64,000 bases of DNA. Source: an uncultured Acidobacteriota bacterium (GTDB taxonomy: Bacteria > Acidobacteriota > Thermoanaerobaculia > Gp7-AA8). Position numbers and translations under genes: made by a program. Below, piece by piece: positions 1-64,000 of the stretch; position 1 is the stretch's first letter; the number at the start of each line of letters is the position of its first letter. The notes beneath the pieces were generated by a model that saw only the letters and a list, made by a program, of their open reading frames with translations, was not told the DNA's origin and did no database searches. Location of the stretch: assembly GCA_963741955.1 (NCBI GenBank), contig CAVUKB010000007.1, forward strand, positions 992,001 to 1,056,000, in the 5' to 3' direction.

Positions 1-239
1 CGGACGTCGGTGACCGGAGCAGGTCCCTCGGCGAGAGAGACGTCGAAGAGGAGATCGACGGTCAGCTCCGTCGTCCCGCCTCCACTCTGCAGCAACGGGT
101 CGTCGATCACGCCTGGTTGGCTTCCCGCGCCGAGCAGAGGTCGAATGCCCGCCCAGCGCCGTATCACCACACTCTCAGGGTTGAGCATGCAGGCGATCCG
201 TTCGCCGGTCTGTTCGACGAGAAACGCTACGCGGTCCAC
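1..239 (-). CDS. Partial CDS, contractile injection system tube-initiator-like protein (Afp7/Pvc7, CIS tube-like N-terminus); continues beyond the window
   Basis: Not in the ORF track because it runs off the edge. Manual translation from GTG at 239: MDRVAFLVEQTGERIACMLNPESVVIRRWAG...GGGTTELTVDLLFDVSL. The 'LNPE...L.LDLLFD' pattern fits CIS tube/initiator proteins, and the start overlaps the upstream gene's end. Confidence 0.65.
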   Translation of the reverse strand, partial: MDRVAFLVEQTGERIACMLNPESVVIRRWAGIRPLLGAGSQPGVIDDPLLQSGGGTTELTVDLLFDVSLAEGPAPVTDV

Positions 240-1189
240 GCGGTCCCCCGTTGCTCTTCATCGAGACGCCGCAGATGTTCGCCGTCAACCGCGCCCTCCT
301 CGCGGTCCCTGATGGTCGTCGGGATGAAAGGAGGGAGGTCCGGGAGCGCCGGCCACCGGTCGTTCAGGTCCGGTGGCGGAGGCAGCTCCGTCACCGCCCG
401 GCGGGACCGAACCGGCGGAGCGGTGTCGACCGACGGCCACTGCAGACGCGGAGGCTCCGGTTCCGGAGCGGAAAGGGAGAGCGACATGGACGTGCGAGAA
501 GTCCCGGCACTCGAGGCAAGAGGCGGCACTTCTTCTGCGGGATTCGACCGGGTCGCGGTGGGCGTCTGCGCCGGCGCTTCCGTGTGCAATCGCGGAGGTT
601 CGGTGCGGGGCGCCGGTTCAGGCTTCCGTGTTCGTGGCAGTGTCGAAGCATCTCGGGGCAGAGGCGGCTTCGCCGTTGTGTGCTGCTGCTGGTTCCGCGG
701 TGAATCCGGAGGGACGGAGTCCCCCCGGGTGGCGCGGGACCGCGCTTTCAGAAACGTCGCGATGCGAGGGGGGCGAGAAGCACGATCCCGTACGACGGCG
801 GGAGATCCGTCTCTACGTGTTCGTGGCTCGTCCGAGTGTTCTTCGCGATCGCCGGTTGCTCTCGAGAGTCGAAAGATCCGCATCGACGTTTTCGATGAGG
901 GGCGAGGCGTGTTACATCGCCTCTCGGGAGTGGATGTCGACGGACCCGGATTCGGCGGCTCGGGCCGGAATCGTGGCGGTACAGGAGACGCCGGACCACC
1001 CTCGTACTTCAACAGCTGCGGCGCGCTCCTGCGCACGCGCTCGAGCCAGCGTTCCGGCGGCCCGGCGTCGAACGACGTCGGCGATGGATCGGCGGGAGGT
1101 GAGGGGCGCTCCTCGAGCGCCTCCAAGCCGCGTATGAGTGCACGCCGCAGAGCGCGGCGCAGTGCGAGCCAGAGATCGTGACCGCTCAT
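227..1189 (-). CDS. Pro/Arg-rich hypothetical protein of the eCIS locus (~320 aa)
   Basis: ATG at 1189 overlaps the tube gene stop (ATGA). Low-complexity middle; N-term 'GPPERWLERVRRSAPQLL' and C-term 'RWPALP...RRLDEEQRGTAW'. Confidence 0.6.
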   Translation of the reverse strand: MSGHDLWLALRRALRRALIRGLEALEERPSPPADPSPTSFDAGPPERWLERVRRSAPQLLKYEGGPASPVPPRFRPEPPNPGPSTSTPERRCNTPRPSSKTSMRIFRLSRATGDREEHSDEPRTRRDGSPAVVRDRASRPPRIATFLKARSRATRGDSVPPDSPRNQQQHTTAKPPLPRDASTLPRTRKPEPAPRTEPPRLHTEAPAQTPTATRSNPAEEVPPLASSAGTSRTSMSLSLSAPEPEPPRLQWPSVDTAPPVRSRRAVTELPPPPDLNDRWPALPDLPPFIPTTIRDREEGAVDGEHLRRLDEEQRGTAWTA

Positions 1190-1680
1190 GCCACCGCTCC
1201 TCCTGCCGGTGCCACGCGCTCGAGGGTCTCGTAGACGATGGTCATCGACTCGATCGCGATCTCGCGCGCCATCGCGTCGAGAGGGGCGGCGTTCCACCTC
1301 GAAACCCACGCCTGCGCCAGATTCCAGCGCATCACTTCGCGTGCACCATCGCTGTCGTAGAGGACGATCGAGACGTTGCGCCGCTCGACCTTCCCATTGA
1401 CGCCGCTCAGCATCCAGTTCCACAGATCTGCGGAACTGGTTAGCCCGTAACGGAGCGTGATGTCGGCGTACTCGACGGGCCCGGGGATCCGTCGCACGAT
1501 CCGGCTCCGTCCCTCGGCATAGCGGATCGCATGCACCGATGCCCCCATCCCGCTGCATTCAGTGAACGCGGCGTCCGCAACGCCCTGGATCTCGACTCGA
1601 AAGTTGTAGCCGCGGTAAGGATCATTGACCGTACCGGTGTTTCCTTTGCTCGCGTTCTTGGTCGCGTCCTGATCAGGCAT
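1186..1680 (-). CDS. Phage tail tube protein (T4 gp19-like, Afp1/Afp5 family)
   Basis: DPYRGYNFRVEIQG...FTECSG...IRYAEG...PG..EYADITLRYG...LWNW...RRNVSIVL...RWN..AW..RW...LDA...IAIE motif set. Confidence 0.93.
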   Translation of the reverse strand: MPDQDATKNASKGNTGTVNDPYRGYNFRVEIQGVADAAFTECSGMGASVHAIRYAEGRSRIVRRIPGPVEYADITLRYGLTSSADLWNWMLSGVNGKVERRNVSIVLYDSDGAREVMRWNLAQAWVSRWNAAPLDAMAREIAIESMTIVYETLERVAPAGGAVA

Positions 1681-2917
1681 TGCCGCCCTCCTGTTCCACC
1701 TGCGCGCCGGCCGCGCTCTGGCCGATTCGGAAGATCACGAACTCCGCGGGTTTGACCGGCGCCACGCCGATCCGGATCACCACCATTCCCGCGTCGACCA
1801 CCTCGGGCGGATTCGTCTCCCGGTCGCATTGCACGAAGAAGGCTTCGTCCGGGGTCGCGCCCGCAAGGGCTCCCGCTCTCCAGAGCAGCATCAGGAAGGC
1901 GCGCACGTCGCGCCGGATCTGCTGCCAGAGCGGATCGCCGTTGGGCTCGAACACAACCCATCGGGTGCTTCGCTCGATCGATTTCTCGATCATGCAGAAG
2001 AGCCTGCGGACGTTGAGGTAGCGCCATTCGCTTCCGGGGGGCGCGATGGTGCGTGCTCCCCAGATCAGAATTCCGTCGGGATCGAACGAGCGGATGCAGT
2101 TCACGCCGTTCGCGTTGAGGTTGCCCTGCTCCGCGTGTGTGACGGTGTAGGTCAGGCCGGTCGCGCCGCGCAGAGTCTTGTTGGCCGGTGCAACGTGGAC
2201 CCCGCGCTCTGCATCGGTGCGCGCCCACACGCCGGCGATATGTCCGGAGGGGAACATCTCGATCGTGTTCGCAGGTGCGAAAGGGTCAGGTGCGAACAGG
2301 TTCGGGAAATAGACCGTCCCCATCCCGGTGGCCGAGGCGCGCGGTCGCGCACCGGACGAGGCTTCCCGTTCCGAAGCTGGCGGGGGCGTGTCGTCGCTTC
2401 CGGACCGCGTCTTCTTTGAGCTGGCGGTGGCCGATGCCACCTTCGTCAGAAGATCGAGATCGCGGATTCCGGATGGTGAGTCGAAAATCGCGACGCGATC
2501 CTTCATCTTCTCGCAGTGAGAAAGGATCGCTTCGTAGCTCGCCGCGTCGGTGTAGCCGGGAGCGGCGACGATGGCCACACTGTCGACCTCCTCGAGTACG
2601 TCGACGCCCTTCCGTCCCGACGCATCGCCGACGAGCTGATTCTCGGGGCCGACATTGACCACGTAGCAGAGTCGGCCGCCGTTCTGGAAAAATCCGAAAA
2701 CAGCGTTCGACAGCGGCGTGCTCGTCGCATCGGGAGACGCGAGCTCCTTGCGGAACTGTGACCAGTTGGTGATCGCCACCGCCTCGTTCACACGCGCGCG
2801 CGCGTTCGGAGCCTGGCCGACGAAGCCCGCGGTGCTGGTTCCGACCCCTTCGATCGGGCGCGCGCCCGTCGATACCTCCTCGACGTAGATCCCGGGAGTC
2901 AAGTACGAAGTCGCCAT
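1673..2917 (-). CDS. Contractile tail sheath protein (Afp2/3/4 family)
   Basis: N-term YLTPGIYVEEVS.GARPIEGVGTSTAGFVG; FFQNGG..CYVV; PSGHIAGVWARTD..RGVH.APAN; WGART; WRYLNVRR; VFEPN; GVAPVKPAEFVIFRI. Confidence 0.96.
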   Translation of the reverse strand: MATSYLTPGIYVEEVSTGARPIEGVGTSTAGFVGQAPNARARVNEAVAITNWSQFRKELASPDATSTPLSNAVFGFFQNGGRLCYVVNVGPENQLVGDASGRKGVDVLEEVDSVAIVAAPGYTDAASYEAILSHCEKMKDRVAIFDSPSGIRDLDLLTKVASATASSKKTRSGSDDTPPPASEREASSGARPRASATGMGTVYFPNLFAPDPFAPANTIEMFPSGHIAGVWARTDAERGVHVAPANKTLRGATGLTYTVTHAEQGNLNANGVNCIRSFDPDGILIWGARTIAPPGSEWRYLNVRRLFCMIEKSIERSTRWVVFEPNGDPLWQQIRRDVRAFLMLLWRAGALAGATPDEAFFVQCDRETNPPEVVDAGMVVIRIGVAPVKPAEFVIFRIGQSAAGAQVEQEGGNA

Positions 2918-3589
2918 TCATCCCTCCAATGCACTCTCGTCGAGCGCGACGCGAAGTCTTTCGCCCGGACTGGTCCGAACCGTCATGACCTGGCCCCTGG
3001 CACGTATGACCACCGAGACAGGCCTGTCCGCTGGAATGGTGGGGAAGTGAAACGAGCCGTTCTCGTCCGTCCTTCCGTAGAGCTGGAGGGCGGGAACCTC
3101 GATCTTCGCGCCGGCGATCGCCGTATCGTCCGGTCCGAAGACGTCGCCGGCGAGCGACGCGGTCTGAGTCCCTTCGACGACCAGCGGATGACGGACGAGT
3201 GGTGCTCGCTCTTCGGGACGCTCTACACGCAGAGGAACGCGAACCACGAAAGCGGGTCGGGGTGCGATGTGGAACGCGTTCCAGAGGTCGAGCGGGAGTG
3301 GATCGAGTGAGACCTTCCACGACGTCACGTCCATTGCGGCGAACGCCAGCGTTCCGAGCCAGTCGTGGCTCTTCGGGACGTCGCCTCCCGACGTCGTCAC
3401 CAGATACTCCAGGATCAGCTCCCGCGGTGGGCGTCGCGAGGTACGGGGCGCCGGGACCGGCACCATCGACAATAGAGTGATGTGGACTGCGGGAGATTCG
3501 TCCATTGAGGGAGGCGCCACATCCACATCCAGGTCGGGCACGATGCTCTTCGCCCATTCCACCAGTTGCCGGTCCGTTTCGCCGATCAC
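2918..3589 (-). CDS. Pvc16/Afp16-like (DUF4255-like) tail cap protein with C-terminal carboxypeptidase-regulatory-like beta domain
   Basis: Directly upstream of the sheath gene. 'L.LEYLVT...LG.LAFAA...LWNAF....RPAF' N-domain, then 'G.V.GPD..IAGA.IE.P.L....TD.NG.F.F'. Likely GTG start at 3589. Confidence 0.7.
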   Translation of the reverse strand: MIGETDRQLVEWAKSIVPDLDVDVAPPSMDESPAVHITLLSMVPVPAPRTSRRPPRELILEYLVTTSGGDVPKSHDWLGTLAFAAMDVTSWKVSLDPLPLDLWNAFHIAPRPAFVVRVPLRVERPEERAPLVRHPLVVEGTQTASLAGDVFGPDDTAIAGAKIEVPALQLYGRTDENGSFHFPTIPADRPVSVVIRARGQVMTVRTSPGERLRVALDESALEG

Positions 3590-4221
3590 GTGTTCTCCAT
3601 TCGAGATCCTGGGGTGCGTTCGCAAACGGATCGCGTCCGGGCTTTGTGTGGCCGGGACCCACCCCGTCTCGCGAGCCTCGTCAGGCGCCGGTGTGCCACC
3701 GTCTGGACCTACGTCTCGTGAGAGGTGCGTACGACGGTCGAGCCGAAGGCCTCATACCCCTGAGTCCGTCCAGGGCAAACGGCTGAATTCCCACCCTGAC
3801 GCGCCGCCCGTGAGCGTCATGAATATTTGCTATCCGTACAAACTGGGGTGAGACGCGGAGATCTTCAAGGAGAAAAAGTTGGTGTAACCTGCTGAATTCG
3901 AGCTGCGACTTCAGCGCGGGCCGCGTGTGGGCGCTTTCCCTCGGTGTGGGGGCGCGTGTGGAGCGAACTCATACACGCGAATCGTCAGGACTCGCGCCCA
4001 TTGCCGATACCATCGAATCGATGCCGCTTCTGCCACCGACCCGGGCGATGCTGCGGTCGGGCACGCGCCGCGATCCGCGCGGCGGATTACGAATCCGCAT
4101 TCAGGGCGGCATCCATGCTTCCTCCGCTCCCCTCGGCTACCACGTCGCGCTGTGCAACCCACAACCCCATCCGCGCGACTGGAATCGGCCCGAGTCGAAG
4201 TTGGTTGAAAGTAAAGAATTT

Positions 4222-4236
4222 TGCTAGAATTACACC
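4222..4236 (+). promoter_or_regulatory. Extended -10 promoter (TGcTAGAAT) of vapBC, probably leaderless
   Basis: TAGAAT at 4225-4230, ATG 6 nt downstream, no Shine-Dalgarno. Confidence 0.55.
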
Positions 4237-4506
4237 ATGCCTCTGAACATCAAGAATCCGGAAGTGGAACGTCTCGTGACGGAGCTCGCGGTCGAGACCG
4301 GCGAATCGAAGACTGAGGTAGTTCGGAGGGCGCTGCAGGAACGGCGGGCACGGCTCGCGCACGGTCGTCGCGTCGCGGACCTGAAGAGCATCCGAAACTT
4401 CCTCGAGCGGGAGATATGGAATCAGGTGCCTCGTTCACTTCAGGGACGACGGCTTTCGAAGAGAAAAGCCGAGAAGATTCTTGGATACGGGCGTGATGGA
4501 GTCTAG
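4237..4506 (+). CDS. vapB: Type II antitoxin VapB (Rv0623-like)
   Basis: MPLNIKNPEVERLVTELAVETGESKTEVVRRALQER...ILGYG..G; directly upstream of a PIN toxin. Confidence 0.88.
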   Translation: MPLNIKNPEVERLVTELAVETGESKTEVVRRALQERRARLAHGRRVADLKSIRNFLEREIWNQVPRSLQGRRLSKRKAEKILGYGRDGV

Positions 4507-4511
4507 CCGGC

Positions 4512-4901
4512 GTGATCGTCGTCGACAGCTCCGCTCTTCTCGCGATCATCTTCCGGGAGCCGGAGCATGACCGCATCCTGGAACGGTTGATTGGTGAGGA
4601 TGGCGCAGGCATCCCGGCACCGACCCTCCTCGAAGCGAGCATTGTCGCGTCATCCCGGCTCGGACGCGACGCGTCGGCGCTGATCCACAATCTCCTCGAG
4701 GAGCTCGAGATTGCGGTGATTCCGTTCGACGAGCGTCACGCGAGATCCGCACTCTCCGCATGGTTGCGGTTCGGCGAGAGACGACACCCCGCGGATCTCA
4801 ATTTCGGGGATTGCATTGCGTATGCAGTGGCGCAGAGGGCGGGGATGCCACTCCTGTGCGTCGGAGGCGACTTTCCGAGGACGGATCTCGAGCTCGCGTG
4901 A
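4512..4901 (+). CDS. vapC: Type II toxin VapC (PIN domain RNase)
   Basis: VVDSSALLAI..EPE, E in 'TLLEA', LNFGDC.AYA, LL..G.DF..TD. Confidence 0.93.
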   Translation: MIVVDSSALLAIIFREPEHDRILERLIGEDGAGIPAPTLLEASIVASSRLGRDASALIHNLLEELEIAVIPFDERHARSALSAWLRFGERRHPADLNFGDCIAYAVAQRAGMPLLCVGGDFPRTDLELA

Positions 4902-5226
4902 CGCAGTGAGCGTTCTCCGGCCGGGACCGTCGGTCACGAGGCGCCGCCGGTGCGCGCACTCTCGAGAATGGCTTGCGGGCGTGCGCGTCGTATCCGGATT
5001 CGTACGCGACGAGGCGGTCAGAGATGTCCTGGGTGCGGGGTGAGTGCGCTGCCGCGTTCGTTCTGTATGGACCGCCCGGTGCAGAATATTCTTCGTCAGA
5101 TGAGCCTATTCGCAGAATGAAGGTCGCTCGACGCGCCACCCACGCGCATTTTATTGCGTGCACCCGCTCGTGGCCGCGGGTCGCATCTCGGCACGGCCGC
5201 GTGCTCCCCGTCAAATCGAGGACCGC

Positions 5227-5433
5227 TCAACGCCCGCGTCGCCACGGCTCCTGCTGAGCGTTCATCTCCTCGATCGAGCGATAACGGTAGACGCCGGGAG
5301 GAAAACGAAGCCGGCTCGTCCGCTGCCCGAAATCCCAGACTCTCTCGATCGCGCGAGCCAGCTCCGGGGAGCCGGGCTGCCGCCAATGCGGCCGATTCAT
5401 TTCGTCGACGGAGCGAAATTTGCGGATCGGCAT
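5227..5433 (-). CDS. Small hypothetical protein (68 aa), partner of the nucleotidyltransferase
   Basis: Start overlaps the upstream gene's stop (TGATG); internal repeat RKFRSVDEMN / YRYRSIEEMN. Confidence 0.7.
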   Translation of the reverse strand: MPIRKFRSVDEMNRPHWRQPGSPELARAIERVWDFGQRTSRLRFPPGVYRYRSIEEMNAQQEPWRRGR

Positions 5434-5903
5434 CAGTCCTCCTCCAGAGAAAAACGTTCCCGCAGCAGTTCCGCGTCGGCGCGGTCCTGCAGGCGAGTCG
5501 TTCCTTTCTTCATCTCATAGAGAGTTCTCGGACTCACCACCGACACGGTCAGCTCGTCGAGGGGGATGCGCACGATCTCGAGATCGGGAAACCGGAACGC
5601 ATCACCGAGTCGGGTCAGAATGTCGACGTGAAACGTTCCTTCCGGCGGGATGTACTGGACGGCAGGGTAATCGCCCAGCAGGTCGTCGGCTGAGATCTCT
5701 GAGATGGAGTCGTCGTCGAACACCGCAGCGAGAGCTCGCTTGAGCCGCTCGACGTTTTCGATGGTGGGATCGATGAAGAGATCGAGGTCGTCCGTGAATC
5801 GTGCAAGTCCGTGGAGGTTGAGTGCCGCACCTCCGAAAACGGCATAGTGCACTCTCTCGCTCTCGAGAGCGTGCAGCAACCTTTTTGTGAGCGCGAAGTC
5901 CAT
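5433..5903 (-). CDS. Nucleotidyltransferase-fold protein (DUF6036/AbiEii-like)
   Basis: FGG.A.NLHG..RFT.DLD.F catalytic motif, VDIL, C-term 'MK....R.QD.AD...L'. Confidence 0.8.
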   Translation of the reverse strand: MDFALTKRLLHALESERVHYAVFGGAALNLHGLARFTDDLDLFIDPTIENVERLKRALAAVFDDDSISEISADDLLGDYPAVQYIPPEGTFHVDILTRLGDAFRFPDLEIVRIPLDELTVSVVSPRTLYEMKKGTTRLQDRADAELLRERFSLEED

Positions 5904-6125
5904 CAAGGGACATCATACGCGAACAGGAATCAACTCCAGTCGGCTGGAATCGCTCCAGCGGTCGCAGACCGGAACCCGTGTCGGAGCCGGGAGTTGGATT
6001 CCGGTTCGGGCATGCACTGGATCATCGCGTCGAGTCGTCGGCGCTGCGCGCTTCATCGAGAAGATCGCAGAGCAGCTCGAGCCGCGGGCGGGTCATGTGC
6101 GAAAGCGTCTGCTTGACCGCGGAGT

Positions 6126-6908
6126 TCAGTGCGTCAGTGCCTGGTTCACGCGCGTCCAGTCGACCGACTTCAGCATCTCCTGAATCCGGTCCTCCGCGCC
6201 GTGCAGTTCGATCACCACGTTCTCGAGGTACGGAGCGGCGGCGGGATGAACGAAATGGAAGTCGTAGAGGTGGTCCGGTTCGTTCTTGCGCGCCGTCTTC
6301 CAGTTGCCGAACACGAGGAGATAACAGTTCGGGATGTCGACTCCGCACACTTCGCCGGAGACCTTGCGGGCGATCACGTCGGGGAGCAGCGACGGGGTGG
6401 TCGAATCGAGAGCGGCGGCGTCGACGTTCGGGCTGTTCGCGCAGACGTCGATCGTCACTTCGCTCAGTTGCTCCATCCGCGCGTTGAGGGGGGCGAGCGC
6501 TTTCCATTCCGCGCTGGTGTCCTTCCCGTCCTTCGTCTTCGCGACGACCGCATCGGTGAGCGCTTTCGAGCGGTCGACGAGCGGTTTCAGGATCTGGTTG
6601 AACCGCGGCGAGTCCTGGACGACCGCCCAGGTTCGCGAGCCGCCGATGCAGTTGTCGAGCGGTACTCCGGGGTCGACCGAGATGCTGACGTCACTCGCGT
6701 CCGCGGGAAGGTCGTCGTCCTCCACCTGCCAGCTCGGATCGACGAAGCGGTCGAGAAGTGGCGTCATTACGCCGATGAACCGGTTCAGCACCCTTGCCTC
6801 GGCCGGTGTCGGCGCGCGGCGGCTCTGTGCGTGGCTGCTCGGAACGGCGATGAATGCGAGGAGCGCAGCCGCTCCCAGCGTGCTCACGAAACGAGGACCT
6901 CTGGCCAT
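6126..6908 (-). CDS. Secreted hypothetical protein (~260 aa)
   Basis: Signal peptide MARGPRFVSTLGAAALLAFIAVPSSHA, GGAGG RBS, protein-like composition. Confidence 0.75.
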   Translation of the reverse strand: MARGPRFVSTLGAAALLAFIAVPSSHAQSRRAPTPAEARVLNRFIGVMTPLLDRFVDPSWQVEDDDLPADASDVSISVDPGVPLDNCIGGSRTWAVVQDSPRFNQILKPLVDRSKALTDAVVAKTKDGKDTSAEWKALAPLNARMEQLSEVTIDVCANSPNVDAAALDSTTPSLLPDVIARKVSGEVCGVDIPNCYLLVFGNWKTARKNEPDHLYDFHFVHPAAAPYLENVVIELHGAEDRIQEMLKSVDWTRVNQALTH

Positions 6909-7133
6909 GGATCCGCCTCCTGACCTCCTCTCCCGGAGCGATGACGAAGGCCCCCCGACCTTTCGTGTTCCGTGAGAAATCGTAGCACGTCTGTACGCAC
7001 ATGGTCCTCGCCCGGCGGTCTGTTCATGATTCTGCCTCCGAACCGCCACGTCAACCTCGCCCCCGGTGGAGCAGTAGTTCGTGTCGTTGTGCTACTGACG
7101 AGTGCTGGCCTCGCGCCTGCAGCCCGTTCCGCG

Positions 7134-8582
7134 TCACGCCGTGTGGACGCGGTTGCGACCGGCGCGCTTGGCTTCATACATCGCCTGGTCGGCGCGGTCC
7201 ATGGCGGAGCGCAGCGATCCTTCGAAGGGGTCGATCGAGACCACGCCGAAGCTTCCAGTAATCTTCTCCACTCCTTTGATACTGCTCCAATCCGCTTCTT
7301 CGAGCGCGAGACGCAAACGCTCCGCGACATTCTGCGCGGTGTCGACGTCAGTGGCGGGAAGGAGGACCGCGAATTCTTCGCCGCCGATCCTTCCGATCAC
7401 TTCTCCTTCGCGGAGCACGCCGCGGCAGAGCGAGCCGACCCGGGCGAGTACGCGGTCCCCGACGGCATGTCCGAGCTGATCGTTCACTTCCTTGAACCTG
7501 TCGACGTCGAGCGCCACGAGTGCGAGCGGAGCTCCCGCGCGCCGCGACCGCAGCCGTTCGCGCTCCGCGATCTCGAAAAAGATCGGCCGGCTGAACGCTC
7601 CGGTCAGAGGATCGAATCTCACCATGTCCCGCAGTCGTTGATTATCGGCATACAGACGCGGCACGGTGAGGTTGAACAGAGAGATTCCTGCGATGGCGAT
7701 CATTCCGGCCTGGAGGTTGAACGCATCCTCTTTCGTTCCGAAGAATGCTGCCGCGACCGCCACGACGCCTGCGAGGATCGCCACCGCCGCTACCGACCGC
7801 ACTGCCCCCTCCGTGTGCGCGATCCAGGTGAGGGGAACGAGCAGGACGTACACCGTGAGGGCAACCGGAATGTACAGTCCGGAGAGCGTTCCGAGGGCTG
7901 CCAGCGCGAGAGCGAGAGCGGCGGACGCGAGCAGCTTCAGCCCGAAGACGGGAAAGAGCGTGGTGGGGCTTCCGACCCGCCGCAGCCCTTCCAGCCATCC
8001 CGACGACTGCAGACCGAGAAGGATTGCGGCCCGGTCCGACAGGACGACGAAAAGCGGTGCGAGCGTCACCACGGCGACCAGGTCCCCGATCCCCCACGGG
8101 ATCCCGTCGCGCTGGAGACTGATCTGGGACGTCGGCTGGGTGAGAGCGATGCTCGTGATGCCGGCGATGGCCGCGAGCGTGGCGGCGAGCGTGGCGAACA
8201 CCAGGAATCCGAGCACTGCCCGGGGAGTGCCGAATCTCTCCTCACCGTACAGACGATTGAACAGAGAGGCTCCGAGCCAGTATGCGAGGGAGTGGGCGAG
8301 ACCGAACGCGACTCCGGAAACGATCTGTGTCGCCCAGCTGCTCGGTGGACCGTACAGAGAGGTGTTCTCGAATGTCGTGACCACCGCAGCCGCAATCACG
8401 GCAACCGCCGCGGACGGCCCCATGGTGAGGAACATGGCGAAGCTCAGACCCGCGGGAGGAAACCAGAGGCTGGCGAACGGAGTCTGAGAGAGAACCCGTC
8501 CCCATTGCCAGACGCCGACCCACGCGGCGGCGAGGCCGAGCTGGAGCCACCAGAACCGGGTCGATCTGAAGGACGTGCGCAT
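7134..8582 (-). CDS. Membrane diguanylate cyclase (MASE1-like TM region + GGDEF)
   Basis: Multiple TM helices with SLWFPPAG; DPLTG, DVDRFK.VND.LGH.VGD, GRIGGEEF, ADQAMYEAK.AGRN. Confidence 0.92.
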   Translation of the reverse strand: MRTSFRSTRFWWLQLGLAAAWVGVWQWGRVLSQTPFASLWFPPAGLSFAMFLTMGPSAAVAVIAAAVVTTFENTSLYGPPSSWATQIVSGVAFGLAHSLAYWLGASLFNRLYGEERFGTPRAVLGFLVFATLAATLAAIAGITSIALTQPTSQISLQRDGIPWGIGDLVAVVTLAPLFVVLSDRAAILLGLQSSGWLEGLRRVGSPTTLFPVFGLKLLASAALALALAALGTLSGLYIPVALTVYVLLVPLTWIAHTEGAVRSVAAVAILAGVVAVAAAFFGTKEDAFNLQAGMIAIAGISLFNLTVPRLYADNQRLRDMVRFDPLTGAFSRPIFFEIAERERLRSRRAGAPLALVALDVDRFKEVNDQLGHAVGDRVLARVGSLCRGVLREGEVIGRIGGEEFAVLLPATDVDTAQNVAERLRLALEEADWSSIKGVEKITGSFGVVSIDPFEGSLRSAMDRADQAMYEAKRAGRNRVHTA

Positions 8583-8922
8583 CGCGACGAAACAGACGCA
8601 GAACCGCGAGGCGGTTCGCAGTCACCCGAACAGTCTAGCCCGGATTTCTCACGCCGTCCCGAACGGAGCTCAGCGGTCCAGGACCGTGACGGAAAAAAGA
8701 GAGGATGGGTACGGCGAGCCGGCGCAGGTGCGGCGCGTCGGGACGGACCGAGCGCCGGCGAAAGGGAGAATCGTCGACGGCGAAGAGAGTTGCGAAGTGA
8801 GATTCGCGAAAAAGGGGCCGATCAGAGAAGCGTGCCGCACCGGCGTGACGAGCAGCGTCACGAACCGGTGCGGCGCGGCGAGAACCCGGAGTGGATCATG
8901 CGCCGCCTGGTGTTGAGATTCG

Positions 8923-11900
8923 TCAGCGGTTCGCCTTCTCCATCCGCATCTGGGTGAGTCGTGCGTCGATGGCGCGGAGAAGCGCCGAGTGCGCGGCGGC
9001 GAGCGCGCCAGCCGGCGCGTTGCCGCGGAGGGCCTTCTCGAATGCGGCGGTTTTCTCGCGGAGACCGAGGCGATCATCCTTCTCCCTGACGATGCTCTTC
9101 ACTGCGTTGCCGATCGCGCCACGATTTCTCTCCAGCAGGACCCGGTACGTCTTCTCATCGACCGAGCGTCTCGTGCTGAGATCCTCGAATCCCTTCAATG
9201 CGGCCTCGGCCGCCCTGATCCGGAAGCCCTTCACCATCCGGGTGAAGGTGATCGCATGTTCGGCGACGTTCTCCGCGAAGACGTCATCCGGTTTTTCGGA
9301 TCGAAGGCCGATGACGAATCCGGAGGCGGGAGCGACCGGCCCGAACTCGGTGAAGGTGACGGGAAAGACCCGCCCCGGCTTCGCGTCGAACGCACCGAAT
9401 GTCAGCTCGAGCCAGCGGCTCTCACCCGGCTTCATTCGAGCGAAGACGAGCTCGCCCTGACATCCCATCTCCTGTCGCTCCCCATCGACTCGTCCGATGA
9501 TGTGGAGCAGCCGGCAGATCTCCGGAGTGAGCTCGTAGAGGAGGTGCATGTCGCGCATCTTCGCCTGGCTGTTGCGGACGATGGCATACGCGGAGAGTCC
9601 GGCGGCGCCGGTCCCGGAGACGGTATCGATGTTTCGCTGTGCTTTGTTGTTGTCGATGGTGATCAGGGGGTCTGCCGGCCCCGGGGTCTGGCCGAGAAGA
9701 CTCGGCGCCTGCATCGGGTCAGTCGCCGCGTTGATCTCCACTCCGAGACAGACGTGGATCGAGGCGGAACTGTCGAGGTGCCACGGCACACCGGTGGCGA
9801 GGGTCTTCGTCAGGTCCATGGCGTTGAACGTGAGCGTTTGCGGACCTCCGACTGCGGAATAGCTCGTGCCGAGTCCGAAGTCCGCTACGTAGAACTGTGC
9901 CGTCACATCGGTCGGCGACACCGTGGGCGCGGCCGGAGCGCGGCGCGAGACCCGTACGAACGCCCAGTTGTCGCCTGCTGTACCGGTTCCCTTGCGGGCG
10001 AGATCGCCCTGCATCCAGTCATTGACCGGCGCGTTCGGAGGGGAAGCGGTCTGCTGACTCCAGACGTCACTGGTGTGGTAGAAGACGGGGTTTGTCGAGG
10101 GCTCGGCGCCGCTGTCGTGATTGGAGGCGCTGACGGTCCAGTCGCGAACGAAGAAGTCCGAAGGCTGTACCAGGGCATCTGCGTAGACGTTGATGCCGGG
10201 GCCGGGAGCGGTGACTCCCGGGGGAGGTGTGGCCGAGGCCCACGCGACGTAGTGGCGTCCGGCGATGGCGGCGTTTCCGTTGTAGTCGCCGTACTTCGGG
10301 CAGCCCAAGCCGGTCACGCAGCTCTCGCCCACCGGACATCCTCCGCCCGAGAAGTCGCAGGGTGCATTGGAGCCGCCGCCGATACCATTCCGGCAGCGGC
10401 CCGCCAGTTGCGGCTGGGTTGTGCACGTCTCGGAATCGTTCGTGCTGCGCGGGTTGCACGGCCACGAGGAGCATTGAGTATCCGTCACCTGGGAGATGTC
10501 GATCTGGGGTCCGGCGACCAGATTGCCTCCCTTGACCGCCGCGCTTCCTCCGAAATAGCGGGTCTGATCGTTCGTGGACGTGGCCATGGAGCGGTCGTAC
10601 CACGCGACGTATGCGACGCCGCCATAGGCGGAGAGCCAGGGCATGAAGCGCCTCCCCGTGACGGCGTTGTTCACCACGACCGAGCGAGGGAAGGTCGAGC
10701 CGCCGTTCATCGAATCGGCGACCATCACGTTCTCGTTGCCTCCGCCGGTGGAGGTTGCCCACGCGAAGTAGACGTGATTCGGGTCGAGATCGTCGACGGC
10801 GGCGGTCGGGCTGCTGAGAATGTTACCGCTGTTGCAACGGTCGAGGCCGGGCACCGGACAGACGACGGTGGTGAACGCAGCGACGGTCACCGGGAACCCC
10901 ACCTGCTGGACCAGGCCGGAGCTGCAGGAGCTGAACTTGTTCAGCATCGCGTTTCCGCCGTTGCGGTATGAGACGTAGACGAAGCCGTCGCTGCCGACGG
11001 TGACTCGGGGGAAGTCACCGGAGCCGACGTTCACGGTGGTGGTCCATGTGGCGGCACTGTCGGATGAGCAGGTCAGACGCATCGTCACGAATCCCGAAGC
11101 GATGGAAGAACAGCTCGTGGCCGTACCGCTGGGAGTGAAGTTCCGCCAGGCCGCGTAGAGCTGGTCATTTCCTCCGACGCTGTTGAATCGATCGGCGGCG
11201 ATGTGCTCCTGATCGGGAAAGCAGATCGATCCGGTATTGGGGCAGACGACCGAGTGGCTGGTGAAAGTGAAGAGCTGACCCCCATTGGTAGAGACCGAGA
11301 CGCTGTTGGAGCAGCCGGTCACTCCTCCGGCCGCGGCGGTACCGTTGGGGTATCCGATGAAGCCCCAGTACATGTTGCCGGAGGCGCCGAGCGCCAGCGA
11401 GGGATCGCCATCGGCGGGAAATCCGGCGGGCGAGCCCGCACCGCCGAGATTGAACGTCCCACCGCCATTACTGGACCATGCGCCGCCGGCGTTCGTGGCG
11501 AGAGCGACGTTCTGGCCGTTCGCGGAGGCGACGATCTCGAGCTCACCCAGGCCGGCACGCCCGTTGATCGGAACGCCGACTACGGTTTCGCCCGTTCCGC
11601 CAGTCGGTCGTGAACTTTCCCGGTTCGGACCTCCCTGCGGCGCCGGCGACGTCGCGGGTGGAGGAGTGGCTTCGGCCCGCCGCCTCTGCAGTTCGAGCGC
11701 TTCGCGGGCCGAGATCTTCTCGTTGCCGGGTCGTGAAGGACGGGCGGTGCGTCCGATTGCCAGTGCTTCATCCGCGACGCTCAGCGGGACACCGGGGCGA
11801 AGAGTCGTCTCCATGCGGATCAGGCGGTCGGCCGCTGCGATCGCGGTGGTCACCCAGATCGTATCCTGTGTGACGAGGGGTCGACCCTCCTTCTCGTCTT

Positions 11901-12261
11901 CACGACCGGTGGTGGGAAATGGGTAGCGGTAGACGCGCTCGTAAGCCGGCCAGCCGGCGATGATTCCGAACTTTCCCGTCTCCGGTTGCTCGAGGGCGAT
12001 CTGAGAGAGACGGTTCAGTGCATCGGTATGATCGAGTCGTGGCTCGAACGTGACGAGCATGTGAGCATCGACGGCGCCCTTTTCTTCTCCGGGTCGAACC
12101 AGCTCGATCGCATTGCGGGTTCGATCGCTGAGCACCCAGTACGGAGGAACGGTCAAGGATACGACGTCGTCCAGGCGAACCTCCTTTCCCTGTTGAGCCG
12201 CGAGGGGGAGAGTAAGGGAGAAGAACGCGAGGAAGGCAACGAGAGGACGCAGGATACGCAT
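8923..12261 (-). CDS. Large secreted multi-domain protein (~1110 aa) with sialidase/BNR-like propeller and Cys-rich segment
   Basis: Signal peptide MRILRPLVAFLAFFSLTLPLAA; S.NGG.TF Asp-box-like repeats; GDP.LA, PDQE.IA.D, GDY.G motifs. Confidence 0.8.
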   Translation of the reverse strand: MRILRPLVAFLAFFSLTLPLAAQQGKEVRLDDVVSLTVPPYWVLSDRTRNAIELVRPGEEKGAVDAHMLVTFEPRLDHTDALNRLSQIALEQPETGKFGIIAGWPAYERVYRYPFPTTGREDEKEGRPLVTQDTIWVTTAIAAADRLIRMETTLRPGVPLSVADEALAIGRTARPSRPGNEKISAREALELQRRRAEATPPPATSPAPQGGPNRESSRPTGGTGETVVGVPINGRAGLGELEIVASANGQNVALATNAGGAWSSNGGGTFNLGGAGSPAGFPADGDPSLALGASGNMYWGFIGYPNGTAAAGGVTGCSNSVSVSTNGGQLFTFTSHSVVCPNTGSICFPDQEHIAADRFNSVGGNDQLYAAWRNFTPSGTATSCSSIASGFVTMRLTCSSDSAATWTTTVNVGSGDFPRVTVGSDGFVYVSYRNGGNAMLNKFSSCSSGLVQQVGFPVTVAAFTTVVCPVPGLDRCNSGNILSSPTAAVDDLDPNHVYFAWATSTGGGNENVMVADSMNGGSTFPRSVVVNNAVTGRRFMPWLSAYGGVAYVAWYDRSMATSTNDQTRYFGGSAAVKGGNLVAGPQIDISQVTDTQCSSWPCNPRSTNDSETCTTQPQLAGRCRNGIGGGSNAPCDFSGGGCPVGESCVTGLGCPKYGDYNGNAAIAGRHYVAWASATPPPGVTAPGPGINVYADALVQPSDFFVRDWTVSASNHDSGAEPSTNPVFYHTSDVWSQQTASPPNAPVNDWMQGDLARKGTGTAGDNWAFVRVSRRAPAAPTVSPTDVTAQFYVADFGLGTSYSAVGGPQTLTFNAMDLTKTLATGVPWHLDSSASIHVCLGVEINAATDPMQAPSLLGQTPGPADPLITIDNNKAQRNIDTVSGTGAAGLSAYAIVRNSQAKMRDMHLLYELTPEICRLLHIIGRVDGERQEMGCQGELVFARMKPGESRWLELTFGAFDAKPGRVFPVTFTEFGPVAPASGFVIGLRSEKPDDVFAENVAEHAITFTRMVKGFRIRAAEAALKGFEDLSTRRSVDEKTYRVLLERNRGAIGNAVKSIVREKDDRLGLREKTAAFEKALRGNAPAGALAAAHSALLRAIDARLTQMRMEKANR

Positions 12262-12825
12262 GAAGATCCTCCACAATCGGCCGGTCGTCGGGGATCGGGC
12301 GGACGGACCGGGAGGTCGCGAGATCCGGACGGCCGAGATCGACGACTGAGTGTCAGGCGTCGCATCGCTTCGCGGTGACGGGCGACGCCACGGGCGGTGC
12401 GAGCAATTGTTCAGGTGATGAGAACAAGCTCGGTGCTCCGTCGCCGACTGGCAACTGGGAACAGTTGGTAGATCCCGCTATTCGTTGGTTGGATCCGCTG
12501 TCGCCGCAGAGATCACCGTTGCGGTTCGCATACGGCCGAGTTCACGCGCAAACGGCTCGGTTCGTGCGCCGGTGATGAGGAGGAGACTCTTGACCGGGAC
12601 GACGTTGCAATCATCGACGCCGGGGAGGGAGGGCGGCCTCCCGCTCACGCCTGCCGGCCTCCGCGTCGCCCGCGAGGATCACTTCCGATGGACGTCGTCT
12701 GAAGGATCTCGGCCAGAAGACCGGATGGCCCGAACTCAAGGGGCACTGTGGGTGTTCACAGAGCCGATGCGCGGAGTGACTGCGCATCTGCCGCAGGTGT
12801 CGTCTCGTTGCGTTCTGAAGGCGAT

Positions 12826-12948
12826 CTGCGCGGCCAAATTCGTTTGGATTTGAGGTGCATAGCGGTGGCTACTCGCCGAAGATCCGGACGGATTTGGACC
12901 GCTGATCCGCTTTCGCAGTAGGACTGTTTCTACCGCGCAGACTCCTAG
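12826..12948. mobile_element. Truncated copy of MITE-like element type A (one TIR retained)
   Basis: Aligns by eye with 34105-34224 (GGATTTGAGG..GC.TAGCGGTG.CTACTCGCCGA...TTTGGACCGCTGATCCGCTTTCGCAG.AGGACT.TTTCTA.CGCGCAGACTCCTAG). Confidence 0.75.
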
Positions 12949-13128
12949 CCCGCATTTCTCACACCATCTCTGCTGCGGAGCCGGATAGCGGCCTGTCTGC
13001 TGCGTTGAGCTCCGCTCCGGCTCCTCGACATAGTCACCGCTATGCCTTCGTCGCCGAAGCTGCGCGCGCCTTGCATCCAGGCCACTCTCCGCCTCCTCGC
13101 GACGAGACGGTATGAGAAATGCGGGCTA
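12946..13128. mobile_element. MITE-like element type B (183 bp)
   Basis: TIRs TAGCCCGCATTTCTCACACC / GGTATGAGAAATGCGGGCTA (19/20); non-coding; internal dyad symmetry. Confidence 0.75.
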
Positions 13129-13148
13129 ACCGGATCGGGAGGCGAACC

Positions 13149-13949
13149 TCACCGCTTCGCGATGGTGATGCCGCCGTTGGTGGTCTTCAGCTCGAGGAGC
13201 GGTCCGCCGCCGTTGATGGTTCCTTCGAGCCGGGTCCGACTGAAATTGGTCGAAGTGATCGGGAAGTCGGTGGAGATCGCTCCGTTCGTCGTTCCTGCAT
13301 CGACCTCACCGCGGTAGCCTTCCGGCAGCGCCACGTGGATCCGTCCGTTCGTGGTGTGGAAGCGCATCGGCTTCGCTCCGGAGATCTGACGCAACTCGGC
13401 ATGAATGGAGCCGTTGGTCGTTTGCGCGCTCACGGATCCGGCGAGATTGGCGACTTCGATCGAGCCGTTCGTCGTCTCGAACTTCAACTCACCCGAAAGG
13501 TCCTTCGCTTCGACCCGTCCGTTGACCGTCTCCACCTGGACGTCGAATGACGAGGGGACCGTGACTTCGTAACGGACCTCATAGTCGACGTTCGAGCCGG
13601 AGAGCCAGTCGAGGAATCCGCCCCCCGATCCGTGCGGCCGTCGGGTCTCGACCACCAGCCCGCCGTCCTTCGGCGTGACTTCGATCTTCAGCTCCTTCAT
13701 CGCGTCGCGTGCCGCGTCGCCGTGCGCCTTGATGACTTTCTCGGCCCGGATGCGCACCGAAGGACGCTCCCAGGACGAGAGGTGGATCGAGCCGTTCTCG
13801 TTCGAGAGGACGAGGTGGGCTCCCGGTTTGACCGGGTAGCTCTGGTCGAAGTTTTCGGTGAGGGTCTCCGCCGAGAGTGTCGCGGCGGTGGTTACGACGG
13901 CGAGGGCGATACCGATGCCCCGCAGCCGGGCGCGTCGAAGAGTTCGCAT
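13149..13949 (-). CDS. DUF4097 family beta-strand repeat (putative adhesin) protein
   Basis: Signal peptide; repeated T.NG.I motifs; C-term G.INGGG..L.L.T.NG.I.I. Confidence 0.88.
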   Translation of the reverse strand: MRTLRRARLRGIGIALAVVTTAATLSAETLTENFDQSYPVKPGAHLVLSNENGSIHLSSWERPSVRIRAEKVIKAHGDAARDAMKELKIEVTPKDGGLVVETRRPHGSGGGFLDWLSGSNVDYEVRYEVTVPSSFDVQVETVNGRVEAKDLSGELKFETTNGSIEVANLAGSVSAQTTNGSIHAELRQISGAKPMRFHTTNGRIHVALPEGYRGEVDAGTTNGAISTDFPITSTNFSRTRLEGTINGGGPLLELKTTNGGITIAKR

Positions 13950-14039
13950 GAGTCACCTCCTGTTGGAGGAAGGTACGGAATCGGGAGCGGCGAGGTTTCA
14001 GATCACGGGCGCAAACCGCTCGACCCGCGTGGGCGAGAG

Positions 14040-17000
14040 TCAGGAGCTCTCGGCGAGGATGGCCGAAAGAGTCTGCAGGAGTGTGGCGGCGGAGTAGGGC
14101 TTCGAGAGAAGCGTCTGGATCCCGAGACTTTTCGCGGTCGCCACGTTTTCGCCCGCCGCGAGGCCGCTCGTGCCGATGATCGCCAGCGCAGGGTTGATTT
14201 TCCGGAGCACACGGATCGTGGCGGGACCATCCATGACCGGCATCATCATGTCGATGATCACCAGTCGGATCCGTCCCTGCACCTTCGCGTAGAGTGAGAT
14301 CGCTTCGGCGCCGTCGGCGGCGACCAGCGCGCGGTACCCGAATGCTTCCAGCGTCTGCTGGGTCACTTCCCGGACCGCGATCTCGTCGTCGACGACCAGA
14401 ATGAGCTCTCCGCGACCGGCGGGAAGCTCGGTCTCTCCAGGGAGCGAGGAATCGGTCGCACGAGAGCGGACGGAGGGGAGGTAGACGGTGAATCGGGATC
14501 CCCGACCGGGATCGTTGTAAACGCGCATGAAGCCGCCGTGACTTCGGACGATGGCCAGCGAAGTCGAAAGCCCGAGCCCCGTCCCTTTCCCGATCTCCTT
14601 GGTGGTGAAGAAAGGCTCGAAGATCTTGTCCAGAATCTCGGGAGGAATTCCGGGACCCGTGTCTTCGACGTCGATCTCGACGTAGCTTCCGGGAGCGGCT
14701 CCGGAAACCATCCCCGCATAGTTCTGGTCGATCTCGACGTTCTTGGCGGAAAGAGCCAGAGTCCCACCGGTCGGCATGGCGTCGCGAGCGTTCACGGCGA
14801 GATTCATGATGACCTGATGGAGCTGAGTCGGACGCCGCTGACGGTCCAGAGATCCGGCGATATGTCGGTCGTCACGTGGATGGTCTTGAGGAAGGTGTCG
14901 TTGACGATCTTCGCAATTTCCGAGAGGAGTTTTCCCGCGTCGACCTCGATCCGTCGACCTTCCACTCCGCGGGCGAACGCGAGGACCTGCTTGACCATGT
15001 TTGCGCCACGCCGGACTCCGGCCATCATTCTGGCCAGTGTCTCTCGGCGTTTCGGATCGGTCTCGCCGCGGGAGAGGACGTCGATCGACATCATGATCGG
15101 CGCGAGGACGTTATTGAGATCATGGGCGATTCCTCCCGCCAGTGTCCCGATGCTCTCCATACGCTGGGCGCGGAGGAACTGCTCCTCGAGACGTTTGCGC
15201 TCGGTGATGTCCTCGAGCACGACCATGGTTCCCACCGGGCTACCCGCGTCATCGCGGATCGCACCCGAACTGATGCTGGCCTGGATCCGCTCTCCGTTCC
15301 TCTTCTGGCGGGCCTGAATCTCGCTGAGCACGGGACCCTGACCGACGACACGCGCGATCATGGCGAGAAACTCCTCGCGAACTTCTTCCGGAACGCTCGG
15401 ACAGAATCGTCCGATGGCCTCTTCCGGACTCCAGCCGAACATTCGCCGCGCTCCTTCGTTCCATTCGGTGACCCGACCTTCGAGATCGAGTCCGAGGATG
15501 GCCACCGGCGCGGCGTCGAAGATCGTCTGGAGAGTCTCCTTCGCCTTTCGCAGTCCCTCCTCGGCGAGTTTCCGTTCGGTGATGTCCTCGAGCATTCCGA
15601 TGATGAAGCGAGGCCCGGTGTCGTCGCGCACGAGAGTGGAGGTGAGAAATCCCCACATCCAGCTTCCATCCTTCCGGCGGTAGCGTTTCTCCATCTGAAA
15701 CCGGTCGAGCGTTCCCTCGACCATCTCGTCCCACGTCTCGCGATCGATCCGGTAATCGTCCGGATGGCTCACGTCGGACACGGTCATTCCCCGCAGCTCC
15801 TCCACGTCGTATCCGAACATCCGGGCGAGAGCCGCGTTCGAGCGGAGGATCGTGCCGTCGACGTGATCGACGATCGCCAGCCCGATTCCCGCTCGCTCGA
15901 AGATGGCGCGGAACTGTGCCTCGCTATGGGCCAGAGCGATGGCGGCTCTCTTGCGCTCGGTCGTCTCGCGGAAGACTCCCTGCACCGCGACCGGCTTTCC
16001 CTCCTCGAGCACCAGGCTGCTCAGGACCTCGACCCAGATCAGGGATCCGTCGTTGCGGCGAAGCCGGAACTCCATCAGCTCCCCGTCGGAACCGGTTCGG
16101 AGGATCTGTCTCATTCCTGCGCCGGCCCTCGCCAGATCGTCGTCGTTCGTGACGAGGTGGGAGAAATCGAGAGATCTGATCTCGTCGAGCGAGTAGCCGA
16201 AGGCCCGGAGTGCGGCCGGATTCGCGTCGAGAAAGTGACCCTCGAGATCGCACACGAAGACTCCGTCGAGGGAACGGTCGAACAGCGCGCGGTAACGCTC
16301 CGCGGTGCTCCGGCTTCGGAGCTCGGCCTCCTTCCGGCGGGTGATGTCCTCGAGGACGGTGATGAAGTAATTCGGCTTGCCGGCGGCGTCACGCAGCAGT
16401 CTGGTGGCCAGACTGACCCACACGGTCCGGCCATCTTTGCGACGGTACCGCTTCTCCATCGCGGCCTGTTCGGTGTCGCCGGAGAGCAACGCGTCACGCT
16501 CGTTCATCGTACGTTCGATGTCTTCGATCACCGTCAGCTCGGTGAACGACATTCCGATCAGCTCCTCCCGCGAGTATCCGACGATCCCGCAGAAGCGGTC
16601 GTTGACCAGAAGGAGGCGGCCGGTGGGCGAGACGTGAGCAATGCCGACCGCCGCCTGTTCGAACGTTGCGCGGAAGCGCTCCTCACTCTCCCGGAGCGCT
16701 CGCGCGCTGGCCTCGCGCTCGATGGCGTAGCGCACGACCCGGGCCACCACGCCCTCGCCGATTCGCCTCTTCGGAAGATAATCCTGCGCTGCTGCACGGA
16801 TCGCATGAAGGGCGACGACGTCATCGTCGTTTCCGGAGAGAACGACGATCGGTGTGCCGGTCGCCGCATCCTTCAACTGCAGCAGGCTATCCAGGCCCTG
16901 ACTGTCGGGAAGATTCAGGTCGAGCACCAGAGCGTCGTACTTTCTCTGGCCGAGTTTAGAGAGGGCATCGTGGAGAGTTTCCACGTGTGCCACGCCGAAC

Positions 17001-17095
17001 GACGTTCCCGTCGAGTCCTCCAGATCCTGCCGAATGATGAACGCGTCGCTCGGACTGTCTTCGATCAGCAGAACGCGAAGCCCTTCAGCGTCCAT
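14040..17095 (-). pseudogene. Hybrid sensor histidine kinase (REC-4xPAS-HisKA-HATPase-REC) split by a 1-nt frameshift at ~14832
   Basis: ORF 14804-17095 ends '...DLWTVSG'. The shifted frame continues 'PTQLHQVIMNLAVNARDAMP'. Adding one A restores SG-D-PTQLHQV. H-box GGIAHDLNNVL, G-box GKGTGLGL. Confidence 0.85.
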
Positions 17096-17546
17096 GAACG
17101 CTCCCGAGCGGAAGGCGGGCGACCTGCAGCCAGAATCGCTCGATCGAGCGGATTGCGTCGGCGAAGGCATCGAACCCGAATGGCTTGAACACGTAACAAT
17201 TGGCGTGCAATGCGTAGGCATTGTTCACGTCGGCATCGCGCCGGGACGTGGTCAGAACCACCACCGGAATCTCTTTCAGCCCGGGATCGGTCTTGATCTG
17301 CTCGAGGAGGGCGTGTCCTCCCATGCGGGGAAGGTTCAGATCGAGCAGGATCAGGTCGGGACGCGCGGCTTCGACGTAGCGTCCTTCGCGCCGGAGGAAC
17401 TCCAACGCCTCGATGCCGTCTTCGGCGACGTGCATCTCATGTGCGATCCCACAGTCGCGAAGCGCTTCACCCGTCAGCATCACGTCGGTCGCGTTGTCTT
17501 CGACCATCAGAATGAGCACGCGGTGCGTACCGCTCCCGTCGTTCAT
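17085..17546 (-). CDS. Single-domain response regulator (Rcp1-like)
   Basis: ILMVEDN, PDLILLDLNLP, IPVVVLTTS, ANCY..KP. Confidence 0.92.
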   Translation of the reverse strand: MNDGSGTHRVLILMVEDNATDVMLTGEALRDCGIAHEMHVAEDGIEALEFLRREGRYVEAARPDLILLDLNLPRMGGHALLEQIKTDPGLKEIPVVVLTTSRRDADVNNAYALHANCYVFKPFGFDAFADAIRSIERFWLQVARLPLGSVHGR

Positions 17547-18691
17547 CGTTCCGTCCCCCCGCCGGGAAGGAGGAACGAGAACGTCGAACCTTCGCCGGGT
17601 GTCGAATCCACCCAGATACGCCCGCCGTGACGCTCGATCACTTTTCTGCAGATTGGCAGACCGACGCCGGTCCCGGGATACCGGGCGCGGGGATGGAGGC
17701 GCTGAAAGAGGCCGAAGATTTTCTCCAAGAACCGGGTCTCGATTCCGATGCCGTTATCGGCGACCGAGATGATCCATCCCTCCCGCTCCCGTTGCGCGGA
17801 AATATGGATCTTCAGAGGGCATTCGCTGCGGAACTTGATCGCGTTGCCGATCAGATTCTCGAAGACCTGGGAAAGCTGACGACGATCTCCCGACACGACG
17901 GGCAGCTCTCCGCGAGTGACGACGGCACCGGTCCGGGCGATGGTGGCGGCGAGTGAAGACAATGCCCGGTCGAGCGCCCCGTCAAGATCGACCCGCCTCT
18001 TCTCCAGGTGCGGCCGTCCCACGCGCGAATACTCGAGCAGGTCCTCGATCAGGTTCTGCATGCGCATGCTGCTCTCGACGGCGAGGGAGATCAGCTCCCG
18101 GGCGTCCGTGTTCAGCTGCGGGCCGTGGCGCTTCTGGAGCAACTCGACGCAGCCGACCACGCCACGGAGCGGTTCCTGCAGGTCGTGTGATGCGACGAAG
18201 GCGAATTGTTCCAGCTCGGCGTTCGACCGAGCCAGCTCTTCGGTCCTGCGCCAGGCTTCCGCCTCCAGGCGCTTTCGGTCCGTGATGTCGCGGGCGATCT
18301 TCGAGGCTCCGACCACCCGGCCCGTCTCATCGTGAATCGGCGAGATCGTGACCGAGACGTCGATCGGCTCCCCATTTTTCCGGAGCCGCACGGTCTCGTA
18401 GTGGACCACGTGCTCGCCGCGCGCGATTCGGCTCAGAATGTTCTGCTCCTCGCCGTGGCGGTCGGACGGGAAGAGGATCAGGATCGGCTTTCCGACGATC
18501 TCGGCCGCGGTGTATCCGAAAATTCTTTCGGCAGCCGGATTCCAGCTGGTGACGACTCCGTCGAGCGTCTTACTGATGATTGCATCGTCCGAAGATTGGA
18601 TGATGGACGCGAGATGGAGGCCTTCGATTCCCGCGGCCGCGGGCCGGGGGTCCGGCCTCGAGGAATACGACTTCTTTGCGGTACGCCTCAT
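17543..18691 (-). CDS. PAS-domain sensor histidine kinase (Cph1-like kinase core)
   Basis: PAS (SSDDAIISKTLDG.VTSWN.AAE), ELEQFAFVASHDLQEPLR, NLIGNAIKF, FQRLH...YPGTGVGL. Confidence 0.92.
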   Translation of the reverse strand: MRRTAKKSYSSRPDPRPAAAGIEGLHLASIIQSSDDAIISKTLDGVVTSWNPAAERIFGYTAAEIVGKPILILFPSDRHGEEQNILSRIARGEHVVHYETVRLRKNGEPIDVSVTISPIHDETGRVVGASKIARDITDRKRLEAEAWRRTEELARSNAELEQFAFVASHDLQEPLRGVVGCVELLQKRHGPQLNTDARELISLAVESSMRMQNLIEDLLEYSRVGRPHLEKRRVDLDGALDRALSSLAATIARTGAVVTRGELPVVSGDRRQLSQVFENLIGNAIKFRSECPLKIHISAQREREGWIISVADNGIGIETRFLEKIFGLFQRLHPRARYPGTGVGLPICRKVIERHGGRIWVDSTPGEGSTFSFLLPGGGTER

Positions 18692-18954
18692 GTCGCCGCC
18701 GAGTGAGTCGGGTCCGGAAGGGGTTCGATGCCGTCTCCTGCGTGCTCGGCCCGATCCACATCCATCATGCGCGCACGAGTCTTGACGGTCAAGCGACGCG
18801 GAACGGCACGGCACTCCTCTGTACGCGGCCGGTCCCGACGACACTGCACAGGACGAGAATTGTCGGGCTCATCTGCTGACGATTCATCTCCCGAGATCTC
18901 GTGGCCATTCGCGATGTCGCGAAGGATGCCGGTGTGAGCGAGCGGCGATCCGGA

Positions 18955-21357
18955 TCAGTTGCGCGTCAGCACGTCGTGCATGAGATTGATGGCCACTCGT
19001 TTCGGGGCTTCGGGGAGTTTGAGCGTCGAGTCGACGCTGCCGCTCTGATTGCCGATCAGGAGTGCCGCGCCGACTTTCACTCGCTGGTCGCGGCCGAATT
19101 CGAGATAGATCGGAACGACGGTTCGGAAGGTCGGGGAGACTTCGGATTGGGTGATCGTTCCGTGGATGCGATACATCCCGTCGGGCTGCTTTTCCGCTGT
19201 GAGTTTCGATTCCAGTGAGGGGACATCCGTCCCGTACACCCACTGGTCGAAGAAATACTGCATGCTGCCGGTTCCGGCCGCCATCTGTGGCGTCATGGCC
19301 CTTTCCACGAATTTCTGGAAATCGGCGGTGGAAGGACTCTTCCCGTTTTCGGTGGCCACGAAGTCCTGGAGCATCCTGGCGAACGCCTCGTCGGGATTGG
19401 CGGCGTGGGGGTCGCGCATGAGCATTCGGAGCATGTGGAGCACATATGCCCCTTTCGAGTAGACGATCGTCGAATAGGCCCCGGGCGTCCATTGTGTCGA
19501 CAGACGTACGCCGTCCGTGATCGGTCCGGCTTCCTCAGCCGGACGCCCGCTTCGTTTGTCGAAGATCTCCTGTCGTCTGCGTTCCCAGTACCTGTCGCTG
19601 GAACCGGGTCCTTCGGTCAACTCGAGCACGAGCGCCGATGTGAATTCCGCAAAGCCCTCGGAGAGCCACTGATCACGGTAGGACTGCCATCCGACCTCGT
19701 GGCCCCACCACTGATGGGCGAGCTCGTGCCATCCGACCATCTTCGCGAACTCGTTCATATCCGTCATGCCGCGTGGCCCGAGGTGCTCTCCCATCATCGC
19801 CCGATCGACGCCGGCCGTGAGCGCGAGGCCGGGAAGATAGATCAGCGACGGCCATGACTGTCCGAAGCTCCATTCCGCCTGCTGGGTCACAGAGATGGGC
19901 GAGTACGGTGCGGTACCGAAGAAAACTCTTCCCACGCGCGTGGCGTTCTGAGCGTCGGCCATCGTGTCGCGCGCCTTTTTTGCGAAACTCCTCTCGGTGT
20001 AGACGTCGATCTCCACGCCTGCTTCCTTGTCGACGCGATGAATCTTTTCGAATCGGCCGTAGTTGAACCCTGCGATCCGCATCGGTTTCTCGCTCTCCCA
20101 GACCATGATCCGCCGGCCGCTTTCGGTCGTGTCGCTGGCCAGTTGACCGGTGGCGACGAGATCGTGGCGGGCGGGAAAGCGAAACGTGAGCTCGTACGAT
20201 GCAGTGTCGGCGAACGTTCCGACGTTCGGATACCAGCTCGACCGCGCACGGACCGAGTAGCTTCCGAGCCCGACCGGCCGCAACACGTCGGATCCCTCGT
20301 ACCGGATGTTCAGCTTCACCTCCCGTCCTTCGGCAAGCGGTTCGGGGAACACCACGGCCGCGTCGGCATCGGCCGCCATTTCGGTGAAGATGCGGGCGAA
20401 CCAACCTTTCTCGAAGTCTTCCTGGACGATCCCGAGCTCGACGTCCTTCCCGCCGATGGTCGCCGTTGCCTGACCGATTCGAAGTTTCGGGAGGATGTGC
20501 AAGGGGAGGACCCGGAGACCGGGTCGAGTCGTGCGGAGCGTAATGGTCGTGTCGCCGGTGATCGAGGTGTTGGAGGCGATGGTCGTGTCGACGACATAAT
20601 CGGTCGCATCGACGGGAAACTGCAGCGGCTTCCCGTGTCCGGCGGGCCATCCTTTACGGGATGAGGCGAGATACCAGAAGCCACCGTTGTTCTGGTCGAG
20701 TGAGAGGAGCGCCGACTCTTCGCCTCCGAACGATGCGAAGCTCGCGGTGACATTGCCGATCCCGAGTGGATCGACTGCGATGAGCGCTGGAGCGTATTTG
20801 TGCCCGTCGACCGGCGCGAGGAACACGCCGGATGACGGATTCGCGTCGAGAATGTCGCGGAGGATTCGAAGGTGGAGATTGATTTCGTAGTCTTTCCGCT
20901 GTCGCTCGAGGTACTCCCTGTAGATGTGGACCGCGGCCGGATCAGCGGGTCCGGTGGTCATGCGGCCAATCGACGCAATGTCGAACGCAGTGCGATCCGA
21001 GAAGAGAAGAACGAGGGAGTCGAACGTGTCGGAGAGTGCCCGGACATTCGGATCGCCGAGCACCACACCGAGGTGGCGACGCTCGGATTCGTTCGCGGGG
21101 ACGAGCTCATAGCTGCCTTCTCCGATGAAGACGGCGCCGAATGTGTGGCCGTCCACCGGAGCGAGGAAGTGGAAACTTCCCGTTCGGAAGTGGAACTGGA
21201 ACGCGTCGCGCGTGAGACCGAAGCCCTCCACTGCGACGATCCGGCCGTCGGGAAGCGCCGCGCGCAGGCTCTGGTACTCCGGAATCTCGGCCGGGAATGC
21301 GGAGAAGGTGAAGAGGAGCGAGAGAAACAGCAGTGCATGGGGCGCAAATCGGCGCAT
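18955..21357 (-). CDS. Secreted M1-family zinc metallopeptidase (gluzincin)
   Basis: Signal peptide; HELAHQWWG...WLSEGFAE; Y.KGA.VLHMLR. Confidence 0.88.
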   Translation of the reverse strand: MRRFAPHALLFLSLLFTFSAFPAEIPEYQSLRAALPDGRIVAVEGFGLTRDAFQFHFRTGSFHFLAPVDGHTFGAVFIGEGSYELVPANESERRHLGVVLGDPNVRALSDTFDSLVLLFSDRTAFDIASIGRMTTGPADPAAVHIYREYLERQRKDYEINLHLRILRDILDANPSSGVFLAPVDGHKYAPALIAVDPLGIGNVTASFASFGGEESALLSLDQNNGGFWYLASSRKGWPAGHGKPLQFPVDATDYVVDTTIASNTSITGDTTITLRTTRPGLRVLPLHILPKLRIGQATATIGGKDVELGIVQEDFEKGWFARIFTEMAADADAAVVFPEPLAEGREVKLNIRYEGSDVLRPVGLGSYSVRARSSWYPNVGTFADTASYELTFRFPARHDLVATGQLASDTTESGRRIMVWESEKPMRIAGFNYGRFEKIHRVDKEAGVEIDVYTERSFAKKARDTMADAQNATRVGRVFFGTAPYSPISVTQQAEWSFGQSWPSLIYLPGLALTAGVDRAMMGEHLGPRGMTDMNEFAKMVGWHELAHQWWGHEVGWQSYRDQWLSEGFAEFTSALVLELTEGPGSSDRYWERRRQEIFDKRSGRPAEEAGPITDGVRLSTQWTPGAYSTIVYSKGAYVLHMLRMLMRDPHAANPDEAFARMLQDFVATENGKSPSTADFQKFVERAMTPQMAAGTGSMQYFFDQWVYGTDVPSLESKLTAEKQPDGMYRIHGTITQSEVSPTFRTVVPIYLEFGRDQRVKVGAALLIGNQSGSVDSTLKLPEAPKRVAINLMHDVLTRN

Positions 21358-21622
21358 TGAAACCTCTCGATTCGGAATCAGCTGCAGGCCGATTCTACGA
21401 TGGGGATCGTGCCGCGCATTGTGATGCCGATCTCAGGAGTGTGTTCGGGCCGGCGAGGCGGTACGGCGGGGCTTCCGCAGAGTACTTCCGCGTCGCGCGG
21501 ATGGATACGCTGCCGCGCGGAGGGATTTTGATTTCCGCACTCCGCCGCTACTCGAATGGAAGCGACCGCTCATTGCTTCGGCAGCCGGACTGTTTCCGCC
21601 GCACGTGAGCCGTTCCCGTCGA

Positions 21623-22693
21623 TCACGCCACGCCGGCGTCGTCCAGTGCCTGGTCGAGATACCTCGCGGCGCTGACCAGGCCGAGATGAGTGAAGGCCTG
21701 GGGGAAGTTGCCGAGGTATCTCCCTGTGCCGTCCATCTCTTCGGCGAACAGGCCGACGTGGTTCGAGTAGCCGTGCATCTTTTCGAAAAAGAGGCGGGCG
21801 GTCTGGATGTCTCCGGCTCGGGCCAGACATTCGACGTACCAGTAGGAGCACATGCAGAAGGTTCCCTCTGTGCCGGCCAGCCCGTCGGAAGCCGCCTCCT
21901 CGACCCGGTAGCGATAAACGAGCGAGTCGTCCACGAGTTGGTGGCCAATGCCGGAGAGAGTGGAGCGCCATCGCGGATCCTTCGAAGAGACCAGACCGAC
22001 CATCGCCATGAAGAGTGTCGACGCATCGAGCGTGTCGGCTCCTTTGTGCTGGATGAATGCCTGACGCTTTTCGCTCCAGAAGTTTTCGTAGATCTCGCGG
22101 TAGATCCGATCACGCATGTCGTGCCACGCGACGAGCGGGGAGGGGAGTGAGCGGCGCCGGGCGATCCGCGACGCGCGGTCCAGTGCGACCCACGACATGA
22201 TCCGCGAGTAGAGGAACTCCTGCTGTCCGCCGCGAACTTCCCAGATTCCCTCGTCCTTACGCTCCCAGTTGCTCGCGATCCACTCCACCGAGCGGCTGAA
22301 CTTCTTCCACTGGTCGTAAGAGACGGGCTCGACGTACTGGTCGTAGAGGTCGATCATGTACATCAGCTCTCCATAGATGTCGAGCTGGAGTTGACCGGCT
22401 GCGCCGTTGCCGATCCGGACCGGAGACGAGCCTTTGTATCCCTCGAGGTGATCGAGGGTCTCCTCTTCGAGGTTGCTCCGCCCGTCGATGCCATACATGA
22501 TCTGCAGCTTTCCGTCGGGGGAGCCTTCGTAACGGTCCTCGATCCAGCGGACGAATCGCTCCGCCTCGTCATCGAAGCCGAGAGAGATCAGGCTCGCTGC
22601 CGTGAGTGAGCCATCGCGGATCCAGGTGAAGCGGTAATCCCAGTTCCGCTCTCCGCCGACCATCTCGGGGAGGCCGAACGTCGCGGCGGCGGC
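21623..22693 (-). pseudogene. N-terminally truncated glycoside hydrolase family 15 (trehalase/glucoamylase-like)
   Basis: AAATFGLPE.VGGERNWDYRFTWIRD, QLDIYGE, DEGIWEVRG, GNFPQAFTH. The frame upstream of AAATF loses similarity and hits TGA at 22708-22706; typical family members carry a long additional N-terminal region. Confidence 0.75.
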
Positions 22694-22970
22694 AGGTGGG
22701 ATCGATCACGCTTCCAAAGTGACTCGTCCACCGGCCGGATTCACCTCGTCCCGACGGCTTCGCCCCCGCCGCCTCCCATGGATGGTCGATTCGTGGTCGA
22801 ACTGCGGGTTTCCACAATCCGCGCCGCGGCTCTCTCCGGACAACTGATTCGGAAGATGAGCGGGCGGCGCACGGCGCGAATCGGCGGCAACCGCCACTTC
22901 CATACGTGAGTCTGAGTCGTACCCTCCAATCAGGCGAACAGGATCCACTTCAGCAATAAGGAAGCGAGTC

Positions 22971-23159
22971 AACCCGGACTATTCACGGGACCTCTGCTGC
23001 GGAGCGCGATCCGGGCCTCTCTGCGACGTCAGACGACGATTTTGCTTCTCAACGTAGTGCAGCGAAAACGCCTCCTCGCAAAATCGCCATCTACCTTGCA
23101 TCCATTCCGCTTTGCGGGATCGCACTCCTCGCGACGAAATCCGGTGAATAATCCCGGTT
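22971..23159. mobile_element. MITE-like element type C (~189 bp)
   Basis: TIRs AACCCGGACTATTCACGGGA / TCCGGTGAATAATCCCGGTT (17/20); shares CTCTGCTGCGGAGC, CCTTGCATCCA and CTCCTCGCGACGA with 12946-13128. Confidence 0.7.
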
Positions 23160-23259
23160 AAAGGAAACTCCTCGTCCGGTCCGGGCCCGGAATTCGCACT
23201 TCACCCGAGGCGAGTCGAGCATCGAGCTCGACGGAGGATGAAATTCGAGGTCGTATTCG

Positions 23260-24465
23260 TTGAAAAGGGTCATTGCTGCAGCAGTCTTCTTCACCTTCTT
23301 CGCCGCACTCGCAAGTGCTTCGAACCTCCCGGGATTTCGCGCGGAAAAAGTCGCGGGCACGTCGGGATTTCTCACCTCGCTGACCTTCGACTCGAAGGGT
23401 CAGATCTTCTATTCGATCACTACCGGTGAGATCTACCGCCTCGACGGCGAAGTGAGCGTCGAGCTGACGAAGGTTCCGACAGTCAGCCTCGGGGACGCGA
23501 ATCTTCTCGGCATCGCGATCCTGGACGACGATCACGTCGTCGCGCACTACGTCAGTCCCGATCTGACCACCGACGTTCTTTCCAAGGTGGACCTGCGAAA
23601 CGGAGACGAGCAGTGGATCACCCGCTTTCCTTGCGACGACGGCCGGCCGTGCTCGAGCGAGCATCACGGCGGCAATCCGACCGTCGCTCCGGACGGGAGC
23701 ATCTACTTCGGAATAGGAGATTACGGCGGAGGGATCCGCGCGCAGTACGTCGAGTATCCGGCGGGAAAGATCTACCGGATCTCGCCTGAAGGGGAGGCGA
23801 CGCAGTTCGCGCGCGGGGTGCGGAATCCGTACGACATGGTCTGGGATCCCGCCCTGCAACGTCTCATCGTCGGAGACAACGGGGCCGTCGGAGACGACGA
23901 GATCACGATCGCTGCCCCCGACGACAACCTCGGATGGCCGGTGATCTCGGGCTACCAGGCCGAGAGCGGAATGGTGACGCCTGCGTACGTCTTCCCGGAG
24001 ACGGTCGCGCCGACCGGCGTCGCACTCCTCAGCGCGAGAGGGGCATTTCCGGGAGGGCTGGTCGTCGCCTCGTTCGTGACTCACGCGCTCTACTACTTTC
24101 CCGATCTCGCTCCGCGGCCGCTTGCCGATCCGATTCCGCTGGTGATCGGATTCGATGCTCCGGTGATCGACGTCGCGCAGTCTCCCTCTGGAGCGATCTA
24201 CTTCGGAACACCCACCGCGATCTATCGTCTCGACGTCCCCGCGAGGGGCGACTGCAATGGCGATGGACGGATCGACGGAGCGGATCTCGACGCGCTCCTC
24301 CATGAGATCGGCGATGGGGACGGGACGGCGACGCTCTCGGCTCAGGACGGCTCGTTCTCCGGGAGCTGGGGATGCGACGTCGACGGAAACGGGTCGATCG
24401 ACATGACCGACTTCTACGCACTCGCGAAGGAAGTCGGGAAAAAGTGGCGCGGTGTGAGGCGGTGA
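23260..24465 (+). CDS. Secreted PQQ-dependent sugar dehydrogenase-like beta-propeller with C-terminal dockerin-like domain
   Basis: Signal peptide; H.GG....PDG.IYFG.GD, GKIYRI, GVRNPY, DNG...DE, N.GWP; C-term GDCNGDGRIDGADL / DVDGNGSIDMTDF. Confidence 0.85.
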   Translation: MKRVIAAAVFFTFFAALASASNLPGFRAEKVAGTSGFLTSLTFDSKGQIFYSITTGEIYRLDGEVSVELTKVPTVSLGDANLLGIAILDDDHVVAHYVSPDLTTDVLSKVDLRNGDEQWITRFPCDDGRPCSSEHHGGNPTVAPDGSIYFGIGDYGGGIRAQYVEYPAGKIYRISPEGEATQFARGVRNPYDMVWDPALQRLIVGDNGAVGDDEITIAAPDDNLGWPVISGYQAESGMVTPAYVFPETVAPTGVALLSARGAFPGGLVVASFVTHALYYFPDLAPRPLADPIPLVIGFDAPVIDVAQSPSGAIYFGTPTAIYRLDVPARGDCNGDGRIDGADLDALLHEIGDGDGTATLSAQDGSFSGSWGCDVDGNGSIDMTDFYALAKEVGKKWRGVRR

Positions 24466-24921
24466 GAGAGGCGGATCTCCCGTCGGAGCTGGTGGAGCGT
24501 TCTCCTCAGGAACAGTGCCGCGAACGCACCGCCGTCGGCTTCGATGACGACATCATTTGCTATGGATTGAGCGGACGCCTTTGCTCAGAGACGGTGGGGG
24601 TAGGCAGAATGGTCAGCGGCTCCGACGTCGATCTCAATTGCGCGAATTGCCATGGAGCGATCGGGTATCGCTCCCGGAACCGGTGTCGTAGCCGGTGTGG
24701 ATCGCGGCTTCGATGGCGACTTTATTTGCGCGATTTGAAACCCGCCGTTGAGGATACGGGTCGTTTGAAATATCAGAGCGCTCGATTCTCCGCTTACCGA
24801 GAGACGACCTCACGCGACAAGCGCCACGACTGCGATCTGCATTTTTCGCATTGGCCGCGGTCGCGATGAACCTGGTGTTCTCGCCACCGCCATCCGGCCA
24901 TCCCTTCTCCGACCGGATCGG

Positions 24922-25347
24922 CTAGGGGCACGCTCCGGGACCGTCGAAGATGATCTTCCATGTTCCGTCCGCCTGTTTCTGCCAGATCGACGAGTAGTAG
25001 CCGAGGAGTTTTCCTTCCGGGTCGTGAATCGGACCGGTCGACAGGGCCAGGTCTCCAGCGGCGTTGGTGACGACCCGCTCCGGTTCCCAGCTGAACGGAG
25101 GGGTCTGTTTCTTCAGGTACTCCGACCAGACCTGGCGAATCTCCGCCTTTCCGGAGAGATCTCGCCTGGCGGAGAGGAAGTGAGCGTCGTCGGCGACGAA
25201 TGCGAAGAAGGCGTCGGCGTCGCGATCCGCGAACGCTTTCGCGAAAGCGATCTCGGTGTTGCGGGCTTCGCTCGCCGGCTCGGCGGCGAGGAGGATCGCA
25301 GGAAAGAGGATGAAGAGGACCCCCGAAAGCGCGGCCATTCTTTTCAT
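24922..25347 (-). CDS. Secreted NTF2-like (DUF4440/YybH) protein
   Basis: Signal peptide; E.AFA.A...D..AF, FSWEP, GDLA.S.G, SIW.KQ.DG.WKIIFD. Confidence 0.85.
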   Translation of the reverse strand: MKRMAALSGVLFILFPAILLAAEPASEARNTEIAFAKAFADRDADAFFAFVADDAHFLSARRDLSGKAEIRQVWSEYLKKQTPPFSWEPERVVTNAAGDLALSTGPIHDPEGKLLGYYSSIWQKQADGTWKIIFDGPGACP

Positions 25348-25559
25348 GGGAGAGATCATGGTCGGGTCCGGGAGAGGTGGCGGAGACGATCCGGTGAACG
25401 TGCAGCGGCCGTGAGTTGAGAAATGCGGGTCAGCCGCCCGGTTCAGCCGGCGCGGATGAAGAGCGCGGCGAGGGGGAAGGATAGTCGGTTCAACGGCGAC
25501 GGAGGGAGTCGGGGAGCGCCGACGGACGACCCGCCGGCGTCCCATGAGGAGCGTGTGCG

Positions 25560-25991
25560 TCAGGCCTCGGCCCGGGCGCAGGTCTCGTCGAACGACTGGA
25601 CCAGCTCGCGAGCCACGTCGTGGGCCTCGCGACCCTCGATGTTGTGGCGCTCCCAGATCCGGGCGACTTCGCCATCGCGGAGAAGCGCGATCGACGGAGA
25701 CGACGGGCGGTATCCGGTGAAGTAGGAGCGGGCGTGCCTGGTCGCTTCGACGTCGTTTCCGGCGAAGACGGTGATCATCTCGTCCGGAAGGCACTTTGCG
25801 GATTCGAGTGCCATCGCGACGGCGGGCCGGGCCATGCCGGCTGCGCAGCCGCAGACGGAATTGACCACCACCAGGACGGTCCCTTTCCTTTTCCCGAGAA
25901 CCTGCTCGACCTCTTCGGCGGTGCGGGTCTCTTTGATTCCGATGCTGGTGAGCTCTTCGCGCATCGGCTGAACCAATCTCTCATCGTACAT
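25560..25991 (-). CDS. BrxA/BrxB family bacilliredoxin (YphP/YqiW)
   Basis: VQPMREELT..G, VVNSVCGCAAG.ARP, TVFAG.D.EAT..AR, PSSPS.AL. Confidence 0.92.
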   Translation of the reverse strand: MYDERLVQPMREELTSIGIKETRTAEEVEQVLGKRKGTVLVVVNSVCGCAAGMARPAVAMALESAKCLPDEMITVFAGNDVEATRHARSYFTGYRPSSPSIALLRDGEVARIWERHNIEGREAHDVARELVQSFDETCARAEA

Positions 25992-26068
25992 GGGCGATAC
26001 CTCCTTCCTGCGTCGCGAACAACGGAGCGGCGCAGCGGATTATTCGCCCGGCCGGCCCCGGGAAAACT

Positions 26069-26611
26069 TCAGCTCGCCGGTGGTCCGGGGACGATCACTC
26101 CGCACCCGACCCGCGGTCCCGCGTTCCCTGAGGGTTGCGAAACGAAGTCGTCCGGATCGGCATGCACCACGACTGCGCGACCGGTGATCGAGCGGGGCCC
26201 GTCGGTCACGGTGATCGAGCTGGTGGTCATGCTGGTGTGCACCTCGCCGTTCGCGTTGGCGGTGACGTTGCCGAGATCGCCGGCGTGATGTGTCGCCGCC
26301 GCGGGGCTGCCGTGCGGGGCGCCGGTGGGATTGAAATGCCCCCCCGCCGACGTCGCGTCGGCCGCGCTGCAGTCACCCTTTTCGTGAACGTGAAATCCGT
26401 GCTCACCGGGCGTGAGTCCGGTCAGGTCGACGTCGACCCGGACCTGGTTCTCGCCGAGCTGCGTGAACCGGACGGTGCCCTGCACGTCCGAGCCGCTCTT
26501 CGGCTCGATGCTGGCGGTCGCCGTGGGAGCGGGCGCGCGGTGCGTGGCGCATCCGAGGGCGAGGAACAGACCCGCGAGGGAGAGGAGAGAGAAGAGGGGG
26601 AGCTTTCTCAT
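26069..26611 (-). CDS. sodC: Cu/Zn superoxide dismutase, lipoprotein
   Basis: Lipobox LALGC; HGFHVHE.GDC, SAGGHFNP, H.GDLGN, GRAVVVH..DD, GNAGPR.GCG. Confidence 0.95.
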   Translation of the reverse strand: MRKLPLFSLLSLAGLFLALGCATHRAPAPTATASIEPKSGSDVQGTVRFTQLGENQVRVDVDLTGLTPGEHGFHVHEKGDCSAADATSAGGHFNPTGAPHGSPAAATHHAGDLGNVTANANGEVHTSMTTSSITVTDGPRSITGRAVVVHADPDDFVSQPSGNAGPRVGCGVIVPGPPAS

Positions 26612-26791
26612 GGTGAACCTCCGCATGCGTTCGTCGTGCGATGTGCAGACCTGACCCGCAGGAAGGCATGCAAGCATCGGACCTCGATGGGGTGCGACAA
26701 TTGTAGACTGTGGAGGTTCGCGAATCCACGATCCTCTCGAATCCGTCGGATGACGACGCTCTTTCTCGCCGCTCACCGCTCACCGCTCGCG

Positions 26792-27181
26792 TCACGCGTA
26801 CACCGTCACCTGCCGGGATCGCGGTCCGTCGAGCTCGACGAAGTAGACCCCCTGCCAGCGCCCCAGCTCCAGCCGTCCATCGCGGTACGGGATCTGGAGC
26901 GATACGCCGATGATCGACGAAAGAAGGTGGGCATCCGAGTTTCCTTCCCCGTGGTCGAAGCGGACGTCCGGAATCATCGCGCGGAGGGCCCGGACGAGGT
27001 CCGACGGGACGTCGGGATCCGCGTTCTCGTTGATGGTCAGCGCGGCCGTGGTGTGCGGAGTGAAGACGGTACAGATTCCGTCGCCTCCGGCGACCTTCGC
27101 GAGCGCGTCCTGCACCTCGTCGGTGATGATGACGATCTGGATCGATTCGGCGGTCCTCACGGTGAAGGTGTGAGATTTCAT
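26792..27181 (-). CDS. yjbQ: YjbQ/UPF0047 family protein
   Basis: HTTAALTINENADPDV..D, H.EGNSDAH, LG.WQG.YF.ELDGPR.R. Confidence 0.93.
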   Translation of the reverse strand: MKSHTFTVRTAESIQIVIITDEVQDALAKVAGGDGICTVFTPHTTAALTINENADPDVPSDLVRALRAMIPDVRFDHGEGNSDAHLLSSIIGVSLQIPYRDGRLELGRWQGVYFVELDGPRSRQVTVYA

Positions 27182-27257
27182 GAGGAAAGCATAACCACTT
27201 CGGACCTCGCGATCCGAAAATCGAAATCGCTCGCGGGCTCGGCCTTATAATCCGAGC
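27182..27257. promoter_or_regulatory. Back-to-back divergent -10 elements driving probable leaderless transcripts
   Basis: TATAAT (27246-27251) is 6 nt before ATG 27258; TATGCT on the minus strand (27193-27188) is 6 nt before ATG 27181. Confidence 0.55.
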
Positions 27258-28376
27258 ATGCTCAGAGTGGTGGTCGAGAAGCGCGGAGAGCTCCTCCGGG
27301 ACGAGGTTTTTCCCGGAGATCTGATCGTGGTCGGACGCGATCCGGCATGTGATCTTCTCCTCGACGACTCGTTCGTCTCGGCCCGGCACCTCGTGATCAG
27401 GCATGATGCGGACGCGAGGGACTTCCGGCTGTTCGATCAGAGCGTCAATGGGACGTTCTACGACGACCAGAGAGTGAGCACGCTCCGCTTCGACGCGCCG
27501 ACCCGGATTCGGATCGGGAACTTCGCCCTCACTCTGATCCCGGTGCGGCATTCCGATACCGCAGAGGCGCCGGTGGATCTCTATGCACCGACGGTACAGG
27601 AGCGGATCCCGACGGAAGAAGCTCGAATGCCGACGATGCCGCATCGCCAGATGCCGGCGCCGCTGATCGCCGGAGAGGTCGAACTGAGGACAAGCTCGGT
27701 GAACGGAGAGGTCCGCACTCTGGTCTTCGCCGGATCGGTCCTGATCGGCCGTTCCCCGGAGTGCGATCTACGGTTCGAGTCGCGCGAGATCTCACGGCGT
27801 CATTGCATGATCTCTCCGGGAGAGAGCGGATACCTCGTGAGACGGCTCTCCGACAGGAATCCGGTCGAAGTGAACGAGCGCTCCCTCGCGCCGGGAGAGA
27901 GCATGCCCCTTCGCGACGGAGACGTGATCAGACTCTGCGACGAGGAGCTCCTCTTCCTTCACCCGGCGACGCAGAGCAGCCGGGCGGCGAAGATGCAGCT
28001 GGCCCGCGAAGCGGCTCCGAATCTCGATCTGGTGGTCACCCCGCGCAGCTGCTCGGACGGATCGATCCGCGCGTTCGACGTGATCGGCTTTCTCGGCGTG
28101 AAGACCGCGCAGAAATTCGAAGAACAGATGCTGATGAATGTCGGGATGTCCGGCCGGGTGCTGGTGGATCTCGGCTACCTGGTCGGCATCGACAGCGCGG
28201 GAATCGCCACTCTCGGCCGGGTGATTCGCGACGCGGAACGGAGGAACGTTCCGATTCAGCTGATCCGGGTCACCCCGCGCATCGCGGATCTCATAGCCCT
28301 CTCGCCGCTCGAACCGGTGCTGAGCGGGTACATCTCGAATACGGAAGACACTGCGATCCGACGCCTGATCGCCTGA
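27258..28376 (+). CDS. FHA-FHA-STAS domain protein
   Basis: Two FHA motifs (VGRDP.CD..L....VSARH...S.NGT; IGRSP.CD......ISRRH...S.RN) and a C-term STAS domain (VLVDL..L..IDSAGI). Confidence 0.88.
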   Translation: MLRVVVEKRGELLRDEVFPGDLIVVGRDPACDLLLDDSFVSARHLVIRHDADARDFRLFDQSVNGTFYDDQRVSTLRFDAPTRIRIGNFALTLIPVRHSDTAEAPVDLYAPTVQERIPTEEARMPTMPHRQMPAPLIAGEVELRTSSVNGEVRTLVFAGSVLIGRSPECDLRFESREISRRHCMISPGESGYLVRRLSDRNPVEVNERSLAPGESMPLRDGDVIRLCDEELLFLHPATQSSRAAKMQLAREAAPNLDLVVTPRSCSDGSIRAFDVIGFLGVKTAQKFEEQMLMNVGMSGRVLVDLGYLVGIDSAGIATLGRVIRDAERRNVPIQLIRVTPRIADLIALSPLEPVLSGYISNTEDTAIRRLIA

Positions 28377-28385
28377 GGAGCCCTC

Positions 28386-30053
28386 TTGCCATTCTTCTGC
28401 ATCGCGTGCAAATCGAGTATCGAGCCCGATTTCAAGGCCTGCCCCTTCTGTGGTGAGCCGATCACCGACTTCCTCCGGCAGTATCTCGAGACTCCGATCG
28501 ACGGGAAGTACCAGATCCTGGGGCGGCTCGGCGTGGGCGGAATGGGTGAGGTGTACAAGGTCCTCCACCTCCATCTGAACTCGGTGCGGGTGATCAAAAT
28601 GATGCGCGCCAGTCTGATGAAAGAGGAAGTCGCGCACGAGCGCTTCACGCGCGAAGCGCGACTGGCCACCCGCATTCATCACCCGAACGTTGCGACGCTT
28701 TTCGATTTCTCCACTCTCCCCGACGGCTCCTACTACATGGTGTGGGAGTACATCGAAGGGACGAACCTGACCGAAGTCCTGCGCACCCGCGGCTGCGTCT
28801 CCCCACGCTATGCCGCGATCATCGGCCGGGAGGCGCTGCTCGGACTCGATGCGATCCATCGCGCCGGAGTGGTCCATCGCGACGTCAGCCCGGAGAACCT
28901 GATGATCACCCGCGACGAGGAGGGGGTGGAGAGGGTGAAGATCATCGACCTCGGCATCGCCAAGCAATGGGGAGACGCCGTCGACGACAAGACCAAGACC
29001 GGTATGTTCGTCGGGAAGTGGAAGTACTGCTCGCCGGAACATCTCGGAATGCTGAAGGAAGGGGAGCGGATCGACGGGAGGGCCGACATCTACTCGTTCG
29101 GCATCGTCATGTACGAGATGCTGACCGGCGCGGCTCCCTTCATCGCCGACACTCCCCACCGTTACCTCCTGGCACACGCCACGGAGACCCCGAAGCCTCT
29201 CACCGTCACCAACCCCGGAGTTTCCCCATCGTCCGAGCTGGAGGCGATCGTCTTCAGGGCCCTCGAGAAGGATCGGAACAAGCGCTATCCGACCGCGCGC
29301 GAGATGGCGAGGGCAATCGAGGCGGTGATCCCGTCGCTGCCGGAAGTGGCAGCGGTACCGATCGCGCCCGATTACCTGGACGAGACCACGGCCGAGCATC
29401 AGGCGCCGGGCGGGGCTTCGACCACTCTCGCGGCCACGAGAGCAGCCATCGAAGCCGGCGAGACCGTACGCTCGCAGGACCTGATCGCGACGGTCGAGAC
29501 CTCGAGCGAACGGGAGGCCGCACTCCCGGAGAGCGGATCGGAGGAAGTGACATCCGAGTGGCGCTCGTTCGGCACGAAGACTCTGGCCGGGGAGCCGCAG
29601 ATCGCCCATGCCGCGGAGCCGCAGATCTCTGCGAAGTTCCTGCTGTGGGGCGGCGCGATCGCGGCGGTCGTACTGATCGCAGTGGTGCTCGCGGGAATGA
29701 TGATCCGTCACAACACTACCGCGGCCTCGATGAAGGAACCCGCGGAGGCGGCCTCGATCGTCGCGCCGACGCCGGTGAAGCGAGCGCCGCTTTCGATCAA
29801 CGCGTTTCCGTGGGCGGAGATCGAATCGATCCGCGAGGCGAGCTCCGGGAAAGCGATCCCTCTTCCGGAGAAGCCGGTCACTCCTGCGGTGATCGACCTT
29901 CCGCCGGGACGGTACGAGATCGTGGTGAGGAATCCCGCCGCGGCGAACGACGTGACGCGCACCGTCGAGGTGACTGCCGGAGGCGGTGCGGTGACGTTCC
30001 AGCTCACTGATCCTTCTCGAGCGTCTCTGCCCGATTTCGGAGGAAGCCGATGA
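28386..30053 (+). CDS. Membrane Ser/Thr protein kinase (Hanks type) with N-term zinc ribbon and C-term PEGA-like domain
   Basis: CxxC-x10-CxxC; LGVGGMGEVY, VIK, HRDVSPEN, DLGIAK, Y.SPE, DIYS.G; one TM helix; INAFPWAEI...LPPGRY. Confidence 0.93.
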   Translation: MPFFCIACKSSIEPDFKACPFCGEPITDFLRQYLETPIDGKYQILGRLGVGGMGEVYKVLHLHLNSVRVIKMMRASLMKEEVAHERFTREARLATRIHHPNVATLFDFSTLPDGSYYMVWEYIEGTNLTEVLRTRGCVSPRYAAIIGREALLGLDAIHRAGVVHRDVSPENLMITRDEEGVERVKIIDLGIAKQWGDAVDDKTKTGMFVGKWKYCSPEHLGMLKEGERIDGRADIYSFGIVMYEMLTGAAPFIADTPHRYLLAHATETPKPLTVTNPGVSPSSELEAIVFRALEKDRNKRYPTAREMARAIEAVIPSLPEVAAVPIAPDYLDETTAEHQAPGGASTTLAATRAAIEAGETVRSQDLIATVETSSEREAALPESGSEEVTSEWRSFGTKTLAGEPQIAHAAEPQISAKFLLWGGAIAAVVLIAVVLAGMMIRHNTTAASMKEPAEAASIVAPTPVKRAPLSINAFPWAEIESIREASSGKAIPLPEKPVTPAVIDLPPGRYEIVVRNPAAANDVTRTVEVTAGGGAVTFQLTDPSRASLPDFGGSR

Positions 30054-31450
30054 AGCGGCTCGTCGCGCTCTTCCTGATGCTGCTCGTCGCAGCGCCGCTC
30101 GTCGCGGCCGACCGCTGGTGGGATCACTACAAACGCGGTCTCGCCGCCGCGCAGTCGAACGAGTGGGACGCCGCGAAAGCCGAGATGCAGAAGTCGATTG
30201 CGCTCGAACCGAACGAGAACGCGTCGGCGCGCGCGAGAAACGAATACCTGGTCTACGTACCTCATTTCTGGCTCGGTCTCGCGCGGTACAAAGGCGGCGA
30301 TGTCGACGGTGCGATCCGGGAGTGGGAGATCTCGAGATCGCAGGGAGTGATTCAGAAGACGAAGTACTTCGCGGACCTCCAGGCGTGGACGTCGAGGGCG
30401 GAGTCGGATCGGGCACGCGAAGCCGTGGCACCGGTCACGGAAGTGCGGAAGAGCGCCGAGGGAGCGGTGTCCGCAGCGATTGCGGCGCAGGCGGATGCGA
30501 TGGCTGCGGGAGCGGATCGGAGCAACTCGTTCCGGAGCGCACAGCAGAAACTCTCCCAGGCGGTACAGCAGCTCAATCAGGCGGGTACCGGCGCGGCCGG
30601 CTTCCGCTCGGCGGCGGCGTCCGCGAATGCGGCCCGGGATCTTTTCGTCAGTGCGGCGCGCGACGCGAACGCGCGCCGGGCGAGACCCGCAGTGGTCGCG
30701 CCGCCGACTGCGCCGGCGCAACCGGCGGCCACGGCATCGGCCGGGGAGACTCCCGCGGCCGGCGCGACGACCGGCACGACCGTGACCGTTCCCGCTCCGA
30801 ACCCCCTTCCGCCGGTCGAATCGACGGCGGTCGCGGATGCGCGCATCGCAGTGCAGCAGCTCCGAAGGAGCGTGATCGAGAATCGCGACGAGGCGGCGCA
30901 GGACCGCACGAGCGCGAAGGAGTCGAGAGAGCTCTCGAATCTCGCCGACCGATGGGATGCGGAGCTCGCGACCGCGAGCGACGATGCAGCGATCCGCATT
31001 GCCGATGCGGCGGATCAGAGGCGGGAGACTTTCAGCAAGCGGCTGGCCGCGCTCTCGTCGCCGTCGGCGGAACCGGCTTCGGAACACGCCCGGACCAGAG
31101 CGGCGGCGGCCACTCCGCGCGACGCTCGCCGGGAGGTCGACCCGAAGGTGCTCGCGGAAATGAAGAAGGCGTTCGTCGCGTACGGGAAGGGAGATCTCGG
31201 CGGGTCGAAGAAGATTCTCGATCGCCTCGTCGCGTCCGGTGAAGCGCCGGGACCCGCATTGATGCTTCGGGGATGCGCGCGCTATACGAGCGGGATTCTC
31301 GGACGCAACGGCGAGGAGATCGAAGGCGCTCGCCGCGATTTTCGGAAGGCACTGACGGTCGATCCGCGGCTGAAGCTCGACTCGAACGTGTTTTCGCCGA
31401 AGCTGGTGGCGTTTTTCGATCAGATTCGAAGCGAGGCGAAACAGAAGTAA
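30050..31450 (+). CDS. Secreted helical/TPR-like protein
   Basis: Signal peptide; N-term 'WWDHY.RG......W..A...YVPHFWLG'; C-term 'F..AL..DP...LD...FSPK....F'; ATGA overlap with the kinase gene. Confidence 0.75.
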   Translation: MKRLVALFLMLLVAAPLVAADRWWDHYKRGLAAAQSNEWDAAKAEMQKSIALEPNENASARARNEYLVYVPHFWLGLARYKGGDVDGAIREWEISRSQGVIQKTKYFADLQAWTSRAESDRAREAVAPVTEVRKSAEGAVSAAIAAQADAMAAGADRSNSFRSAQQKLSQAVQQLNQAGTGAAGFRSAAASANAARDLFVSAARDANARRARPAVVAPPTAPAQPAATASAGETPAAGATTGTTVTVPAPNPLPPVESTAVADARIAVQQLRRSVIENRDEAAQDRTSAKESRELSNLADRWDAELATASDDAAIRIADAADQRRETFSKRLAALSSPSAEPASEHARTRAAAATPRDARREVDPKVLAEMKKAFVAYGKGDLGGSKKILDRLVASGEAPGPALMLRGCARYTSGILGRNGEEIEGARRDFRKALTVDPRLKLDSNVFSPKLVAFFDQIRSEAKQK

Positions 31451-31743
31451 GAGTTCGCGCAGCGCGAACGTCCGTCCCCGGAAAGTCGAGCATCGAGGCC
31501 GGAGCCGTTGCGTCGGAGTCGCCACGGGTGCGCCGTTGCATCCACTCTCCATTCCGCCGGGCCCGAGTGTGAGACCCCCGAAAATCGGCACCTGGCGCGA
31601 GTTGTGCCCCGTTCGCTTCTCCTTTATCATGCGCGCTCTTCTCTCCGCCCCACCGTGGGCCGAGCGGGGCGCGAACGATGACGGTTCAGGGCGTCTCCAT
31701 CCGGTGGTGAGCGGGCACGAACTCGATCCGAAGGAGCTCGATC

Positions 31744-33816
<2,073 letters not shown>

Positions 33817-34057
33817 CCCGGGGAATCCGATGTCGGACCTGGATCGGGTCGGGGGGATGGAGCTCCACGGAGGGGAGAATCCGCGAATCGTGCGCGTCTG
33901 TGTCGCAAATCACCCCAAAACCGTCCCGAATCCGCTAAAATCCCCCGCGCCGAGCGGTCGGGTCCGTCGCGGCACATTCCGGCAGTTCTGAAGAAGAAGA
34001 AATCGAGGGCCGGTCGAATCGGTTCCGAGATCAGTGCAAATAATTTTCAGGCACACT

Positions 34058-34224
34058 CTAGGAGTCTGCGCGGTAGAAAGGTCCGTAGCGAGAAAGTGGA
34101 ACAGCGAGGCCAAAGTCGTCCGGATTTGAGGCGCGTAGCGGTGACTACTCGCCGAGAATCCGGGCGGTTTTGGACCGCTGATCCGCTTTCGCAGCAGGAC
34201 TATTTCTATCGCGCAGACTCCTAG
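34058..34224. mobile_element. MITE-like element type A, complete (167 bp)
   Basis: 22-bp TIRs CTAGGAGTCTGCGCGGTAGAAA / TTTCTATCGCGCAGACTCCTAG (21/22), CTAG at both ends; second partial copy at 12826-12948. Confidence 0.82.
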
Positions 34225-34270
34225 GGGGGCAGTGCGCCCTCTCCGTGCCGAACAAGCGGAGGATCTTTTC

Positions 34271-36730
<2,460 letters not shown>

Positions 36731-36750
36731 AGCTGAATCTCGATTGAGAA

Positions 36751-36784
36751 AGAACGGGCGGTCTTCGGGCCGCCCGTTTTCGTT
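36751..36784 (+). terminator. Rho-independent terminator after the second hppA
   Basis: AACGGGCGGTC-TTCG-GGCCGCCCGTT followed by a T run. Confidence 0.75.
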
Positions 36785-36900
36785 CAGAAGGCGAATTCAG
36801 AATGCAGAATTCAGAACTGAGAAAACAGACCGGTCAACTGGTTGAGCCTTCTGCTGTTTTCTTTCTGAGTTTCTGAGTTTCTGAATTCTGCATTCTGAAG
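36783..36900. repeat. Inverted pair of heptamer tandem repeats (AATTCAG/AATGCAG ... TTCTGAG/TTCTGAA)
   Basis: TTCAGAATGCAGAATTCAGAA (36796-36816) and its exact reverse complement at 36879-36899; AT-rich relative to background. Confidence 0.8.
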
Positions 36901-36912
36901 GCGTCCTCCAAC

Positions 36913-36940
36913 GAGCCGGCACCCCTCCAGGTGCCGGCTC
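36913..36940 (-). terminator. Hairpin downstream of the first ompA-family gene
   Basis: GAGCCGGCACC-loop-GGTGCCGGCTC stem. Confidence 0.55.
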
Positions 36941-36955
36941 GGAAGATCGAGACTT

Positions 36956-37615
36956 CTACTGCGCCGATGCCTGCTGTTCGGGCTGTGCCTTCACCGCGAG
37001 CTCGACTCGCCGGTTCTCCTGTCGTCCGGCCGGCGTGGCGTTCGAGGCGACCGGGTCGCTCTCGCCGTATCCGATCGCCTGAATCCGGTCCGCGGTGACA
37101 CCCTGCTGCGTCAGGTAGTCCTTCACCGCGAGCGCGCGACGCTCGGAGAGCGACTGGTTGTACGAAGCCGTTCCGATCGAATCGGTGTATCCCTGAACCT
37201 TGATCGTGGTGCCGGGATACTTCTCGAATACGTTCGCCATGTCGCGAAGAGAGCTCTTGGAACTCGGCGTGAGCTCGGCGGAATCGAACGGGAAGAGGAT
37301 GTCGTTCGCAACCACGACCTTGATCTCGTCCTGCGAAGGCCTCTGCACTTCGACGTTCGGAATCTGCTTCAGCTCCTTCTCCTGCTGGTCCATCCGGTGA
37401 CCGATGGCTGCCCCGACTGCTCCTCCGACCACCGCGCCGACCGCGGCGCCCTTCTTCGCACTCCCGTTCTGGTTTCCGATCACCGCCCCTGCGGCGGCTC
37501 CGGTCGCGGCGCCGATCACCGCTCCTTTCTTGGTCTTCTCATTCCCGCTGGTGCTCGAGCACGCGACCACGAACAGGGCTACGATCGCAATCGCAAAAAA
37601 TCGTTTCATCATCAC
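36956..37615 (-). CDS. OmpA-family lipoprotein (glycine zipper + OmpA_C, YiaD-like)
   Basis: Lipobox VVAC; GAVIGA..GA..GA; MDQQ..EL; F.FDS, GYTD..G...YN..LS.RRA, GYGE..P...N.T..GR..NRRVE. Confidence 0.93.
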   Translation of the reverse strand: MMMKRFFAIAIVALFVVACSSTSGNEKTKKGAVIGAATGAAAGAVIGNQNGSAKKGAAVGAVVGGAVGAAIGHRMDQQEKELKQIPNVEVQRPSQDEIKVVVANDILFPFDSAELTPSSKSSLRDMANVFEKYPGTTIKVQGYTDSIGTASYNQSLSERRALAVKDYLTQQGVTADRIQAIGYGESDPVASNATPAGRQENRRVELAVKAQPEQQASAQ

Positions 37616-37689
37616 GAAAACCTCCTCGATTTGCTTAAGACTGCGAGGAAGAGGTCTACAAGTGATGTGCCATCGGAGGGGGTTCGCCC

Positions 37690-37741
37690 CGACTATTCAC
37701 GGTATTTCTTTGCTCCGCAGCAGAAGTCCCGTGAATAGTCG
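37690..37741. mobile_element. Minimal internally deleted copy of MITE-like type C
   Basis: 13-bp perfect IR CGACTATTCACGG/CCGTGAATAGTCG; 37712-37740 is the reverse complement of 22977-23005 with one mismatch. Confidence 0.7.
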
Positions 37742-37860
37742 TGGTTAGGACGAGCGCGACCGCAGATTGGCATCCCGGGCCGTCATCGGGACAGCGAGAG
37801 ACTCGGAGGAGACTGGAGGAGTCAGGGAACGGCAATCCGACCATTCACCATCCCGCACGC

Positions 37861-37895
37861 AAACGAAAAAAGGGCGCCTCTCGCGAGGCGCCCTC
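37861..37895 (-). terminator. Rho-independent terminator after the second ompA-family gene
   Basis: AGGGCGCCTC-tcgc-GAGGCGCCCT with an A run on the left (U tract on the minus strand). Confidence 0.75.
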
Positions 37896-37958
37896 CTGAT
37901 CTCCGGTTGAGCTCCGTGTCGACGGTTCAGGCCGTTCTGATGACTCACCCGGATCGGA

Positions 37959-38615
37959 TCAGGCCTGGTTGGCGCGCACGTGAATCTCGACGCGCCGGTT
38001 CTGTTGCCGCCCCGCGGCGGTTGCGTTGGATGCAACGGGCTGCGATTCGCCGAACGCTTCGGTATCGAGCCGTCCACCGCTGACGCCGAGCTGCTCGAGG
38101 TATCTCTCGACGCTGTTCGCACGTCGCTGCGAGAGCCGGTAGTTGTAACTCGCCGATCCGATTGAATCGGTATGCCCCTGAACCGAGATGGTGGTATCGG
38201 GATAACGCTGAAACACATTCGCCATCTCTTCCAGAGACTGTCGCGAAGCCGAACGAAGAGCCGAAGAGTCGAAGTCGAAGAGGACTTCGTTGTTCACCGT
38301 GACGTTCAACTCGTCGTCCGCGGTCCGGGTCACATCGACTCCCGGGATCTTCCGGAGCTCGCGTTCCTGTTTGTCCATGTAGGCTCCGACGCCGGCACCG
38401 ATTGCCGCTCCGGCCGCCGCTCCGATCAGACCACCTTTCTTCGCATTGCCGCTGCCGCGGTTGTTGCCGATCACCGCTCCGAGGACTCCTCCGGCAACAG
38501 CCCCGATCACGGCACCCTTGCGGGTCTTGTCGCGGGTCTGGCTCACGTCCTGGGCGAACGCCACTGGCAGGGCCATACTCGCCACGAGCATGAATGTCAC
38601 AATTCGTTTCAACAT
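37959..38615 (-). CDS. OmpA-family protein (glycine zipper + OmpA_C), paralogue with SPI-type signal peptide
   Basis: Same architecture as 36956-37615; signal ends VAFA-Q, no lipobox Cys. Confidence 0.92.
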   Translation of the reverse strand: MLKRIVTFMLVASMALPVAFAQDVSQTRDKTRKGAVIGAVAGGVLGAVIGNNRGSGNAKKGGLIGAAAGAAIGAGVGAYMDKQERELRKIPGVDVTRTADDELNVTVNNEVLFDFDSSALRSASRQSLEEMANVFQRYPDTTISVQGHTDSIGSASYNYRLSQRRANSVERYLEQLGVSGGRLDTEAFGESQPVASNATAAGRQQNRRVEIHVRANQA

Positions 38616-38865
38616 GGTGTTCCTCCGTGGTTCTTCGGACCCTTTGTTCGTTCCGAAGCGAAATCACTGCTTACTTTCGTCTCGATTCTTCTTCTTTTTC
38701 GGATCGATCGACTCTCTCATTTCGCAACTGTGGTGCCAGCCGCACTCGACCTGTGACAGCTGTCACTGAAGGGGAAGAGTAGGGGTGAGACATTACGCGA
38801 GGAAAGACGGTCCGACGCTCGACGGCACCCGCGGCCGGGGGCGACACGCCGGAATCAGGTCCCCA

Positions 38866-39957
38866 GTGAACTCTCTGATCACCAACGAATTACCGTTCCG
38901 GGAATTCATGGAGCGTGCGCTCTATGACTCCGCCGGTGGCTACTACACGAGGAGCCGGAATCCCGTCTCGAAGAGCGGAGATTACCTGACCTCGAACGCG
39001 ATCTCTCCCGTTTTCGCATTCGCGCTCGCTCGTCTCGTGGACGACTTCGTGAAGCATTCAGGCGACGAACTGTGCGCGATCGTGGACATCGGATGCGGCG
39101 ACGGACAGCTGATCCAGCGCATCGCGGAGCAGACCGATCGACGCTATCGTGACCATTGCGTTTTCTTCGGGATCGACCGTTCTCTCGAGCGTATCGACGA
39201 AGCGATGCGCGAGGACGGGTTCGCTCAGTATCGCGAGACGCTCGACGGCGTTCCCTTCGACATCCCGGTGCTGATCCTCTCGAACGAGCTGTTCGATGCC
39301 TTCCCGGTGGCGCGACTGGTCCAGCGCGGCAAAGAGCTCCACGAGCTGTGGGTCACACCCGTCGGAGAAGGTCTCGACTGGACCGAGCTCCCTGCGCCGG
39401 ACGCGTACGCCGGCTACTTCGCCGACCGACGGATCGCTCTGGATGACGGACAGTTTGCCGACGTCTCGCTCGACTGGAGCGGGCACTACTCCCTTCTCGC
39501 GGAGAAGCTCGAGCGGGGACTGATCGTGACCTTCGATTACGGATGTGCTCAGGAGCAACTGTTCAACCCGCGGTTCAGGCGGTACGGAACCGCTGCGGCC
39601 TACTCGCAGCACCGGTTCAACCGCGACCTGCTCGCCAACCCGGGCGGCCAGGACCTGACCGCACAGATCAATTTCACCGATCTCTGGACCGCCGGAGAGC
39701 GGAACGGAATGTCGACCCTGGCCTTCGAGCGGCAGGCGCGGTTCCTCCTCTCTCTCGGCATACTCGAGCACCCGGTTTTCAAGCCGTCGGAAGCCTCCGG
39801 CGGTGGTACGCTGGAGAGCACCATCGCAGGAACGGAGGAGCGGCAGGCGGCCCAGCGGCTGGTCCTCCCTGATGGTATCGGCGACGAGCTCCGGGTTCTC
39901 GTGCAATCGAAGGGCTACCCGCGTGCCGGGTGGCGGTTCCTGGAGAGGCCTTTCTGA
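38866..39957 (+). CDS. MidA/NDUFAF7-family SAM-dependent methyltransferase
   Basis: F.EFME.ALY...GGYY, GDYLTS, DIGCGDG, SNELFDAFP, DYG, PG.QDLTA..NF, LV.P.G.G..L.VL. Confidence 0.88.
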   Translation: MNSLITNELPFREFMERALYDSAGGYYTRSRNPVSKSGDYLTSNAISPVFAFALARLVDDFVKHSGDELCAIVDIGCGDGQLIQRIAEQTDRRYRDHCVFFGIDRSLERIDEAMREDGFAQYRETLDGVPFDIPVLILSNELFDAFPVARLVQRGKELHELWVTPVGEGLDWTELPAPDAYAGYFADRRIALDDGQFADVSLDWSGHYSLLAEKLERGLIVTFDYGCAQEQLFNPRFRRYGTAAAYSQHRFNRDLLANPGGQDLTAQINFTDLWTAGERNGMSTLAFERQARFLLSLGILEHPVFKPSEASGGGTLESTIAGTEERQAAQRLVLPDGIGDELRVLVQSKGYPRAGWRFLERPF

Positions 39958-40020
39958 TGACTCTTCCCGGCGAGACACGACCTGTGGAGGTAAGACGGGC
40001 ATCCGCCCTCTGAATACGCC

Positions 40021-40380
40021 ATGGCAAATTACTCCATTCTCCCGATCGCAATTCTGATCGTCCTGTCGCTTCCGATCATCACTCTGTTCGTGATCACCCC
40101 GCTCGTTCGGGCGTCCCGAGCTTCGAAAGTGAAGCTCGAGCCTTACGAGTGCGGTGTCGAGGCGACCTCCTTCGCGTTCGACCACCGCTTCTCGGTTCGG
40201 TACTTCCTCATCGCGGTGCTCTTCATCGTCTTCGACGTCGAAACGATCTTCCTCTTTCCCTGGGCGATCCGTTTCCGCCAGCTCGGCTGGTTCGGGGCGA
40301 TCGAGATGGGCCTGTTCATCGCGATTCTCCTGGTCGGCTATTTCTACGCGTGGAAACGAAAGGTGCTGTCATGGGTCTGA
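40021..40380 (+). CDS. nuoA: NADH-quinone oxidoreductase subunit A
   Basis: [26 protein letters not shown]. Confidence 0.97.
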
Positions 40381-41336
40381 TCGAAAACCGCTTCGAGGAG
40401 AACATCCTCACGACGACGGTCGACAGGATCTTCAACTGGGCACGGAGATCGTCTCTCTGGCCGATGCAGTTCGGTCTCGCATGTTGCGCCATCGAGATGA
40501 TGGCGGTGCTCGATCCCCGTCACGACATGGCGAGATTCGGCGCCGAAGTCTTCCGGGCCACGCCGCGCCAGTCGGATCTGATGATCGTCGCCGGAACCGT
40601 GGCCGAGAAGATGGCTCCGATCGTCAAGCGGCTGTACGACCAGATGCCCGATCCGAAATGGGTCATCGCCATGGGATCGTGTGCGACGTGCGGTGGACCC
40701 TACGATACCTACGCCGTGACTCAGGGCGTCGACCGGCTCATCCCGGTGGACGTCTACATCCCCGGCTGCCCGCCGCGTCCCGAAGCTCTCCTGTGGGGGC
40801 TGATGGAGCTCCAGAAGAAGATCGACAAGATGCACGTCCTCCGCAAGGGCGGCGCGGCATACGACTTCGCCCGCCAGGCGGTGCGTGACGTCGTGCGCCC
40901 GCTCCACGAAGGTCCCGCGATCCGGATCAGTGACGCCGCAGCCGAACCGGCCGAAGCTTCCACCCCGGCTGCAGAACCCACTGCCGCGAGCCCGGCTCCG
41001 GCCGAAACGTCTCCTCGAACTGAAGCCCCGGCCCCGCTCCCTGCGCCGACCGGCGCATCCGCCGACGCCGCGTTCCACGACCAGGCGCTCACTCTCGCCG
41101 AGCGGATGAAGCTCGCCGAGGAATCGGGTGGCGGAGTGGTGGCGAAGATGTGGGCCTCGCTGGCACAGACCGACTGCGGCGCGTGCGGATGGGACTGCGA
41201 AGGATACGCGAAGGCCCTCGACGCCGGCGAAGAGAAGGACATCTCGCTCTGCGTTCCCGGCGAGGCGGAAACGATCGAAACGCTCAAGAAGCTGATGGCC
41301 GAAGCCGGCCGGGAGTACACGGTCGGAGCGGCGTAA
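40371..41336 (+). CDS. nuoB: NADH-quinone oxidoreductase subunit B with Pro/Ala linker and C-terminal extra 4-Cys Fe-S domain
   Basis: [37 protein letters not shown]; C-term [20 protein letters not shown]...ISLCVPG. Confidence 0.95.
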
Positions 41337-41358
41337 GCCCCGACGGAGGATCGTCAGA

Positions 41359-42117
41359 ATGGCCGAGGAAACGGAAAAAGTCGAAAAGGCCGAGAAGCCG
41401 GCAGCAGCGGCAGCTCCCGAAAAGCCCGCTGCGCGAACCGTGGACGAGATCCTCGCGGATCCCGCGATCAGTGCGGCCATGGCCGACGTCCGGAGCGCGA
41501 TCATCGACGCACGCGAGTTCGCGGGCGAGATGATTCTCACCGTCGAGAGCTCCCGCATCCGCCAGGTCTGCGAAACGCTCGCGCGCGAAGGCTTCAACTA
41601 TCTCGTGAACCTCTGCGGCGTCGATTACTCGACGTATCCCGGCCACACCGGCGCGCGATTCGCCGTCGTCTATCACCTCTATTCGTTCGCGAAGAACGTC
41701 CGGATCGAGCTCAAAGCCTTCGTTCCCGACGGCGGGAGCATCCCCTCGGTCGTCGCGGTCTGGAAGACGGCGAACTGGCACGAGCGCGAGACGTACGACA
41801 TGTACGGGATCGAATTCGAAGGACATCCGAACCTCGAGCGAATCCTCACCTGGGATGGCTTCAACGGTCATCCGCTCCGCAAGGACTTCCCGCTTCGCGG
41901 AATCGACACCGGCGCGAGGATCTATCCGGAAGTCTTCCCTGAAGGCGGCGGTCCGATGAAGGGATCGACCGGCAAAGCGCCCGACGACGTGAACCTCTGG
42001 GGTGGCGACTGGAAACTCTTCGGCCGCGGCCCGGTGATCGCCCCCGACACCGATTCATCCCACGCTCTGCCGGCCGCTGCAGATGACGGCAACGGCTCGA
42101 AGCCGAGTGGAGAGTAA
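41359..42117 (+). CDS. nuoC: NADH-quinone oxidoreductase subunit C
   Basis: LCGVDY, RFAVVYHL, ANWHERE.YDMYGI.F.GHP.L.RIL, GHPLRKDFPL. Confidence 0.96.
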   Translation: MAEETEKVEKAEKPAAAAAPEKPAARTVDEILADPAISAAMADVRSAIIDAREFAGEMILTVESSRIRQVCETLAREGFNYLVNLCGVDYSTYPGHTGARFAVVYHLYSFAKNVRIELKAFVPDGGSIPSVVAVWKTANWHERETYDMYGIEFEGHPNLERILTWDGFNGHPLRKDFPLRGIDTGARIYPEVFPEGGGPMKGSTGKAPDDVNLWGGDWKLFGRGPVIAPDTDSSHALPAAADDGNGSKPSGE

Positions 42118-42120
42118 GTC

Positions 42121-43236
42121 ATGCTGAATCTGGAAGAAATGGAAGTGAACTTCGGCCCTCAGCACCCGTCGACTCACGGCGTGCTGCGGCTCCTGCTGAA
42201 GATCGACGGTGAACGGATCGTCGAGGCGAAGCCGGTGATCGGCTATCTCCACCGCGGAACCGAGAAGCTGTTCGAGAACATGACCTATCCGATGTGCGTG
42301 CCGCACACCGACCGGATGGATTACGTCGCGTCCGCGACGAACAACCTCGGCTTCGTCGAGACGGTCGAGAAGCTGATGGGGATCACCGACGGCATTCCGA
42401 AACGCGCGCAGCTGATGAGGGTGATGCTCTCCGAGCTCCAGAGGATCTCGTCCCATCTCCTCTGGCTCGCCACGCACGCGATCGACCTCGGCGCGATGAC
42501 TCCCTTCTTCTACACCTTCCGGGAGAGAGAAGAGATTCTCGACCTCTTCGAGGAGTACTGCGGCGCCCGGCTGACACTCAATTGCATGCGGATCGGTGGT
42601 ATGCCGGACGACCTCACTCCGAACTGGCTGGAGAAGGTCGAAGCGTTCGTCGACAAGTTCGAAGCGGCGGTGGACGAATACGAGTCGCTCCTCACCAACA
42701 ATCGCATCTGGAGGCGCCGCACCATCGGCATCGGTGTGATCTCGCCGGAAGAGGCGATCGACTGGGGTCTGACCGGTCCTCCTCTGCGCGGCTCCGGAGT
42801 GAAGTGGGACATCCGGCGCGCGCTTCCGTACGAGTGCTACCCGGAGCTCGAGTTCGAGATCCCGATCGGAAAGAACGGCGACACGTACGACCGCTACATC
42901 ATCAGGATGATCGAGATGCGGCAGTCGAACCGGATCCTGAAGCAGTGCATCCCGATGGTGCGCGAGACGCCGGAGGGAGACATCAAGGCGAAGATCTCCA
43001 AGGTCGTTCGTCCGCCGGAAGGGGAGGTCTACCACTCGATCGAGAGCCCGAAGGGAGAGCTCGGCTACTACATCGTCGCAGACGGGAAGGCGACCAGCGC
43101 GTACCGCTGCCACGTCCGTCCCCCTTCGTTCGTGAATCTGCAGGCGCTTCCCGCGATGGCCGAGGGGCATCTGGTCTCCGACCTGGTGGCTCTGATCGGA
43201 ACCATCGACATCGTGCTCGGTGAAGTGGACCGGTAA
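42121..43236 (+). CDS. nuoD: NADH-quinone oxidoreductase subunit D
   Basis: NFGPQHPSTHGVLRL, GYLHRGTEK, DRMDY, ESPKGE, DIVLGEVDR. Confidence 0.98.
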   Translation: MLNLEEMEVNFGPQHPSTHGVLRLLLKIDGERIVEAKPVIGYLHRGTEKLFENMTYPMCVPHTDRMDYVASATNNLGFVETVEKLMGITDGIPKRAQLMRVMLSELQRISSHLLWLATHAIDLGAMTPFFYTFREREEILDLFEEYCGARLTLNCMRIGGMPDDLTPNWLEKVEAFVDKFEAAVDEYESLLTNNRIWRRRTIGIGVISPEEAIDWGLTGPPLRGSGVKWDIRRALPYECYPELEFEIPIGKNGDTYDRYIIRMIEMRQSNRILKQCIPMVRETPEGDIKAKISKVVRPPEGEVYHSIESPKGELGYYIVADGKATSAYRCHVRPPSFVNLQALPAMAEGHLVSDLVALIGTIDIVLGEVDR

Positions 43237-43248
43237 GGAAAGAGAACC

Positions 43249-44334
43249 ATGACGAGCGCACTTCTGAATTTCGCAGTCGCGCAGGCGAGCGAGCCGGGGC
43301 CGCTGATGCGGTACCTGGTCTGGCCGACGATCAAGTTCCTGATCGCCTTCGCGGTCGTGGCGACCATCGTCGCGCTGATGACCTGGGTCGAGCGCCGGAT
43401 GCTCGGCTTCATGCAGGCCCGGTTGGGCCCGAATCGCGTCGGACCGTGGGGCCTGTTCCAGGCCATCGCCGATCCGATCAAGCTCCTCCTCAAAGAGGAC
43501 ATCGTTCCTTCGCGTGCCGAGAAGGTGGCCTATTTCCTCGGGCCGATGATTCCGATCATCCCGGCCTTCGTCGTCTTCGCGCTGATTCCGTTCGGTCCGC
43601 CCCCGACGTTCACCATCACCTCGGTCAACGTCGGCCTGCTGCTGATCGTCGCTCTCACCTCGACCGGCGTGTACGGGATCATCCTTGGCGGGTGGGCTTC
43701 CAACAGCAAGTACTCACTGATGGGCGGGCTCCGGTCGGCCGCGCAGGTCGTCTCGTACGAGGTTCCGTTCGGACTGTCGCTGGTCGGCGTGCTGATGCTG
43801 TCGGGAAGCTTCGATCTGGTGCAGATCGTCCGCTACCAGGAAAACAACGTCTGGAACGTGATCCCGCAAATCGTCGGAGCGTTCATCTTCCTCGTGGCGA
43901 TGACCGCGGAATCGAACCGCACGCCGTTCGACCTGCCGGAAGCGGAGTCGGAGCTGGTGGCCGGATTCCACACCGAGTACTCCGGGATGAAGTTCGCGTT
44001 CTTCTTCCTCGCGGAGTACGCCTTCATGCTGGTGAACTCCTGCCTGATCGTCACCCTCTTTTTCGGTGGATGGACCCTCGCGATGTACGGACACGGACTG
44101 ACGACGCACACCCTCGTCGGGATGGGTGTCTGGGGTGCGGCGCTCGGTCTTCTGATCTTCGCGGTGAAGGTCGCGTTCTTCATGGTCACCTACGTCTGGT
44201 TCCGCGGAACGTTCCCGAGGTTCCGCTTCGACCAGTTGATGGATCTCGGATGGAAATGGCTGATTCCTCTCGCCCTGGCGAACATCATCGTCACCGGCGT
44301 GGTCGTGCTTTCGTTGCAGTCAGTGAGGGTTTGA
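43249..44334 (+). CDS. nuoH: NADH-quinone oxidoreductase subunit H
   Basis: ERR..G.MQ.R.GPNRVGP.G..Q..AD..K, SYE, AE.NR.PFDLPEAESELV.G..TEYSG. Confidence 0.98.
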   Translation: MTSALLNFAVAQASEPGPLMRYLVWPTIKFLIAFAVVATIVALMTWVERRMLGFMQARLGPNRVGPWGLFQAIADPIKLLLKEDIVPSRAEKVAYFLGPMIPIIPAFVVFALIPFGPPPTFTITSVNVGLLLIVALTSTGVYGIILGGWASNSKYSLMGGLRSAAQVVSYEVPFGLSLVGVLMLSGSFDLVQIVRYQENNVWNVIPQIVGAFIFLVAMTAESNRTPFDLPEAESELVAGFHTEYSGMKFAFFFLAEYAFMLVNSCLIVTLFFGGWTLAMYGHGLTTHTLVGMGVWGAALGLLIFAVKVAFFMVTYVWFRGTFPRFRFDQLMDLGWKWLIPLALANIIVTGVVVLSLQSVRV

Positions 44335-44335
44335 C

Positions 44336-44860
44336 ATGAGTCAGGTCGCCAGATGGTCGGACAAGATTCTGCTGCTCGATTTCTTCGAGGGGCTGAAGAC
44401 CACGTTCAAAGAGCTCTTCCGGAAGAAGGTCACCATCGAGTATCCGGAGAAGCGGATGGAGCCGGCGGACCGGTTTCGCGGAATGTTCCGTTTCAATTAC
44501 GAGCGCTGCATCGCGTGCAAGCTCTGCGCGCTGGCCTGCCCGATCGACATCATCTACATCGACGTCCACGACGAGACGCAGGAAGTCGACGGGAAGAAGA
44601 AGAAGATCAAGGTGCTGGACCGTTACGACATCGACGTGAAGCGATGCATGTTCTGCGGGCTCTGTGAGGAAGCCTGTCCGACCAAGCCGAAATCGATCTG
44701 GCTCACCACGCAGACTTACGAGCTCGCGACGTACGACCGCAACGAGCTGTATTTCAACATGCAGGAGCTCGAGTACTGGCAGGAGCGTCCCTCCTACAAG
44801 ACACTCGAAGAGTCAGCAGACGAGGCCGGGATCAAAGCCCTGCCGCGAGGAGGTGAGTGA
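44336..44860 (+). CDS. nuoI: NADH-quinone oxidoreductase subunit I
   Basis: T.EYPE, CIACKLCALACP and CMFCGLCEEACP. Confidence 0.96.
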   Translation: MSQVARWSDKILLLDFFEGLKTTFKELFRKKVTIEYPEKRMEPADRFRGMFRFNYERCIACKLCALACPIDIIYIDVHDETQEVDGKKKKIKVLDRYDIDVKRCMFCGLCEEACPTKPKSIWLTTQTYELATYDRNELYFNMQELEYWQERPSYKTLEESADEAGIKALPRGGE

Positions 44861-45543
44861 TGGACGGCTGGATCCATCTGATGCCATCGGTGCTCTTCTT
44901 CGTGATCGGCGCCATCGCCGTCGCTTCGAGCATTCTGGTCGTGGCGATGCGCAACCCGGTGCACTCGGCGCTGTTCCTTCTGGTGACGTTCCTCTCGGTG
45001 GCCGCGCTCTTCATCATGCAGGGAGCGGAGTTCGTCGGAGCGGTTCAGATCCTGGTCTACGCCGGCGGAATCATGGTTCTGTTCCTCTTCGTGGTCATGC
45101 TGATCAACGTGCGCACCATCCGGACCGAGAGGACCTTCTCGCCGTTCTGGGTCGGTGCGATCTTCGTCGGTGCCGCTGTTCTCCTCCTTCTCTCCGTGGT
45201 GGTGGAACGCGGAGCTCTGCATCCGGCGGTCGGTGATCCGGCGATGCTCCGGACCGCGATGGTCCAGGAGACCGTGTTCGTGACCACTCCCGAAGGCGCG
45301 GTGGTTCAGCGTCAGGAGGAGCGGCCGCGGGTGGTCGGCAACTCCGAAGCGGTGGGGATGGAGCTCTATCGCAAATACCTCGTGCCGTTCGAAGTGGCCT
45401 CGGTGTTCCTCCTGGTCGCCATGATCGGCGCGATCGTCATCGGCAAACGCGAGCTGAGCGCAGAAGAAGAGGAAGCGATTCCCGAATACATCCGCAAGCG
45501 CGTGGCCGACGAAAAGCGCATCAAGGAGGCCCTCGGTGCCTGA
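44860..45543 (+). CDS. nuoJ: NADH-quinone oxidoreductase subunit J
   Basis: NPVHSAL.L, QILVYAGGIMVLFLFVVML, PFE..S..LLVAMIGA. Confidence 0.96.
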   Translation: MDGWIHLMPSVLFFVIGAIAVASSILVVAMRNPVHSALFLLVTFLSVAALFIMQGAEFVGAVQILVYAGGIMVLFLFVVMLINVRTIRTERTFSPFWVGAIFVGAAVLLLLSVVVERGALHPAVGDPAMLRTAMVQETVFVTTPEGAVVQRQEERPRVVGNSEAVGMELYRKYLVPFEVASVFLLVAMIGAIVIGKRELSAEEEEAIPEYIRKRVADEKRIKEALGA

Positions 45544-45838
45544 CACCTCTGCATTCCTCCTCCTCTCCGCCACCATCTTTTCCATCGGTCTGGTCGGCGT
45601 GGTGGTTCGGAGAAACATGATCACGGTCCTGATGTGCATCGAACTGATGCTCAACGCCGTGAATATCAATTTCGTGGCATTCGCCTCACGCCTTTCGAAT
45701 CTCGAAGGCCACATCTTCCCGATCTTCGTCATCACGGTCGCGGCGGGTGAGGCGGCGGTGGGTCTCGCCATCATCATTCAGTTCTACCGGCTCGAGAGCA
45801 GCGTCAATGTCGACGAGGCCCGGGAGCTGAACGGCTGA
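45536..45838 (+). CDS. nuoK: NADH-quinone oxidoreductase subunit K
   Basis: RRN.I..LM.IELMLNAVN, VAAGEAAVGLA. Confidence 0.96.
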   Translation: MPDTSAFLLLSATIFSIGLVGVVVRRNMITVLMCIELMLNAVNINFVAFASRLSNLEGHIFPIFVITVAAGEAAVGLAIIIQFYRLESSVNVDEARELNG

Positions 45839-45849
45839 CGCGGGGATCA

Positions 45850-48087
45850 ATGATGAATATCGGATCGATTCTCTGGCTCATCCCCACCCTTCCCGCTCTC
45901 GGCGCGCTGATCAACGGTCTGCGTGCGGTGTCGAGCCGGGAAGCGAAGAACCGCGCCGTGACCAACGCGTTCGCGCTCGGCACGACTGCCCTGTCGGCCC
46001 TGATCGCCACTGCGGTGGTGCTGCTCTATGTCCGGCACGGCATCCACGAAGCGGTCGAGGTGGCCTACTACCACTGGATCCCCTCCGGCATGGGTGAGGT
46101 TCTGAAGGGAAGCTTCATCGCGAACTTCAACGTCGACCTCGCGTTTCGCGTCGACACCCTCTCCTCGGTGATGATGATGGTCGTCACCTGGGTCGGGTTC
46201 CTGATTCACGTCTACTCGGTGGGGTACATGGCCCACGAGAAGGGCTACACCCGCTTCTTCGCTTATCTCAACCTCTTCATGTTCATGATGCTGTTGCTCG
46301 TGATGGGCAACAACTACATCGTGATGTTCGTCGGTTGGGAGGGCGTCGGACTCTGCTCGTATCTCCTGATCGGGTTCTACTACGACAAGAACTTCGCCGC
46401 GGACGCCGGGAAGAAGGCGTTCATCACCAACCGGATCGGCGATTTCGGGTTCCTTCTCGGAGTCTTTCTCATCTTCAACTACTTCGGGACGGTCGATTTC
46501 ACGAAGGTCTTCGCCCTGGCGAGCGCATATCCGAGCCAGTACGCGGGAGTGGCCACGGCGATCGGCATCTTCCTGTTCATCGGCGCGTGCGGAAAGTCCG
46601 CACAGATTCCTCTGTACGTGTGGCTTCCTGACGCCATGGCCGGCCCCACCCCGGTCTCGGCACTGATCCACGCCGCGACGATGGTCACCGCGGGCGTCTA
46701 CATGGTGGTGCGGTCGAACGTGCTCTACCGACTTTCGCCGGCCGCGATGGCGGTGGTCGCCATCGTCGGTGCGCTGACCGCGATCTTCGCGGCGAGCATC
46801 GGCCTGATGCAGAACGACATCAAGAAGGTGCTCGCTTACTCCACCGTCTCGCAGCTCGGATACATGTTCATCGGCGCGGGTGTCGGAGCGTTCACCGCGG
46901 CCATCTTCCACCTGATGACGCACGCTTTCTTCAAAGCCTGCCTCTTCCTCGGCGCCGGATCAGTCATTCACGGATGCGGCGGCGAGCAGGACATGCGGAA
47001 GATGGGCGGTCTCCGGAAGTACATGCCGAAGACCCACTGGACGTTCCTCGTGGCGACGCTCGCGATCTCCGGTATTCCTCCGCTGGCGGGCTTCTTCTCC
47101 AAGGACGAGATCCTCGCGAGCGCATTCCTGCAGCGGTTCGACACGCTTCCCGCTCCCTGGAATCACGCGCCGCAGATCGCCTGGGTCCTCGGAACGGTGG
47201 CCGCGATCTTCACCGCGTTCTACATGTTCCGCCTCTACTACATGACCTTCCACGGGAAGTATCGCGGCGCATTCATCGAAGGAGTGGTGGAGTCGGAGCC
47301 GTCGCACGGAGGTCACGATCTGATCGACGACCACACCCATCTCGACGTCGCCGCGGGAAGCGGTCATCATCCTGCGCCGTCCGGCAAGGGCCACGGGCAT
47401 CACGACGACGCGCATGCGACGCCTCACGAGTCGCCGTGGACGATGACCGGAGTGCTCGCAGTGCTCGCGACGCTCGCCGCCATCGGTGGCCTGATCGGGC
47501 CGCCGCTCGCCGCGTTCGGGATGCACACGGAGAATCCGTTCCAGAAATTCCTCGAGCCGGTGCTCGCGCCGATCGGAGGTCATTCCTTCGAATTCATCGA
47601 GGCGAGCTCGATCGGGATGGACTGGTTCCTGATCGCGTTCTCGGTGCTGGCTGCGGTGTTCGGCATTCTCGTCGCGCGCCGGTGGTACAAGAGCGATCCC
47701 GACTGGGCGATTCCGACCCGTCTCGCGCTCCGTTTCCCCGGCTTCTACAAGCTCGTCGCGAACAAGTACTACGTAGACGAGATCTATCAGGCCACGGTCA
47801 TCCGCGGGACCCTGTTATTCAGCTGGATGCTGGCCTGGTTCGACAGTCACGTCGTGGACGGGCTGGTGAATCTGACCCGTCACGTCACGGTGATCTTCTT
47901 TGGTGAAGGATCCTCGCTGTTCGACAGGTTCGTCGTCGACGGTGCGGTCAACGGTGTGGCCTTCACGGCGAAAGGCGGCTCCGCGCTGCTGCGGAGAGTT
48001 CAGAGCGGGTTCGTTCAGAAGTACGCCCTGATCATGGGTGGTGGAGTGGTCTTCATGGTTGCCCTCTACCTGGTGATGAGACTCTGA
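45850..48087 (+). CDS. nuoL: NADH-quinone oxidoreductase subunit L, with lengthened amphipathic arm
   Basis: YS.GYM, GWEGVG.CSY.LIGF, GKSAQ.PL..WLPDAM.GPTPVSALIHAATMV, HAFFKA, FFSKD; duplicated FD..VVDG.VN motif. Confidence 0.97.
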   Translation: MMNIGSILWLIPTLPALGALINGLRAVSSREAKNRAVTNAFALGTTALSALIATAVVLLYVRHGIHEAVEVAYYHWIPSGMGEVLKGSFIANFNVDLAFRVDTLSSVMMMVVTWVGFLIHVYSVGYMAHEKGYTRFFAYLNLFMFMMLLLVMGNNYIVMFVGWEGVGLCSYLLIGFYYDKNFAADAGKKAFITNRIGDFGFLLGVFLIFNYFGTVDFTKVFALASAYPSQYAGVATAIGIFLFIGACGKSAQIPLYVWLPDAMAGPTPVSALIHAATMVTAGVYMVVRSNVLYRLSPAAMAVVAIVGALTAIFAASIGLMQNDIKKVLAYSTVSQLGYMFIGAGVGAFTAAIFHLMTHAFFKACLFLGAGSVIHGCGGEQDMRKMGGLRKYMPKTHWTFLVATLAISGIPPLAGFFSKDEILASAFLQRFDTLPAPWNHAPQIAWVLGTVAAIFTAFYMFRLYYMTFHGKYRGAFIEGVVESEPSHGGHDLIDDHTHLDVAAGSGHHPAPSGKGHGHHDDAHATPHESPWTMTGVLAVLATLAAIGGLIGPPLAAFGMHTENPFQKFLEPVLAPIGGHSFEFIEASSIGMDWFLIAFSVLAAVFGILVARRWYKSDPDWAIPTRLALRFPGFYKLVANKYYVDEIYQATVIRGTLLFSWMLAWFDSHVVDGLVNLTRHVTVIFFGEGSSLFDRFVVDGAVNGVAFTAKGGSALLRRVQSGFVQKYALIMGGGVVFMVALYLVMRL

Positions 48088-48165
48088 CCGGCGGCAATGA
48101 CATTCGGTCCACGTACTGAAATGACTGCCGTCCCGTGACGGCGAATGAGTGGAGACGCAACGTCC

Positions 48166-49812
48166 ATGGGCATCTACAATTCAGGATTTCCGATTCTCTC
48201 GCTGATCACTTACCTGCCGCTGGTGGGTTCGCTGATCATCGTCTTCCTGGTTCCGAAAGAGAAGACGAAGACGATCAAGACGGTGGCCACCGTGATCGCC
48301 GGACTCGATCTCGCTCTGACCATTCCGCTCTGGTGGGCATTCAACTCGAGCGGCACGGGTGCGGGACTCTTTCAGTTCCAGGAGCACCACGCATGGATTC
48401 CGTCCCTCGGCGTCGAGTACTTCTTCGGAATCGACGGAATCGCGCTCCTGCTGATCTTCCTCACCAACGTGATGGGGCTGATCGCCGTCTATTCGTCGTT
48501 CTCGGCGATCGAGCATCGGGAGAAGGAGTACTACACGCTGATGCTGATGCTGCAGACCGGCATGCTCGGCGTCTTCTGTGCCCTCGACTTCTTCCTCTTC
48601 TACGTCTTCTGGGAAGTGATGCTGGTGCCGATGTACTTCCTGATCGGAGTCTGGGGAGGCCCCCGCAAGCTCTACGCAGCGATCAAGTTCTTTCTCTACA
48701 CTCTGGCCGGTTCGGTCCTGATGCTGCTGTCGATCCTGACGCTCTACTTCTACAACAGCGGCGGCATCCCGTTCTTCGGGATCAAGGGGCTCGGGAACCC
48801 GGCGACCTTCAACGTCCTCCAGTACCACGAGATCGGACACCTCATCCCGCCGGGCCTGCAGTTCTGGATCTTCCTCGGCTTCTTCTTCGGGTTCGCGATC
48901 AAGGTGCCGATGTTCCCGTTCCACACCTGGCTGCCTGACGCGCACGTCGAGGCTCCCACGGCCGGTTCGGTGATCCTGGCGGCCGTCCTCCTGAAGATGG
49001 GAACCTACGGATTCGTTCGGTTCTCGCTGCCGATTCTTCCCGACGCGACGAAACAGCTGGTCGTTCCGATCATCGTGCTGGCGATCATAGGCATCATCTA
49101 CGGTGCCCTGGTGGCGATGGTACAGAAGGACATGAAGAAGCTCGTCGCGTACTCCTCGGTGTCGCATCTCGGGTTCGTGATGCTGGGCATGTTCGCCCTC
49201 AACCCGATGGGTCTCAAGGGGTCAGTGCTGCAGATGGTCAATCACGGACTCTCGACCGGTGCACTCTTCCTTCTGGTCGGACTGGTCTACGAGAGACGCC
49301 ACACCCGTCTGATCGCGGAATACGGTGGCCTCGCGAAGCAGATGCCCATCTTCGCGACGCTCTTTCTGATCGCAACGCTCTCGTCGATCGGACTCCCGGC
49401 GTTGAACGGATTCGTCGGCGAGTTCACCATCCTGATCGGCGCCGCCAACCGCAGTCTGGTCTGGGCCGTCTTCGCGGCGACAGGCATCGTCCTCGGCGCG
49501 GCGTACATGCTCTGGCTCTACCAGAGGGTGTTCTGGGGTCCGCTCGACAATCCCGCCAACCGCACGCTCAAGGATCTCAACGCGCGCGAGATCTGGACTC
49601 TGGTCCCGATCGTCGCCTGCATGTTCTGGATCGGTCTCTATCCGGCTCCGTTCTTCAAGCTCCTCGACAAGCCGGTCGACTACCTGGTGCAGAAGGTCGA
49701 CCCGGGCTACTACCAGAGAGAGCAGATGGCGTATCCGGTTCCGGCCGAACACGAAATGCCGACTCCTGCCGCCGCGCAGGTGATGCCCGAGGGTTCTCAT
49801 GCAATGGAGTGA
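48166..49812 (+). CDS. nuoM: NADH-quinone oxidoreductase subunit M
   Basis: FYVFWE..L.PMY.LIG.WG, K.P.FP.HTWLPDAH.EAPT.GS..LA..LLK.G.YG, AYSS.SH.G; start 48166 (or 48145). Confidence 0.97.
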   Translation: MGIYNSGFPILSLITYLPLVGSLIIVFLVPKEKTKTIKTVATVIAGLDLALTIPLWWAFNSSGTGAGLFQFQEHHAWIPSLGVEYFFGIDGIALLLIFLTNVMGLIAVYSSFSAIEHREKEYYTLMLMLQTGMLGVFCALDFFLFYVFWEVMLVPMYFLIGVWGGPRKLYAAIKFFLYTLAGSVLMLLSILTLYFYNSGGIPFFGIKGLGNPATFNVLQYHEIGHLIPPGLQFWIFLGFFFGFAIKVPMFPFHTWLPDAHVEAPTAGSVILAAVLLKMGTYGFVRFSLPILPDATKQLVVPIIVLAIIGIIYGALVAMVQKDMKKLVAYSSVSHLGFVMLGMFALNPMGLKGSVLQMVNHGLSTGALFLLVGLVYERRHTRLIAEYGGLAKQMPIFATLFLIATLSSIGLPALNGFVGEFTILIGAANRSLVWAVFAATGIVLGAAYMLWLYQRVFWGPLDNPANRTLKDLNAREIWTLVPIVACMFWIGLYPAPFFKLLDKPVDYLVQKVDPGYYQREQMAYPVPAEHEMPTPAAAQVMPEGSHAME

Positions 49813-51250
49813 TCTGGTTTTCCTGCTGCCGGAGATCGTCCTCTTCGCCGGGGCGTCTCTACTGCTGCTCGCTCCCTTCGTCGGATTCCGGCGTGAAGGC
49901 CGCGACGCGAAGTGGATGACGCTCGGTGTCCTGGTCGGTACCGCGGTGGCGCTGACTCTGACGGCATTGTCGACTGCAGTCCCGAGCGCCTCACTCGATG
50001 CGATGTTCGTCAGTGACGGGTTCGCGAGCTTCTTCAAGATTCTGCTGCTGGTGATCATCGGAATCGTGGTGCTCCTCTCTTCCGACTTTCTCGCGGAAGG
50101 GAAGTACTCTCCGTGGGAGTACTACTCGCTGATGCTCTTCGCCCTCGCGGGAATGTTCTTCATGGCCTCCGGGATCCACCTGATCTCGATCTGGATCGGA
50201 CTGGAGCTGATGTCGCTCTCGAGCTACATCCTGACCGGCTATTACAAGGCGGAGAAGAAGTCGACCGAGGCGGCGATGAAGTACTTCATCCTCGGTGCGA
50301 TGAGCTCGGCCATTCTCCTCTACGGTGTTTCGCTCATTTACGGGGTCACCGGATCGCTCGGGCTCTCGGATATCCGGCATGCCCTCGCGGCAGGAGCGGG
50401 GCAGGTGGTGATGGCCGGAGTGATGCTGCTCGGAGCGGGACTCTGCTTCAAGGTCGCGGCGGTGCCGTTCCATGCATGGACGCCCGACGTGTACGAGGGG
50501 GCGCCCACTCCCATCAGCGCGTTTCTCTCCACCGCTTCGAAGGCGGCGGCATTCGCGATGTTCGCCCGCATCTTCTACGAGGCGCTTCCGGACATCCACG
50601 TGAACTGGAGCCTGGTGATCGCGATCATCTCCGCCATGACCATGATCGTCGGCAACGTCGCGGCGATGATCCAGGACAACGTGAAACGGATGCTCGCGTA
50701 TTCGTCGATCGGACATGCGGGCTACGCGCTGCTCGGAATTCTCGCCATGAGCGAGATCGGCCTCTACTCGGTGCTGATCTACATGGTCGCGTACGCGTTC
50801 GCCAATCTCGGCGCGTGGGCGACGGTGATGGTCCTCCAGCGTCACGAGTATGCCGGCGAGAGCGTCGCCGACTTCGAAGGGCTCCACCAGCGGGCTCCGT
50901 TCTACGCATTCTCGATGGTGATCTTCCTCCTCTCGCTCGGCGGCATTCCTCCGCTGGCCGGATTCCTCGGGAAGTACTTCCTCTTCGCCGCGGCGATTCA
51001 GGCCGGATACGCGTGGCTCGCGGTGATCGCGGTGCTGATGTCGGCCGTGTCGATCTACTACTACTTCCGGATCGTAGTCGCGATGTACCTGAAGGAAGGT
51101 AAGCCTGCGGAGGTGGTGATCACCCGCTCGCTGCGGTTCGCGGTGGCGTTCTGTCTGGTGGCGACGATCGTCCTCGGCATCGCGGCGGAGCCTCTGATCG
51201 GAGGCGTGAGGCACTCGCTGCAGACGATCGTGGTGACTTTCCTCCGCTGA
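49799..51250 (+). CDS. nuoN: NADH-quinone oxidoreductase subunit N
   Basis: LEL.SL..Y.L, EAA.KYF..GA, FK...VPFH.W.PDVY.GAP, KRMLAYSSI.H.GY, SL.GIPP..GF..K. Confidence 0.97.
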   Translation: MQWSDLVFLLPEIVLFAGASLLLLAPFVGFRREGRDAKWMTLGVLVGTAVALTLTALSTAVPSASLDAMFVSDGFASFFKILLLVIIGIVVLLSSDFLAEGKYSPWEYYSLMLFALAGMFFMASGIHLISIWIGLELMSLSSYILTGYYKAEKKSTEAAMKYFILGAMSSAILLYGVSLIYGVTGSLGLSDIRHALAAGAGQVVMAGVMLLGAGLCFKVAAVPFHAWTPDVYEGAPTPISAFLSTASKAAAFAMFARIFYEALPDIHVNWSLVIAIISAMTMIVGNVAAMIQDNVKRMLAYSSIGHAGYALLGILAMSEIGLYSVLIYMVAYAFANLGAWATVMVLQRHEYAGESVADFEGLHQRAPFYAFSMVIFLLSLGGIPPLAGFLGKYFLFAAAIQAGYAWLAVIAVLMSAVSIYYYFRIVVAMYLKEGKPAEVVITRSLRFAVAFCLVATIVLGIAAEPLIGGVRHSLQTIVVTFLR

Positions 51251-51260
51251 TTCATCGCCG

Positions 51261-53945
51261 GGCGCGCGAAAGTGGGTCGCGCGTCCCGCGCGAGGCTCGC
51301 ACAGTGGGTCGCGCACAGTGGGTCGCGCACAGTGGGTCGCGCGTCCCGCGCGAGGCTCGCCGGCATCGTGCCGGCGAGCGATGGCGTCAACGCCGCGCGG
51401 ATCGTTCCTCTCGCGATGTGGTGTGTTCGTGTCTCCTTACTCGGGAGGACCGTCGTATCCTGCCCGGAGGCAGGACGGCGCGGGACGCCGCCCTGCATCG
51501 GGCGAGACGCCCAACCCACTTTGGCCGCCCTGCACAGTGGGTCGCGCGAAAGTGGGTCGCGCGTCCCGCGCGAGGCTCGCCGGCATCGTGCCGGCGAGCG
51601 ATGGCGTCAACGCCGCGCGGATCGTTCCTCTCGCGATGTGGTTTGTTCGTGTCTCTTTACTCGGGAGGATCTGCGTATCCTGTCCGGGGGCAGGGCGGCG
51701 CGGGACGCCGCCCTGCCCCGGACGGGACGTCCAACCCACTGGGCATCGGGCGAGACGCCCAACCCACTTTGGCCGCCCTGCACAGTGGGTCGCGCGAAAG
51801 TGGGTCGCGCGTCCCGCGCGAGGCTCGCCGGCATCGTGCCGGCGAGCGATGGCGTCAACGCCGCGCGGATCGTTCCTCTCGCGATGTGGTTTGTTCGTGT
51901 CTCTTTACTCGGGAGGATCTGCGTATCCTGTCCGGGGCAGGGCGGCGCGGGACGCCGCCCTGCACAGTGGGTCGCGCGTCCCGCGCGAGGCTCGCCGGCA
52001 TCCTGCCGGGGAGCGATGGCGTCAAAGAAACGCAGATTGCTCCTCTCGCGATGTGGTGCGTTCGTGTCTCTCGACTCTCGGGACGATCCTCGCATCTCGC
52101 ACCGAACAGGGCGGCGCGGGACGCCGCCCTGCATCGGGCGAGACGCCCAACCCACAGACATGGGTCGCGCACAGTGGGTCGCGCGTCCCGCGCGAGGCTC
52201 GCCGGCATCGTGCCGGCGAGCGATGGCGTCAACGCCGCGCGGATCGTTCCTCTCGCGATGTGGTTTGTTCGTGTCTCTTTACTCGGGACGATCTGCGTAT
52301 CCTGTCCGGGGGCAGGGCGGCGCGGGACGCCGCCCTGCACAGTGGGTCGCGCGTCCCGCGCGAGGCTCGCCGGCATCGTGCCGGCGAGCGATGGTGTCAA
52401 CCCCGCGCGGATCGTTCCTCTCGCGATGTGGTTTGTTCGTGTCTCTTTACTCGGGAGGATCTGCGTATCCTGCCCGGGGGCAGGACGGCGCGGGACGCCG
52501 CCCTGCATCGGACGGGACGTCCAACCCACTGGGCATCGGGCGAGACGCCCAACCCACTTTGGCCGCCCTGCACAGTGGGTCGCGCGTCCCGCGCGAGGCT
52601 CGCCGGCATAGTGCCGGCGAGCGATGGTGTCAACGCCGCGCGGGTCGTTCCTCTCGCGATGTGGTTTGTTCGTGTCTCTTTACTCGGGAGGATCTTCGGA
52701 TCCTGTCCGGGGCAGGGCGGCGCGGGACGCCGCCCTGCACAGTGGGTCGCGCGTCCCGCGCGAGGCTCGCCGGCATCGTGCCGGCGAGCGATGGTGTCAA
52801 CCCCGCGCGGATCGTTCCTCTCGCGATGTGGTCTGTTCGTGTCTCTCTACTCGGGAGGACCTGCGTATCCTGTCCGAGGCAGGACGGCGCGGGACGCCGC
52901 CCTGCACAGTGGGTCGCGCGTCCCGCGCGAGGCTCGCCGGCATCGTGCCGGCGAGCGATGGTGTCAACACCGCGCGGATCGTTCCTCTCGCGATGTGGTT
53001 TGTTCGTGTCTCTTTACTCGGGAGGACCGTCGTATCCTGTCCGAGGCAGGACGGCGCGGGACGCCGCCCTGCATCGGACGGGACGTCCAACCCACTTTGG
53101 CCGCCCTGCATCGGGCGGGACGCCCAACCCACTGGGCATCGGACGGGACGTCCAACCCACAGACATGGGTCGTGCACAGTGGGTCGCGCGTCCCGCGCGA
53201 GGCTCGCCGGCATCGTGCCGGCGAGCGATGGTGTCAACCCCGCGCGGATCGTTCCTCTCGCGACGTCGTTTGTTCGTGTCTCTTTACTCGGGAGGATCCG
53301 CGTATCCTGTCCGAGGCAGGGCGGCGCGGGACGCCGCCCTGCCTCGGACGGGACGTCCAACCCACTGGGCATCGGACGGGACGCCCAACCCACTTTGGCC
53401 GCCCTGCACAGTGGGTCGCGCGCAGTGGGTCGCGCGTCCCGCGCGAGGCTCGCCGGCATCGTGCCTTCGAGCGATGGCGTCAACGCCGCGCGGATCGTTC
53501 CTCTCGCGATGTGGTTTGTTCGTGTCTCTTTACTCGGGACGATCTGCGTATCCTGCCCGGGGGCAGGGCGGTGCGGGACGCCGCCCTGCATCGGACGGGA
53601 CGTCCAACCCACTGGGCATCGGACGAGACGCCCAACCCACTTTGGCCCGCCCTGCACAGTGGGTCGCGCATCCTGCGCGAGGCTCGCCGGCATCGTGCCG
53701 GCGAGCGATGGTGTCAACCCCGCGCGGATCGTTCCTCTCGCGACGTGGTTTGTTCGTGTCTCTTTACTCGGGAGGACCGTCGTATCCTGCCCGGGGGCAG
53801 GACGGCGCGGGACGCCGCCCTGCATCGGGCGAGACGCCCAACCCACTGGGGATCGGGCGAGACGCCCAACCCACTGGGATCGGGCGAGACGCCCAACCCG
53901 CTGGGGATCGGACGAGACGCCCAACCCACTTTGGCCCCCCTGCAT
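51261..53945. repeat. Tandem array of ~12 units of ~167 bp built from REP-like hairpins (BIME/REPIN-like mosaic)
   Basis: Units begin GTGGGTCGCGCGTCCCGCGCGAGGCTCGCCGGCATCGTGCCGGCGAGC near 51331, 51551, 51799, 51966, 52173, 52341, 52574, 52741, 52908, 53178, 53424, 53658, with variable numbers of GCATCGGGCGAGACGCCCAACCCACT modules between them. Confidence 0.95.
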
Positions 53946-54013
53946 CGTTCAGGACCAACGCCGGTGCGCGATCCCTCCGCCCGCGCTACAATGCGCCGCC
54001 GGAACGTATTGCC

Positions 54014-54220
54014 ATGCCTGACAAAAACAAGAAGGACATGCGCCAGATGCTCGAGCTCTCTTCGATCGGCTTCATGTTCCCGATCGCGATCGGGCTCGGT
54101 TTTCTCTGGGGGTGGGGGATGGACCGGCTGTTCGGAACCTACCCCTGGTTGACGGCGATCTTCTCCGGTCTCGGAATCATCGCGGCATTCGTGAATCTGT
54201 TCCGGATGACGAAGGAATGA
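54014..54220 (+). CDS. atpZ: AtpZ/AtpI-family (ATPase gene 1) protein
   Basis: SSIG...PIAI.LG...G..MD..FGT.PW......LG..AAF; heads the F0 operon. Confidence 0.88.
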   Translation: MPDKNKKDMRQMLELSSIGFMFPIAIGLGFLWGWGMDRLFGTYPWLTAIFSGLGIIAAFVNLFRMTKE

Positions 54221-54714
54221 GCGGGCCGACGGAGGGACCGCAGTCCCCCGAGCCGAATGGCGAAGGCGGGCCGTCCATCGAGGACGTCCCGGACGTTCCG
54301 CCCCCACAGGTCCCGCCGCCGCCGACTCCGGAGGAAACGGAGGAAGAGCGGCGGGGGGTGACCCGGCGGATCCGGAAGATCGCGATCGGGGCCTATTTTC
54401 CGATCGCGGCCTGGTATCTGATCCATGCGGATTGGGGATCGTTCGGTGGATTGACTTGCAGTGCAGCGGTGGCTATCATCAACTTCCTTTGGCTGGAGGG
54501 CCTGGTGGTCAAAGTTCTCCGGCCGGCGCCGCGGGTGAATGCGTGGAGGATGGTGGTGAGATCCCTCGCGCGCTTCATTCTCTTCGGAGTGGCGCTGTCG
54601 GTCGTCATCATCGTAGCTCGTTTCAATGCGATCAGTGTGTTGCTGGGATTCTCGATCATCGTCATCGGGATCATGGGAGAGGCCTGTTACGAGGCCTGGA
54701 ACGCGAAAGAATAG
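54217..54714 (+). CDS. atpI: ATP synthase I chain-like membrane protein
   Basis: Four TM helices with NF.WL motif, located between atpZ and atpB. Confidence 0.75.
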   Translation: MSGPTEGPQSPEPNGEGGPSIEDVPDVPPPQVPPPPTPEETEEERRGVTRRIRKIAIGAYFPIAAWYLIHADWGSFGGLTCSAAVAIINFLWLEGLVVKVLRPAPRVNAWRMVVRSLARFILFGVALSVVIIVARFNAISVLLGFSIIVIGIMGEACYEAWNAKE

Positions 54715-54736
54715 CCCGGCAGTTCGGTGGAGTTGA

Positions 54737-55438
54737 ATGGAACATCAGCACTCGATTCTCTACGGTCCTTTCAATTGGGTCTGGCACAAGCTGGGCTTTG
54801 CCTGGGACGTTCCGGACCACGTGGTCATGGCGCTTCTGGTCTTCGCGATCTGCGCCGTGCTCCTTCCGCTCGTCTCCAGGAGCTTCAGCCGGGACGACCC
54901 CGGCCACTTTCAGCAGTTTCTCGAGTACATCATCGGTGGACTCAGGAATCTGCTCGAAGACGTCGTCGGTCACGGCTCGGAACGATATCTCGACCTGATC
55001 GGCGCCCTGACCGTCTTCATCTTCATCTCGAATATTTTCGGCCTCTTCTTTTTCCTTCAGCCGCCGACCGCGAACGTGAACACCACGTTCGGGCTGGCCA
55101 TCTGCGCGTTCCTCTATTACAACTTCCACGGGATCCGCGCTCAGGGCCCGCTCCACTATCTCAAGCACTTCGGCGGCCCGGTCTGGTGGCTCGCGCCGCT
55201 GATGTTTCCGATCGAACTGATCGGACACTTCGCGCGCATCCTTTCACTCGGCGTCCGTCTGTTCGGCAACATCTTCGGCGAGCACACCGCGACCGGGATC
55301 TTCGTCGGCCTGATGCCATTCGTGATTCCCTGGCCGATGATGGGGCTCGGTATCTTCGGCGCCGTCCTCCAGACCTTCATCTTCGTCATGTTGACCATGG
55401 TCTACATCGGTGGCGCCGTGGCCACCGAAGAACATTGA
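54737..55438 (+). CDS. atpB: F0 ATP synthase subunit a
   Basis: P...Q...E, PPTAN.N, PIE.I.H..R.LSL..RLFGNI, LQ.FIF..L...Y. Confidence 0.96.
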
Positions 55439-55484
55439 TCTCTACCTTTACCAGTCTCGAATTCTTGAAAGGAGGAATCCTCAG

Positions 55485-55808
55485 GTGAAGCATCTGAAAA
55501 CCATCATGCTGTTCGTGCTCGTCGCGCTCTCGGCGACCGCGATGTTCGCGCAGGCCGAGCCGGCCGCCGCTGCTACGGTTCACACCGGTGTGCAGTGGGG
55601 TCTGATCTCGGCGGCCTTCGTCCTCGGTCTCGCTGCCTTCGGCGGCGCGCTCGGACAGGGAAAAGCCATTGCTGCGGCCTGCGAAGGCATCGCGCGCAAC
55701 CCCGGCGCTGCCGGCGCGATCCGTCTCGCGATGATCATCGGTCTCGCACTGATCGAGTCGCTCGTCATCTACGCACTCGTCATCGCGTTCATCGTCCAGG
55801 CGAAGTAA
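55485..55808 (+). CDS. atpE: F0 ATP synthase subunit c with N-terminal signal-like extension
   Basis: GTG start after an AGGAGG RBS; [10 protein letters not shown]...EGIARNP...[11 protein letters not shown]. Confidence 0.95.
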
Positions 55809-55832
55809 ACCGAGTTTCACCATCGCTGTCGA

Positions 55833-55868
55833 GAAGCCCGGCGGGTGCGAACCTGCCGGGCTTTTTTC
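55833..55868 (+). terminator. Rho-independent terminator after atpE
   Basis: AAGCCCGGCGGGT-gcga-ACCTGCCGGGCTT followed by a T run. Confidence 0.8.
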
Positions 55869-55883
55869 TCGTGGTGCGTTCGA

Positions 55884-56066
55884 CCGCGGCGAGACTCGTG
55901 GCGTACGCGATGAAGACGGCGGGTGTGGCAGGACGCGGAGCGTCGGTGATTCTCGCGACCAGCTCCTCTTCTGCCACGGGTTCGAATGATGCTGCGGTCG
56001 CGCATCTGCCGTGATCCGCGCGGCGGGATCCGCTGCGAGACTCGTGTCGTATGCGATGAAGACGGC
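55884..56066. repeat. Two 37-bp direct repeats
   Basis: CCGCGGCGAGACTCGTGGCGTACGCGATGAAGACGGC (55884-55920) and 56030-56066, 34/37 identical. Confidence 0.7.
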
Positions 56067-56372
56067 CGTGGCGCTGTGAGGAATCCGCGCGAAATCTCCG
56101 CGCTACTGCGTCTGCCCGGGCGGCCCGGAATGCCGCGACGCAGACACGATCACGCCGATTCCGATCAGCGCGAGAGCGCCAACTCCGATCCAGATCGGTG
56201 ACGCACCGAGAAGGTGTGCGGCGATCGCGAGCGCGACCACCAGAAGAATCCATCCGACCAACGAAAGATTGAACCACTGCACGGGTACGTTCCTCCCGGA
56301 AGCAGACGGAGCAACGAGAGTGCCACCGACTCGCGGTTTTGCAGTTCCTGGCCTCGTGACACGCGCAAAGCA

Positions 56373-56403
56373 CGAAAAAGCCGGCCTGAGGGCCGGCTTT
56401 TCG
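56373..56403 (-). terminator. Bidirectional-type terminator hairpin
   Basis: AAAAAGCCGGCC-tgag-GGCCGGCTTTT. Confidence 0.75.
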
Positions 56404-56423
56404 CTTTTCGATCGAAGCGAAGC

Positions 56424-57452
56424 TTACTCGGAGGCGATCATCCGGTGGAGAGCCTGTGCCCCGAGCCCGGCGGACACGTTGTCGTTGAGCTGGAGCGTCA
56501 TCATGTCGGACCATGCGCCGTCTTTCCGCATGATGTAGCGAAGCGCATCGCCATCCCGGTAGTAGTAGATCAGTTTCGTGGTATCCGAACCGGCGAGCGC
56601 GGTGATCTTCGAATCCGCCTCACGCCGGAACAGGCCGGGGGGATCGATCTCGCCGCGCCAGATTCCGACCGGAAGCTCGAGCTGCCCCTCGGCCGTGACC
56701 GGCCGGAGGTACAACCGCTCGAGGCGATTGCGGTCCCAGTCGGCGAAGACGATGTCGATCGCATCGAGGGAGGACTGGACGAAGATCGCCGGATGGCGGA
56801 ACAGATCGCGGTCGAAATCGGCCGGAAGCTCCGCAGCCGGACGTTGTCTGGTGGAATCGACCCAATAGAGGAGATCGTGGATGTCGATCCCAGCGACCCG
56901 CCCGTCCTTGATGGAGATCATCGCGTAGCGGCCGTTCTCGCCGTATCCGGTCTGGTCCCACCAGACGGCGTGGACGATCAGCCGCGGCACTTCGATCCGG
57001 TTGCCGTTCTCGTCGGTCGACTGCGCGTAGCGGGTCACGCCGATCTGCAGGTTGAACCGGATGTGGAACGATCCGTTGTCGATCGACGTGGTGTCGCTCC
57101 ACGTCGAGTCGTGGTACGAACAGAGGAGAAGCTCGCTCGACATGAGGTTCGGCTGCTTCTGCCAGAAGATGAAGAGGGTCTTTGACTGCGAGTCCCAGGC
57201 AAGAGAGGGGCTGGTATGCATTCCGCCGCTCAACGAGTCGGGGACGTACGTGTTGGTGACGTCGGTGCCGTTCTGTACCCGCAGCTGGAGAACGCGCTGG
57301 GAGATGCTGTCGACTCCGACTGCGAGCGGATCGACGCTCTCGATGGTGTAGAGCGTTCCGTCGGGAGTGAGCAGGACGTCACGATCCGCGTCCTGTGCGA
57401 GCAGCACGAGCGGAAAAAGGAGTGCGAGCACTGCGATCAGAGCGCGTTTCAT
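56424..57452 (-). CDS. Secreted hypothetical protein (342 aa, probably beta-rich)
   Basis: Signal peptide MKRALIAVLALLFPLVLLA; start overlaps the TPR gene stop. Confidence 0.8.
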   Translation of the reverse strand: MKRALIAVLALLFPLVLLAQDADRDVLLTPDGTLYTIESVDPLAVGVDSISQRVLQLRVQNGTDVTNTYVPDSLSGGMHTSPSLAWDSQSKTLFIFWQKQPNLMSSELLLCSYHDSTWSDTTSIDNGSFHIRFNLQIGVTRYAQSTDENGNRIEVPRLIVHAVWWDQTGYGENGRYAMISIKDGRVAGIDIHDLLYWVDSTRQRPAAELPADFDRDLFRHPAIFVQSSLDAIDIVFADWDRNRLERLYLRPVTAEGQLELPVGIWRGEIDPPGLFRREADSKITALAGSDTTKLIYYYRDGDALRYIMRKDGAWSDMMTLQLNDNVSAGLGAQALHRMIASE

Positions 57453-58330
57453 AATTTGAAGTTCACCATGCCTCGCAGATCGAGAGCGAAAAGAAGGTTC
57501 TTGAGATGGGGGAAGTCGGGATAGAACGTCGCGAGGTGATCGAAGTGCAGTTCGGCCGCGGCAGTATCGCCCTGCTTGTAGGCGACCTCGCCGAGAAGGA
57601 AATGGGCGTTGCGGACCTGGCGGACCTCGGTCGCGTGCTCGAGCCCGATCTCACCGTAATGCCGCGCCTCGTCGAGCTCGCCCGTCTCGAGGTATCCGAA
57701 ACAGAGGTCGATCCACGATTCGGCCGCGTAGCCTTCGATCCCGGCGCGCTCCATCATTTCGAGCGCCTGAAGGATCAACTGGATGCCATGCGCGGGGTCG
57801 CCGGCCTGCATCTGCGTGTACCCGAGGTTCTGGAACGTGAAGCTGCGGCGGAGAAGGTGCGCTTCGTCGTCGGGCGTCAGATCGAGAACTCTCGTATAGA
57901 GGTCGACGGCTTCGGGGATCCGGGACTCGAAGACCGCGAGCTTGGCCAGCGCGAAGAGCGCCTCGGCCTTCCACTCCGTGTCGCCGCTGCTCTCGGCGGT
58001 CTCCAGAGCGATCTTCGCGTAGAACGTCGCGCGTTTGTAATCCTTCTCGGCTTCGAACTTCCGCCTCAGGTAATACGCAGCGAGATAACGATGCCGCGCA
58101 TTGCGCTGGCGCATCAGGATCTGCGGAAGCTGTTGCACCTCGGGCGAGGACTTCTCCATCGAGATCATCACGCCGGCCTTGTTCAGCACCAGCAGCTCGA
58201 TCGCCTCGTCGTCGGTCGCGATGGCCAGCGCCGCGTCGAGAAGCTCGACCGCGCTCTCCATCTCGTTCGCGCGCATCTTCGCCAGCGCCTGCTGCCGCAG
58301 CGATTCCACGCGATCCACCGATGTCGTCAT
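57449..58330 (-). CDS. Tetratricopeptide repeat protein
   Basis: Helical repeats such as NLGY...G....G...I..AL, DLCFGYLE.G.L..A..YG..GL, AHFLLGE.A...GD...A. Confidence 0.8.
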   Translation of the reverse strand: MTTSVDRVESLRQQALAKMRANEMESAVELLDAALAIATDDEAIELLVLNKAGVMISMEKSSPEVQQLPQILMRQRNARHRYLAAYYLRRKFEAEKDYKRATFYAKIALETAESSGDTEWKAEALFALAKLAVFESRIPEAVDLYTRVLDLTPDDEAHLLRRSFTFQNLGYTQMQAGDPAHGIQLILQALEMMERAGIEGYAAESWIDLCFGYLETGELDEARHYGEIGLEHATEVRQVRNAHFLLGEVAYKQGDTAAAELHFDHLATFYPDFPHLKNLLFALDLRGMVNFKL

Positions 58331-58346
58331 GCTCACCCTCGCTCCC

Positions 58347-58703
58347 TCACTCTTCCTCGTCCGCATCCGGAGAGGCGCCCGCCTCCTCCTGTGCGCGCTT
58401 GAACTCGATGAACGACTCGACTTCACGCTGCGCTTCCGGACTGAGGTACCGGTATTTTTCTGCAATCGTCATTTCCCGCGGACGCTCCTCGAAGAACTCA
58501 CCGATCGAGAGGTTGAACGTCTGCAGGATCCGGAGCAGCGTATCGAGTCCGACTTTGTACTCGCCCTGCTCCATACGCGACAGGTCCGACTGATGGATGC
58601 CGATCTTTTCGGCGAGCTCCACCTGCGTCAGCTTCCGCTGGCGTCTGAGCTGCCGGATCTTTCGTCCGACGAGCTCCATCTGGATCGGCTGTCTCGATGA
58701 CAT
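58347..58703 (-). CDS. XRE-family HTH transcriptional regulator
   Basis: VGRKIRQLR....LTQ.ELA.KIGI.QS.LSR.E.G. Confidence 0.92.
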   Translation of the reverse strand: MSSRQPIQMELVGRKIRQLRRQRKLTQVELAEKIGIHQSDLSRMEQGEYKVGLDTLLRILQTFNLSIGEFFEERPREMTIAEKYRYLSPEAQREVESFIEFKRAQEEAGASPDADEEE

Positions 58704-58742
58704 TTCTTTGACTTTTATGCTACTGCGCAATATGCTCCGCGC

Positions 58743-59555
58743 GTGTCCAATGTAGGGAGTCCGATCGCACAAGTCAAGGATTTCCGAGCATTTGACCCCG
58801 TCCGGGATCTGCATCTCCTCGCCCAGCTCATCCGTCGCGATTTCAGCGCCCGATTTGCCGGTTCAGCATTCGGAATCGCCTGGGCCGTCCTTCAGCCCCT
58901 CAGTCTCGTCCTCCTTTATTGGTTCGTTTTCACGGTCATGATCCCCGGACAGCCCGTTCAGGGAGGAGGAGGGGAGTACGTCCTCTTTCTCATCTCGGGA
59001 CTCCTTCCGTGGCTCGCCATCAACGAAGGAATCATGCGGGCGACGACCTCCATCGTCGAAAACGGGGCGATGGTCCGCCGTCTCCCGTTCCGGAGCGAGC
59101 TTCTGGTGTTCGTGCCGAACGCCTCGGCGGTGATCTTCGAGCTGGTGGGACTCGGCCTCTTCACCGGATTTCTCCTCTACCGCGGCATCTCGCTCCGCGG
59201 GATGTGGCTCCTCCCGCTCGCCCTTCTCTTCCAGCTGATGATCCAGGTGGGGATCGGCCTCGTCCTCTCCGCGGTCCACGTCTTCTTCCGTGACGTGACC
59301 CAGATTCTCGGGTTCGTCCTTTCCATCGTCTTCTTCCTCAGCCCGATCCTCTATTCGGTGGAAGGGAGATTCAAGACCATCTTCATGTGGAATCCGATGA
59401 CACCTCTCCTCGGTTTGTTCCGCAGTGCGATGCTGGCGTCACCGTTACCCTCGCCCGTCTCGTTCGTATTCCTCTTGACGGCAGCGACGGTTATTTTCGG
59501 CGGAGGTCTCTTCTTCTTCCGCCGGGTGCAGCCAGGGCTGGTCGATCTGATCTGA
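58743..59555 (+). CDS. wzm: ABC-2 polysaccharide export permease (Wzm/RfbA/TagG family)
   Basis: L.RRDF..RF.GS..G..W..L.PL, Y..FL..GL.PW, V.FRD..Q, P..Y, NPM. Confidence 0.88.
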   Translation: MSNVGSPIAQVKDFRAFDPVRDLHLLAQLIRRDFSARFAGSAFGIAWAVLQPLSLVLLYWFVFTVMIPGQPVQGGGGEYVLFLISGLLPWLAINEGIMRATTSIVENGAMVRRLPFRSELLVFVPNASAVIFELVGLGLFTGFLLYRGISLRGMWLLPLALLFQLMIQVGIGLVLSAVHVFFRDVTQILGFVLSIVFFLSPILYSVEGRFKTIFMWNPMTPLLGLFRSAMLASPLPSPVSFVFLLTAATVIFGGGLFFFRRVQPGLVDLI

Positions 59556-59584
59556 ACAATTCATATCCGTTGAAGGAGTCTCCC

Positions 59585-61324
59585 ATGGTCTGGAAGAAAC
59601 TCACCCGAGGAGTGTTCGTCGCCACGCTCTCGGCCCTCCTGCCGCTCGCCGCCGCAGCGCAGTCGGGTCAGCATCAGCATCCGGCAGAGAAAGACGTCAA
59701 GGCGAGCGAGCCCTCTGCGAAACAGTCACCCGCCCCGACGATGACGCGCGCCGAGCAGCTCGAGGCGTGGGGAGTCGGCGTCGACCCGGGTCCCGACCCC
59801 GACCCGAAACAGATCTTCGAGCGGAACGGCCGCCCCTTCACCATCGAGAAGTTTCCGATGAAGAACGTGGTGCCGACGGACCGTCCGGGGTGGGTGCGTC
59901 CCTACGCGTGGGTCAACGTGGCCGCGGAGATTTATCGGCAGGACGAGCAGAACGTCTGGGTCTGGCTTCCGGCCGACGTCGGTCCGACCGGTGGGTCGGG
60001 GGTCGAGCGCGACAAGCGCGAGGAGCGCATCCGATCGTACAAACCGGAGGAGCTCGAGTACTTCCGGAAGCTTCGTCCGGAGTTCGTAACCAGGCCGGCC
60101 CCTTCTGCAGACCTGACCCTCCGGTTCGAAGACGCATCCAAAGGACTTCCTGCGGAGGGGAACTACCGCAATTCGCTCGCCGTTGCGGACATGAACGAAG
60201 ACGGCATTCCCGACATCATCCTCCCGCCGCAGCGCGGCGTGGATGGTCCTCCGACGATCTATCTCGGCTCGAAAGACGGTTCGTGGCGTGAATGGAAGGA
60301 AGCCGAGTGGCCGTACACCTTCGCCTACGGGAGCGTGGTGGCCGGCGATCTGAATGGAGACGGGCACCAGGATCTCGTTTTCGGTGTCCACTACACCGGC
60401 GTGACCGCGATTCTGGGAGACGGAAAAGGGCACTTCGTCCCGGCCGGTGAGGGTCTGCCGACCAGGGACTTCGGTTCGCGGCGGGTCGATCTCGCGGATT
60501 TCAACGGCGACGGCTCGCTCGACATCGTGGCGATCTCCGAAGGTCCCCGTCCCGGCCGGCCCGAGCTGGAGGCGAATCCGATCCGGATCTTCCTGAATCA
60601 GGACCACGCGAAGAGCTGGAAGGAGCTCGATTTCGTGGAGCCGGGACGCCTGGTCTCCGGTGACTGGATGGCGGTCGGTGATTTCGACGGCAACCGCAAA
60701 CCGGACGTCGCCGGCTCGAGCATCTACTTCAACGGCCCGGACCTGATCTACCTGAACCAGGGGAAGAACGAGTTCAAGGCGTTCGGCCGCGGATTCCTCC
60801 CGTTCTACTCGTACTACTTCGCCGTCGATGCCGGACACTTCACGACCAGAAGACGGGACGACCTCGCGATCAGCTTCATGCGCGCGTGGCCGGAGGACAT
60901 CGATCCGCGGAAGGTCGAGTACCCGGAGGCGACGAAAGTCGCGGGGATCGATCTGGTGACGTGGGACGCGAAGGGTCACGCGCATCGCAAGCCGGTGACC
61001 AGTCGTGCTTCGGATGGCGCGATCTGGGGAATGGCTTCAGCGGATTTCGATGGCGACGGGAAGCTCGACCTGATCTACTCCCAGTCGTCGCCCCGGGCAT
61101 TCGTGATCCTCCTCGGCGACGGGAAAGGGAACTTCCGAGAGGCGAAGCTGGATGGGTTGACGGCTCCGGACAACCTCAACTACGACATCGTCGCGAAGGA
61201 CGTGAACGGCGATGGACGCCCCGACGTGGTGGTGATGTACGAGGACTTTCTGGACCGGAAGGACGGGTCGGTTCACGTCTACCTGAACCGCGGTGCGGAG
61301 CCGGATGGGAAGGGCGGGAAGTAA
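59585..61324 (+). CDS. Secreted FG-GAP/VCBS repeat beta-propeller protein
   Basis: Signal peptide; repeated D.NGDG..D motifs (ADMNEDG, GDLNGDG, ADFNGDG, GDFDGN, ADFDGDG, DVNGDG). Confidence 0.9.
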   Translation: MVWKKLTRGVFVATLSALLPLAAAAQSGQHQHPAEKDVKASEPSAKQSPAPTMTRAEQLEAWGVGVDPGPDPDPKQIFERNGRPFTIEKFPMKNVVPTDRPGWVRPYAWVNVAAEIYRQDEQNVWVWLPADVGPTGGSGVERDKREERIRSYKPEELEYFRKLRPEFVTRPAPSADLTLRFEDASKGLPAEGNYRNSLAVADMNEDGIPDIILPPQRGVDGPPTIYLGSKDGSWREWKEAEWPYTFAYGSVVAGDLNGDGHQDLVFGVHYTGVTAILGDGKGHFVPAGEGLPTRDFGSRRVDLADFNGDGSLDIVAISEGPRPGRPELEANPIRIFLNQDHAKSWKELDFVEPGRLVSGDWMAVGDFDGNRKPDVAGSSIYFNGPDLIYLNQGKNEFKAFGRGFLPFYSYYFAVDAGHFTTRRRDDLAISFMRAWPEDIDPRKVEYPEATKVAGIDLVTWDAKGHAHRKPVTSRASDGAIWGMASADFDGDGKLDLIYSQSSPRAFVILLGDGKGNFREAKLDGLTAPDNLNYDIVAKDVNGDGRPDVVVMYEDFLDRKDGSVHVYLNRGAEPDGKGGK

Positions 61325-61598
61325 AGGGTTGCGGGGCGGATGGAATGCAGTATAATCGCCCCATTCGAAACGGTCTTATGGCGTTACACCATAAATTTCG
61401 ACCCGAGCTATTGACTTTCGGAATATAGTGCCCTACTTTGACACAGACTTCAAAACGAGAATCGCACTGGTTCCAGTTGAAAATTGACATTCGGGAGGTG
61501 ATGGATCAACGAGGAAGGCTGATGAATTTCCAGGAAAAGCCCTGAAAATGTCCCTTGGAAATCTTCGAACAACAACAAAGTCGTGTAGGAGAAATCAA
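61325..61598 (+). promoter_or_regulatory. AT-rich promoter/leader region of the downstream secreted protein
   Basis: Visibly AT-rich; contains TATAAT (61351-61356), several TTGAC hexamers and an AGGAGA RBS before ATG 61599. Confidence 0.5.
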
Positions 61599-62984
61599 AT
61601 GAAAAAGCTTTTCGCATTGGTTGCGATGGCGTGCCTGCTGATGGCGGGTTCGGCGTTCGCGCAGTCGGTCGCTCCGACGACGACCGCGAACAATGATACC
61701 TGCGACATCGCGACCGCCCCTGCGGCCACGCTGCTGCTTCCGTACTTCGAGGTCGGTACCGGTACCGACGCGACGACGGCCGTGAACACCCTGTTCACGC
61801 TGACCAACGTCTCGGACGAGCCGGCGATCGCCCACGTCACCGTGTGGTCGAACTGGTCTTATCCGGTCCTCGACTTCAACATCTTCCTGACTGGCTATGA
61901 CGTGCAGCCGGTCAGCCTCTATGACATTCTGACCCGTGGTCAGATCCCGCCGACCAGCTGGCCGTCCTCGGCTTCCGGCTTCGGCTCGCGCTCGCTGACG
62001 ACCGCCCCGACGCGTTTCGCCGGTGGCGCTCAGACCGCGTGCACGAACCTCCCGGGCCCGATTCCGGCCTCGCTGCTCAACCAGGTGCAGAGCGCGCTGA
62101 CCGGCGGCTCCTACCAGGGTTGCCCGCAGGTTGGTGATGTCAGCAACAACATGATCGGCTACGTGACCATCGACACCGCGAACACCTGCTCGCAGTCGCT
62201 GCCGATCGATGCCTCGTACTACAACACGGAAATCCTGTATGACAACGTCCTCACCGGCGACTTCGTGCTCGTGAACCCGACGGCCACCACCGGCAACTAT
62301 GCCGCTGGCAACCCGATGGTCCACATCCGTGCAGTCCCCGAGGGTGGTTCCGCGGGTACCGGTGCGACCTCCCTGCCGAACACCTTCTATTCGCGTTACT
62401 CCACCTACAACGGCGCGCTCGTGAGCGATCGTCGTCAGCCGCTGCCGGCGCAGTTCGCGGCACGGTACATCGAAGGCGGAGCGGGAAGCTTCAACACCAA
62501 CTTCCTGATCTGGCGTGAAGGCATCCTGATCGGTGCCGACACGACCTGCGGCAACATCGACCTCAACTCGGCGTTCCCGTACACGGAGTTCGTGCGGTTC
62601 GACGAGCATGAGAACCCGACCACCCAGAGCGGCTCCTGCCAGATTTCTCCCTGCCCTCCGGGCCAGGGTCTGACCGAAGCGCAGTCGCTCACCCCCGGCG
62701 ATGCAGTCTTCCCGCCGGCGTTCAGCGGCACCAGCGACCTCGGTGGCTGGATGTACATGAACCTCAACAACCCGACCACGAAGGTCGAGCCTGATCCGAT
62801 CGCCTCCCAGAACTGGGTGGTTGTCGACATGACGGCCGAGGGTCGGTATGGAATCGACTTCGACGCAACGTACCTTGCGAACGGCTGCACGCCGGTCCTG
62901 GGTGTGACGTCGACGACGCGTACTCCGTCGCCCGACACGAAGATCATGCCGGAGTCGACTCGTACGATTCACCCGGCGTACTAA
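61599..62984 (+). CDS. Secreted Thr/Ser/Asn-rich surface protein (S-layer-like candidate)
   Basis: Signal peptide; NNDTCDIATAPAATLLLPYFEV, GY.TID, GNPMVHIRA, SDRRQPLP..FAARYI, GWMYMNL, SQNWV; own promoter region and terminator. Confidence 0.8.
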   Translation: MKKLFALVAMACLLMAGSAFAQSVAPTTTANNDTCDIATAPAATLLLPYFEVGTGTDATTAVNTLFTLTNVSDEPAIAHVTVWSNWSYPVLDFNIFLTGYDVQPVSLYDILTRGQIPPTSWPSSASGFGSRSLTTAPTRFAGGAQTACTNLPGPIPASLLNQVQSALTGGSYQGCPQVGDVSNNMIGYVTIDTANTCSQSLPIDASYYNTEILYDNVLTGDFVLVNPTATTGNYAAGNPMVHIRAVPEGGSAGTGATSLPNTFYSRYSTYNGALVSDRRQPLPAQFAARYIEGGAGSFNTNFLIWREGILIGADTTCGNIDLNSAFPYTEFVRFDEHENPTTQSGSCQISPCPPGQGLTEAQSLTPGDAVFPPAFSGTSDLGGWMYMNLNNPTTKVEPDPIASQNWVVVDMTAEGRYGIDFDATYLANGCTPVLGVTSTTRTPSPDTKIMPESTRTIHPAY

Positions 62985-63012
62985 GCGTCGGTCACAGGTT
63001 TGACGCCTGTCT

Positions 63013-63048
63013 GAGGCGGGCCGGGTAACCGGCCCGCCTCTTTGTTTT
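63013..63048 (+). terminator. Rho-independent terminator
   Basis: GAGGCGGGCCGG-gtaa-CCGGCCCGCCTC followed by TTTGTTTT. Confidence 0.85.
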
Positions 63049-63215
63049 CATTGCGAAATCACGTTGCTCGGGTTATCTTGTATTGACCTGTACCACCAGG
63101 TCGGGTGTGAAGTTATTCGGAACATTAAATAACTGTGTCGGGTGGGAATGGGGCGGTTCAACACTCGGTTTGCTGGCCCGGGTTCCTTTCCGCAGATCTT
63201 CTCCAGGGGGTGGAT

Positions 63216-64000
63216 GTGAAACACACCGCGTCGAGAGTCGTCCTTCTCAGCACCATCATCATGGCCTTTACGGCCCTCGCCTCGGCGCAGGACTTTCCAT
63301 GGCCGCGATCCGTCGGAAGTCCGAACGACTCGTGCACTACGTGCAAATCGCCGTGGACGAATCTCCCGACCTACCCCTACTCTCTCCCGCTCAAGGATCA
63401 CGCCGGGCGCTTCGTCGATTCGACTCGCACGCGCGATTACCAGCAGCCATTGCGTACCCTGCGCGCTCGCGGGCTCAAGATCTCTCCCGAGAACGGGCAG
63501 ATCTACATGATGCTCGGCTCCTCATTCGTGACGTACAAACTGTCGAACTTCTTCTCGAGCAAGCTCGGTCAGCCGCTCTCGGTTGCAAACAACCACCAGG
63601 ATGGGAACACCACGGTACCTGGCGAACAGTATCTCGCGTGGGACGGCTACTTCTACGCGGAGAAGAGCAACTGGAATTGTCCGATCCAGGATGGGCAGGA
63701 CCGTCTCTTCGACTTCGACTGGGACGACCGGGGTGACATCTATCTCGCGTATTCGGTGTTCCATTGGGGCATCCTTCAGCAGACTCCGAGCGGGGTGACG
63801 AGCGTCAAACAGGTCGTCAACGACGCAGATCCTTCTCCGACCATGATCGCGTCTTTCAAGGCCGGCTCGAAGTACTACGCGTACGTCACCAGCTCTTCAT
63901 CGGCCAAAGAAGCGACCATCTGGGACGTGACCAACGTCACCAACCCTTCACTGGTGAAAAAGTTCTCCGTCTACTCCGGGAGTGGTGAAGGCGCACGTGC
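63216..64000 (+). CDS. Partial secreted protein (runs off the window)
   Basis: Not in the ORF track. GTG start after AGGGGG; MKHTASRVVLLSTIIMAFTALASAQDFPWP...DGQDRLFDFDWDDRGDIYLAYSVFHWG..., open to the window end. Confidence 0.75.
   Translation, partial: MKHTASRVVLLSTIIMAFTALASAQDFPWPRSVGSPNDSCTTCKSPWTNLPTYPYSLPLKDHAGRFVDSTRTRDYQQPLRTLRARGLKISPENGQIYMMLGSSFVTYKLSNFFSSKLGQPLSVANNHQDGNTTVPGEQYLAWDGYFYAEKSNWNCPIQDGQDRLFDFDWDDRGDIYLAYSVFHWGILQQTPSGVTSVKQVVNDADPSPTMIASFKAGSKYYAYVTSSSSAKEATIWDVTNVTNPSLVKKFSVYSGSGEGAR

Follow-up and report, generated by a model that had tools for sequence, protein, structure and literature searches.

The lateral helix of the NuoL encoded in the window, the 64,000-nucleotide stretch of DNA from an acidobacterium of the Thermoanaerobaculia analyzed here, carries a real and ancient tandem doubling of a 27-residue module. 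A NuoL clade extending over many phyla has this doubled strap as its normal condition, its operons nearly always having one nuoM, and the locus in the window is an ordinary member of this large clade.

The nuo operon and the doubled module of NuoL

The list of open reading frames and the Pfam matches show an operon of 11 genes on the forward strand, in which nuoH directly follows nuoD and from which nuoE, nuoF, and nuoG are absent. It begins with nuoA (40021..40380; Oxidored_q4, E 2.6e-33) and nuoB (40380..41336; Oxidored_q6, 2.2e-28, and FeS, 1.4e-05). The nuoB reading frame opens at 40149, and its likely start lies after the stop of nuoA, giving a product of about 318 aa in which a Pro/Ala-rich linker precedes a C-terminal four-cysteine domain (PF04060, "FeS") at about 41160-41258. 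The next genes are nuoC (41359..42117; Complex1_30kDa, 2.9e-45), nuoD (42121..43236; Complex1_49kDa, 3.9e-102), nuoH (43249..44334; NADHdh, 1.9e-122), nuoI (44336..44860; Fer4 families), nuoJ (44857..45543; Oxidored_q3, 6.8e-44), and nuoK (45536..45838; Oxidored_q2, 8.5e-30). The nuoL gene (45850..48087) is located between nuoK and nuoM. As the initial annotation stated, its stop at 48087 is followed by a single nuoM (48145..49812; Proton_antipo_M, 5.2e-81) and then by nuoN (49799..51250; Proton_antipo_M, 2.8e-74), which overlaps nuoM by 14 nt. The start of nuoM is either at 48145 or at 48166, the latter having a GGAG 9 nt upstream; nuoM is 71-77% identical to the M gene in the operons of relatives, and nuoN is the best match to their N. 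For a repeat array downstream of nuoN, Rfam gave only one sub-threshold chance match.

NuoL is a protein of 745 aa belonging to the long-arm type, with matches to Pfam Proton_antipo_N, Proton_antipo_M, and Proton_antipo_C (PF00662, 3.5e-20; PF00361, 4.9e-88). Its AF2 model (pLDDT 84.9) and the alignment of its motifs with solved chains predict a C-terminal lateral amphipathic helix, HL (aa 620-719; 47707..48006), and a separate TM16 (aa 722-744; 48013..48081), just before which lies an R-x-x-Q-S-G entry motif. HL was modeled as four helices (620-628, 630-637, 639-685, and 691-719), the last two being interrupted by residues 686-690, where the pLDDT is <50; across aa 681-745 the values are 50-62. 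A His-rich loop insert (aa 477-521; 47278..47412), with a pLDDT <50 at 481-521, falls in a gap of the alignment with the canonical paralog, from which it is absent.

The pair of motifs 81 nt apart that had been noted in this helix was recovered: FDSHVVDGLVN occupies aa 664-674 (DNA from 47839) and FDRFVVDGAVN aa 691-701 (DNA to 47952), with an offset of exactly 81 nt, or 27 aa. Based on the motif and its conservation, module 1 (aa 664-690; 47839..47919) carries the first docking motif, D-x4-DG-x-VN; module 2 (aa 691-717; 47920..48000), which was also delimited from the alignments, is the extra 27-residue unit and carries the second one. In a profile of 87 long-arm NuoL, the self-comparison of the helix peaks at an offset of 27, and the score of one module against the other (16.6; z 8.3) was reached by none of 20,000 column shuffles. 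At the DNA level, the two copies agree at 24 of 33 bases in the motif but at only 32 of 81 across the unit, which indicates an old duplication visible at the protein level rather than a recent DNA repeat. The two copies are equally well conserved in these 87 sequences, which come from about ten phyla: in module 1, D665 is invariant and D670, G671, V673, and N674 are conserved in at least 90%, as are D692, V696, D697, G698, V700, and N701 in module 2.

Comparison with other NuoL and with 2M complex I

The NuoL of E. coli and five other short-arm NuoL have the motif once, as the initial annotation said of ordinary NuoL, and the alignment places a gap of 26-27 columns in them at the extra unit of 13 long-arm sequences. 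The arm in the window is therefore not of standard length: it exceeds by 27 residues those of E. coli, of all NuoL and NdhF of known structure, and of the canonical NuoL of the same genome (645 aa), in which NKYYVDE and QSG are separated by 46 residues as against 73. The tail counted from NKYYVDE amounts to 108 aa in the window, 104-114 aa in one-M operons, and 77-82 aa in canonical and short-arm NuoL. The TM16 entry motif, R-x-x-Q-[ST]-G-x-x-x-x-Y-A, is common to both arm forms, with G and Y invariant and R near-invariant, which suggests that TM16 has the same docking site on NuoN in both. The motif region aligns to within about 3 residues with D563-P564-L565-N566 of E. coli NuoL, the helix kink of which was identified as its contact to NuoM by Belevich et al. 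(2011; PMC3274701).

The canonical NuoL, Nqo12, and NdhF1 of known structure (E. coli 3rko/7p61, T. thermophilus 4he8, P. denitrificans 8qby, and T. elongatus 6hum) share a fold with the NuoL of the window over aa 2-690 (Z 48-52, rmsd 1.6-5.4 A), the best solved matches being NdhF1 (6hum_F) and bacterial NuoL. The helix start at NKYYVDE, the docking motif, and the TM16 entry motif occur in both, but the solved proteins have one docking module, whereas that of the window has two. With a profile of the C-terminal 130 aa, no end-to-end match was found among the 11 distinct PDB sequences at E<=1, and in 6hum_F, 8qby_L, and 6tjv_F a single stretch of the chain matches both copies of the motif.

The long arm was found in 94 of 101 distinct NuoL from relatives and other phyla. 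The initial annotation had proposed a survey for long-arm NuoL accompanied by a single nuoM, and this arrangement proved to be the rule: it occurs in all 36 relatives' loci, in the order L-M-N, and in 78 complete L-to-N runs, as compared with three runs having two nuoM and a fourth that is cut off by the end of its contig. Typically, the operons have 11 genes and lack nuoEFG, and nuoD and nuoH are at most 300 nt apart in 57 of the 59 loci having both genes. One cultured representative is Minicystis rosea DSM 24000 (CP016211.1, locus L147), with a long arm, one M, and one N. The short-arm set did not serve to root the NuoL tree obtained with FastTree, since 4 of the 7 outgroup rows were placed on the opposite side, and the tree therefore gives no order for the gain or loss of the extra module; in the unrooted tree, short- and long-arm NuoL of the same genome cluster together.

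The 2M complex I of Chadwick, Hemp, Fischer and Orphan (2018; ISME J 12:2668), as described in papers citing it (PMC9040806, PMC6606698, PMC11636273, and PMC12342949), has a NuoL helix lengthened by 26-27 residues in the same place, judging from four clusters with two nuoM genes (L116, L146, L151, and L154), in which NuoL shows the same two modules and a tail of 105-108 aa. A 2M-type Nitrospira cluster is likewise reported in these citing papers to have no nuoEFG. Since the arm in the window is the same as that of true two-nuoM clusters and 27 residues longer than the standard one, comparing it with 2M enzymes is justified. The "2M-type signature" of the initial annotation thus stands as regards the arm but not as a marker of a second nuoM, in view of the 78 runs against 3. 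The second NuoM that defines 2M complex I is missing from the operon of the window, in which one nuoM lies between nuoL and nuoN, and no spare copy is present in the genome.

The NuoM of long-arm operons form one clade, inside which the two-M pairs arise, and the NuoM of the window belongs to the same clade as M1 and M2 of the two-nuoM clusters. M1 and M2 are 80% identical sisters in L116, a cluster of the Anaerolineae (SH-aLRT 99), while their identity is 52% in L146 and L154 and 30% in L151. On at least two separate occasions, nuoM was duplicated next to an arm that had been doubled before. NuoJ has a similar length in one-M (168-185 aa) and two-M operons (167-182 aa), its 228 aa in the window being a local feature.

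The closest published case concerns the Ca. Manganitrophaceae. Yu et al. (2022, mBio; PMC9040806) describe Complex_I_1 and Complex_I_2 as otherwise near-canonical clusters having a 26-residue insertion in the NuoL helix and no extra NuoM; they call the insertion curious and suggest that these enzymes either are already able to accommodate an extra pump or are in transition. They share with the window a lengthened NuoL helix beside a single nuoM, at the same position according to the authors' wording rather than to an alignment. They belong to the Nitrospirota and not to the Acidobacteriota; the operon of the window, for its part, has 11 genes and no nuoEFG. This was the only paper on a lengthened NuoL without a second NuoM retrieved by our literature searches, and Chadwick et al. 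(2018) may already treat such clusters.

Search for a second nuoM

The initial annotation had suggested that a second nuoM might lie elsewhere in the genome, might have been lost, or might have been collapsed during assembly. PF00361 matches occur at nine places in this genome, the completeness of which is 99.1%: L, M, and N of the window, L, M, and N of a canonical operon, a pair of genes belonging to a hydrogenase-like cluster, and a single gene of an Mrp-like one. No spare or orphan nuoM was detected among these nine matches, the only nuoM besides that of the window being the canonical one. The canonical complex I operon (contig C5) carries paralogous L, M, and N, their identity to those of the window being 65% for L (first 470 aa) and 48% for M; it differs from the operon of the window in having nuoG, other N-module context, and a one-module helix.

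A fourth antiporter-like subunit could be provided by the canonical NuoM or by a subunit of the Mrp-like or hydrogenase-like cluster, the window L, M, and N leaving six further PF00361 genes in the genome from which to choose. The clustering of nuo subunits is not obligatory, since in some Acidobacteriota (L107, L123, and L133) long-arm nuoL and nuoM are paired far from every other nuo gene. This explanation nevertheless seems unlikely, given that the canonical NuoM is so divergent and has a complete operon of its own, and that there is no orphan nuoM to recruit. Moreover, one long-arm genome (G042) lacks any further nuo operon, its five PF00361 matches being L, M, N, and one separate pair, and another (G048), for which no completeness is given, has only three such matches in all.

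It is even harder to believe that near-identical nuoM copies were collapsed in the assembly, or that a second nuoM was recently deleted from a 2M operon; we found nothing in favor of either. Contigs of the probable source sample match exactly and bridge 47088-48920 (nuoL into nuoM) at a depth of 9.44 and 48906-51292 (nuoM into nuoN) at 13, as compared with 10.4 over nuoL; these depths are values of assembled contigs rather than of raw reads, and coming from the same sample they are not independent. Runs X2 and X3 contributed small shares only (0.17 and 0.10), in short pieces. The recurrence of the one-M order in every relative's locus and in 78 distinct complete runs speaks against a recent loss, as does the NuoM tree, with its two-M pairs arising inside a single long-arm clade.

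Possible roles of the doubled helix

It is possible, although we would put it somewhat below an even chance, that the doubled strap is a ruler for four antiporter-like pump modules arranged as L-M-M-N, with the one NuoM protein occupying both of the middle places. Module 1 would dock onto the first M and module 2 onto the second, while TM16 would dock onto NuoN, as in ordinary complex I. Each turnover would then move one proton more than is expected from the number of genes, and the two-nuoM operons would be later duplications, after which the two seats became specialized.

The fact that both motif copies have been so strictly conserved across about ten phyla suggests that the second copy binds something. 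The correspondence of the motif region with the E. coli kink contacting NuoM points in the direction of a second NuoM seat, as do the two modules and the tail length shared with the two-nuoM clusters. As a nuoM gene that has just been duplicated yields two identical proteins, the place taken by the second M must have been there already or have evolved afterwards. The double seating is also consistent with the fact that no nuoM other than that of the canonical operon is available in the genome, and that the long-arm operon is the only nuo operon of G042. The AF2 monomer adds weakly to this: the canonical helix is matched over its full length by module 1, while module 2 and TM16 were never superposed, none of the 50 rows passing residue 704, in a region where the pLDDT is only 50-62. 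The control, a model of the canonical paralog, had its own TM16 superposed in no more than 10 of 50 rows, with an rmsd of 5.1-7.3 A, and the superposition thus does not separate a looped-out module from an extended one.

Several points count against the double seating. To our knowledge, no complex I uses one gene product at two seats. With 78 one-M runs to 3, three genes encoding three pumps is the simplest reading. A double role might also be expected to make NuoM more conserved than usual. This is the case in the Thermoanaerobaculia, where the identity of the TM core in the long-arm operon is 71.3% for M versus 63.7% for L, whereas the canonical operon, compared across the same 4 genomes, gives 58.9% and 63.2%, respectively. 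Outside the Acidobacteriota, however, 10 long-arm operons with one M give 55.6% for M and 56.3% for L, with M exceeding L in 17 of 45 pairs, and the extra conservation is therefore not general.

The gene count and the conservation of NuoM suit an alternative that we regard as nearly as likely, in which the enzyme would have three pumps (L-M-N) and a longer brace. Module 1 would lie on NuoM and module 2 on the homologous site of NuoN or on lipid, M and N being homologous so that the motif could dock on either, and TM16 would be inserted one subunit-width further in, near NuoK, NuoJ, and NuoA. In a variant of this scheme, the extra module would bend back, and the predicted low-confidence break at aa 686-690 could be the hinge. 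The doubled strap would then only stabilize the arm, and the two-nuoM enzymes would later have exploited the spare module. The E. coli study (PMC3274701) describes insertions of 6-7 residues as being tolerated at some sites of the helix, so that a longer helix does not necessarily imply one more subunit. On the other hand, TM16 would need a new docking site under this scheme, yet its entry motif is conserved with the canonical forms; nor does the length of NuoJ differ between one-M and two-M operons. The arm is no longer than this in true 2M operons, which leaves no spare strap to give unless the second module was idle before, and the retention of both motif copies over many phyla argues for a specific partner.

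Genome-based bioenergetics sets the H+/e- ratio of complex I by counting antiporter-like genes. If the single NuoM is indeed seated twice, the 11-subunit clade, which spans the Acidobacteriota, Myxococcota, Binatota, Bacillota, and other phyla, would consist of four-pump machines translocating five protons per turnover, and this ratio would be underestimated for a large group of bacteria living in soil and sediment. Complex I could then also be counted among the enzymes in which a hetero-oligomer originated from one subunit used repeatedly. Should the strap be no more than a longer brace, the length of the helix could no longer serve, as it has so far, to support the presence of a built-in extra subunit.

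Operon organization and genomic surroundings

The complex I operon of this acidobacterium (class Thermoanaerobaculia), annotated by means of Pfam, extends over positions 40021-51250 of the window in the order nuoA-B-C-D-H-I-J-K-L-M-N. Since nuoH lies directly 3' of nuoD according to the ORFs and Pfam matches, this is an 11-gene complex I operon without the NADH module nuoEFG. The nuoD-nuoH gap is at most 300 nt in 57 of the 59 loci holding both genes; the two genes are 5.2 kb apart, unlike in those 57, in the two-nuoM cluster of L154, a locus from a member of the Thermodesulfobacteriota. At its C-terminus (41160-41258), NuoB carries a four-cysteine "FeS" domain (PF04060) behind a Pro/Ala-rich linker. 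This domain was matched in 21 of the 24 genera of the family, it occurs on both NuoB (345 aa; L162:727-1764) and NuoC (334 aa; L162:1775-2779) in at least one relative (G005), and four copies were found in a row in another (G025). Such a domain might serve as an integral module for electron entry in an enzyme devoid of NuoEFG.

The operon is embedded among other bioenergetic genes. A tandem pair of membrane H+-pyrophosphatase genes (31744-33816 and 34232-36730) is located upstream of the operon and ATP synthase Fo genes downstream (atpI-like, 54112-54714; subunit c, 55410-55808). A Methyltransf_28 gene (PF02636; 38785-39957), whose protein family includes NDUFAF7, an assembly factor of mitochondrial complex I, precedes nuoA by about 60 nt, and several other loci likewise have such a gene 5' of the nuo operon. 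The interval from nuoN to the atp genes is occupied by a 2.7-kb array (51260-53960) of 12-13 direct copies of a 167-270 nt unit with a GC-rich palindrome; the ORFs of 982 and 944 aa within it are artefacts of the repeat. The unit gave 260 blastn matches at about 50 places in the genome, roughly 35 of which contain 3-13 matching segments, and it matched no Rfam family.

The doubled module of the NuoL lateral helix

The 3' part of nuoL (45850-48087; 745 aa) encodes two copies of the docking motif, FDSHVVDGLVN (aa 664-674) and FDRFVVDGAVN (aa 691-701), at the spacing of 27 residues, or 81 nt, reported in the initial annotation (47839-47952). From NKYYVDE at the start of the helix to QSG at the entry of the last transmembrane helix (TM16), there are 73 residues here versus 46 in the canonical NuoL of the same genome. 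That ordinary NuoL has the motif once was borne out by our alignment, where E. coli and five other short-arm sequences show a single copy, with a one-unit gap in place of the other. In a profile of 87 long-arm NuoL sequences, both copies are at least 90% conserved, the self-comparison peaks at offset 27, and the module-versus-module score was reached by none of 20,000 column shuffles (z 8.3). At the DNA level, the two copies in the window agree at 24 of 33 motif positions, but at only 32 of 81 over the whole unit. By these sequence measures the extra unit is an ancient tandem duplication preserved at the protein level.

When the last 130 residues were compared as a profile with solved chains, none matched end to end; a single stretch of chain takes both profile copies in NdhF1 (6hum_F), Paracoccus Nqo12 (8qby_L) and NdhF3 (6tjv_F). 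The AF2 model of NuoL has a pLDDT of 84.9 overall, falling to 50-62 at aa 681-745, where the helix is broken at 686-690. Its superposition on solved chains stops at residues 650-704, and TM16 was seldom placed in a control model built for the canonical paralog either (in 10 of 50 rows, at an rmsd of 5.1-7.3 A). A His-rich, low-confidence loop is inserted between TM14 and TM15 (aa 477-521; 47278-47412) and is missing from the canonical paralog.

Distribution of long-arm NuoL and the number of nuoM genes

The doubled arm is not peculiar to this genome. Full-length NuoL orthologs (64-73% identity, residues 2-744) were identified in 19 genomes of the family, one of which, the unpublished G022, was left out of further comparisons. 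In the 36 loci of relatives, all the long-type NuoL bear both motif copies, and no locus holds two full-length M genes (L070 is in pieces). A C-terminal alignment scan with an acidobacterial query, using one genome per species, provided 80 loci; since these are the best 80 of more than 551 matches, the proportions are biased, but the breadth of the long-arm type across phyla is real. After duplicates were removed and rows of at least 600 aa kept, 101 distinct NuoL rows were obtained, the tails of which, counted from NKYYVDE, fall into two groups of 77-82 aa (6 rows) and 104-114 aa (93 rows). In one further row, L138, an additional helix at the C-terminus brings the tail to 149 aa; this long-arm protein from the Thermodesulfobacteriota has about 40 residues past TM16, including another hydrophobic helix.

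Among the 94 long-arm rows of this best-match sample, 77 show the order L-M-N and one (L115) the same order with a split M; L-M-M-N occurs in three (L116, Anaerolineae; L146, an Olavius symbiont; L154), L-M-M at a contig end in one (L151, Nitrospiraceae), and 12 are cut short or have no N nearby. Among the complete L-to-N runs, long-arm NuoL is therefore found beside a single nuoM 78 times, as against three L-M-M-N rows, and one-M long-arm operons occur in the Acidobacteriota, Myxococcota, Binatota, Bacillota, Latescibacterota, Eiseniibacteriota, Thermodesulfobacteriota and Methylomirabilota. In one acidobacterial clade (L107, L123, L133), long-arm nuoL and nuoM form an isolated pair with no other nuo gene in the 20-kb locus, while a third antiporter-like gene stands alone at another place in the genome. 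Within each of three Thermoanaerobaculia genomes, the first 470 aa of the long-arm NuoL are 77-83% identical to those of its short-arm counterpart (both nuoL of L064; L066/L075; L065/L076). This is more than the 54-65% identity, over the whole protein, of orthologs between these genomes, and more than the 65% between long- and short-arm NuoL of the present genome. The pattern is suggestive of gene conversion or copying among nuoL paralogs whose cores carry straps of different length.

The initial annotation had proposed that a second nuoM might lie elsewhere, or have been lost or collapsed. The genome (5.4 Mb, 99.1% complete) matches the antiporter-like family PF00361 at nine places, each accounted for and none of them a second nuoM for this operon; it carries a canonical complex I operon (NuoL, 645 aa) and an Mrp-like cluster with one antiporter-like gene on contig C5, and a hydrogenase-like cluster with two on contig C4. 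Exact-match contigs of the probable source sample span both joints and lend no support to a collapsed duplicate (nuoL-nuoM, 47088-48920, depth 9.44; nuoM-nuoN, 48906-51292, depth 13; nuoL itself, 10.4), this check being based on contigs, rather than reads, from the same sample as the genome. Nor is a recent loss supported: a single M is the norm for operons of this clade, and the M proteins that long-arm operons encode group together (support 100), separate from canonical M.

Possible subunit order of the long-arm enzyme

The docking motif lies within about three positions of E. coli D563-P564-L565-N566 in our alignment; Belevich et al. (2011, PMC3274701) describe this kink of the E. coli NuoL helix as its contact point with NuoM. 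In all four two-M clusters, NuoL has the same two modules and tail length as in one-M operons. Identity between M1 and M2 is 80% in L116, where the two are sisters, 52% in both L146 and L154, and 30% in L151; it follows that nuoM has undergone two or more duplications next to a strap already doubled. A fresh copy of the gene yields an unchanged protein, so that room for two M subunits either existed in the one-M ancestor or arose later. The TM16 entry motif is common to long- and short-arm NuoL, and an unchanged docking of TM16 on NuoN fits the sequences. Because of the motif-kink match, the conservation of both copies, the identical strap of two-M clusters, the nuoM duplications and the TM16 entry motif, we lean, at somewhat less than even chance, towards an enzyme of the order L-M-M-N, in which the product of the single nuoM would be placed twice, giving four pump modules.

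Nearly as likely is a three-pump enzyme (L-M-N) with the doubled strap as a longer brace. NuoJ is of similar length in one-M and two-M operons, which speaks mildly, though it is no proof, against a relocation of TM16 onto NuoJ. The long-arm operons of four Thermoanaerobaculia genomes show stronger conservation of NuoM (71.3%) than of NuoL (63.7%), the reverse of the canonical operons of these genomes (58.9% versus 63.2%); the excess was not seen in ten non-acidobacterial one-M long-arm operons, in favour of three pumps. It is quite improbable that a fourth subunit is borrowed from elsewhere in the genome, since the long-arm genome G042 has no second nuo operon and G048, as assembled and with no completeness given, holds three antiporter-like genes in total.

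The "2M-type signature" initially ascribed to the locus thus stands as regards the strap, which is lengthened as in 2M complex I, but not as regards the second nuoM that defines this type, which is absent. Apart from Yu et al. (2022, PMC9040806), our literature search returned no mention of a lengthened NuoL without a second NuoM. The locus agrees with the pattern reported for NuoL of Complex_I_1 and Complex_I_2 of the Manganitrophaceae, presented as a curiosity in that paper. With a 2M-like strap, no second nuoM and this match, it belongs to an already known type of long-arm complex I with one nuoM.
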